NCBI GenBank assembly: GCA_965649825.1 | Contig: OZ287701.1 | Span: forward strand, 1 to 51,000 | Direction of reading: 5' to 3' | DNA from: Penicillus capitatus | Taxonomy: Eukaryota > Plantae > Chlorophyta | DNA length: 51,000 bases | Part shown: positions 1-51,000 of the stretch, piece by piece | Numbering within the stretch: the first letter of the stretch is position 1 | How the letters are laid out: the number at the start of each line of letters is the position of its first letter | Made by a program: the position numbers and the translations under genes | Notes under the pieces: generated by a model | Told to the model about the DNA's origin: nothing | Database searches by the model: none | Seen by the model: only the letters and a program-made list of their open reading frames with translations

Positions 1-1373
1 ACGTCTTCCAGCATCTTGAGTTTGTTGTGCCACAAAGGGGCCGCCGTCTCGCCGAGATCCCAGGCACGAACCTTCTTCATCGCATGAAACATCAGGTCAC
101 GGGATAGGATGTATCCCCATCCAGCTGCGTACAAGGTCCCATTGATCTCGGCTGCTGCATCCTCGTTGAAGTATTCGTAACTGAAATACCATTTCGACTG
201 CGGATCTCGAAAGACTTTGAATCCGCTTTCACTCTCTACCCGGCCCCTATATACCTGCTTCATGAATAGCTTCTCTTCATGTACGCCGAGAGTGTCGAGC
301 ACCCGATGCACGCGGACATACGTATCGTCATCTGTCTTGAGAACGTGCGTGTATCGTCGAGGGGACGACAGCGCGTATTTCAGCAAGCCCAGTGTTTTGT
401 TCGACAGGTTGTCGTACGAATCGTCTCCGCGTACGACGAAGACGTCGTCGTGTTCCCTGATCTCTGCCTCCAGTTTCTGCATCGACAGGTCAGTGCAGTT
501 CTCTTGAACACAAGGAGGGATTAGAGGTGCGACTTGTTATCCGAGGGATGTCTCACTTGGCTGACCGACGAAGAATCGCACGTCGACGTTGTCGTACATG
601 TTCAAGGCGTCCTGCATCCATGTCTTGCGAATGCCGTCTCTCCTCCGCCGACTGAGCTCGCTGCAGGCAGCTGTCGTCACCCCGATGAACAGGCGTATGT
701 CAAATCCCTCGGGAAAGCTACTCGTCTCTGGGAGCACACGGAAGTCACGTCCCATGCTCCGAGATGGGTCAGAGCTCGCTCGCTCGCTCCTCACCTTCTT
801 CTTCGGATTCTTCGAGAAGACGGTAGTCTATTTCCTCTTCGGCCGACAAGGGACGATCGCGACGCAGTGCGTCCGAGAACGCCACTCTGTTGCCTGCAGA
901 AACAACTCTCTTGCCCACACGATCTGAATGACGGATGTCGCACCGGAGACTGCATAGTCGACGGTCGCTTCATCTTCGATACCAGTCGCACCGAGGACAC
1001 GAAGACGGTCAACAGCACTGTCATCATCTGCAGAGTACTCCATTCGGTGATGTGCTGTTACAACGAGAAAGTAAATCGCACTTCTGTTCATCTGATAGGG
1101 GTCTGAGTAAATCTTCTGAGACCGTGGTGCTCGTGGGATAGTGTTTTCGCAGAGAGTCATCCTCGGGTACAGGAGAGAATTCAACTCTACCACGTGCTAC
1201 AACGATACACCCATCCCATGCCTTGTTAGCACGGAGCGCGATAAAACTTGTTGCCAAACGGACAATGTCATCATGACGCAGCCCATAGAAAAGAACATCA
1301 ATGACAGCGCGAGGACAACTTCTGGTCGAAGTCTGAAGAATGCACTCGGCCATACAAATGCCCGCTGCTTCAT
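1..1373 (-). CDS. GT31 family beta-1,3-galactosyltransferase-like protein, copy 1 (3' part runs off the window start; spliced)
   Basis: ATG at 1373, N-terminal TM anchor (VVLALSLMFFSMGCVMMTLSVW), intron 1197-1247 (GT..CTAAC..TAG). Later exons encode IRLFIGVTT, RRDGIRKTW, KTDDDTYV (DxD motif) and YAAGWGYILSRDL, typical of GT31. Confidence 0.85.
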
Positions 1374-2096
1374 TGCTTGTCGCAGACCTGCAGACCACGG
1401 CAACGTATTGATTTGTGAGGTCACGCGATAACGTCCAACCCGAGCGGGTGGGAGATTCGTTGCTAGAACACGTCGACTCTGTTTACAATCTGTCGATAAG
1501 GTATTCTTCTTGCGCCGGAGGGGCAAAAGGAAGTCCCTATTTTTCGATTCGCTTATTGCAGCTAGACGGTAACGAATGGTTAAGTAGTACGTGACTCTCA
1601 GATGGAATGAAAGGCGAACGACAACAGCAATGCCTTTTTGGTAGCACACAAAACAATGAATTTTAAGACGGAATATCGGTAAAACGCATTTGGGAACCGT
1701 TAGTCCCGGAATGTGGAAAATGATTGATGCGAGTACACATGACATCTAAAGAACCCACACGAAGGTTTTCATTAACAGATCTGTTTCAAAAAATCAGTCG
1801 TCAAGCGTCCAGGGTCACGATTGTACGATCAGTGAATCTAGTTTCTCATCTCCGTACACCAAAACTGTCATGACTTAAAACCTCACGCTCTTATTGATGC
1901 TCTCTAGCTAGAATTTTGTTATCAAGCAACTAAAAATTAGCGTAATTGACGACCGATTCAATAACGAAGTCCCTTCTTCGGAACCTTCCTTTCATATGCT
2001 CAAGCAAAACCTGAGCAGCGCAGCCTCACATACTTGGTTTATGTCTACGAGAATTCCAATTTGAACTGACGTCAGAAAATAGTGGTTGAAACTAAA

Positions 2097-3806
2097 TCAG
2101 ATTCGCTGATCTTTAGAGACTTGCGAGTTATGCCAGCTAAGCCAGGCACCGTAATCATAAAAATCAAAAAGACCAGAGGTGCAAACGATGTCTTTCAGTC
2201 CCCACAACCCGTTCAGCTCTTGAGCATGCAATCCATGAAGGAGTCGGGGAGAATCGACATCCAGATGGACGACCTGCAAAGCATCGTACGCACTGAGCAA
2301 ACAATCCTGCTAACGACCATGGATACCTACCGCTGTTCTCGAAGGGCAGCCTTGCCAGGGTGCTCTGAATTCTCCGTCCGATGTTGGTCTGTCAACAACG
2401 TCGGACACCAGTGCACCGATCATCACGTCTTCCGGCATGTTGAGTTTGTTGTGCCACAGCGGGGCCGCCGTCTCGCCGAGATCCCATGCACGAACCTTCT
2501 TCATCGCATGAAACATTAGGTCGCGGGATAGGATGTATCCCCATCCTGCTGCGTACAAGGTGCCAACGATCTCAGCTGCTGCATCCTCGTTGAAGTACTC
2601 GTAGCTGAAATACCATTTCGACTGCGGATCTCGAAAGACTTTGAATCCGCTTTCACTCTCTACCCGGCCCCTATATACCTGCTTCATGAATAGCTTCTCT
2701 TCATGTACGCCGAGAGTGTCGAGCACCCGATGCACGCGGACATACGTATCGTCATCTGTCTTGAGAACGTGCGTGTATCGTCGAGGGGACGACAGCGCGT
2801 ATTTCAGCAAGCCCAGTGTTTTGTTCGACAGGTTGTCGTACGAATCGTCTCCGCGTACGACGGAGACGTCGTCGTGTTCCCTGATCTCTGCCTCCAGTTT
2901 CTGCATCGACAGGTCAGTGCAGTTCTCTTGAACACAAGGAGGGATTAGAGGTGCGACTTGTTATCCGAGGGATGTCTCACTTGGCTGACCGACGAAGAAT
3001 CGCACGTCGACGTTGTCGTACATGTTCAAGGCGTCCTGCATCCATGTCTTGCGAATGCCGTCTCTCCTCCGCCGACTGAGCTCGCTGCAGGCAGCTGTCG
3101 TCACCCCGATGAACAGGCGTATGTCAAATCCCTCGGGAAAGCTACTCGTCTCTGGGAGCACACGGAAGTCACGTCCCATGCTCCGAGATGGGTCAGAGCT
3201 CGCTCGCTCGCTCCTCACCTTCTTCTTCGGATTCTTCGAGAAGACGGTAGTCTATTTCCTCTTCGGCCGACAAGGGACGATCGCGACGCAGTGCGTCCGA
3301 GAACGCCACTCTGTTGCCTGCAGAAACAACTCTCTTGCCCACACGATCTGAATGACGGATGTCGCACCGGAGACTGCATAGTCGACGGTCGCTTCATCTT
3401 CGATACCAGTCGCACCGAGGACACGAAGACGGTCAACAGCACTGTCATCATCTGCAGAGTACTCCATTCCGTGATGTGCTGTTACAACGAGAAAGTAATT
3501 CGCACTTCTGTTCATCTGATAGGGGTCTGAGTAAATCTTCTGAGTCCGTGGTGCTCGTGGGATAGTGTTTTTGGATAAAACCATTTTTGGATCGAAAAGA
3601 GAGGTGTTCTCGACTATCTGCTACAGTATATATATAACATGCTGCATTGACTTAGATGACGGCGTGACCTGCGTCGAGACCTGCTGCCAAACGGACAATG
3701 TCATCATGAAGCAGCCCATAGAAAAGAACATCAACGACAGCGCGAGGACAACTTCCTGTCGAATTCCGAAGAATGCACCTGGCCATACAAACGCCCGTTG
3801 CCTCAT
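2097..3806 (-). CDS. GT31 family beta-1,3-galactosyltransferase-like protein, copy 2 (complete; about 6 exons)
   Basis: ATG at 3806, TM anchor, intron 3621-3680, same GT31 motifs (KTDDDTYVRV, GWGYILSRDL, PEDVMIG). Last exon VVHLDVD...KDQRI ends at TGA 2097. Confidence 0.88.
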
Positions 3807-4229
3807 TGCTTGTCGCAGACCTGCAGACCACGGCAAGTATTGATTTGTGAAGTCACGCGATAACGTCCAACCCGAGCGGTGGGAGATTCGCTGCTAGAAC
3901 ACGTCGTCTGACTATCTGTTTACAATCTGTCGATAAGGTATTCTTCTTGCGCCGGAGGTGCAAACCAAAGTCCCTATTGTGTCATTCACTTATTGTGTCT
4001 AGGCGGCAACGAATGATTGATGGATACGCGAGATCGGAAGGATGGAAAGGTGAACAATGATAGTGACTACCCGCGACTTTGGGATACTTGAGCCAGTGGA
4101 TCATTCACACGGATTTCCGACGGATCGTCGGTTATTCCATTTCGCGTCGCGTCAACGTTTCTCAGGCATTACAGTGAGGTGCGACAGTGGCACTATGCGT
4201 TCACGATTAAAGCACTGGTCAATCTTTGC

Positions 4230-5973
4230 CTCTGTGACTCCATGGAATCAAATCGGGAATCTATTGCTGGCTACCACGAAAAGCGAATGTTATCGTCTTT
4301 CTGTGCCACTGCACTTCGCTGTAGGGGACCTTTTTCTTATTCAATGATTTGGCGAAGGAATATGGTATTGTAATGATCGGGCTTTCATGTGAAAGCGAAG
4401 CGGTAATGATGCTTCTCATAAATTGTGCTTCTATCCAATTGCACGGGCTAGACGAACCCACACACACAACGTTTTACTCCTCTCTCCTTATCCGATAATC
4501 AACTTCTTTAGTCAGTATAGATTGCATGTTGCAAATGACAACGATCGTAGTCGTTTTCAAAGACAACGGCTGCGGTTACTTGTAACAGGTAAAGGTTGTA
4601 GAATGAATTCTATAAGCGCGAATCTGTCCGTCTGCAAATTCTGATCGATGATTTCAATTAGATGATTGTGGTGGTTTCCTGATTCGAGACGACATCCTGA
4701 CAAGGAAGAGTACTCAAGACAATGAGATGAAATCTGATCCATTCAATATCTCTCATATCCGCAAGCTCTCAGACTTAGGGATGCTCGAAATCTGCTGCGG
4801 ACGTCGTCACGTAGCCTGCCTCTATATATATGAACGTTTCATTTTCATGAGTGAATTGATGCTAAGATGAAAGGGAAGTAGCCGCCTTGTTCTAGCACCT
4901 TGCCCACAATGCAAACAGAAATGCCCCCGATCTCGACAGTACGAAAGGTCTATCCCAGAGATCAGCAACAAGACAGTCGAGTTCGTCATTTCTGGCATGG
5001 AGCATACCTCATCTCAAGTCTACTGTTTTCCTGCACTCGAGTTAGGAAAGATTTCATACAGCAAGCCATGCTTGATGGTCTCTATATGAGTATTGGATGT
5101 TCTCCATTCTTGGCCATTCGGGAGATCTGATCAGGGATGATGCCCCCATCCGTGCACATAGATTGCAGGAGGCCTCTTCATGGTGCTTTAACGAAAGGAG
5201 AGATGGAACACAGGGATGAATGCAGTTCTGGACACTTGCCGAAAATGACTGATGTTCCTCTCGTGTTCGTTGAACTCGAGAAGAAAGTGCCAAAACCGTA
5301 GCGTCGTCCCTTTTTAACAAGACGTCGCTAACTGGTCTTGTGTCACTCTCCTGTCGTAGAACAACTGCAGACCAGATGATTACAAATATGAGTGAATCAT
5401 CGATGCAACAATATTCTTCCATGCTGCTGGATGAGACCGTGCGTGAAATCTTAAAGCCAATGCGTGTCCACCAAAAGCGATAGGACCGCTATGACATATG
5501 TCCTGCAGTTCCATATTGACACCCAAGATACATCTGTCGATGGATGAAAACAATTGATTCTGTTGTCGCGGAACGAGGAGGATGGTCGTGCTTTTCATAT
5601 GCCAGTGCGGAGAGAGACGTGACACAGTCAGTCGGTTGATTGAAGACCACGCATATCCGATATTTCGTCGAATGTCAAAGGGACCGGGTTGAAGGATGCT
5701 GTATTGCTCGATGACATAGCTAGCAATCGTACATCCTCTCATTTCAGGGATGCGAAACATGTTCCACACATGACAAGGAAGACTTCTGCAGATTCTGTCA
5801 AATCCTCCAATGGGGACGTTGTTTGGCATATGGCCACACAAGTCCCCCTTGAACGACCATTCAAAACCTTTGCATTTGCTGTTGATTGCCTTCTCTGTTG
5901 GCTTTCGATAAGTGTTGTGACGGAAATCGTGGCATCATCTCCAAATCGCATTCCACTGGATCCTCCTAGTTAA
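4230..5973 (+). CDS. Hypothetical multi-exon protein, unknown function (boundaries approximate)
   Basis: Phase-compatible exon pieces (…RLRLLVT G|gtaaag…ttag|DDCGGFLIRDDIL…GMLEICCG…; …MLLDETVREILKP; last exon …KDAVLLDDIAS…PLDPPS* at 5973). The stop lies 26 nt from the convergent CDK stop, like other genuine pairs here. No family recognised. Confidence 0.35.
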
Positions 5974-5999
5974 ACACACAACGACTTCAGACGACTTCA

Positions 6000-7195
6000 T
6001 CACTGCCAAACATGCTTGCTCACTGCGAAAAAAGAATGCTGCAATGCATGTTTGGCAGTGATCCGTTCACATGGATCATAGCAGAGCATTTGAGTTAGGA
6101 GATCTAGTCCTAGATGAGAACATTGGACATCATCATGGATCGAAGCAGAACGGAAGTGTGGTAGAATGATCTTCTGTGCGTGAGGCAGATCGTTGTATCC
6201 CTTCAAACAAGACCATCGGCCTCTTGAGGAATCCACAATTCAAATGGAGAACACCTTCCAAACAGCTTCCGATGGTGTTCCCAGAATCTCACACATCAGC
6301 TTCAAACACTCGATTTCTGTATCCCCAGGAAAGAGAGGCTTTCCACTGAGAAGCTCTCCAAGAATACAACCGATGGCCCAGATATCCAAACTGGAATCGT
6401 ACATATCACTGCCCATGAGTAACTCAGGTGGACGGTACCACAGTGTCGCCACCTACCAAGAAATCGTTCGTCATCGTACAACAGAGGACAAGCATCTTCC
6501 GTTCACACACCGTGGGAGAGAGCTGTCCCTTCTGATAAGGAACATGTCTTGCCAATCCAAAATCACACAGTTTGACTTGTCCATTGTTATTGTAGAGCAG
6601 ATTGGACAGCTTGATGTCGCGATGAATGATAGATCGATCATGGAGATAGGCCAGTCCCATCAGCAACTGCAACAGAAAGATGTCCACTGAACTCCCATCC
6701 CATACCATCCCATACCTGTCTCAGAATGCATTTGATTTGAGCGACTGTGAATGTCCGATAGTTGCCGGAAGACATCAGGAGCTTCGAGAAATCGTGATCG
6801 CAATATTCGAAGACGAGGAAGACACTCAAGCACCACACACCGCACATTCAAAAAATCTGCCTTGATGCGCATGGCACTCACCTATCCAGTACAGAACCTG
6901 TAACCACTTCGATGAGTTTCACGATGTTTGGGTGGTCCAATAACTTCAGCAGCTTCAATTCGCGAAGACAGGTCACTGGGAATCCATCTTTTTCCACATC
7001 CATACGAATGCGCTTCAATGCCACCACTTTCCCTAGACACCCTCACTGCTGTATGGATTCCATCTCTATACGTCATGACTGACCCGTGTGTCGGTTCCTG
7101 GCTTTGTAGACGATTCCATAAGTGCCTTCTCCGATCCGACAGATCTTCTCATACTGCGTCACAGTTCTGGCGACCGGCAGAATAGTATTCATCAT
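6000..7195 (-). CDS. CDK10: Cyclin-dependent kinase, CDK10/CDK11-like (spliced)
   Basis: Spliced translation [32 protein letters not shown]…[26 protein letters not shown]…[11 protein letters not shown]…[12 protein letters not shown]…KLCDFGLAR…[12 protein letters not shown]; the motif arrangement matches CDK10 (PISSLRE class). Confidence 0.85.
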
Positions 7196-7524
7196 CAATC
7201 ATCATCCATTTCATCTCCTCGCCATCCATCGATTTGCATTGAACGCATCTTTGAATCGCAGTTTACGTGTTCTTTTTTCAGTGGAAGTCTTTTTCTCCAA
7301 CGACAAAGCGAAAATCGGCGTCGCTTTGCATTTCGCTGAACTGAGTGCAGAGAAAACGGACCACGACGTTGATAATCGCCTTCCAGGTAAGCACGTTGAA
7401 ACCTCAGACACATGACTTTGGCTGAACCTCGTACCTCTACACGACGAAAAGGGAGACACGTGAAAACCGCGTCACTCGACTTTGGACTGCCAAATGCGCT
7501 GCGGATGAGCGTTCTGTACTTCAG

Positions 7525-10500
7525 ATGTGGAAACGCCCACCAAACCGTCTCTTCGAGTTTTTCGTATCTGCGGCGCCTATGCGTGGCAACTCGACCCCTC
7601 TGTTTGAGGGACGTTGTTTTCTGCGGTTTCCCGTCTCTATGGCCTCTTCACGTTCGTTTTTGTGGTTGCCGCCATTCATCCTCAAACGCGAAAGGATGAC
7701 GGGCAGCGTGGCTCGAATGTCTGTTTGCTGTGTAGATTGGCTATTCGAGGAATGCACCGCGCCATGTCGAGCAGGCCTTTATGTACATCTGACGGAGATC
7801 CACCTCCACCCAGCAGATGCAAACATCTGCACGAACCTGGCATTGCCAAAGTCCGAAGGACACGCAAAGCACCGGACTTCTACTCACCTGAAGTGCGCAC
7901 ACTGCCTGTGACGCAGCTGGAGTTGTCTGTGACCTCATTGTCTCTGCTCAGAATGCATCGAAAAGTTGTGCGAGGCCAAAGAAATCTGTTTCGGATGATA
8001 ACGACAGTTGGAAGCCGGAATCTGAAACAGATGAAGTCAATTCTGAATCCGACGCAGAGAGATCCGATGGAAGACGTGAGACGGCTATTGACTTCTGATG
8101 TAAAGAGACAGACATGCTGATGGTGAATCTAGGTGAGAAATTGGGAACGCGACGGAGAATGCTTTCTCGAAAGTCCCCCCGCCACGATGAAGAACACGCA
8201 GAGATGGAAACGGATGAACAATCATTACCCCCTGAGCAGCATGGAGAGACCGGCGAAAAGGCAGCTGTCACATCAGACACAGATGCCGAAGAGAAATCTG
8301 CCAAAGAGAAGAAAAGGGATGGGAAGAACCACAAAGAAAAAAGAGTGAAGGGATGCAGAGAACTGCAAGACCTACTCGACGGAGTACGTCGATCCCTTTC
8401 CTATCACTGCGTGTATTGATATGTCTGATGGTTGGATGCAGTGCGTTCAAGTGCACAAAGAATCGAGAACGCGTAGATTGGCCCCCAGACGAGAACATAG
8501 TCGAACCCTGCAGACAAAGTAAGCATGTCTGCATGTGAGGAGAGGGTGATGGTGGAGTGCTGCAGCGGTCATAGTGATACAAGCTGGTCTAATGGCTCCT
8601 CGAGGGCGGCGACAGACAAAGACAGTGGAAATCACCACCGCCAGCATTTGCAGAATTCTAGCAAGCAGCAATCTTCCTTGAACACATCTTCTGCTCAAGA
8701 TGTGCAAAGAACAGTGGATTCAAGCATGGAAGTATGCTGTGCCTTGATCTGTCCCATCACGCATAAGGCATTGTCTGACAGAATCCAACGATGGCAGAGA
8801 TCTCCGAAACGATGGAAGATGATTCTAGGCCATTCGTTGCGACGAGAAGATCCACACACTATGGGAGAAACAATTTGACTGCAACCTGTACAAGAAAGAG
8901 TAAGACAACGACAGCAGAGACTGTTTCAGACAGCAGTGTTCGTGTGAAACGTCAACGCGTCGATATGGATACATCTCAAACGAGAAAGATGACAAAAGGA
9001 GTGGAAAATGGAGCAAACGGTGCAAAGGCCTCCATGAGAGATACCAGCAACAAAGGCGATGGTCCCCCAACAATCAAACTGCCACGTATGCCAATGATCA
9101 GATATGGGGAATACTGGTATCGGGCAAGGATCAAACAGGAGAATCAAGAATTCGTATTCGTAGAATTCACAGGCACGCCTTATTCCTGTCTCTATGTCCA
9201 ATCTAAAAAACTGCCCGATCGCTTCAGGGTTTGAAGATGGGAGTATCAAACCATTCTGGATACGCAAGGACTCTGTGGATGTTTTTAAGGGATCATACAG
9301 TGGTAAAGACTGGAAACATGTGGGCGAAGGAGCATGGGAACCGAAACCAAGGAAAGTCAATTCGAAGAAGCAGAACAGTCGAGGGAGACGACGAGGCAAA
9401 CAACGCAGTGGCCTCTCCAAAACGGCAGACACGCATGATCAAAGCAAAGCCTCACAAGAGTACACGGGTGATTCAGAGGTGTGATGCACACACATACCAA
9501 CCACATTGCCTGTCCTCTGACGGCTCTGTTTGCTGCCAGAAGTGTTCAAATCCAGCATCTGGCGCCGCAAGCGGCAGCGGAGAGCGTCTCTATTACCACA
9601 AGACATTTGGAGAAACGCAGGGGTGTGGACGCCTTGAGAAGATGCCATCGACCGATTCAGTGGCTCGTATTGATCATCCAATACAAGAAGAGAAGGACAT
9701 GGACTGTGGCAGTCAGAGTGATGTCCCTGTAAAGGACAGGAGATCAGATGATTCGTTTCCGAACACATCAGCCGTGACAGCGCAACAGCGGACATCTGTT
9801 GTCGATGCAGCACAGGAGAAGTGCAAATCCGATGGACGTTCTGATTTTGCAGCGAAACCAGTATCCGGCGGCTCGCCCTTCTCGAGAAATGCCGGAACCA
9901 GTGGAGGCTCGTCTCAATTGGAAGATATGTTGAATAGAGACGGGAAGAAAAATCCACGCCACGTTGCAGAGAATAACAGAAGAGAGAATTCGAGTTCCGG
10001 AGGTAGGCACTCCATCTCTGCTGCTCTCGCACGAGCGAAGGCAACAGAGAGATGTGGAACGTGCAGGGAATGAACAGAGCGAAGGACGAATGCCCACTCG
10101 ACTGAGACGGAAATCAAGCAAAGTGTCATTGGAGAGACAGCAGCAGGAAGAAGACAGAACGCTCATTGACAAGAGACCCAAACCTTTACGCCGAAGCCGG
10201 CGGCTGTGTCCCAAAGGACCTTGGGGACGATTCAAGGATGAGTCAAGTTCCGAAGCAGAAGACAACGACGATGGCCTCAATACTCCGGCCTCTCGGCGAA
10301 ATGAGAACACAATATCGAGCGGTGCAGCAATGTCCAAGTACTTGACTCGATCCTCTCGGCAGACAGACGGCTCCGGCAGACGGAACAGTGGCAGCCTCTT
10401 GACAGCTTCGCAGCCACTGCCACGGTCCGCCCAGGTTCAGAAACCGACACATCGGTCCATCTTCCATCCTGCCAAGAGAGGGAGGAAAACGATCATGAGA

Positions 10501-10953
10501 AGAGATGAGATCAAGGACGAGTACTATGAAGATAAATACGATGAGGTGTTTGAGAATGAAGATCTTCGAACCGGGTACCGTTCTCCTCGAAATCGACTGG
10601 AAGCCATCGTCTCGCGTCGACGATTGGAAAAGACTCTGCCTGTGGTGGAGAGCAGCGATGGAGCCGCCGTTTGGAATCTGGGCGTCAATGTTTTCTCGCA
10701 GATTCGGAAATACTTACCGTACTACTGCAACCACATTGCCGATGCGCGTCTATCTGCCTTTGTGGAACTGATGGAACGTCTGGATGGGGTGCGACTGAGA
10801 AATCAAGCACCAAGCACAAGTCTGAAGCCGTCTTCAGAGATTCCTCCTTCAAAAGATCCTGTCCCCATCTCCTCTCTTGCCTTGCCGGCGGAAGTGGTAT
10901 CTGACAAGACACTTGGATTGCCATCTCTCATCGATCGAGAGAAGCTGTCATGA
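7525..10953 (+). CDS. Large, mostly disordered S/E/K/R-rich nuclear-type protein with a Tudor/Agenet-like module (start uncertain; multi-exon)
   Basis: Chain of + strand exons with GT-AG joints. Folded segment IRYGEYWYRARIKQENQEFVFVEFTG|FEDGSIKPFWIRKDSVDVFKGSYSGKDWKHVGEGAWEP (about 9100-9345). Long last exon ends at TGA 10953; TGTAA at 11066. Confidence 0.6.
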
Positions 10954-11094
10954 GCGGCCTTGCATCTGGGTGTTTTTGTGTTCTGCTTTTCCTTTTGCTC
11001 TCCTTTTTGAAGCATTAAATGCTTTGAACACTTCGAATGATTTCTGTTCGAATAAAACTTCGCCCTGTAAACGGACTTTAATGGATATATCTGT

Positions 11095-12744
11095 ATGTTA
11101 TCGAGAGAGATCATAGATCCATGTATCGCAATAATGACCATCCTGACACATCCAGGGCGACCATGTCCAGTACTAAAAACGCCCAGGGCGAAGAGGCGAT
11201 ATCGTTGTCGCACTTCGTCTGTCAAGAGAGATGGACACAGACGAACGGATGAGCGTCGTTCTCGAACACGACATGTAAGGATCTGTGCGGCTGCTGTGTC
11301 GTCGAGGAGTCAGTTGACGAAACCGGGTCGCGATGTCGAAAAAGTGAACATGGTGTACAAGTTTGGAGGCTCGTCATTGGCAGATGCCTCGAGAATTCGT
11401 GAAGTGGCGGATATCGTTTGCAGTTTTCCTCAGTACTATCCCTGCATCGTGCTCTCAGCCATGGGTAACACCACAAATCTCCTGATCGAATCGGGAAGTG
11501 CGGCGCTGAAATGCTCGGCCGACAAGATCACGAGCATGGCGTCCTATCAACAGATTCTCGAACGCCATATGGAAACTGCTGAGAAGCTAGAGGTGCCTGA
11601 AGATGTCCAACACGCGATCCGTTTACTGCTCAATGATTTGAAGCAACTCCTGACAGGGATCTCAATGATGCAAGAATTGACACCTCGTGCCAAAGATGCT
11701 GTTGTCTCCTTTGGCGAACGTATGGCCACTCGTCTGTTCAGTGGATACCTCAATGCACGAGACGTCCCCTCTGTCCAATTCGATGCATGGGATCTGGGAT
11801 TCGTCTCGACAGATGACTTTACCAATGCGGATGTCATTTTGAGTGCCACATTGCCCTCCATTCGAAAACACGTCTCCTCACTGGGCGGCAAGATTCCTGT
11901 CGTGACTGGGTTTCTGGCCAAGGGAGAGAAGTCTCGATCGATTACGACGCTTGGCAGAGGTGGAAGTGATTTGACAGCGACGATGATTGGCCTGGCATTG
12001 AATCTGCCGGAGGTCCAGGTCTGGAAAGACGTTGACGGTGTCTTGACTTCAGATCCGCGAATTGTCTCGTCTGCCAAACCTCTATCTGTCCTCACCTATG
12101 AAGAAGCAAGCGAGTTGGCTCACTTTGGAGCACAGGTTCTGCACCCGAGGGCTATGAAACCGGCAATGCTCTCGCAAGATGCCATGGCTGTCCGTGTCAA
12201 GAACTCCTATAATAGAGAGGCCCCGGGCACCGTCATTCAATCCCACAGAGATCTCTCCAACACATTGCTGACGAGCATTGTCATCAAAAGAGGCATTTCA
12301 GTCGTCGATATCGTCAGCACGCGTATGTTGGGTCAGTTCGGCTTTCTGGCACGGGTCTTCGAGATCTTCAAAGAAAATAAAATCTCCGTCGATGTGGTGG
12401 CCACCAGTGAAATCTCGGTTTCCATCTCACTGGATGCGGATCGGTATGCTGGAGAGGAAGAGGAGGAAGAACATCGCCCAGGGCATCTCCTGGGTCAGTT
12501 CGCCGGTTGGGCAGATGTGTCTCTGAGACGCGATCTGTCAATCATCAGTCTCATCTGCAACATTCAGCGATCCAGTGAAATCCTTGAAGTTGTCTTTCGC
12601 TGTCTGAGAGAGAAGAACATTAACGTACAGATGATCAGTCAAGGAGCATCGAAAACAAACATCTCATTGATCCTGCATGAAACGCAGGCAGATGCAGCAG
12701 TGACAGCAATCCATGATCAGTTTTTCGGCGCAAGTCACGGGTGA
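11095..12744 (+). CDS. AK (lysC-like): Monofunctional aspartate kinase, plant type, with N-terminal transit peptide and two ACT domains; intronless
   Basis: VYKFGGSSLA, VVSFGERMATR, TTLGRGGSDLTA, VQVWKDVDGVLTSDP, GAQVLHP, ACT motifs STRMLGQFGFLARVF and NVQMISQGASKTNIS; R/S-rich N-terminal extension. Confidence 0.95.
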   Translation: MLSREIIDPCIAIMTILTHPGRPCPVLKTPRAKRRYRCRTSSVKRDGHRRTDERRSRTRHVRICAAAVSSRSQLTKPGRDVEKVNMVYKFGGSSLADASRIREVADIVCSFPQYYPCIVLSAMGNTTNLLIESGSAALKCSADKITSMASYQQILERHMETAEKLEVPEDVQHAIRLLLNDLKQLLTGISMMQELTPRAKDAVVSFGERMATRLFSGYLNARDVPSVQFDAWDLGFVSTDDFTNADVILSATLPSIRKHVSSLGGKIPVVTGFLAKGEKSRSITTLGRGGSDLTATMIGLALNLPEVQVWKDVDGVLTSDPRIVSSAKPLSVLTYEEASELAHFGAQVLHPRAMKPAMLSQDAMAVRVKNSYNREAPGTVIQSHRDLSNTLLTSIVIKRGISVVDIVSTRMLGQFGFLARVFEIFKENKISVDVVATSEISVSISLDADRYAGEEEEEEHRPGHLLGQFAGWADVSLRRDLSIISLICNIQRSSEILEVVFRCLREKNINVQMISQGASKTNISLILHETQADAAVTAIHDQFFGASHG

Positions 12745-12768
12745 CTAGCGAGATGTGCACAAGAGCCA

Positions 12769-15281
12769 TCAGGCCATGGATTCAAAAGCAATAGGGGCGA
12801 CCTCAGCGAGCCACCGAGGATCGATCACTGTGACATCTCTTGCATATACTTTGCTTGTCTGAATGATCTCTGAAAACACAATCGTGGCTGCTTTCCTAGA
12901 TATCACACGATGCAGGTCGCCTTTAATGCATCACGTAGATGCACCGTACCGTCCAGATAGGACAGAGGATGGATGGATTCTGAGTTCTTGTCCAGAGGAC
13001 AGCATTCGATACGTGCCGTTCTCTTGTGCGCGAGCCACGTTGAAGAAGAAACCCGCAATCAGCGACTTCTGAATAGCGATATTATCCACATGCTTCGTTG
13101 GCTGACTTGCCAATCCAATATCTCGGCATCGATGCAGAAGTTGCCGACGAATGTCGCATGCTTTAAAGAGTGACCTGTCACATCACACACTTCTACCTGT
13201 CAGTATCTACATGGGATCACACTTGGCATTGACAGCATGCCTCTGGCACCACGCTTTTCTGTCGCGCCGTCGAGATGCCTGATAGGCATTGAAGACATTC
13301 AACAGCGTCAAATGATCTCCAATCACACTCGCAAACATGCGACGCGATGCCGCGACATCTCTCTCGGCATCTCTGCAGCACATAAGCGCATTCTTGGCAG
13401 CTGCAAAGATCGTCTGTCGACACACCTACCGTGGTTCAAAGAAGATGTTGGCAGCCGATATCATCGAAACAATCGTCAGCATATCATCACCGCAGCCTGA
13501 TATGTATGAGATGTATGTATAGCCTCACACTTCTGGTCACTGAGGCATACCTTGATCAAAGGCAGCAAGCAGAACGCGTGATAGACAAGGTTCCAATGGT
13601 AATCGACTCATCCTTCTGCCAATCGGATGCGTGATGTGACCCTCGTCATTTAATGCTCCCAGAACATAGAGGGTCTCTAGAGACCTCAATAGCGCCAGTC
13701 TCGGAGGTGGACTGAGAAAATCGAAACGCAGCACATCATCGATGCCTGTTGCCTTTAGCTTCAGCACAACTTCTGCCAAGTTCGTTCGTGCAATCTCAGC
13801 CTGCGTGTTCTCTTCCAAGGAATGATATGTATCTACTGTATAGAGTCGAAATGCTTTTCCTCGACTTTGTCTGCCTAACGCAAAAACGCCCTCTCGTTTG
13901 GAAACAGACTGCTGGATGAAGACAGGGTCATTACCGGCACGTCCACTGCGCTGTTTTGCCTGAGATTTGGAGATGGGGACGATGCGCAAAGCATCGATGC
14001 CGGACTTGACATTGTAGAATCGTTGCTTGACTACACCCGTGTCGATCACATATCGAATTCCAGGAATGGTAACGGATGTCTCCGAGATATTCGTTGAGAG
14101 GATGACTCTTCTGGTCTTCGCCGGCGGGCTTGCAAAGACCTGACAAACAGATGCCGTTTCCAGCACAGATCTGTGATGATCACACTTTCAACTGCTTCTC
14201 CGGCTGCATGGCTGCATACAGGGTGAGCACCATGAGGTCATGTTTTCGCATTTCAGGAGAGAGACGCTGAAAGGATGTTCTGATCAAGTCAGCCATCGAT
14301 TCAATTTCGTCCTCACCTGTTAGGAAGACCAAAATATCTCCATCCTCTTCATCCACATGTATCTAAGACATCTCTTTTGGGCATAGATCTGCACGTGGAC
14401 AAAGGTATCGGATCTGGACTTGGAGTGTGCAGTGCAGAACGGCATCCAGATAGCTTTCTTCAGGGCTGGGCACATGATAGAGTTCCACAGGGAACTGTCG
14501 GCCTCTGATGCAGAGACACTTGGCAGATGTGAAGAATCGCAGGATTTCGTCGCAGTCCAACGTGGCCGACATTACTATAAGATGCAACGCCCGTTCCCGG
14601 CGCATCTATCCTTGACACAGCAACGGTGTCATCGGCAACCCATCCATGGCCGTGCAACCTGGATCTTCTTGAGCAATCCCAACACCGTGTCCGTCTGAAG
14701 AGACCGCTCGTGGGCCTCGTCTACCAAAATCGCCTATTAGGTTAGGTGAGAACGCCGTTTCGTTGTCTAGATGGAGTGCCTTGTATTTAGAGAGAAGTGG
14801 ATCGCTCAAGCATTCTTGAATCAGCATGCCGTCGGTTAAATACTTAATGTGCGTTTGATGTGACGTTTTGTCCTCGAATCGCACAGTGTAGCCTACCTGC
14901 AAAACAGCATATTCATCCATCCGAGTCATGAGCATAACTAACGGCAAACCTCATTCCCTAACGAAACGTTCATCTCCAGAGCGACCCTCCGTGCCACAGT
15001 GATGGCAGCGACACGGCGAGGCTGCGTACATCCAATGATCCCATCATCAAAAGCCCCTCGTGACGAACAGAAACGTCGGTTGCATGATCGGGAAGGCAAT
15101 AGGAGACACCAGTTTCACGCAGGTACTGTGGAATCTGCGTTGTCTTTCCGGACCCAGGCTCGCCCACGATAACGACACACTTGTGCGACTGGATGAAGTT
15201 TTGTATGTGTTCTCTGTGCGCGTAGATCGGCAACGATCGTCGGTGCGTTTCGACAGAGGATATGACCATCTCCGATTCCAT
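12769..15281 (-). CDS. DEAH-box RNA helicase, DHX33/Prp22-like (multi-exon)
   Basis: [72 protein letters not shown]2 and OB-fold (IHPSSVL; …[12 protein letters not shown]…ESMA* at 12769). Confidence 0.92.
14734..14779 (-). other. GC-AG intron (46 nt) in the DEAH helicase
   Basis: …TAC AAG|gcactc…ctaacctaatag|GCG ATT TTG GTA GAC GAG GCC CAC is needed to restore the frame of motif II (DEAH). No GT donor is nearby; a CTAAC branch site is present. Confidence 0.8.
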
Positions 15282-15850
15282 TTTATATAAGAAGCGTCAA
15301 GGACGATCGTCACGGTCGACGTATCGTAGCAGCAATGGCGATCATCAATCGTTCGAGGCAAGAAGACACGATGTCGGCGCCGATCGTGCGTTTATGACAT
15401 GACACGATGTGACGTATCTATAACGCGCGGATCGCTTCGTCATCTGGACCACCACCTTCACGGCTCGATGATTCCTTTCGCATAGCGATCACGATTCGTA
15501 ACTTGTCTTCTAAGCACAAGCAACGCATCGACAGCGAACATAGATATGTATGAGCGATAGATGTCGCATTGTGTGAGATGCATGCCATCGCGTTGATGTG
15601 TGATGCCATCGGCAACGCATATAAAGAAAAGCGACAAGAGGATCGCGAAGGACTTGATCACCATTGTATCGAACAACACGAAGCGCAAATTCACCATGCG
15701 TTACGAGGCATCGATATCAGTGCAGAACGCGCGTTCTCCATCGCTGTTGTTGGTGGGATGGATGAATAGATGTGACATTACAGCAGGTCACACCTAACAA
15801 CAGAATACGCTCCATCTGGGATTCCCTCCGTTCCTCTTGCATACGTCCCA

Positions 15851-16355
15851 TCAATGCCAATAGGGCTTCTCTCTTTGAAAGTCCATGTGATAGGTGGTCT
15901 GAACAGACAAACCGACCGATCTCTCTCCTTCAAGGGCGATAAAGAGAGATCTACGTGTTCTGGGATGCCGGCATTGCGAGCGTACTTTGAGCCACCGTAG
16001 GAATAGGGACCTATACACAAAGAAAAGCATTCGCAGGCTAAGAGACGGCCTGCCACATGTAAAGAGAGAAAGGCACGTATGTATGGATCTGGATGCCTCT
16101 TGGCGTTCAGTTCTTCTTCGCCCGCCGCTATGGCACGTTCAATTTGATTCACGTCTGTCAAATCTTTATTCTCCTCAAATCTCAGACGCAATAGGCGAAT
16201 CTGAGACAGCGCTAAAGTAGACAGAGGTCACAAAGCGAAGAACTTACTTGCTTGTACCACACGTCTCTGGACCACACCCAGTCAAACGTTGTTCTCAAAC
16301 TCTGGCGATAGAGACGCATGACGCGCTCGCGTCTCGTGAGTTGTAAAGCAGACAT
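15851..16355 (-). CDS. NDUFB9: NADH dehydrogenase (complex I) subunit B22/NDUFB9, LYR family (4 exons)
   Basis: MSALQLTRRERVMRLYRQSLRTTFDWVWSRDVWYKQ|…RLRFEENKDLTD…IAAGEEELNAKRHPDPYI|…PYSYGGSKYARN…|…HMDFQREKPYWH*; TGTAA at 15778-15782 downstream. Confidence 0.9.
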
Positions 16356-16386
16356 CGAATCTACACACGTGTCGGAGTTGGCAATG

Positions 16387-16406
16387 TGGATGGATGGATG
16401 GATGGA
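16387..16406. repeat. (TGGA)5 microsatellite in the OPR-NDUFB9 spacer
   Basis: Direct reading: tgga x5. Confidence 0.8.
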
Positions 16407-16428
16407 TTTCATCATTTACAAGACCGAG

Positions 16429-19400
16429 TTATGATTGACGAACGACGTTAGAAGTCGGTGATATGCGTGAATCAAGGGCACTTTTCAGAGCATGGAGTCG
16501 ATCGCCAAAGGCTGGCAGTGCTCTGTGTAATACAGAGATCTCCCTTTCGGTGCAGGTATTCAGCAATCCCTCGCGCAAGATATAGGCAGATGTCTTGTCA
16601 GCCAATTCCCCAGCGCCAATCGGAGATTGACTTGCGGCAGCGAGATAGCCAATGATATCTGTCGTCGGGATTCGGTTCAGCACATCATCCTCTGCCATCC
16701 ACGACAGAATCCGCGTGATGTGACTGTTGTGTGGATATTTTTCTGCCAGTTTGCCGAATGCTATGATCCATTGACGCGGTGACCCCCATTCGTTTTCTCT
16801 GGCCTTCAGCTTCTGCTCGACTCGCTCGACGCATACATTCAGCTGTGGTTCCATCGATGCCGTCGGGTGGAAGACATGCAATCGATATAGGATAATGTTC
16901 AGGTACCTTTCCGAACAGCTGTCCAGGATAGCAGGCGTGAGAGATTTGGCGAAGAGTTGATCACTGAAGGCAGCATCGGTGACGCCTGCCGATGCCGCTG
17001 CAAAGAAGAGTCCAGCAGTTGCTGCTCCGTCCATAGCATCCATCCGATCTGATCTCACAAGACGCTGAAGAAATTGCTGCACTTCAGGGGACTGGATCTT
17101 AGCTCTTCCGATAAAGTGCAGGAAACAATGGAGTGCTTTGAGCGTCAGTTTCTGCTCTATCGAACAGATGTGCTGCACAAACGGCTCCACACATTTATGC
17201 GATATCTGTCCCAAGCGCTGAAGTCCATCCAGGATGTTTACAACGGCGAGTGCATCGAAGGAGGAAAGAGGCGTCGATTCTAAACAACTTATGGCGCGTT
17301 CGAACAAGACGCTATCGTAGATATAACTTTTGCCTAAGGTGTGCAACAGCATGGATAGCAAATCTGGTGACAGTTCTTCGAGTCTTGAACGGCGGCGCAG
17401 CTCTCGGACGAAAAAAGTCGCCAGATGCATCTTGGCTCTGCCGTCTGTGAGTTTCTGCGAAGACTGCAGGAGGAGGACAAGTGATTTCTCAGTCATGGAC
17501 TGAAGAACTTCTGGAGATCTGAGGCCTTGGAACACAGGAATAAGGACCGAAGTATCAGAAATCTTCAGATGCGCCAGCCCTTCGGTTACCATAGAGATGT
17601 ACGATCCCTTCAACGATTCATAGAATCCAGCACGAGAATTCATTTCCTGCAGCAGTGTCTTCCACCAGTCGCTTTTCGATCGCCCTTTCTTAGACACGTG
17701 ATAGAACAACGTCACGAGTCCAGATGCATCCACATCGGCCAAGTGCACGCTCTCGATGAGTGTCTGCAACATCTTCTGCTTCTTCGGCACGTCGTTGTCA
17801 CACAGAAGCAGAAAACAGATGAGCAGGACAAACTGATGCGCATTGAATACTTGCAGTCGGCGCGGACGACAGATTTCAGAGAACAGTAAAGAGAGTCGAT
17901 CACTTTTCTTGTTTTTCCAGTATCCAGATGATGTGACGAGACGGACCAACCTCTCTTCTTTCGTCGCTTCGAGCTCCTTAGCATCGATGGCCTTGTCAAT
18001 GAGTTTCTCCAGCTGCTCTTGGGTTTCAACAGCGGTTAGACACCAGACTTCAGTACTGTCGGGAAAGACATGGACAGCGAACGACGGATGCAGTGATTGT
18101 GTTTTTATTCTTTCCTCGATGTGCGTCACAATCGAGTGCCATCCATCGGCCTTTTCGTAGTTAAGCTTCCGAAGACTCGTGATCATAATCCGCAGCTCAT
18201 TGGGAGACAGCTGCTGCAGAAAGAGACGATCGAATCCGTTCGTGCTCTCGTGGAAGGTCCCCATCAGATGATTCCGCTCCGTCGTGGACATCTTTGCGCG
18301 ACACAGCATCAGTCCAAATATCAGACTGATCACTTCTTGCGGAGGAAGGCTCTTCAAATTTTCCACTTTTAAGCGAATGGCATCCAACAGCAACTGAAGC
18401 AGCACATGGTAAGGCTCGTGCAGTGCTTGTCGGTTCGCCTGTGGTAGTCTGGACATTCCATGAACCATCATACAGAGTCCCTGGTATGTCAACTGCTCCA
18501 TCCGGGACGGCAAGAGGACCTCGTCCATGATTCTGGTGAGAAAGCTCATGTCTTGGAGCTGCAGAGGGCCAACGGCATAAACAACTAAGGCCAATCCGTG
18601 TTCGGAAAAGGTCGACAGGCGTCGAAAACGCATGACCTCATGACACAGTTGTGTCAGAGCATCTTGTTTTCCTTTGAATCGTAATTGGGCCAGACTGTAG
18701 AGAATGGAAGACAGATCCCATGCAGAAAAACTGCGAAGCATCTCCACCCTCTGCGCTTGCTGCAGTAACCGAACAATGATCGATCTGTCGTGCAGTCGCA
18801 GACGTGCCATCGAATACAACGCCATAGAAATCGTTTCCACTGCAATGACGACGTTCTCGGGTGATGATCGATCCATGATTCTCGACAAGAGAAATCGTAT
18901 GAGCGGCACATCCAAGACGTCCAATCGACTCAAACTGTAGAGCAGAATGGAGCATGGAAGGGCACCCAGAATGTCCCTCTGTGTGGCAGCCAAACTCAAA
19001 GACTGCGCCAGTCTGGCTGCAAACACTTCCAAAGGAGCTAATTGGCTCAGGACGTATACAATGCCAGACACATCTCTGGCATCGAGCTTTTCGTCAAAGA
19101 GGTTTATTGTATTCAGTGTGTTGTCCAGCACATGGACTTGACTTGGAAAGAGAGGCGTATGTTTCAGCATGCCGAAGCGTGGCAAGTATTCCATGTCGTA
19201 GATGGATTGCTTAGGTGCCTGGTTTTTGTCGTGCTGTCTTTGCAGTGTCCCCAGAGACGTCAGAAATAAAATACGATCGCGTTGCTCCAGTTCATTTGGC
19301 TGAATCCTTCTCGCCAAATCTTCGATCCAATTCAGCTCGACGCACTTCAATCTGGCAAAGCAACGCAGGACATGCACCATCTGGTCGCTCTTTAATTCGG

Positions 19401-19775
19401 CTGCGCGTTTATGCAGACTGCTGCCCACATACTCTAGATCGGTACAGAAGACAAGAGAATGCTTTGGATCTGCCTGAAGCTTCTCGAGCCCTTCAACACT
19501 CGCACGCACTAAATAAGAATCCGACACACAGGGTAACGTCCCGCACCGTCAATCAGCTCCTCAGACGTCGCTTTTTCGCCTTTCTCGCGGATTTCTCGGA
19601 TCGTCGAGTTCGCCGGAGTATCGCTCGTGAACATCCTGATCTTCCACACGGAAGATCCTGCTGTTCGTGATTCCGTCGCGAAGATCGAAGGACGCGATGG
19701 TGTTCGGAGGTACATCCTTGTCGTTGTATACACCATTCGACATGTTTCAAAAACACAGCGCGATTTTCGCAACAT
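16429..19775 (-). CDS. OPR/FASTK-like helical-repeat protein (~1100 aa) with probable mitochondrial presequence
   Basis: Exon 1 MLRKSRCVFETCRMVYTTTRMYLRTPSRPS… (R/S/T-rich, acid-poor), one 38-nt intron (gtgcgg…ttag), then a ~3-kb exon with ~38-aa repeats such as DARDVSGIVYVLSQL, SILLYSLSRL, FSAWDLSSILYSLAQL, FSEHGLALVVYAVGPL, resembling the OPR consensus. Confidence 0.7.
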
Positions 19776-19838
19776 CCTTCCTCTTCATCCATCAGTATAA
19801 GATCGTCATTGTCTATTCCATCCAGCGTGCGTCTTCCA

Positions 19839-21575
19839 TTAAGAACTGCTCTCAGATTCGCTGCCCCCTGTGAAAGAACGCGTATTGACGTACATCTGCT
19901 TCTTTTGACGCTCTTCTTTCTCCAGAATACCAGCAGTCACATCATCTGCAGGGAAACCAGCCGCCTCCATTCGGCTCTTAATGTACTGTGCATCTTGCGT
20001 ATGGCCCCTGTCCATGCAGGCATCCATCACCAGATGATAGCACGCTTGGTCTGCATGCTCCGTCGATAACAGCAGCTCTATCGCCTTAGTAAGGCGCTGA
20101 TCTGGCGGACTGTCTTTGGCAGAGAGATAACATGCACATGCCGAGATAACAATGACGGGATTCGATTGTACGTTCCTGCACCGTCAGTACGTATTCAGTG
20201 AAGTCTCTGCCATCTATAAGCTTACCACGCGCGCGATTCTTCCAAGATCTGATCGATCACTTCGATTGTCTGTTGTGTCTTGTATGCACATTTCAGGAGC
20301 AGTCCAAATGTATAGCAGTCTGGACGGAGCCCCAGTCTCTCAAAGAAACCAATGACTTCCTCAACTGAAAGAAATTCGCCGGAATCTTTGTAGATCGAGA
20401 GCAGTGTATTCACACATCGCGAATCCCGATGACGCTGGTTCCATAAGAACGAACCAAACACATCCTTCGCACGATCGAGATCCTTGAAATGCTTGCACGA
20501 CTTCATCAGGCACTTGAAGAGGTCCCAGGTAACACGCTCACGCGTTTCCAGTATTTCATCCGTCAACTGTCGAAACAAAAAAGGCAAATCGCCGTTTATC
20601 GCTGTCTCCAAAAGATTCCTGTATATCCATCGTCGACCATGCATTCAACATGCGTTATGCCATACACATATGAGGGACTGGATTACCTGATCAAGACAGA
20701 TCCTGTACCCAACCCTGCAGAGTGGAATAGGTAATACACATCTAGTGCATTGTCCCATCTCTCCTGGTCATTGCATGCGTGAATGGTGATGGCATACGGA
20801 TAATCCGATTTGAAAGGAATCTTGTTCTTGTGCATTAATCGCAGTAGGTATAGCGTCTCATCGACTTCTTGGGACATAAAGCCTGCATACGTTAAGTAGT
20901 TTGCAGAATGCCCTCGAAAATGCTTCATTCCTGAAACAGATTTAATGTCTATGGTCTGCTTTCAGGTCTTACCGGACTCGATCCAACGTCTTCCCACTTC
21001 GGCAGCAACGTCAAATCGGTTCACTTGCTGACAGGCTTTGAAGAACATGCCAAGGGAATCATCTCGTACGACGTCCACGGCTGCACACTTCTCCAGGAGT
21101 TCGGCAGCGCGATCGAATTGCCCATCGTTGACCAGGAAACGCACGAGGGCGTCCACTCTCATATAAAAGGGCCACTGAAATAACAAATCGCCATGTGAAA
21201 TCGCACATGGGTCGGCAATCCTGTGGGCACACCTCGACTTCGTTTTCGCTGATGCTCTCGGACAGAAGGGATTGGATCTCGGATTCCGAAGTACTGACGG
21301 TGCTCTCCTTCTCTTCAAAGAGTTGGGACCAACTGGGGCTCTCCAAGATGGACTGGATTTGTGGGAGACGTTCTTCTTCGCCTAGAAAGAGACGCCGATC
21401 CCTAATGTATGCACGTCTGTTGTGTCCGACCTGCATATGAACGCTGCACGTCGGGAGCCACGTTCTTGACAAGACGGATGCGTCGTTTCGCAACGACTGG
21501 CGATGGCTTAAGCTTCGGTGCTTTCACGCAGCAAACGATACCGTGGCGATTCCATACGCGCAGATGAGATGCCAT
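19839..21575 (-). CDS. Pentatricopeptide-repeat (PPR) protein with N-terminal organellar targeting-like sequence (multi-exon)
   Basis: PPR-like 35-mers: RDSRCVNTLLSIYKDSGEFLSVEEVIGFFERLGLRPDCYTFGLLLKCAYK, DYPYAITIHACNDQERWDNALDVY, LMMDACMDRGHTQDAQYIKSRMEAAGFPADDVT. Start MASHLRVWNRHGIVCC… at 21575; TAA at 19839. Confidence 0.8.
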
Positions 21576-21835
21576 CCAGCCACAGCGACAAGACGCACGT
21601 CACGTCAACGATCTCCACCACTGACCTCACGCCCGATACAAGGCACCCTTTCACTCTTTACCGATCACACCGTCGTGTCGACCGAATGCGTTGCAGGAAC
21701 GTGCGCGTGCGTTGGACAAGACTTAGAATGAAATGTGCCATTCTCACACGGATCGTCATGCTTGACATTGACGGATTGGATGATGGATGGGTGACGGACT
21801 GAAAGATCGCATTATTACCACAGACAGACAGATCT

Positions 21836-22584
21836 CTATCTGCCAATTCGGCGCACCCCGTTTCCGTGATGAGACACGGATGGCAAGTTTCTTCTCTCTC
21901 TTGCCCATTCCTGATCGAAGACAGCAGCATCTTCGGGCTGCATGTTTGTAAAGCGATCCCTAGCCTCTTCCCTTCCTTGTCGATCCCTTGTCCTCGTCAC
22001 TTGACGCGACTGCCATCACATCATCACACACCGGACAAAGAAATCCGAGATGTACTCGATTGCCAATGCCACGTTCGAGAGTGATCGTATCTGTCTGACC
22101 ATCGGACACGGTATGAACCAGTTCCCGGACGCCATTGGGACCAACGCGCATCGTCGAGTTTGTGCGATAAGCGGAGCCATGTGGACCAAACGAAGAAGAC
22201 GAGTAGGAACACGCCATGTTCGTCCCTCCATTCATCCTGAACTGCATGCCGCGATCGTGATCGAAGCTGCCATGAATGCGTCCATTTCTGTCCCCAAACA
22301 TTGCGAAATTCGGGCCACCGAAATGAAATCCTTCTGCATCGTTTGCGCCGTCAAAGGAAGAGAATGACGGTGGGGTCGTATACGGCGGCTACAGCCAACG
22401 GTCAGTCGAAGGAGTAGGGTGGCAGGAATGGAGAGATGCAGCATACCGCCATTCCTCCGTACATGAACGGCTGCGCAGCACGTGCAGCGTCGCGACTGGC
22501 GTAATACATCGTTCTCTCCATCTCGCGGAAATTTTCTTCCATTTCGCGAAAACCGGTCTCCATTTCGCGCCAACCGCGATGCAT
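21836..22584 (-). CDS. MLF: Myeloid leukemia factor (MLF) family protein (3 exons)
   Basis: YSSSSFGPHGSAYRTNSTMRVGPNGVRELVHTVSDGQTDTITLERGIGNR|SRQVTRTRDRQGREEARDRFTNMQPEDAAVFDQEW, the MLF signature layout. Confidence 0.75.
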
Positions 22585-22665
22585 GTCGTGGTCGTAAAAA
22601 CGCTTGTCGTCGTCGAACGTTTTGTTGTTTTGGGCGAGCGCGTGTGTTTGTGCGTCTAAAGATGA

Positions 22666-25600
22666 TTACAAACCGTATTCATCATCATCTTCGTCTTCGG
22701 CGTCATCATCATCCACGTCGTCGTCATCAGCCTCATCGCGCGACATTTCAGATCGATCGTTCGTTTCGTTTTCGTCTTCATCGTCGTCATCTTCGACATC
22801 ATCGTCGTCGTCGTCGTCCACGTCGTCGTCGTCATTCAGCGCTTCGACGTCATCACTGGACGCCACGACGCCACTGTTTGACACTTCATCCTCCAATTCC
22901 AGTTTGGGACGTTTGCCAGTCAAACAATGAATGGTCTTGATGCCGTTCTTCTTACGGGTAGATTTACCTCGGCCTTTGGTCATATGTATATTGGCATAGA
23001 GAGTCCCATGACGCTCTGCTGCATCCACCGCCTCTCGAATCTTATCCACCTGATCCCGACAGAGAGCAGCACATCGATCATTGAGATCTTTCTTCTTCAG
23101 CAGAAAGAAGCTACTTGGAAGCTAAAGGGAATGGGTTGTTTCTGAACAGGCTGTCCTTTTTGCAAAACGGGAAACACGGAGCCTGCCAGTTTCCCTCCCG
23201 GACGAATCGGCTCGACGGAAACAATTTGCGATGCGTTTTGCAATGTGTGGGTCACAGATGTGACGTCCAGATGCGCATTGAGTTCACGTACGAAAGGTTT
23301 CTGGACGTACTTGTAAGAGAGCAAGGCATCACGCCCTGTCGGGGACCCTGAGTGATAGCACAATGCAGCATCCAGTCGAAAAATGTGTAGAAAAGCAGCT
23401 GCAAAGGATCGAGGCACCCAACAGAGAAATCCTTCGGCCGTCGTGACAATTTCGGGATCATAGGTATCACTCCAGGCCCCATAAAGAATTTGAGGAGCCC
23501 GATTATAGTTACTGTGTAGAACGTGAGCCACCAATGCATGCTCCAGCTGACCCATACACACCAAGACGTCATCAATGGACTCTGCCGCATCCAAATCCGC
23601 ATTCCATCTCGCCCTACAGAAACACAACCCACCATCCACATGCACAAGAACACAACAAAGCATTGGCCGCACTCGTCGAGATCTGGCTTGCTGTCCTTTG
23701 AGAGCGCTTGGTGAATGTGGAAGAGATGCGTTTTGATTTGAAAGAGCCAGTCAGATTCGTCCTGATGCCTCAGTTGCCTGTCCAACGAGGCAATTCGAGC
23801 CCATTTCCGTGCAAACAACGTGCTGCAGCACTCTGTCGGTGCACTGACGACAATATCCATTTGGTTGGCATCATCTTCTCCTTCCTTCCACACCGGGAGA
23901 TCATCATGGAGATTCTGCTCGTACTGACAGAGTGCTGCATGGAGCGGTCCTTCACGCGCTCCTCGAGGCTCAAGGCTTCGAATAAGACTCTGCAACTGCT
24001 GTCTGGATTTCAGTATCTTAAATTGTCCATTCAATTCCAAAAACAGGTGATCTGGACGCTCTGCATTTGGCCTTTCCGTATCCTTCTTGAAAGAAAAGCT
24101 CCAGTATCTGATGAAACAGAATCGAGAAATGCACCGAGGCGTGTTCTATCTCGTTCGTTTTACCTGTTGTGGCGCCGGTCTTTTCCCAGAGGCTCGAATC
24201 GGACATGATCTTGAGCAGAGGGCAGGGGAAGTTTGGTCGACAGCGGATCAGGAATGACGGTCTGTAGACTCTCTGTCATGAGATCTTTGACCTTAGCATC
24301 GAGATTCTCATGCGTCTCCATCCCTCCCACGTTTTCCAACTCCATGAGTCTGCGCTGCGCCTCTTCTGCTGCTTGCTCGCGTCTGGCTCTCTTCTCTGCC
24401 TGCGTCCACCAAAATGCCTTCCCAATGGATAAACGTCGTTGCCGGTTTCTCGCTTACCTTTGCCTCAATCTCCATTCTTTTTTGTTCGGCGATCTCGCGT
24501 TCCAGTCGGCCATCGAGACAGGCGCGTATCGTTGGGCATTCGAGTGCCATATTGCACAGCGTCTTCAGCACTTCGAGTTTCTCTTCGAGCGTCAACATAT
24601 CATAATCGCTGTTTGACAGCAGAGGAATCCAAGGCTCTCCCTGAATAAATCTATGTGTGGTCTCTGTCTCTCGCATCGGTGCCTCTCCTTGGATTTCGTC
24701 TCCGCCAAACGACGACGGCTCCATTCCTTCCATACAAGAGGATGAAGGCTGGCTTTGATTCTCAGCAGTAGGCAATACAGCCTAGAGACAGGCAGAACAC
24801 GCAAGATCAAGATAGGGTGCTGCAGGGAAGGGGCGGGTCTGCACATGGAGGGCGTATGTCGCCGGAGCCACGCGACAGAAAACAGCATCTCGCGAGAGGG
24901 CTCCGGCAACGGTCGCCTCAGGTGTCTTGCTTGTTCTCAGATCTCTAAGTCCTTGTTTCTGTATTCTTGTAGCAATTTCAGAAATGGTCAGTCCTTCGGG
25001 TCCCACTTCAGACAGCACCTGCCAAGCAGCCGCTTTGACGGTTCCCTGTGTCAGTCTCGACGGCATCTTGAGCCCGTATCCGGCTCTCGATTCTTCTGCT
25101 ATAGCATCTTCGGTTTCATCTGTCGATTTCTGATACTTGTCTCGTAGTCCTCTGGACCGTTTGGCACCGTAACCAGCAGCAATGGCAATTTGTCGGAGGA
25201 TCTCGGGCCAGGTGAAAGAATTGAGATGCGCTCTCCATGCATCGACATCGAAGCCCCACGAGATAGCCTCATCCAGAGTTCCGGCAATCCCGACAACGGC
25301 ACGATCCATGAAGTTTGATGTCCCTCCGCTTCCCTACATATCCATTCCACGATTTGCCAAGGAAGAGACGCGTCAGATTAGATCCACTTGAGTCAAAACT
25401 AAATGATGAGATTCTTCCATGTCTGCCTGGATCAGACGCAGCAGTACAATGTGAATGCTTGACAGCAGCGCCGATTTCTGTCCGATGTGAAGCGCCGCAA
25501 TAAATTCGTTGAGTGAGAAGGGTGGGAGCGCCATGATGTCGGCAAAGGACTGAACAAATCCCCAGATCATGACGATGTCACCTCCAATCGTATTTCCCAA

Positions 25601-26630
25601 CTGAGGAAAGGCAGATTCCAGTTCAGAAGACATCGATGGAAACAACGGTCGCTCGGGAGGATCGTCATCTGCCGGAACGTCTTTCATCAATTTCTCCATC
25701 TCCAAGTCCAGATCCTCCGGTGGGCCCTGAGCCAATTCCTTCTGCAGTTCTTTCTGAGCCACCTTCACTTGAGCAGCAAACGCCTTTTGCAGATCCTTTT
25801 CTCTGAGGCACAAAATCGAGGACGATGGGGATGACAGGCAGGCAGGCAGGGGATGCGGAAATGCCTCACCTTCGTTTCACTTCTTGGAGTTTTTTCCGCT
25901 CCTCCGATTTCCGCTCCCGTTCCAGATCCCGCTCTAACTTTTTCATGTCTCTCTCCAGCTGCAGCTTCTGTTTCTCTTCTTCCTTCAACTGAGCCTTGAG
26001 CTTCTTTTCGCGTTCCCTCTGCTGCCGTTCCATTTCTTTCTGCTGTTCCCGTTGTCGTCGCTCCTGTTCCTGCACCAATCCACATTCCCATTCCTTCTCC
26101 CTCCTCATAAACGACATCCACCTTATGCAGTTTCTTCTCTTTCTTTTTCATCTCCTTTTCCATTTCTTTGTCAAGTCGAGGATGTCTCTCCATGTGCAGC
26201 ATTGTCTGCTGATGCTGATCCGTTTCGTCAAAGTTGCCTTCGAATGGTTTCACGACAAAGGCTTTGCGTTTCTGTCCCGATGCCCATTGTTGTCTCTTGC
26301 GAATCTCCTATCATCCATCGCCTCTTTCGTCGAAACCGTCGGAAGATCAGTTCTCACCTGAATGCTGCCGTCCTCAGCTGCTTCGGCATTGTACTCACCG
26401 ATGACCATCATTTTCGATTTTCCATGACCTTCGGCCATAAGCTTCCTCCCAAAGGGCACCGGATCAAATTCGAAACCCAATGGCGGTCCGTCTTCGCGAA
26501 ATGCAACAGGTAGTGTCTGCTTCGCCGCCTCGAGCAAATCTTTTATTTCCTGAGATGTGACAGCAGTCTCCTCAACGACGAGGGGAAGAGCCTCGGAGGC
26601 CGGGGGGTGACTCGCCGACGGACCCTCCAT
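22666..26630 (-). CDS. RLT-like: RINGLET (RLT)-like DDT / HARE-HTH / WHIM chromatin protein (ISWI partner) with acidic C-terminal tail
   Basis: FREDGPPLGFEFDPVP (RLT motif), DDT (DIVMIWGFVQSFADIMALPPFSLNEF), TWPEILRQ, HARE-HTH (GTVKAAAWQVL…SKTPEATVAGALSRD), WHIM1 (DYDMLTLEEKLEVLKTLC), WHIM2/3 (EPLGKDRRHNR; LIRSLEPRGAREGPL). Confidence 0.88.
22672..22860 (-). repeat. Asp/Glu low-complexity (GAY/GAR)n tract encoding the acidic tail of the RLT-like protein
   Basis: DDDDVDDDDDDDVEDDDDEDENE…DDDDVDDDDAEDEDDDE in frame. Confidence 0.9.
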
Positions 26631-27269
26631 TACACGTCAAGCGCTCGCCAACGTGCCTAGACAAACGCATACATAATTCATAGAGACCGAACCGTTTGAG
26701 AGTTGATCGTCGGAATCGTAGCTCTGCGGTTTCTGCGTCGCTGCGCCGCCGCATCGAGAGAAACGAGAACAGACAGCCACTGCTGGCTAGAACAGAGAAT
26801 GCGAGTTTCCTCGAAGCAGCAGACAGACGTTGGCCTCGTCGACGGAGAGCCAAAACGTCGAGGACATCCCAAGACACAGCGTCGATGCGAGAATCCCAAT
26901 CCCTTGTCTACACTCACCGTGTTGACGTGCCAGTTGTGGTTATTTGTGTCGCGTCTTCGAATGTCCTTTCGTTTTTCTGCGCGTTTTGGTTCTGTTGGTT
27001 GTCGCGTTTGTTCTTTGACCAATTTCAACGACGGAGCGCGAAGCAAAGATGAGATTGCTGGTTGAAAATGGGATCCATCCATCGGCGGTGCTAGCGTGAT
27101 GTTTCACCGACACCGTCATCGCGCCGTCTGTCCGCAGTCCCTGACAGCGAATTACTGAAGGCAATTCATTTTTCAGCGTCTTTGAAATTATCCGCCACGT
27201 CCACTGCCCAATTGACTCGGACAAGGACGACGACGAGGAGCAGCAGCAACAGCAGCCGTTGTCGTAACG

Positions 27270-27524
27270 ATGTCGCAGGCGCCAGCACACATTGTCGTGC
27301 CTTCCGTTGTGGCGGGTCTGGCACTGGCCGGTGTTTTTTGGTATGCTCAGAAAAAGAACATCCTGTTCGGGCACAATGTACCGCACACCATGAGTGAAGA
27401 ATGGAAACTGCAGACGGAAGCGATGAATGCCTGCAAGGAACGCGAGTCGAGTGATGTTCCTGTGGCTTTGAACCCTTTTTATCACAACTATCCAGCGAGT
27501 TTCAAGAACTCCAAAAATCTCTGA
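27270..27524 (+). CDS. Small single-TM mitochondrial protein, COX4-like (plant/algal PHT..EW…PV.LNP family)
   Basis: 84 aa, one TM (VVPSVVAGLALAGVFWYA), then PHTMSEEWKLQT…RES..PVALNP; similarity recalled from plant/algal cytochrome c oxidase-associated small proteins, not searched. Confidence 0.6.
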   Translation: MSQAPAHIVVPSVVAGLALAGVFWYAQKKNILFGHNVPHTMSEEWKLQTEAMNACKERESSDVPVALNPFYHNYPASFKNSKNL

Positions 27525-27805
27525 AGTGTGTCAACTCTTGACGATTGGTGTTTTCCGAGAAAGCCTTTTTTGTGAAAGAATTCAAAAGAACGTGTCTCGA
27601 CTGGTCATGTGAAACAAACGCAATCTCGACGGGTATTCAGCAATGCCCCCATCGCGAAATTCACGACGCACGTGCAAGGGCATCTCGGGTGGTGATGATG
27701 ATGTCGGGGAGACGGTTGGGGAGTTTGTGTCTGCACTGTCGCCCAGACTGGATAAAGAAACGAGTGTTCCATTAGCTCCCGCTCTCCAGATCCTGGTGTC
27801 TCCGC

Positions 27806-30800
27806 TCAGAGATGGGCGAGGTGGACGTGATCCACTTGATCCCTGAACGGACTGTGCAGAAAGCCTGCACAGAATAACGTATGAGACAATTGGAGGGCAT
27901 GGATGGGTGAGGTGGTCACATCGGATATGGGGAGAATGGAAAATCCCTTGGATGTGGTCGGGGATGTTTGAGGTATGTGACAAATCTCTGAACAATAGTC
28001 AGACAGGGAACAGGTGCACGGCAGAGATTCTGAGAAGCAGATGATTCCCATGCCCTTTTTAAGCACGTCATGAAATGCTCAGTGAGCTCCTTCTCTTTGT
28101 ATTCTGGCTTCCTCTCATAGAGAACAATGAGTTCGTCAAACAATTGTGTGTACGTCGAAAGCAATGGCCCAAACAACAAAGAATAGAAATCGAGACCTAC
28201 CCTCTGATCTCCTACACGACACCATTCGCCATCTCAGACACTCTTTCACGGGCAGTTGGTGTATTACCAGAAAAAGCAATAAAATTGCTGTTGCAACCGT
28301 TGGCACTTGGCTGAGAGGGAGTGGTTGGCGAATGGTCACGCGAGGATGGGAAGGTGAGGGGAGATGGTGGAGGACTCTGCTGTGGTTTCGCCGAGAGCAC
28401 GTGATGTCTCTGCACACGTCGTGTCTGGAATGACAGATCTTTGTATTTCTTCAAATCGCTTTCGAATTGCATGCTTTGACGCCCAGGGACATCCAAGTCT
28501 TCCATCACGCCACGAATCAACCTATAACCGTAGAGGTGAGAGATGACTGCTCCACATAAGACACGCTTAGAGACTTGTCTACAAGTCGATCGAAACTCCG
28601 GCGCTGAGACCCCAGCGTTCCGGATGCGATGGAGCTGCTACGTGAAGAGAGGCCGTTTTGAGTGACGATTGCCGGAGGAATGCACGGCACGAGAACTCCC
28701 TCATGCAGGAGATCATCTAGGCATTGCTGCATATCAGCCAGTGTTCGATAACCATCCTCTCCCAGGCAGTCATCCAATTCAGGAGCCAGAATCTCGCGTA
28801 GCCACATCGCCGCAGCAAGAATGGAGGACCGTTCAGCGTAGGGCACCGGGAGAAAATCCGACTGCCGTGGGGCGCAGTTCGGTGATATACCGATGCGTCC
28901 ATCTGAAGAAGAACCCGTCCCGCCGAAGCCGTGTAAACAGGCCACCAGAGAAGTGGCAATGAGACACATGGGTGCCAGTTTTCCCAACAGATGATTGCTT
29001 CGGATATAGAACACGACACTGGAGGACATGTATGGCAGTACAGAGAAGCCTCCCTGCAATCCATGACCAAGACATGATTGATGTGACTGGCGCCGCCAAT
29101 CGAAACAGACCTTGTCCAAGGGACTGGGAAGATCTGTAAAATGGATCCAGTTGTCAAACCGCGCCACAAATCCATGAATGCGATGCATCGTCGCCTTTCG
29201 ATTTTCTGTTTCAAAGCGCATAAACTGAGCATCTCGATTTTCCAGAAGATTCTGTAACTGTGCCACAGATCGGATCGCCTCCTCCATACGAATGCGCCTC
29301 CTGTCCACGCATCAGCACGATTCATATCTATCGTGTTCTCCACGCACCCTTTGTCGAAATGAAGGAAGCATTGGATGAAGATCGTGCAGTAGAGGATTGA
29401 GGAGGCCGGGATGATGCGAATGCGTTGGAGATGCATATGAATTGCATTTCCAAGTGTGTTCACGGCACGATAGCGTTCATCGCTCTTGGGTGGAAAAGCA
29501 GCTGCCAGCATATCATTCCTTCTCACGCCATTCATTTGTGATATCATTCGCGGCGGTGCCATCGATCCTCTTCTCCTTCCCCCTCCTTTCATGCCACGTG
29601 ATAAGGACTGAAAAAGAGTGAGAGATTTGATGCAGAGTGTGAGACAATGGGAAACGTACTCGAAAGAGCATCTTTAGATGCAGAGGTTTGCCAAAAGCTA
29701 TGTTGGCACAGCCGCAACTTCCGCCGATCCCTTCACGAACACAGCTGTTGTCTCAGTAGCGGCGATCTGCCACCATACCAATGCCTCTGAGCCCCCTTCC
29801 ACAGCAACGAGCAATGAGTTTATACACAGCCTGCCAAACAGAGCGTTTCCTTGCAGCAGAATGACAGGCATACAACGCACCGAAACAAACCCCCAGAGCG
29901 TTTCCTTTTGCTTCCGCTCACCCATGAGCTCCCGGATCAACATGCTTTCTTCGAGTGGGTGATCATAACTGATATGAACAGGAACGAGTGCCACATTACC
30001 AGACTGGCACAACAGAAAGCTCGCGTGAGATATGCAGATCGAAGCATCTGGTCAATGTCCAGCAGAGACCTTTGGAAGATCTGCGTCAATGAAGGCATCG
30101 ACGATGTTTGCCAAGATCCCCAATCGTGGTTTCAGAACAGATCCATCACGTGAACGTCCTCCTTCTATAAAGAACTCGATGTGCTTTCCGTGCCACATCA
30201 ACGCCTCAATGTAACCTGATCCATCAGTTTCGCTGCACACAGCCTAAAAAGACACAAGCCCACCTGCCAATGTCTTCTTGTAGAGCTCTCGATCGGCTCC
30301 AAACTTATTAGTACGTCGAATAAAGAACGCTCCAGATCCACGCATCAAGAATGATATCAAGGGTAATTGCAGATTGTCTCCAGCTACAATGTGTGGCGGC
30401 TCCAATCCGTATGCGAAGCTGGTGTACCCCATCAGCACACTATCTAGATGGCTTTTGTGCGTTGGCGCATAGATGATGGTATGCGTTTTCTGTAGCGCAC
30501 GAACTTCCTGAACGGATTCTTCGTCGATGTAGACATCGTTTCCATAGAGCCATCCAAGAATCTTTGTCACCAAGAATGCCATGATTCGAATGACCCATAT
30601 CTTCTGATCTGATGCCATATGGTAGGCAGATTTCTCGACATGCTTCTTTGAGGCTTCTGTCAATGAGTTCGTTGCAGTATCTTGATTAAGGGCGCTTCCA
30701 GTGGTTGCGTTACAGGAGCGCTCGACAGCTGATACGGTCGTCTTTGCGAGTGTCCGTCTGCAGTACTTAAGCTCATACTGCGTGGCGCAGGGCGTGTAGT

Positions 30801-31201
30801 ACGAGAACCACATCGTTGGCCACCGTCGTCGCAGCAGCATATGAAAACGACTTGTTCTCATAGACAAAGCATCTGGAGAGGAGACAAGAATCGTACTCGA
30901 CGGTGCATTGCTTCGATTGGCGTGACACCAGCCGATAGGCGAGTGGCGAAAGAGACGCAATCTCGGAGGCGCTCCAGCGGCAACACTCGCCACATCAGCC
31001 CACGCCTTGTTACACTCTTCCATTTGTCGAAGTACGCTTACATCATGACCCAATAATGATTTCCCTCTTAACCACCCAGCGAACATTTGACACAACAATC
31101 GTAACATCCGAACAGAGAACCGAGAGGGAAAATTGTGTCCTAAACAATAACCTGTCTGCGTCTTAGCCACCTAGCATACCCACTTTCATAAAAAGAAACA
31201 T
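27806..31201 (-). CDS. PlsB/GPAT1/GNPAT-type glycerol-3-phosphate or DHAP acyltransferase (multi-exon; 3' end between 27582 and 27806)
   Basis: Acyltransferase blocks I-IV: PTHKSHLD, GAFFIRR, EFFIEGGRSRDG, LVPVHISYD…EL.GERKQKE. Start MFLFMKV G|…|HNFPS at 31201. Confidence 0.85.
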
Positions 31202-31335
31202 GCCGCGAGACTGTGAAATCCGTTCTCTTTTTCACGAATCAATACAGAGGACTCATTCCTTTACTCGAAGTCCCAGTTGGGCATATTTGTCAAAACAGTC
31301 ATCTACCTTCGTGTGCTTACGTCACATCTTCTCCC

Positions 31336-32064
31336 TCAAACAACGCTGATTTCGTGAGAGATACGACGACAGAATCGCACAAAGATCTGCAAGCCTTTGC
31401 GTTTGAACAGCGGCTCCAATCCACACCTTGACAAGCGATTGCAGTAGAGCAAACGTAAAGACTTGAGGGATTCCAAATTCTCCAGTGCTCGGAATCCATG
31501 ATCGGTCACTTGGTTGGCACCGTAGAGCCAGAGTTCTTCCAGTGAAGAATTCTTGGCCAAGGCCATAATGCCATTGTCTGTCAACAAGCGACTGTGATAC
31601 ATTCTAAAAGATTTCAATGGCATTTTTGCCAACTCCCTCACTCCATCGTCCGAAATCGTATCTCCCCAAAACAGCTCAAGCGATGTGAGTTTTGGCATCT
31701 GAGATGCCAACTGTCGACAGCATTCATCATCGAACCACACCACCGGCACATCGAGACGCTGCACGCTGCCGAATGTTGTTTTCATTTTCGACAGGAACGT
31801 TGAGAACTCTTCTCTTTCCAGGTCTTTGGGTTTCAAACGGGTTATCGCTTTGGCTGAAGACCGCGCCCAATGCCTGTTCAGGCAGCGCAACGTACAAAGC
31901 GTCCCGGTGTCATTATCATCTCGCAAGCACGAAGCGACCCGTTCGACAACATCTTCCGGCAGATGCGACCATGCAGCAGTCGTCTAGAACAATTCACATC
32001 ACTTGAGGCAAACTCGCGTTGACCCAGCACTTACGCTTCGGGTGGCGCAGGCCAAGGTTGCCAT
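31336..32064 (-). CDS. F-box/LRR-repeat protein (2 exons)
   Basis: MATLACATRS|gtaagt…tag|TTAAWSHLPEDVVERVASCL (F-box), then LRRs LTSLELFWGDTISDDGV, LKSFRMYHSRLLTDNGI, LEELWLYGANQVTDHGF. Confidence 0.85.
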
Positions 32065-32574
32065 CGACAAAAGAATAGGAAAACTAGGAACGAACGGGGC
32101 TGCGGCTATTTTCAAAGAATACCGTGCTTCGAATCGATAACCAGACTCGATCCGAGGGTCAAACAAAATAACGATCCTTCGATGTGCTTCGCTGATGAGA
32201 CAGGAGACGCCAGAAGAATGTATGGTGGTATATTGACCATTAACCGTCAAGATCTCTCGACCACGCATCTCTCCGCGGTTCGGCAAGAATTCAAGCGAGT
32301 CGTGGACGGGTCGCGTATCCAGTCGTACCGCAGCATGGAAACGTTGCTGTTACATGGTGATCTTTCAATGCCTCGATGTTTATTTCGCCCTTGCGGAGCT
32401 TCCCGAAACGAACAAATGAATCGGGACAGACTCGAGGTTTCGATACGACTGAACAAAGATGGGAGACAGCAGCTCGACCATAGATGTGCCTTCTGAGACA
32501 ATCTCGTGATACTTGTCCTTATATAGAATCCCTGCGGATGGTGTCATTCAAAAACAGAGAGATGACAGCTTTGC

Positions 32575-34217
32575 TCACCAAAACCCCCAGAGATCTCTTC
32601 TCGGGTCATTCGGTCTTGGATGTGCCTTCGGAAACAACTGATTAGGATATCCGAAATGGGAGGGCGGAAGTGGAAGACGATCGACATCGCCGCCGACGAG
32701 ACCGGGAAACGCAGGAGGAGGAAAGACAAGAAAGTCAGGAACGCGACGAGGTCTGCAAGGCATCACACAAAGGAAACATGCATCGACGGAGCGGAGAAGA
32801 GTGACAGACCTGTCGACAAAGAACGGCCGTTCGAAGACATTCTCTTTCTTTCGTTTTTCCCACTCCATTCGAAAGATCTTCTTCGCGTCCTTTCTTTCAA
32901 GACTCGTGCCCTCCAGCGAATCTGCAGAGGCATTGAGAGGTGAAGGTGTGGAAGAAGATAGAGAAGTAACCTCCGAAGGTCGTTGCGTAGAGATATGTCC
33001 ATAAGGCATCGCACGAAGCAAGTCGGTTGAGGTGATGGCACGTCATGCTAACGGAAAGAATGCTCTGGACGTCGAGTTTCATAAAGAGCTGCCAGATCAA
33101 TTCATCCGGAAGTGCCATGAGTGTCACCCTCAATGAACGGCCGAGAAGATCTGCCGCTTTGAGCATTGCAGGCGAGCATGCATTCAGTTTTAGCTCCGTG
33201 ATCAGTTTCTCTTCACTCTTTACGCAGAACCCTGGAACGAGCAGAGAAGACAACTCGTATCACTCTTTCCACTCGTGCTTCGTTTCACCTTGTTGCGATG
33301 ATGTATGGAACCAAGATGAAATGGCGATGTTTGTTGATCCGACAAAGTGTGTCGACAGTTGTCCTTCGTGTCCTTCCATTTGCACAAAAGTGCAGATCAC
33401 GATGGTCGCCCCCATGGACATGCACACAAATCTCACAACGGTCGTCGATGGATCCTCTGCCCATAATTGCTCTTGCAAACCTTTCAGGTTCATTAGTGAA
33501 GGGGGTACCTGCGCTGCGGGATGTGTCGGGAAGGAACGACGCTTCCCGGATGCAGTAGGCCAACTGATCTGTGTCCTGCGCCGAAGTAACCTCCTCTTCC
33601 TGACATCGAACATGCATCTCTTATGAATGTCCATCGTGGCAAGAGAGACGAGACCCGCAGGATCGGTTCCAGTCCAGACTCGACAGAGGCAACATGCAAC
33701 AGACGCGCTACGCCCGTAGATGCCGATCTTCGTCGATTTCTCTTTTCCGGTCTCGAAACAGCGACTTCCACCGTCTGCGTCTGAACATCGAGCATGGTGG
33801 GAAGGGGTTGCTGAGAAGCCCACCTGATTTTGAACGACAGGCGCCACAGGTGCTGCTGCGTCTGTCTCTTTTCTGGATTTCTTCGATGCCACTTTTACCA
33901 GTGCATGTCCCTCAGGTGGCAGTATCCATAAGATATCGCCGCTGCAGATGCCGCTGTCCGTCATACTTGTTTCGTCCGACCCAATCGCCTCCTATAAGAG
34001 AAACGGAAAAATGCTGTCCGTTCAGGAAAGGCCGTCAAACGCGTTTGTTCAGAGAGAGCACAATATCATTCGGGACCAGAACTGCGTCCCATTGAAACTC
34101 CTTGAGGGCTTCCTCTTTCACTTGTCGCACCGTCGTATCGGGTTGCACAGTGAGTCGACAACGACTCGGACCCGGACGCGTCTCGACTTCGAAAGTCGAC
34201 TTTACTGTCAAACGCAT
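32575..34217 (-). CDS. FBXO7/SKIP22-like F-box protein (N-terminal ubiquitin-like domain, FP region, F-box, Pro-rich tail)
   Basis: Ubl-like MRLTVKS…TTVRQVKEE…LSLNKR…GICSGDILWIL; F-box LMALPDELIWQLFMKLDVQSILSVSMTCHHLNRLASCDALW; C-terminal PGLVGGDVDRLP. Confidence 0.75.
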
Positions 34218-34545
34218 CGGCGGTTCACGTAACGGAGACAAACACCGAATGAAGAAATGAAAAATGGATTCCGCCCCAATGCACTGCCACCGTCTTGTAC
34301 TCTATGCAAAGCACCCGTTCTTCTGGGTGCTCCACATTTGACCTGCCAACTCTGTTAAGTGAATGCACAAGGTCCCCCGTTTTCGGGGTCCCTTGCGAAT
34401 CATGGACCCTTTGTTCGACGATACGCCCATGGCCGGTTACTGTTGTTGTTTCAGAAAGATGTCATACCTCAACATGGATGTTACCAACAACAATACGATC
34501 AAACGAATCCAGCATACATGAGCGACAGAGGTAGCAATGTCATCT

Positions 34546-35995
34546 TCATTCAATCACGTCTGGAAAGATAAGTTTTCGGCAATTGTTGGGCACGGCCTCC
34601 ACAGGACAGTAAGGACACTTGAAGGGACGATTCTTCTGTTTTGCGATCTTCGTAATGGAGTGCTCACACAGAACGTGTCCGCATGACATGAGCATGGGAG
34701 GATTTTCGCAAGAACTCTGGTCTTTTGATACGGGACAGGCAAAGATGGAATGAAACTGAAACTCTCTGCCCAGTTCGACCTCCAGCGGCAGCTGGGAGCA
34801 TTGTTTGATATCGTGTCCACTGCTTTCCATGACATGGGCAAGACGCAGCAATTCCGGCAGAACAACCGATCCTGCAGCCGTCGTCACCAGCAGAGGACTG
34901 TGATGTGCCTACATCCCTCAAAACACCCGTCGCATTTGATGCGGATGAAAGAGTGATATGTGTGACCTGACCGACCAAGTTGCATGCTTGTTTGACAAAA
35001 TCGGTTGCCACTTCTTCCCATTGTTCATCGTAGGTGTCCTTGTAAGGTGACTTGCCACTCGCATGCTTGGCATAGATCAGATGGCCTGCCAAGCGCTGAA
35101 TCTCTGGCATGTGATCTTTGGTAAAGTGCGAAAAATGTGTCTTGCAATAATGCAGAGCCTCTCCCTGTCCTTTCGACTTGAGAGTGTGCAGGAATGCAAG
35201 GCGATGCAGTTGAAACTCAAAACGCGATGGGCTGCCGTCCTTTGAAATCTTGTCTCGATGCTCTTCCGCCCACTTCAGTGCAGGTCCCAAGTTACGCGCC
35301 CGAATCTGGACCATTCATTGTGTGTTCCCAAAGAACGACGCATCAAAAATGGTGAGCACTTCTTTGAGGATAGACTGCAATCGTTCGTAGCTCCTTTTGA
35401 TTTCTAAGGGCTCTGGAATGCCGGCTTCTCTGGCATAGATCTCGCCGACTTCAAACTGTCCTTCCTTGAACAAATGCTCCACAATCACCTAAAGTACTGT
35501 CATCCCGCACACCATTCTCACTCAGATTCACCTATCACCTGTTTCAACGACATCGGGTCAAAGCTCAGTTCACGAGTCGAAAGGCTAATGTCTGGGAGGA
35601 AGTAATTGTCGACAACCTGTGTTGGCAGACCACACGTGTGAGCAACATGGCGGCCATGGGGGCTGTTCTGGATAAACTTTGCCGAGTTTTGAGATGGCAG
35701 CATGTAAATCCCTCGTGTCTTTGTTCATACTCTTGAGCCACTCTTCGCTTTCTATCGCTGTTTGCAATTGCTCCAGTTCGCGTTTTGCGGCTTCGACATC
35801 TCGGCCGTCTCCGCGTTGCATGCGCTGTTGGGCTTCGCTCACCAGAACAATCAGCGATTGGAGAGACGCCGCTGTATTCTCGGCGCAAATGCGCTGCTTC
35901 TTTACGATACGCGTGGCGTCCTCGTGCGCTGCTTGAATCTCGCCATTCATTGCGGAAAACCGACCAATGATGCGTTTGTTTCCAATAAATGCCAT
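34546..35995 (-). CDS. RMD5: CTLH/GID complex E3 subunit RMD5/RMND5 (LisH-CTLH-CRA-RING)
   Basis: ALKWAEEHR…FEFQLHRLAFL, LPLEVELGREFQFHSIFACPVSKDQ…NPPMLMSCGHVLC…FKCPYCP. Confidence 0.93.
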
Positions 35996-36734
35996 TCAAC
36001 AAACGGCAGGACAGCTCTTTGTAGCAGTGTTCTGCGAATGTCGCTTCAAATGCCGACAGAGAAACCCGCAGTAATGCGATGACGAAGCATTGCATGTGAT
36101 GACGACCACGATGACGAGGATCGCTGAAAAGTCAACGCAACGGATGGCTCTCAATGCAAGTCGGATGTGTCATTGATCTTGAACACCCCCGCTATGTCCA
36201 CGATTCGCTATCTCAGAAGCACGCTGCGACGTATGCTCTCATGGTGCGTGAACTCGAATCGCCGTCCCGCGACAAGAGAGACGAAATGCAAAAGGTTCCG
36301 GGCACGCGAACAACCCAGACGGGCATCTCTTATGTTTTCGTTCCATTTCTTACATCATTCCACGACACACATTTGTCTGAGGACTGCGAGTTGTCATGTC
36401 TTTTTGTGACGGTCGCCCATTTTGCCGTAAGGTATTTTTGAGCTTTCCCATCTCCTTGAGTTTAAGGGCTGTGGGACTACTCTACTTTATGTATCTGTTT
36501 GTCTGAGTATTCGGCAACGCTGTTCAACCTGAAATGCGTCCAATCCGAAGCGCTTTGCATTCCACTCTTCTATTCCTACGATCTACTGTCAGAACTTGAT
36601 GTTCGGTTCGTTCACGCTTTGTAAGAGGGATCGAGGAGATCATTCTCAAGATCCCTGATCCCTTTCCTGTTTTTCATTGAAGTCGTAAAAACGATCTTAC
36701 CACGTTTCTTTTTAGATTCGACCATTGCTTTCGG

Positions 36735-37250
36735 TCAACCATCGAAATTCTCCACTTTTATAACTTGACATTTCCCAGCTAGCTGTACGATATCAGAAGA
36801 GTTGACGGTGCCACGCTCTGCTTGAGTACAGCTTTTGAACATCTTTTCGCATTTAGAAGCTCTGTGCTCGTCGTTTAAGCCCTGAACATTCTGCTCTTTG
36901 AGGTCAACGAGGTACTTCGCAAGACAACAGCGCGTTTCGCAGCTTCTTCGTTTGGCGCCACTGCGTCGTGAACTCATGTGTCGTCTTCGATGGATCTTCG
37001 GCCACGTATTTCTCGTCACTGCCGTCCTGTCAAAGTCCCAACAATTGGGAAAATCCCATCGGCGATGCTATGGCTGCAAGTAGGGAGCAGTGAAGAAGGG
37101 GATCGCACGACAACATTCATCTCTGTTTTATCTTTAACTAAACGGACTGTATACGAGCTATAACTGCTAAAGAAAGAAAAATCGTCGGCGCGACTAAGAA
37201 TGGGCAACACTAAAAGGACAAGGGCGTAACGGATCGCGTCCTTCTGACGT
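36735..37250 (-). CDS. Possible small secreted Cys-containing protein (tentative splice model)
   Basis: Signal-like IRYALVLLVLPILSRA|DDFSFF…; candidate exons DGSDEKYVAEDP…LLSCE|GLNDEHRASKCEKMFKSC…KCQVIKVENFDG*. No ATG assigned. Confidence 0.3.
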
Positions 37251-37620
37251 CAAGAAAACTGCCAATCGCGCTCCGAGGTGCAAGAAACGAGTTTTCCGCT
37301 GCGACATAGAAAACTAGGTGGGCAGGCGCCCAGGTACCTATGTACACAAACGATCGAAGAAAGCCGTTCGTTTGAACAGCGATCGTTTCTGTAACGTTCT
37401 ATTCTCCCGTTGTTACATCGTTGTCTCTTTTGCCTCCATCCATGTCGACCACATTTCGTAGCGTTTGTACACGAGATAAGTCCATACAAAAACAGCGAAA
37501 ACGAAGTGAGATAATGATCGTTGAAGGGTCACAGCTATGCACATGGATGACAAAGGAGAGAGCAAACGTGTGTCCAAAAGTCACAGCGTGCAGTTTTGCA
37601 ACGAATGTTTAACGAGAGTC

Positions 37621-38106
37621 TCAAATCGCCGCCGCAACCGAACGGCAAGTCTCGCAAGTTTGAGAGCCTCCTTGCGCATAGAGCCAACATGTTTTTGATT
37701 CAATAGAGAACTGCATGCTTCTGCATTTCGTCAGGCTTTGACATATGGCGCAGCAGAGACTGGGTGTCAAGCGCATGGACGAGCGTAGATAGAAGGCAGA
37801 CCCCGGAACAGTTCCGCGTTCGAATACTCGGTTGCAGCTCGCAGGAACGTCTTCCGGGCCGAACTCTTCCCTTTCAATTTTGTCCACAATATCATTCGCC
37901 TTCTGACTCGCTCTGCGACTGTTCTTTGCAAGTAGCGAACGGCTTTCGAAACTATTCGCTTCTGAAAGCCATGCGTCATCTAGGGAACAGTTTCACTTAG
38001 GTATACGTAAACGGAACCGCGGTGCACCTGTCAGCGTCTTTGCCTCGGCTAACAAGCACAGAGAACAACAGACTACGGCGACAAAGAGCTCCAAAGGACA
38101 TCGCAT
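37621..38106 (-). CDS. Small secreted PAN/apple-domain protein (2 exons, ~145 aa)
   Basis: Signal peptide MRCPLELFVAVVCCSLCLLAEA, 48-nt intron 37980-38027 (gtgcac…ctaag…tag), then C…TPSLCCAICQSLTKCRSMQFSIESKTCWLY, the PAN/apple C-x3-C-x5-C…C-x-L pattern. Confidence 0.72.
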
Positions 38107-38414
38107 TTTATGAACTGTTTCTGTCTGTCTATGTCAACAAGAAGCAGCAGATATCGCGTGCCGCAGAGGACGACCGAGCTGCCTAAGCGATTACGTTACG
38201 AAATTCAGAATGGACCTGAGATATTCACGTGCAGAGTGCTAACCGGTCGGTAAAGCGTTACCGTCCATTGCTCGACAGTTGCCGAGAGCGTACGGAGATT
38301 CCATAAACAGATTTCTGCTTTTATTCCGTACGGCTGTCTGCTGTGGGCTGACTCATTTGATGTGACACTTACTTCCGAATTCGCCGCGTTTCGAGTAACG
38401 TTGCGGGGCGTTGA

Positions 38415-39400
38415 ATGCAGCACTGGCCAGCAAAAAATAGTCGCACATCTGCTCAGCCTCATCGGTCGCGACGTTGCCCAAATCACAAGTCCTTGCGCAA
38501 GTGGACGCAAGTGGCGCGCAATGGAAAAACACTGACGCATGTGTTGCGAGATCCTCAAACGAAAGAGGTGCTACCCCTCCACAAGCAGAAAACTCTGTTT
38601 GCCGAGGTCTATGAGAAGAAAACTAAGGATACGACAGATCTGAAAGATCTTATGACGGTCACGTGTTGCCAAGAAGACAAAGCTGCGGACGATGTCAGCG
38701 TCTTATGCATACGTGTGGATGAAAATGTCACATCGGACGATGGGACTGAGTGACTTTCAACTGTTGCGTCAGACCCGTACATTAGATGCGTCTGACGCAA
38801 TGTAAGTTTGACATTACTTCGCGCGATTCGTCTGTCTCGTTTCCGTAGCGTCGAGCTCTGCGTCTTGGTCGGCCCACCATGACATGTGCCCACAACAAGG
38901 ATGATGCGACAGGACGAGATAGACTGGATGGTCCAACTCGGAAACTTCCGCTTCTGTTTGACAGGGTAGGAGTACGGCGAAAAGCGACGTTAAAATTGAG
39001 GACACGGTTCGTTATCGACGGAGTCGTATTCCTCAGATGTGCCATGCGCCTAGGATCGCAATCGTTAGGCCCGGGTTTACAAATCAGTCGTTCAAGCGAC
39101 CAAAAGAGTGATTGCTACTTCCGGGTGGGCGATGCAATCCATCTGTCAGCGCAACTCGCAGCTCACGGTCCATGTTTAGACACTAATCACGACGACGCGA
39201 ACTTCCGCTTCGCTTTTGCGGTGCAGCATGACTCACCTGATGTGACATTTAAAAGTACGCCGCGTTCCGAGAAACTTAACGAGACGCTAGTGGAGACCCC
39301 TTACAGGAATGGCCCCGAACAGAAACTTCGAAGTTTGTATCTCGAGGAAGAAAGAAAAGACGTCCAAAACAACACGGTCATTCATGTGTGCACGTCGTAA
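38415..39400 (+). CDS. Hypothetical protein(s), unresolved
   Basis: Two ORFs of 112 and 173 aa with plausible composition and possible GT-AG sites; no family recognised. Confidence 0.25.
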
Positions 39401-39479
39401 GAGGTTTTCGATATCGATTGTATTTTGAAAAAGACGCACTGCAAGAGAACTGCGATGAAACATTGTTCTGTATCCAAAA

Positions 39480-39551
39480 CGCCGCTGCCGGGAATCGAAC
39501 CCGGGTCACCTGCGTGACAGGCAGGTATACTAACCGCTATACTACAGCGAC
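39480..39551 (-). tRNA. trnD-GTC: tRNA-Asp (anticodon GTC), intronless
   Basis: GTCGCTGTAGTATAGCGGTTAGTATACCTGCCTGTCACGCAGGTGACCCGGGTTCGATTCCCGGCAGCGGCG: 72 nt, acceptor, D, anticodon (CTGTCAC loop) and T arms (GTTCGATTC) all pair; plant-type tRNA-Asp. Confidence 0.97.
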
Positions 39552-40107
39552 AGTTGATATGGAGAGGCTGAGAGCGTATGCCTTTCTACCGTTTGGTCAG
39601 GAGCCGATTGCTGCATTGAATCCTAACTCTGAGCTGGCTATGAATGCTGTCGTGTAGCGAAAACACATAACGAAGAACTGAAAAGCTCAAAGCAATCCCG
39701 ATTCTTGTTTGATCCCAGCAGAGCCACATCAACGATGCAAGCACAGCACGAGAATGCTACAGCGGTTCAAGAGAAATCACTGTTAGATGTGCATCGATGC
39801 CTCACCTTCGCCTAGGGACAGACTCTATGCGAATGCGCATTCCTTGATGAATTCAGTAAAGAACGAGGCAGCATGGACCATCTAAAGAAATCTGCATGGT
39901 ATGCTTGTAATTAAGGATGATAGAAACATTGCATCAGGAAACCAGAGAAATGACAAATTCCAGCCACCGCTCGCAATCAGAGAAACAAAGATAACTTAAA
40001 AGCGTGCTTAGTGCATTGCATGACTCAATGTCGAAGCATAAATGCGTTTCGCATGCTATGTCACTGCGTGCTCGGTGGATTTGAAAACATCGACACGCGA
40101 ATGGATC

Positions 40108-42174
40108 TCATCGGAAGCAAGAACAGCAAGAGATGTGCACAGTACGAGAAAAAACGTCCTCCTTGAACAAACACTGTCTTCTTTTGAAAATGTGGCCAGC
40201 TAGACATTTCTCTGTGACTCTATACGAATTCGATCCCATTGACGATCTAGAACACTCTCCAATTAGACTGGGCGAGATCTCGATCGTGTAGACCTCTCTG
40301 AACTCTGCATCACTGACGCGAGCACATCTAGCTATAAAATGAAAAACGGGCAGCAGTTTTGTTGAGGACATGCTGCGACCGCATGATCTCGCAAATTCCT
40401 CTGTTCCATGAACGACCTTGTCAAGAAACCCTTTTTGCAATGTCCCTCCGTTTTCCAGCAGATCTTTCGTCTGTCATCCGAATCGCAGCACGCTTCGCAC
40501 AAAATCCGTATCATGTATATTTTTACCTTCTTCACGATAAAGAAGAGGTCGGGATCTGCTCGTCCAATGTGTTGGACGAGATGGCAGAGGTTCGTGTAGA
40601 AATGCACAGCGGCTGGGATGTCGGATGCCTTGAAGTCGGTGGCCTTGAAGCTTTTGTTCATCCTCTTTGATCGGAATCTGTTCTGTGAGCGAACCGTCTT
40701 GGTCCAAACATCGATCGGCAACGCATCTGCAATGGCCTCGATCACACCCGTCAAAGACGTGTGGCTTTGCCTGAATAGATCGGGGCCGATTTCACCAATT
40801 TTCCCGACTCCATTTGTTCGAGGATCAATTGAAGGCAGAACGATTTAAGCAGAAAAGATGATTGGACGCGGTGGAGACTGCCTTGACGATCCTGTAGCGA
40901 TTTCTGCAGTTTCGCAGCCGCTTTTTGATGAATCTACTCCCAGACTGGTGAGATCGCCGAAGGCTGAACCGGAAACCCACTTTGTCGTTTTCATTTCTCC
41001 ATGATGATACTCGGGTGTCCGATTCGATTTCGCTATCGATGGTGTCGACGACAGCCCTGTTAAACCACCCCGTCGGTTCTGTTCGCTGTCATTGGATACA
41101 GACCCTCTATGGATGGAACGTTGGGTTTCTCTATCAACGGTCTGTCTAACTGGCGATGCGTTTGTTCCTGTGCAGACAGTGAAGACGGGTGCATTTGATT
41201 TGAACCACCACTTCGATCGTAAATCACGCGGACGTCTTTCCCCCAGTCGTTGATGCGCGTCGTCGAAAAGAACGCGCTGTCGTTCTTCAAGTGTCCCACT
41301 CTAGACGCGACTCAAAGCCGCAAGATTGGTACGACGATATCTCACTCGGACGTCGAGCAGTCGAACTCAACCTTGCGATCGAACAGAGCACGTTGTCTGC
41401 GCGTCATGGACGACATCAACGCATCCTAAAGATAAGAAAAGAGTGGCGATGGTGGAAAGGAGAGCATGTATCTCTGCTCGACTCTGTTTAGACGAGAAAT
41501 ACTTGTGGAAAGCGCGAGATCGTCGCCCGGGAACGTGGTCGTGGTGATGTCGATGGCCGTGAACACGCATTAAGTCTTCGGGAAGGAGACAGCCCAGTCT
41601 CTCTCGATGAGATTGCCCGCTCTGGTTTCCTCTCTCCATGAGGATCATTGCGAGACGCGTCACAACGAGCTGCGCCATACCGAGGCGGTGCTGTTCTCGG
41701 TGGTCTACGAAAGGATGCTTCTACCTGAAGGCGGATCTCGCAATGGAACGCCGACAAGAAAGCAGGCACTTCATTGAATCGGCCACTGCACTTGTGTGGG
41801 GTGCATCGAGATGTCCAGACATCTCTCTCTTGCTTCCCGAGATCATCTCTGGCAGCTTGCAGAGGTTCCCACACGCGAGACCATGTCTCGTCTGTTGAAC
41901 TGCACATTTTTGGTCAAGGCCAAAAGGCAGTTCGTGCACCTTCGATGTCTTTGAAAGTGCGGAAGTTGTTCTCGTCTCCATGCCTTGCGACACCCGTTGT
42001 CGCCTACTGTCTAGGAAACCTTGTGCAGCAGGTGAATGGATGCTGAACTTGTCGAAAGGAATCGCGTAGCCGGCCGCGATATCTTATCGATTTGCTTCTG
42101 TATTGTCGCTGCAGCGAGCGCGCTGCAATATTTGCCATGTTTCCGTTGTCTTTACGTAATGTTCGAGTTTCCAT
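40108..42174 (-). CDS. Hypothetical multi-exon orphan protein (structure tentative)
   Basis: Protein-like open stretches joined by candidate introns: TDETWSRVWEPLQAARDDL…, QRALFDRK…, SGTLEERQRVLFDDAHQRL…, LTGVIEAIADALPIDVW…KIYMIRILCEACC. No family recognised. Confidence 0.35.
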
Positions 42175-42561
42175 TTTCAGTTGTTGGAGGAAACGGTCAC
42201 GACGTCTCCAGGAATCTTATCGACACGCATGCTTTGTTTTTGCCGTCCATGTTGCCTCGTTGTGCACGAGGAACGCCAAACGTCAGTCAGCACTTGGATA
42301 GATAGCTCCCCTTGAAGAGGATTCAGTTATCCGCTTATCCAATCGCAATTCGACCGTTGTAGTGCTACGACGAAGCAAACCGTAGAAATCGCATCGATTA
42401 AATACTTAAGCAATTTCCTAAGATTCTCCCTCTATTTGCGGCAGCTAGCTGTAAGGAGCGTGGTGGTTTATCAGGAAGGTGAAAACGTGTACGCCTTTCT
42501 ATTGCCGAGAACTGCACATTTCAAAGTGGAGCGGCGTTGGGCGACATTTCTCATCGAGGGC

Positions 42562-45500
42562 ATGCATCAACCGAAGGGCGCACTCCGAAGGCGGTATTCG
42601 AAGACGCCCAGCATGAATCTGGACGTCAGACAGAGGGTTGCATCCGTAAGAACGCGTTCTGTTTGTGTGTATCCATCGGGGAGAAATGCCACTAGATATG
42701 TGCTCCACGTCCAGCGTCCTTTCACGAGTGTTTGGAAGCGGCACTGAGTAGACCGGGTGAAATACAATGGGGAGGCGTACAAGATATGGTCCAAGTGCTC
42801 GTACAGGAGCTCATTTCTCCGCATGAAGCACTCAAGACTCTGAAACCCTACCTTCGCAGCAACATGCCAGCCGTTGTCCTGAAGATACTGACTGTTGGGG
42901 CATATCATGTCCAACACGTCGTGAAATGCTGTGCTGTGCTGCATAGATCGTGGATGCCCTTATTTTCAACTGCGGGGAGCGGATATACGAAGCAATGTTG
43001 TTGGACAAGTGGAATTCGCGAATTGCTCGATTAACTTCGCATGCAGATAATAAAGTTAAGCACGCAGCGTTGCAGCTTATTTCAAATTATGCTCAATCAT
43101 ATAAGTGGGTGTCATTCCCTATCGCCTTCTGTTGATCACCCTGAGCTTCTGTGCAGTGGGACTTCTTTTGGAGATGTATTTGCAGAGATCGCAGTTTCAT
43201 TAACCACGAAGGGTTTCATACTTCCAGTGGCCGCCCCTGCCAGTATAAACTTCAAAAAGAAGTCCATTGATTCGGCCAATGTTGATGAGGTTTTTACAAA
43301 AGGCATCGATTTTCTTCAGTTTCCGTATCCAGATTCATCCACATCCGAAAGCACTAATACAGACGAAGAACAGTTTCCTGAACCTGATGACATCTCGCTT
43401 ACGGTACAGCGCCTTTCGTTTGCCATGCGATCCGACTCTTTCTGACGGGTGCTTGCATGTGTGCTATGGTAGATCCAGAAAATAGACGATGACGTTTCCA
43501 AGTTGATGGACGCCATATCTCAATGTCACCATATCACCAAGACGTTCAAAGTGGGGGGATGTACACGCAAAGAGATACTAGATAGGCTGAACATGGCCTG
43601 GGTGGTAGCAGAAAAGTGTCACGTATGGTCGGAAAACATGCAGGTACATCTTAGCTCGTGTTGGTTGGATGGAAACTACGGTTACCATAGGCCTTTCTGA
43701 CGAAGGATTTGAGTCATGATGACCTTACGGCACTTTTGAGGACGAACGACAAGCTCCAAGAGGGTTTGCGTTCATGGGAAGGGCTCGTATCGATGGATAT
43801 CGTCAACAGCGGACACTCAGACAACGACAGCCATTCTTCGACGGACGGAACAAAGTGGGGCCTCAAAGCGCGACACGTTGCCGATTCCGCCATCGACCAA
43901 GACCAATCACCAACCGACGAAGTGGAGAGATTGAAGGTTGAAAACGAGGGATTGCGACAATCCCTGTCAGATTTGGAGGCGGCGCAGCAAAGAGAGATGC
44001 TCAAAACCGACGCAGACTACCGTAGCTCCTTGAAAGACGTCAAAAGCAAAGCGGCGAGTCGCATTAAGGATCTGCTGAGACAGGTAGACAACGGATATCC
44101 CTCTCTCGCCACCCCCACGTCGCGCTTCTTCAGATCGCAGACTACGAGTTGAGAGAGAAGCGATTGAAGCGAGATGCCGAGGATGCCCTTCTCAAACTCA
44201 AAACTGCTGACGAGGCGTTGCTCGATAAGGATCAAGAGACGGACCGACTTGAAGGTGCACTCGAATGTCCAAGCTCCCGTGTTGACGGACAGGTCTAACG
44301 CGGCTTTAATGCTTGTAGTCGAAGCGGCAGACATTCGAGAAGAACTCGAACGACGGGTAGAAGAGGCGCGACAGTGTCAGCTGGAAATCGAAAGCCAGTT
44401 GCAGGAGAAGACGGCCCAAGCTGCTGACCTTATTGTTCAGCTCACTAGCAAACAAGGTGACGACTTAGTAATGACGACCTGACCGACTAACATCATCGTG
44501 TCTCAGATGAACTCGACGCTGAGAGAGCGAAGGCACGCGCCGACGCTGCGAATTATCTTGCTAAAATCGAGCTGCTCACAAGACAAGTCGAAAAGATGAC
44601 GCGGGAATCTCAGCAGGTTCGTGCGGCATGGCATCTCGCTTGTTGATTGAGAGGCGACATGTGGGTGGCAGCTAAGAATCGAGGAATACGAACAGAAGAT
44701 GGCCAATCTGAAGCTGGAGCTGAAACGCGAAAGCATTCTTCGGAAGAAAGCTTTCAACCACATTCGCGAACTGAAGGGCAATATCCGTGTCATTGCACGC
44801 ATCCGACCCGTCCGGGACGGAACACCCGAGGATGAATTGGCGATTCGGGTGAGTGAGACCCTCATCGACTGAGTGACCGAAACGCGAGATTTGGATGACA
44901 GATGCACGACGACTACACCATCGAACATCTGTCCAAGTTGTCGGCGTCCGTAGGCGCCCCCCGTCGCGATGCCGAAGATGGCGTGAAGCGTTACGAATTT
45001 GATGCGTGCTTTGGACCAAAAGCGACACAGAATGAAGTGTATGCCGAGACGCAGGGCTTGATCCAGTCAGCAATGGACGGATACAATGTCTGCATCTTCT
45101 GCTATGGTCAGACTGGCTCCGGTAAGACGCACACTCTCACAGGCAAGCCTTCCCTTTCATTCTTTGAGCCTTCAGTCGATGTAGCATATGTTTTGTTATT
45201 ATGTGTGTTTGCAGGGTATGAACAGAATCCAGGTATCGTTCCTCTCTTCATGGAAGACGTATTCAATTCAGACAGTAGCGTGCAGCAAACATCCGTCAGT
45301 TGCTACATGTTGGAGCTTTATCAAGTACGTCGCAGCTTCCGTTGAGATGGCTGATCATCACGTACGTGTGTCGGTTACGGTTAGGATGATTTGTTGGACT
45401 TGCTCAGTCCGACTTCAAGAAAGGGCAAGATGAGTATACGAACGGATGCGGAGACGGGTTTGGTGTCAGTCAAAGGAGCAACACAAGTGGACGTTTGTAA

Positions 45501-46118
45501 CGCCGCAGAGTTGAAATCAGCATTTGATGCGGGAATCAAGAGAAGAAAGACAGCCACCACTCGCTGCAACATCAGCTCATCAAGATCTCATTTGATTTTC
45601 ACAGTTTTATTGGAGAGAGTGCATGTGATTACCGGGAGTCACACGAAAAGTAAAATCACGTTTGTAGACTTAGCAGGGTCCGAACGGGTAGTAAAGTCTG
45701 GCGCAGTCAATGACAAAGAGCGTCTTAATGGTTTGTCGCATCTCACTCTTTGGATGCTTAAGTGTGATGATCTGTAGAGGCCAAGGCAATCAATAAGAGT
45801 CTATCCGCTTTGGGTGATGTGGTGTCTGCTTTAACGTCGCAAGAGTCCTTCATTCCTTACCGCAATCACAAGCTCACAGAGCTGATGCGCGATTCCTTGG
45901 GAGGCAGTGCCAAGACCTTGATGATTGTGAACATCTCTCCGCTTCCCTCGGATGCAAGAGAGACGCAGAACACTCTGGATTATGCTCAGAGGGCAAAGCA
46001 AGTGACGAATGAGAATTCGAGGTCCTACGAGACGAGAGAGCTTGCTCGACTGAAAGCCATTAATGAAAAGCAAGCACGGGAAATCCAGCAGCTCAAGGCC
46101 TTGGCAGCCAAGACGTAA
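42562..46118 (+). CDS. VHS-GAT-coiled-coil-kinesin-14 (KCBP-like motor) fusion protein, 14 exons, ~944 aa
   Basis: Exons 42562-42645, 42696-42893, 42947-43104, 43157-43403, 43473-43643, 43691-44083, 44134-44254, 44319-44456, 44507-44616, 44672-44848, 44902-45142, 45215-45324, 45385-45730, 45778-46118 (sum 2835 nt, no internal stop). Motor motifs [70 protein letters not shown]. Confidence 0.88.
45143..45214 (+). other. GC-AG intron (72 nt, in frame) just after the kinesin P-loop
   Basis: …ACA G|gcaagc…tttgcag|GG TAT GAA; removal restores the canonical GKT..T.G…PG spacing. Confidence 0.7.
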
Positions 46119-46620
46119 TTTTTTCTATGGTGCATGTTTTCAACTTCTTTTCTATGTTCATATTTGCACCCTCACATACACCACCAATTCGCCTCCACCT
46201 CAAAATCACGGACACCTTTCCCTTTTCAAGCCATGGAAAGGGCCGACGTATTATTTAATTGATCGACATGTGTGTGTGAACAGCTCTGTCGTCTCTTTCG
46301 TGGTCAGATGATGCTTTGACTCCAATTTTCTGATTAACTTAGATTGTTTGCTTGTTTGATGATGTTATGACTCCGATCAACTCTGATTCTTTTGTACTTG
46401 TAATGTGCAAACAGACGGTACACATTTACTAAAGTGTATAGACACGCATCGGCGCCTCGCTATTCGCTCGACTCTCGCCTGCGAGTCACTTCGGCGCGTC
46501 GTATAAACACAGTCGATGCCGAACACCGCGAACCGTAACGCGGCCATGATTTGAGATGGCAGAAATGGAAGAAATGATTGCGTGCGTTATCCGCTCGCGG
46601 CTGTCAGAACTTCAGTAACG

Positions 46621-47014
46621 ATGGGATTAGTCGAAGACTTTGAAAAAGCGGCAGAAGAGGCGACGACGCTCTTGCCGGCAACGCTCTCGCAAGAAATCCA
46701 ATTGATCTTGTACTCCTTGTTTAAACAATCCAAATTTGGCGACAACGATACGCGTAAGGGTTCCTTTTCTACAGCAATGGACAACACGATCTTTCTGCCT
46801 GCGAGCAGCCAAGCCCGGTTTCTTAGACTTTAAAGCAAAAGCGAAATGGGAGGCGTGGAATGGACAGAAAGGCAAATCTAAGGAAGAGGCCATGCAGGAA
46901 TACATCAAGTTTGCACTTTTCCTTGTGCTTTCGCTTTACCCCCCTGCGTGGTTGTGCAGCAAAGTGGAGGAACTCAAACTAGAGCACTGTCCAGCCCCTG
47001 CTCCGGCAACATGA
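46621..47014 (+). CDS. ACBP: Acyl-CoA-binding protein (3 exons)
   Basis: [13 protein letters not shown]…[17 protein letters not shown]|…[32 protein letters not shown]|…KVEELK…*. Confidence 0.95.
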
Positions 47015-47018
47015 GGCA

Positions 47019-47832
47019 TCAGGCATCTCTCTTTGCATACAATCCTTTTGAAAGGATGTAGTCTCGAACGCGGATGGGCACGAACGCTGTAATGTCTCTG
47101 CCTTCTTGCACACGACTCCGCACGAGGCTCGAACTCACGTTGCATTGCTCGAGTTTCCGAACGATGTGAATCTGATCCTTCTCGGCAGCGAAGGGCGAGG
47201 TCATGTCTGAGAACAGTCCTTCGACGTCCACATCGCCACGGTCGATACAGATCACGCCGTAGCGGCGTAGAAGTTCCCGAACTTGATCGACGATCCAGAC
47301 GCCAGGTGTGTGAAACGACTTGACTAAATCTGCCCCCGAGAGCAACATGACATCGATCGACGCTCCTAGAGCTTCCTCGAAATGCTGCAGGACTAACAAC
47401 GTCCGCAGACACTCTGACTGTCTTGCTTCCCAGTCATCGACCATGATCCCGTCCATCTCCTGCGCCGCCAACCGACACATCTCGATCCTGTCCATGATGC
47501 TGTTCCGTGGGGTGGAGGATGGGTCAGGGATACCGATGCTGTGCAGGGATCAGCGTCGATTTCTTGTATCGATCGTTCACCGGTGACATATAGCCTCCAA
47601 TATAGTTCCACTTCTTCTGCGATCAGTCACCACATCGTGTTGCGACGGAGATGGCAAAGGGATGCTGTCCAACGTGATGCGCGTGCGTTCGTGCAGCGCG
47701 GAACATTTCGAGATGTGCCAGCGTTGGCGGATTGAAGCTCCCGCAGGCCACGACGACGACGTTACGGATCCCTTTTTCAACACGCTGTAGGGCAAGTTTG
47801 TCTCGAGGAAAGACGTAACCCATCCCTTCCAT
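47019..47832 (-). CDS. NMNAT: Nicotinamide/nicotinate mononucleotide adenylyltransferase
   Basis: GSFNPPTLAHLEMF, GYMSPVND, DRIEMCRLA, VDDWEARQ, MLLSGADLVKSFHTPGVW, NVSSSLVR…VRDYI…LY. Confidence 0.93.
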
Positions 47833-47881
47833 TTCAACAACGCCTCGCTCGGGGAGACACTTCAAAGGACGGGTGGACGGA

Positions 47882-49085
47882 CTACAAATGATAGTCCAAG
47901 TTAAATGTCGACATCAAGAAGTCATAGGTCGTGAAGCCAATGGCCGTCGACGGTATCACCTTGATGTAGTTGATGCTCATGCCTCTAAACAAAGCTCTAT
48001 ATCCTCCATGTTTGAAGAGTTTCTGCATGGCATCCCATGTTGAATGGTATAGCCTTTGCGGCGACTTTGTGTGATGGGGATCGAATCCAGATGAGTAGTC
48101 CGGGACCTGCATGCGTCTCCGGACAACGTCGAGGGGATAGGATACCGTTTGGCCCAACAATCCAGCAATGCCTCCAAATGCGAGCATGACCGGAATTGGG
48201 AGGCGATCTGCTTTCGGATGCCATCTCCTCGTGTAGAGATCCTTGAGCGATTGGTACACATAGAACTTCACGCCAGCATAGGGGACGATGCCTAGGAGAG
48301 TTGGCCCCATTCCGCGATAGATGGCTGAGAAACCGTGTTCCTGAATCAGACGCCATAACACGCGACGAATCGTCAAACGTGTCTTCCATGTCCAAGCATG
48401 ACCATCCACCTAACCACACGTCTATCCCTCGAGATCAAGATGCACGAGAAGGCACTTGCCTCTGAGAGACAGGCCAGTCGAGTGCGAGCGACGTCGAGTG
48501 GATACGTCACGAGAACGGCCGTTGCTCCGGCAGCACTGCCAGCAACGAAATGGACGTTTAGCAAACGCACCCAGCTATGTACGCTCTCTGTCAAACACCT
48601 CTCTCGCACGCATTGAATGCCAAAGTGCGACGCAATGTACCAATGGCTTCGTGGAGCGCCGCATTCCGCGTCAGTTCCCGGCGATAGATCTCGTAGGCGT
48701 GGAAATGAATGGCGGAGTAAGGAATGATGCGTGCCACACTGGCACCATTTCCTCTACATATCTCACTCAAACGATCCGAACATGTGTGATCTCACTTGAA
48801 GAGACCCAGCAAGCCTTCCTCACGTGCGAGCTTCTTGAGCATCTCCCACACACGGATCTGTTTCATGGCACCTGTCTAACAAACGATCCGCGCGTCCTGT
48901 CGCTGTCGTCACCCTGCACTTGATAGAGGATCTTCACACGCTCAAGGGGTGCCACGGAGCTCTTGCCGACCATTCCCGCAATGCCGCCGGCCATGAGCTC
49001 CTGTCATCGAAGCTCGAATGGAGAGACATGCAGGGGTGCTGCGAACTTTGACGAAAACAGGAAGGTCATCCAGATGCGACGACAT
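47882..49085 (-). CDS. Mitochondrial carrier, CoA transporter / Graves disease carrier (SLC25A16/COAC1)-like
   Basis: [13 protein letters not shown]|[27 protein letters not shown]; [27 protein letters not shown]; [12 protein letters not shown]; [15 protein letters not shown]. Confidence 0.9.
48410..48459 (-). other. GC-AG intron (50 nt) in the CoA carrier
   Basis: …TCA GAG|gcaagt…gtggttag|GTG GAT; phase 0 on both sides, and the donor matches the AG|GCAAGT consensus. Confidence 0.8.
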
Positions 49086-49111
49086 GAGACACAGCGTCGT
49101 ACATCCAGGCG

Positions 49112-50718
49112 ATGTTGCAGGTCGCAACGCGAGTTCGATTGTTCGGAAGAAGAGCGTCGATTCGACGTGGACGTGTCTCAGCTCGACGCGATGTCTCCGA
49201 AAATGACCTCGTGAAGCTGCTCGGAAGCCGAGAAGCGGTGGAAGAAGCAATGAAGGACGAGGAAGAAGATCCTGAAGAGGATAAAGTCGAAATCCTCGAG
49301 CACATTCCGCATCGACCGCTCTATCTAATGCCTCTGCCAGAGAAGGGCACGCGTAACGCCAGACTGTACAGAGAGAGTGAGATGTGTGTTTGCGCGTCAC
49401 TTGTGAGATGGTTTTGATATCCAGCCGACATCCTGCGACGCAAAACGGATCCGGCAATGAAGAATGGACACCAGTTTTCGACGCGATCGCTGGAGGCATC
49501 GACGGAGAGCCCAAAGCCTGTCCCCTGGCATTCGGAAGTGGATTTGAGGCCGAAGGAGCCTATTGTAAACTTCCCTCCTCCGCGAGCTCCTTTCTCCGAA
49601 TCTCGCACATATCTTTGGCGACGACACGGGTAATGTCTTCTTCAAAAAAGAGTGAGATCTAATGATACCTATGCATCTATCTGTACAGCTACATTCCTGA
49701 AATTGGCGATATCTTTCCAGACAAGCAGATCGAAGTGACGGTCACCCTCACCAATGATGTCGATGCCTCAGAGGCGTGGGCCCAGGTCAGAGGTCCTTAT
49801 TCCCGAGCGAGGGTACTCAGTCGTCAGAAGTGTGTAGGCACGTCTGGAAGAGGGTCGTCAGATTTATGGACTGGAGACGAAGTGGTGGACATGGGAACGG
49901 GTGGGCCACTACTATTCAGATAGCTATCCAGGAACGTGGTCCGATCTGGCCCTGCTCCAACTGGCAACGGAACACGAAGTCTTACTCCTACAGCCGCTCG
50001 ATCTTCCCGTAGAAAAGATCGGACCTCGTCTTCGACAGTTGCTCAAGTATAAGTTCCTGAAAAAAGCTTCTTTCCAAATGGAAGCCAAGGCAACGGCCTT
50101 AAAGACGTGCGAAATCAAAGTCCACGGATGTCACGATTTCGCACATCTTCTCAAACTTCAGCTCGGTTGGTGCAGGGCGTCCATTCGCGCCAGCAATGCA
50201 TGATCATTGTTCACAGGTCTGGAGGATGTGGAGGATCTTCCGATCGATATGGACAATCAGGATTTGTCAAGTATGTCTAAGTATCTGCTTGGCCTCGATA
50301 TCAGCTCCAAAGAAATATGCAAAGCTCGGTGGGAGAGTACACACTTGGATAAACGATGGGTCAAATCAGAAACGACCTCCTAAGGTGTCACATCCCGAAG
50401 GGCTTCTGCATCATGTAGGTGGAATTGGCTGCGAGAGAAGCGTGGGCGTGTTGGGCGCTCTATGGAATGGTGACAAGAATGGAAGCGAGTCACGTCGAGC
50501 TATGGAATGCCTCTCTACCGGATCGTCTTCGTTCTTCGTCGCTTTTCGAGAAAGAGAGGAACAGAAAGAAACTTGTTAGGCAACATGGTAGTCATGTGCC
50601 GAACGCTGTCTCTGTCGACCAGCCGCCCAATTGGAAAGCACGTTTCTTAATGCATCAAACAAGAAACTCTATAATGCATGCTGTTCCTTTTGCAGCTAGC
50701 GAAGCAATCAGCTGTTGA
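49112..50718 (+). CDS. WRN/EXD2-like 3'-5' exonuclease-fold protein with organellar targeting peptide; catalytic residues degenerate
   Basis: Presequence MLQVATRVRLFGRRASIRRGRVSARR; exonuclease-like scaffold VTLTNDVDASEAW…YGLETKW…LALLQLATEHEVLLLQ…LRQLL…; LSSMSKYLLGLD…KARWESTHLDKRW|VELAAREAWACW. Confidence 0.7.
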
Positions 50719-50765
50719 GTTGGCATGTGATCTTGGCCTTGATTTAAGGAGAGGAAAATGAGATT

Positions 50766-51000
50766 TCAATGGCAATTGTTCTCCCTTTCAATTTTTCCGC
50801 CTGGATGCGATACATCGCAGGATGATTGCTTCGCGCCAAATTTCTCGCACATAACCAAGCTTCGCATTTCGCAATTCTGGAAATACTCATGTAGAACAGA
50901 ACGGCTTCCTGCTCCCAATTCAGAGCCAAACATAGAACAGAGATTCCTTAAGAATCCGCTATGGCTCACCACAACGATATCACTCTCTGGCCTGCCACAA
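50766..51000 (-). CDS. Histidine phosphatase / phosphoglycerate mutase-like protein, last exon (partial)
   Basis: cag|…RPESDIVVVSHSGFLRNL…YFQNCEMRSLV, the C-terminal SH..FL / F.NCE.RS motifs of plant PGM-like proteins. Confidence 0.75.
   Translation of the reverse strand, partial: CGRPESDIVVVSHSGFLRNLCSMFGSELGAGSRSVLHEYFQNCEMRSLVMCEKFGAKQSSCDVSHPGGKIERENNCH

Follow-up and report, generated by a model that had tools for sequence, protein, structure and literature searches.

The window, by which we mean the whole stretch of 51,000 nucleotides of Penicillus capitatus DNA that was analysed, codes for a motor protein. It is very likely a KCBP-type kinesin-14 of the Kin14VIc family, in which a VHS domain and a GAT-like bundle replace MyTH4-FERM and which would serve the movement of organelles by a mechanism that we infer. 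The protein is a further member of a known family of VHS-tailed kinesins; its architecture is not new. Two points go beyond the published description of this family (PMC12961179): the GAT-like helical bundle that follows the VHS domain, and the occurrence of the same architecture in Mesostigma and Chlorokybus.

Gene structure

Fourteen exons and 13 introns, rebuilt from the window sequence, yield one open frame of 944 amino acids (Table 1). The CDS comprises 2835 nt, inclusive of the TAA stop that ends it. From the first to the last, the introns measure 50, 53, 52, 69, 47, 50, 64, 50, 55, 53, 72, 60 and 47 nt; twelve of them are GT-AG and one is GC-AG. The 13 introns of 47-72 nt and the stop-free 944-residue frame of the earlier note were reproduced, and all peptide strings quoted there are present in the protein.

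The model stands far above chance and can be compared with a syntenic locus in a second ENA assembly (L002), which is 88% identical at the nucleotide level over 9 kb. Exon identity between the two is 95.2%, the sole indel being one of 3 nt at the extreme 3' end; intron identity is 70.9%, and the intron alignment has 49 gap columns. L002 preserves every one of the 13 pairs of splice sites, and the orthologous frame is open over 945 amino acids. Mismatches are distributed over the three codon positions as 29/10/95; dN/dS amounts to 0.076 for the whole CDS, to 0.106 for the tail (aa 1-365) and to 0.025 for the stalk. The proteins of Caulerpa, Mesostigma and Chlorokybus align without gaps across ten of the 13 exon junctions (2-6, 8 and 10-13).

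Of course, a splice model might wrongly fuse two adjacent genes, in this case a TOL-like adaptor and a kinesin, and the public assembly offers only prokaryote-style gene calls, which break up the locus. Such an artefact is, however, hard to reconcile with exon 6, where a single frame runs without a break from the final GAT-like helix into the beginning of the stalk, with inter-exon gaps that all measure 47-72 nt between conserved splice sites, and with the same full-length architecture, from VHS to C-terminus, in three independently annotated genomes. It is close to refuted, and its chances appear negligible. Because exon 6 and also exon 10, which spans from the stalk into neck and motor, each bridge two modules across such short gaps, and because exons are far better conserved than introns, dN/dS is low and the flanks are less conserved, the locus, as read from its sequence, is a single gene that is intact and evolves under purifying selection.

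An in-frame stop lies upstream at 42313, and 42562 is the first ATG downstream of it. Translation may begin there (M1) or at M18; both methionines are kept in L002. The GC-AG intron has a counterpart in L002, which is likewise GC-AG but 68 nt long, so that retention there would shift the frame. A 24-residue insert at this site is absent from the orthologs of Caulerpa, Mesostigma and Chlorokybus.

Identity with L002 extends beyond the coding sequence. It is 91% over the 5' leader (42334-42561) and 94-97% over the 3' UTR (46134-46433). Upstream of 42334 it varies between 74 and 91%, mostly below 85%, and no block in this upstream flank reaches exon-level identity; at 46434-46533 it is 66%. A transcription unit with conserved 5' leader and 3' UTR is probable. 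The window locus further encodes an aspartate kinase. The GC content is about 50% here, as compared with 52.4% in Ostreobium, 45.9% in Bryopsis and 40.4% in Caulerpa. Judged by it and by one gene tree, the source alga probably belongs to the Bryopsidales.

Table 1. Positions in the window of the VHS-tailed kinesin gene and its parts
Feature	Position	Strand	Basis
Predicted transcription unit (5' leader, CDS, 3' UTR)	42334..46433	+	identity to L002 in 100-nt steps
VHS-GAT kinesin-14VI CDS (14 exons)	42562..46118	+	splice model, L002 conservation, dN/dS, junctions collinear with orthologs
Exons 1-5	42562-42645, 42696-42893, 42947-43104, 43157-43403, 43473-43643	+	
Exons 6-10	43691-44083, 44134-44254, 44319-44456, 44507-44616, 44672-44848	+	
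Exons 11-14	44902-45142, 45215-45324, 45385-45730, 45778-46118	+	
Alternative start codon M18 ("MNL...")	42613..42615	+	Mesostigma and Chlorokybus orthologs begin MNLLR
VHS domain, aa ~36-165, interrupted by introns 2 and 3	42717..43211	+	Pfam, profile, ortholog model
Acidic Ser-rich linker, aa 166-229	43212..43403	+	A1 alignment
GAT-like three-helix bundle, aa 230-322, interrupted by intron 5	43473..43798	+	sub-threshold Pfam, profile, hhalign, AF2
Helical stalk, aa 366-560	43928..44731	+	composition, ortholog model, dN/dS
Kinesin-14 neck and KCBP-type motor, aa 561-907	44732..46004	+	Pfam, KCBP structure matches
GC-AG intron 11, 72 nt, without stops, in frame if retained	45143..45214	+	
Tail after motor, aa 908-944: neck mimic and conserved helix	46005..46115	+	

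Tail, stalk and motor

The AF2 models considered here are those of the Mesostigma ortholog, not of the window protein, and were built on shallow alignments with a mean pLDDT of 65-69. They display, in this order, eight helices, three helices, long helices and the motor.

The assignment of the VHS domain is firm, because the Pfam cut-off is passed, the family profile matches STAM and Hrs, and the ortholog model has a VHS fold. Pfam places VHS on aa 52-146 and scores it at 31.5-32.9 bits; the gathering cut-off of 29.8 is exceeded in the window protein and in all three orthologs. A profile of the four orthologs (A1) matches VHS domains of STAM, Hrs, TOM1 and GGA in the PDB at 5e-13 to 1e-5 (STAM2 5e-13, Hrs 6e-13, TOM1 9e-9) and GGA1 GAT at 0.009. 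The VHS domain of the Mesostigma model consists of eight helices and matches that of STAM1 with a TM score of 0.83; with the tail of this model, Foldseek retrieved VHS chains of STAM1/2, Hrs, GGA and TOM1, including the STAM1-ubiquitin complex 3ldz. The tryptophan aligned with W26 of STAM1, which we take to be a ubiquitin contact residue, is retained as W52, and the position of STAM1 L30 is occupied by Gln. Pfam matches of the same region to TOG, HEAT and ARM (E 0.03-0.09) were dismissed as generic helical-repeat noise.

The linker behind the VHS domain is modelled with low pLDDT in the ortholog; the motif G[IL]DFLQ..[FY]P[DE]SS is common to the window protein and Caulerpa. It leads into a bundle that is probably a GAT domain. 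The Pfam scores for GAT stay below the cut-off of 31, with 14.6 bits for the window protein and 16.6, 17.5 and 28.1 for the orthologs, but they fall on the same position in all four. A GAT-only profile (A3) found GGA1 GAT (1x79) as its top match in the PDB at E=0.0023, a score equalled by a chance match, yeast DNA polymerase epsilon. The alignment of the region with GAT by hhalign reached 80.9%, the AF2 model shows helices 245-267, 276-300 and 306-330 as a three-helix bundle, and the third helix carries the signature "LL..ND.L". The Foldseek search that retrieved the VHS chains returned no GAT chain, and a single-sequence search of the PDB with the GAT region alone gave no match.

The stalk, aa 366-560, is free of proline and contains one glycine; E, K, R, D, L, A and Q make up 79% of its residues. 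The Mesostigma model has long helices here (355-431 and 440-535). A coiled coil is presumed.

The motor is clearly of the KCBP type (kinesin-14VI) by sequence comparison. Just after the proline-free stalk follows the kinesin-14 neck ELKGNIRV (aa 573-580, with GNIRV at 576), and the motor motifs are the P-loop GQTGSGKT at 668, switch I SSRSH at 781 and switch II DLAGSE at 811. Pfam assigns Kinesin with 1.2e-100 and Microtub_bd (PF16796) with 3e-37, the latter covering aa 558-723. Among PDB structures KCBP scores best (1sdm 314 and 3h4s 312 bits), ahead of KIFC3 (230), Kar3 (204) and Ncd (192), and the Foldseek ranks 1-6 for the motor of the Mesostigma model are all KCBP structures. The alignment with KCBP continues through the neck mimic into the first part of the regulatory helix, where ten residues face SKEVARLKKL of KCBP. 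Conservation of this C-terminal tail extends to Caulerpa, Mesostigma and Chlorokybus, and against L002 it has not a single amino-acid change. The protein ends 37 residues past the motor and lacks the acidic "negative coil" of KCBP; control by calcium and calmodulin as in KCBP is therefore not to be assumed. Neither MyTH4 nor FERM had a Pfam match at E<=1 in the 944-residue protein. Since MyTH4-FERM is absent, the protein is KCBP-like in its motor only and is not a canonical KCBP.

In essence, the domain reading from which we started has held: the N-terminal VHS domain, the C-terminal KCBP-type motor and the replacement of the usual MyTH4-FERM N-terminus of KCBP were all borne out. The reading had been made dependent on a VHS or GAT match in residues 1-330; there, VHS passes its cut-off and GAT stays sub-threshold. 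For the proposed GAT domain, position, GGA1 profile match, hhalign and modelled bundle speak in favour, the Pfam cut-off and Foldseek do not. Of the long coiled coil, the proline-free region and the long helices were found, while the coiled coil itself is a presumption.

Relatives and age of the family

Full-length collinear matches were obtained with Caulerpa lentillifera g4708.t1 (52% identity), Mesostigma Mv00547 (35%) and Chlorokybus Chrsp52S06609 (33%). By these alignments, the Caulerpa VHS-kinesin is the nearest of the relatives sampled. All three proteins have VHS above the cut-off and a GAT match at the same place. In a neighbour-joining tree of the motors, the VHS-bearing proteins form one clade in 200/200 bootstraps, within which the motors of Mesostigma and Chlorokybus pair in 192/200, as their species do. 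The tails of the VHS-bearing kinesins are homologous across both VHS and GAT. VHS is absent from all 41 other long KCBP-like matches, nine of which have MyTH4-FERM and eight ankyrin repeats. A kinesin from MMETSP (P0001) displays a weak UBA match (E 0.027); it falls outside the VHS clade.

Other homologue searches contributed little. With the N-terminus, no named relative was found; with the four-sequence profile, the sole match was a 98%-identical fragment from a sister assembly. With the full protein, the matches were confined to distant motors such as KIN-14B, none of them above 39% identity, and KCBP was missed, probably because the word pre-filter was swamped by words from the stalk and low-complexity regions; the nulls of this search are therefore weak and say little. 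JGI metagenome contigs scanned with the tail yielded nothing.

The earlier note knew of no described kinesin with this architecture. This does not hold. Kin14VIc of Bryopsis (GMH44105.1) has been described as a kinesin-14VI that resembles KCBP and bears a VHS domain in its tail (J Phycol 2025, PMC12961179; also out as a preprint of May 2025), homologues were reported in Caulerpa and Ostreobium, and the family was called Bryopsidales-specific. The architecture had thus been annotated in green algae in part, i.e. without the GAT-like bundle and the streptophyte members. The window protein resembles Kin14VIc in being a KCBP-like kinesin without MyTH4-FERM whose tail contains a VHS domain. It would belong to the same family, a kinship that we draw through the Caulerpa protein, presumably the homologue meant in PMC12961179.

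As this comparison with GMH44105.1 runs through other proteins, and as similar proteins exist in streptophyte algae despite the reported restriction to Bryopsidales, the fusion seen here could have arisen independently of Bryopsis Kin14VIc. Such convergence is very improbable: all the VHS-bearing proteins found have motors that fall into a single clade, the tails are homologous over VHS and GAT, and Mesostigma and Chlorokybus group as their species do. Common descent being preferred, the VHS-kinesin family is probably older than the Bryopsidales, since Mesostigma and Chlorokybus share its architecture and their motors fall into the one clade. It is then probably not an invention of the coenocytic Bryopsidales; if so, it is an old motor of the green lineage that has been lost in most branches.

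Function and comparison with known systems

In green algae and plants, organelles are moved to microtubule minus ends by kinesin-14s and not by dynein; to our knowledge, cytoplasmic dynein is absent from the cytoplasm considered here. Apart from the FERM domain of KCBP, little is known about how kinesin-14s choose their cargo. A VHS-GAT tail on a KCBP-type motor would be a second and very different module for cargo recognition.

The sole experimental datum on the family is the reduced chloroplast motility after RNAi in Bryopsis: with Kin14VIc knocked down, chloroplasts moved at 86 instead of 208 nm/s, movement was slowed both ways and microtubules stayed undisturbed (PMC12961179). This work ties the family to chloroplast motility and leaves the mechanism open. 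By analogy with this phenotype, the role of the window protein is most likely microtubule-based movement of organelles, chloroplasts in particular. The ~200-residue stalk would dimerise the protein, the VHS-GAT tail would dock on membrane-bound cargo via a protein, ubiquitin or acidic-lipid ligand, and the KCBP-type heads would haul this cargo towards microtubule minus ends, the motors probably acting in clusters, as moss KCBP does. Tail ligand, direction of travel and cargo are each what we infer. The slowing in both directions is not explained by a simple minus-end transporter.

With a GAT-like bundle behind the VHS domain, binding of ubiquitin or lipid becomes a concrete hypothesis. Taken further, the protein might be a self-motorised sorter of the ESCRT-0/TOL type, which binds ubiquitinated cargo or endosomes by VHS and GAT and carries them to minus ends. 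VHS followed by GAT is indeed the layout of the TOM1/TOL ubiquitin receptors (PMC12051064), the best matches of the VHS domain in sequence and fold are the ubiquitin-binding ones of STAM and Hrs, including the complex 3ldz, and W52 is kept. The Gln at the L30 position, however, does not fit, and the C-terminal parts by which TOM1/TOL bind clathrin and recruit ESCRT-I are replaced by stalk and motor. Also, the only known phenotype of the family concerns chloroplasts, and PMC12961179 mentions neither GAT, ubiquitin nor endosomes. We consider a sorter possible but doubtful; it would be compatible with an organelle motor if the ubiquitinated ligand sat on the organelle. More speculative still, and in our opinion rather unlikely, is the combination of both ideas with great age: a Viridiplantae motor from before the chlorophyte-streptophyte split, mostly lost since, whose tail is a ubiquitin receptor for marked organelle surfaces. 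If true, the motor would pull ubiquitin-marked proteins of the chloroplast outer envelope, or endosomes, along microtubules, and, in cells that lack cytoplasmic dynein, the positioning of organelles would be coupled directly to ubiquitin signalling.

Binding to microtubules is common among kinesin-14 tails, and a role as cross-linker or organiser has been proposed for the MyTH4-FERM tail of KCBP in trichomes. The VHS-GAT tail could analogously be a cytoskeletal module, i.e. a second microtubule or an actin site, or an autoinhibitory one, and the protein a cross-linker or organiser of filaments. PMC4574192 describes binding of the KCBP tail to microtubules and actin. Altered tracks could also account for the slowing in both directions. 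Binding to microtubules or actin, however, is not known to us from any VHS or GAT domain. After Kin14VIc RNAi, moreover, the organisation of microtubules was reported to be unaffected (PMC12961179), and a cytoskeletal tail appears quite unlikely. An organelle motor remains our preferred reading.

Among the known systems, canonical KCBP/ZWICHEL (1sdm, 3h4s) has the motor that comes nearest in sequence and, as judged from the ortholog model, in fold. Shared are the kinesin-14 neck, the C-terminal motor and, as far as the alignment reaches, the neck mimic and the beginning of the regulatory helix. They differ in that the window protein has VHS-GAT in place of MyTH4-FERM and a short C-terminal extension devoid of the negative coil.

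In animals, myosin VI and TOM1/TOM1L2 couple a minus-end motor to a VHS-GAT adaptor on endosomes or autophagosomes. The coupling is non-covalent, operates on actin and is achieved via a C-terminal motif of TOM1. Its functional logic matches the idea of a ubiquitin sorter; here, in contrast, adaptor module and microtubule motor reside in one polypeptide.

With TOM1, the plant TOLs and GGA the window protein has in common an N-terminal VHS domain, a flexible linker and then a GAT-type bundle, which is sub-threshold in Pfam here. The ligands of these adaptors are ubiquitin (VHS, GAT), Arf-GTP (GGA) and Tollip (TOM1). The GAT domains of plant and protist VHS-GAT proteins are nearer to that of GGA than to that of metazoan TOM1 (PMC3473312), and the same holds for the GAT-like region of the window protein. 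Unlike these adaptors, it has no C-terminus with a clathrin box or ESCRT-I-binding part but a stalk and a kinesin motor instead, and GAE, which in GGA comes with a hinge, had no Pfam match in it. It contains a VHS-GAT module and is not a member of the TOM1/TOL/GGA adaptor family.

Kin14VIc of Bryopsis and its homologues in Caulerpa and Ostreobium share with the window protein the C-terminal KCBP-like kinesin-14VI motor, the VHS tail and the lack of MyTH4-FERM. PMC12961179, however, assigns VHS only and confines the family to the Bryopsidales, whereas we find a GAT-like bundle behind the VHS domain and further members in Mesostigma and Chlorokybus.

The gene and its conservation

The window is eukaryotic DNA with a GC content of about 50%. 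Its aspartate kinase frame places it on a 723,813-bp contig of ENA metagenome assembly ERZ25074695, whose gene calls are all of prokaryotic style. The affinity of the kinesin gene to Caulerpa suggests that the source is a bryopsidalean alga; in GC content it comes closest to Ostreobium. The product of its kinesin gene, as rebuilt from the sequence, comprises 944 amino acids (aa). The 13 introns measure 50, 53, 52, 69, 47, 50, 64, 50, 55, 53, 72, 60 and 47 nt; 12 are of the GT-AG type and one (45143-45214) is GC-AG. An in-frame stop is found at 42313, and the next ATG is that of M1 (42562). A second methionine, M18 (42613), opens 'MNL' and may be the start instead of M1, because it resembles the 'MNLLR' starts of two orthologs. 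Exon 6 by itself runs from the last GAT-like helix into the stalk, exon 10 from the end of the stalk through the neck to the first motor strand. Each thus bridges modules, and the fusion is therefore independent of any one splice call.

The reality of this model was judged from comparative evidence. L002, a syntenic sister locus on a 659-kb contig of ENA assembly ERZ26696514, was reached through a fragment of 176 aa from the last profile search that shares 98% identity with exon 6. L002 is collinear with the window (88% identity across 9 kb) and has an identical gene order around the kinesin gene, which was found on three related ENA contigs. Exon identity to L002 amounts to 95.2%: apart from 134 mismatches, the exons differ by a single 3-nt indel, which lies at their very 3' end. 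In the introns identity drops to 70.9%, the alignment has 49 gap columns, and lengths change by, e.g., +1, +7, +13, -4 and +10 nt. L002 preserves every one of the 13 splice-site pairs and a frame that is open throughout (945 aa). The window's GC-AG intron contains no stop and would keep the frame if retained; it is nevertheless a true intron, since its L002 counterpart measures 68 nt and no insert was found at this site in the orthologous proteins. The 13 introns and the single 944-aa frame described in an earlier note, a reading of the sequence alone, are confirmed by the rebuilt model and by L002, and all peptide strings quoted there occur in the product.

The exon mismatches to L002 are distributed over codon positions 1, 2 and 3 as 29, 10 and 95. 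The corresponding dN/dS is 0.076 overall, 0.14 in the VHS domain, 0.04 in the GAT-like part, 0.025 in the stalk and 0.09 in the motor. Flanking conservation suggests a transcription unit of about 42334-46433: 5' of 42334 identity to L002 is mostly below 85%, and no block of exon-level identity lies upstream of this point. The 3' UTR (46119-46433) is 94-97% identical to L002, i.e., at the level of coding exons, before identity falls abruptly to 66%, which points to a regulatory or localisation element under constraint.

Other features of the window

The tandem repeat at the beginning of the window looks like a recent local duplication. The aspartate kinase carries an Arg/Ser/Thr-rich N-terminal extension of about 85 aa, which could be an organelle-targeting peptide. 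The 1032-aa frame yielded no Pfam match; by eye, helical motifs such as 'LSSILYSLAQLRF' and 'ISMALYSMARLRL' recur in it, and it is reminiscent of the FASTK, heptatricopeptide or octotricopeptide families of organellar RNA-binding repeat proteins.

Features annotated in the window
Feature	Positions	Strand	Remarks
Tandem direct repeat, 2424-nt period	1-4848		first 300 nt of both copies 95% identical
Twin 190-aa ORFs	534-1106 and 2958-3530		one residue different
GT31 galactosyltransferase ORF	2310-2906	minus	within the repeat region 1-4848
Aspartate kinase	11095-12744	plus	single exon; AA_kinase and ACT domains
1032-aa uninterrupted ORF	16429-19527	minus	
tRNA gene	39480-39551	minus	upstream of the kinesin gene
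Kinesin gene	42562-46118	plus	14 exons
Acyl-CoA-binding protein exon	46621-46760	plus	about 500 nt downstream of the kinesin gene
Cytidylyltransferase-like gene	47019-47495	minus	
Mitochondrial carrier gene	47882-48409	minus	

Motor and tail

Pfam recognises Kinesin at aa 610-907 (1.2e-100) and Microtub_bd at aa 558-723. Among PDB sequences the motor matches potato and Arabidopsis KCBP with 314 and 312 bits, as against 230 for KIFC3, 204 for Kar3 and 192 for Ncd. The KCBP alignment extends beyond the motor through the neck mimic to the start of the regulatory helix. Both the catalytic motifs of the motor and its kinesin-14 neck motif are intact. AlphaFold2 models were those of the Mesostigma ortholog, not of the window protein; the best Foldseek match of the modelled motor is again KCBP. 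The KCBP-type motor of the earlier reading was correctly identified.

The VHS domain is established. Pfam places it at aa 52-146 with 31.5-32.9 bits (cut-off 29.8), and the relatives from Caulerpa, Mesostigma and Chlorokybus, with 40, 41.2 and 34.8 bits, all exceed the cut-off. A profile of four tails matches VHS structures of STAM2, Hrs, STAM1, TOM1, TOM1L1 and GGA at 5e-13 to 1e-3. The Mesostigma tail model consists of eight helices (37-168), a disordered linker and three helices (245-330, pLDDT 69-87), followed by two very long helices and the motor; Foldseek aligns it with VHS domains of STAM2, STAM1-ubiquitin (TM 0.83, rmsd 2.6 Å), Hrs, GGA and TOM1.

That a GAT domain follows, as had also been claimed, is quite probable. 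The profile of the GAT-like part has GGA1 GAT (1x79) as its top match over the whole length (E=0.0023; hhalign probability 81%), and the three modelled helices agree with it. A segment of yeast DNA polymerase epsilon scores equally, however, and thus marks the noise level of this search; the four-tail profile reaches GGA1 GAT at about 0.009-0.09. Pfam GAT stays under its cut-off of 31 bits, with 14.6 in the window protein and 16.6, 17.5 and 28.1 at the equivalent position in Caulerpa, Mesostigma and Chlorokybus (the last with E=2.4e-6), and no GAT chain is among the Foldseek matches listed for the tail model. On this profile and structure evidence the VHS domain is taken as established and the GAT domain as probable.

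At the level of sequence, the gene is intact and under constraint and combines a competent-looking KCBP-type motor with a VHS and GAT-like tail. The linker between the two tail domains (43212-43403, aa 166-229) shares with Caulerpa the motif G[IL]DFLQ..[FY]P[DE]SS.S. The surrounding acidic sequence is variable, and the motif may be one for phosphorylation or a short linear interaction. Of two positions at which STAM1 contacts ubiquitin, one is not conserved in the window protein.

Relatives, origin and function

A word-indexed protein search detected no relative with the tail and only distant motors with the whole protein. Relatives were sought by an exhaustive protein search with the exon 14 translation. 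The survey covered the best 150 matches in a 50%-clustered library, and the distribution of VHS kinesins is therefore a lower bound. Among these matches the best full-length ones are Caulerpa lentillifera g4708.t1 (900 aa), Mesostigma viride Mv00547 (904 aa) and Chlorokybus atmophyticus Chrsp52S06609 (850 aa). Each aligns with the window protein collinearly and in one piece from VHS to C-terminus, at 52%, 35% and 33% identity, respectively, and 10 of the 13 exon junctions (2-6, 8, 10-13) are crossed without gaps in all three. The public Caulerpa model (P0015) looks imperfect, as it begins inside the VHS domain and misses its first helices; that of Chlorokybus (P0021) has a hydrophobic insert of about 35 aa ahead of the GAT-like region, which looks like a retained intron.

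In a neighbour-joining tree of 89 motors, KCBP-like and other kinesin-14, the window protein, its L002 counterpart, these three relatives and two N-terminally incomplete sequences, P0016 (JGI metagenome) and P0018 (MMETSP), form a clade in 200/200 bootstraps. Within it, window, L002 and Caulerpa group in 200/200, Mesostigma and Chlorokybus in 192/200. Of 41 other long proteins with similar motors among the best 150 matches, 9 carry MyTH4-FERM, 8 ankyrin repeats and a few further modules (PTB/IRS in 6, a single MORN, a single WW or SH3); VHS occurs in none. The PTB/IRS and RA-like matches may lie within FERM regions, and one of the KCBP-like matches (P0013-P0162) comes from the tick Amblyomma americanum and is uncharacterised. 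Judged from these sequences, KCBP-type motors seem to have been joined with several different tails repeatedly, and the VHS-GAT form is evidently one discrete subfamily.

A literature search on VHS-tailed kinesins yielded a single study, which also exists as a preprint (PMC12961179, J Phycol 2025). Of the three kinesin-14VI genes of Bryopsis, one encodes Kin14VIc (GMH44105.1), a protein with a putative VHS domain and without MyTH4-FERM; the authors suggest that the fusion originated in Bryopsidales (PMC12961179). The earlier statement that no such kinesin had been described is therefore outdated, and the architecture was already known in part from green algae; the VHS domain and the motor type of that interpretation stand. 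The window protein is a new member of the described VHS-tailed kinesins. What is added is modest: a GAT-like domain and an older origin. The GAT-like bundle makes the tail TOM1/TOL-like, more than 'a VHS domain'. Two early-diverging streptophyte algae, Mesostigma and Chlorokybus, share the architecture, and the clade branches as the species do; this speaks for an origin that predates the split of chlorophytes and streptophytes, with losses afterwards.

RNAi of Kin14VIc with three non-overlapping dsRNAs lowered chloroplast velocity in both directions and left microtubules undisturbed; GAT, ubiquitin and endosomes are not mentioned in that paper (PMC12961179). By analogy, the window protein may serve organelle (chloroplast) motility. 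Its long, proline-free stalk, predicted to be helical in an ortholog, would mediate dimerisation, and movement would be minus-end-directed, both as in other kinesin-14s, while the tail would attach to a membrane-bound ligand. That this ligand is ubiquitinated or endosomal cargo, as the earlier note proposed, is a reasonable hypothesis that can be reconciled with a role at chloroplasts. From canonical KCBP the window protein differs by its short post-motor tail of 37 aa without an acidic coil.
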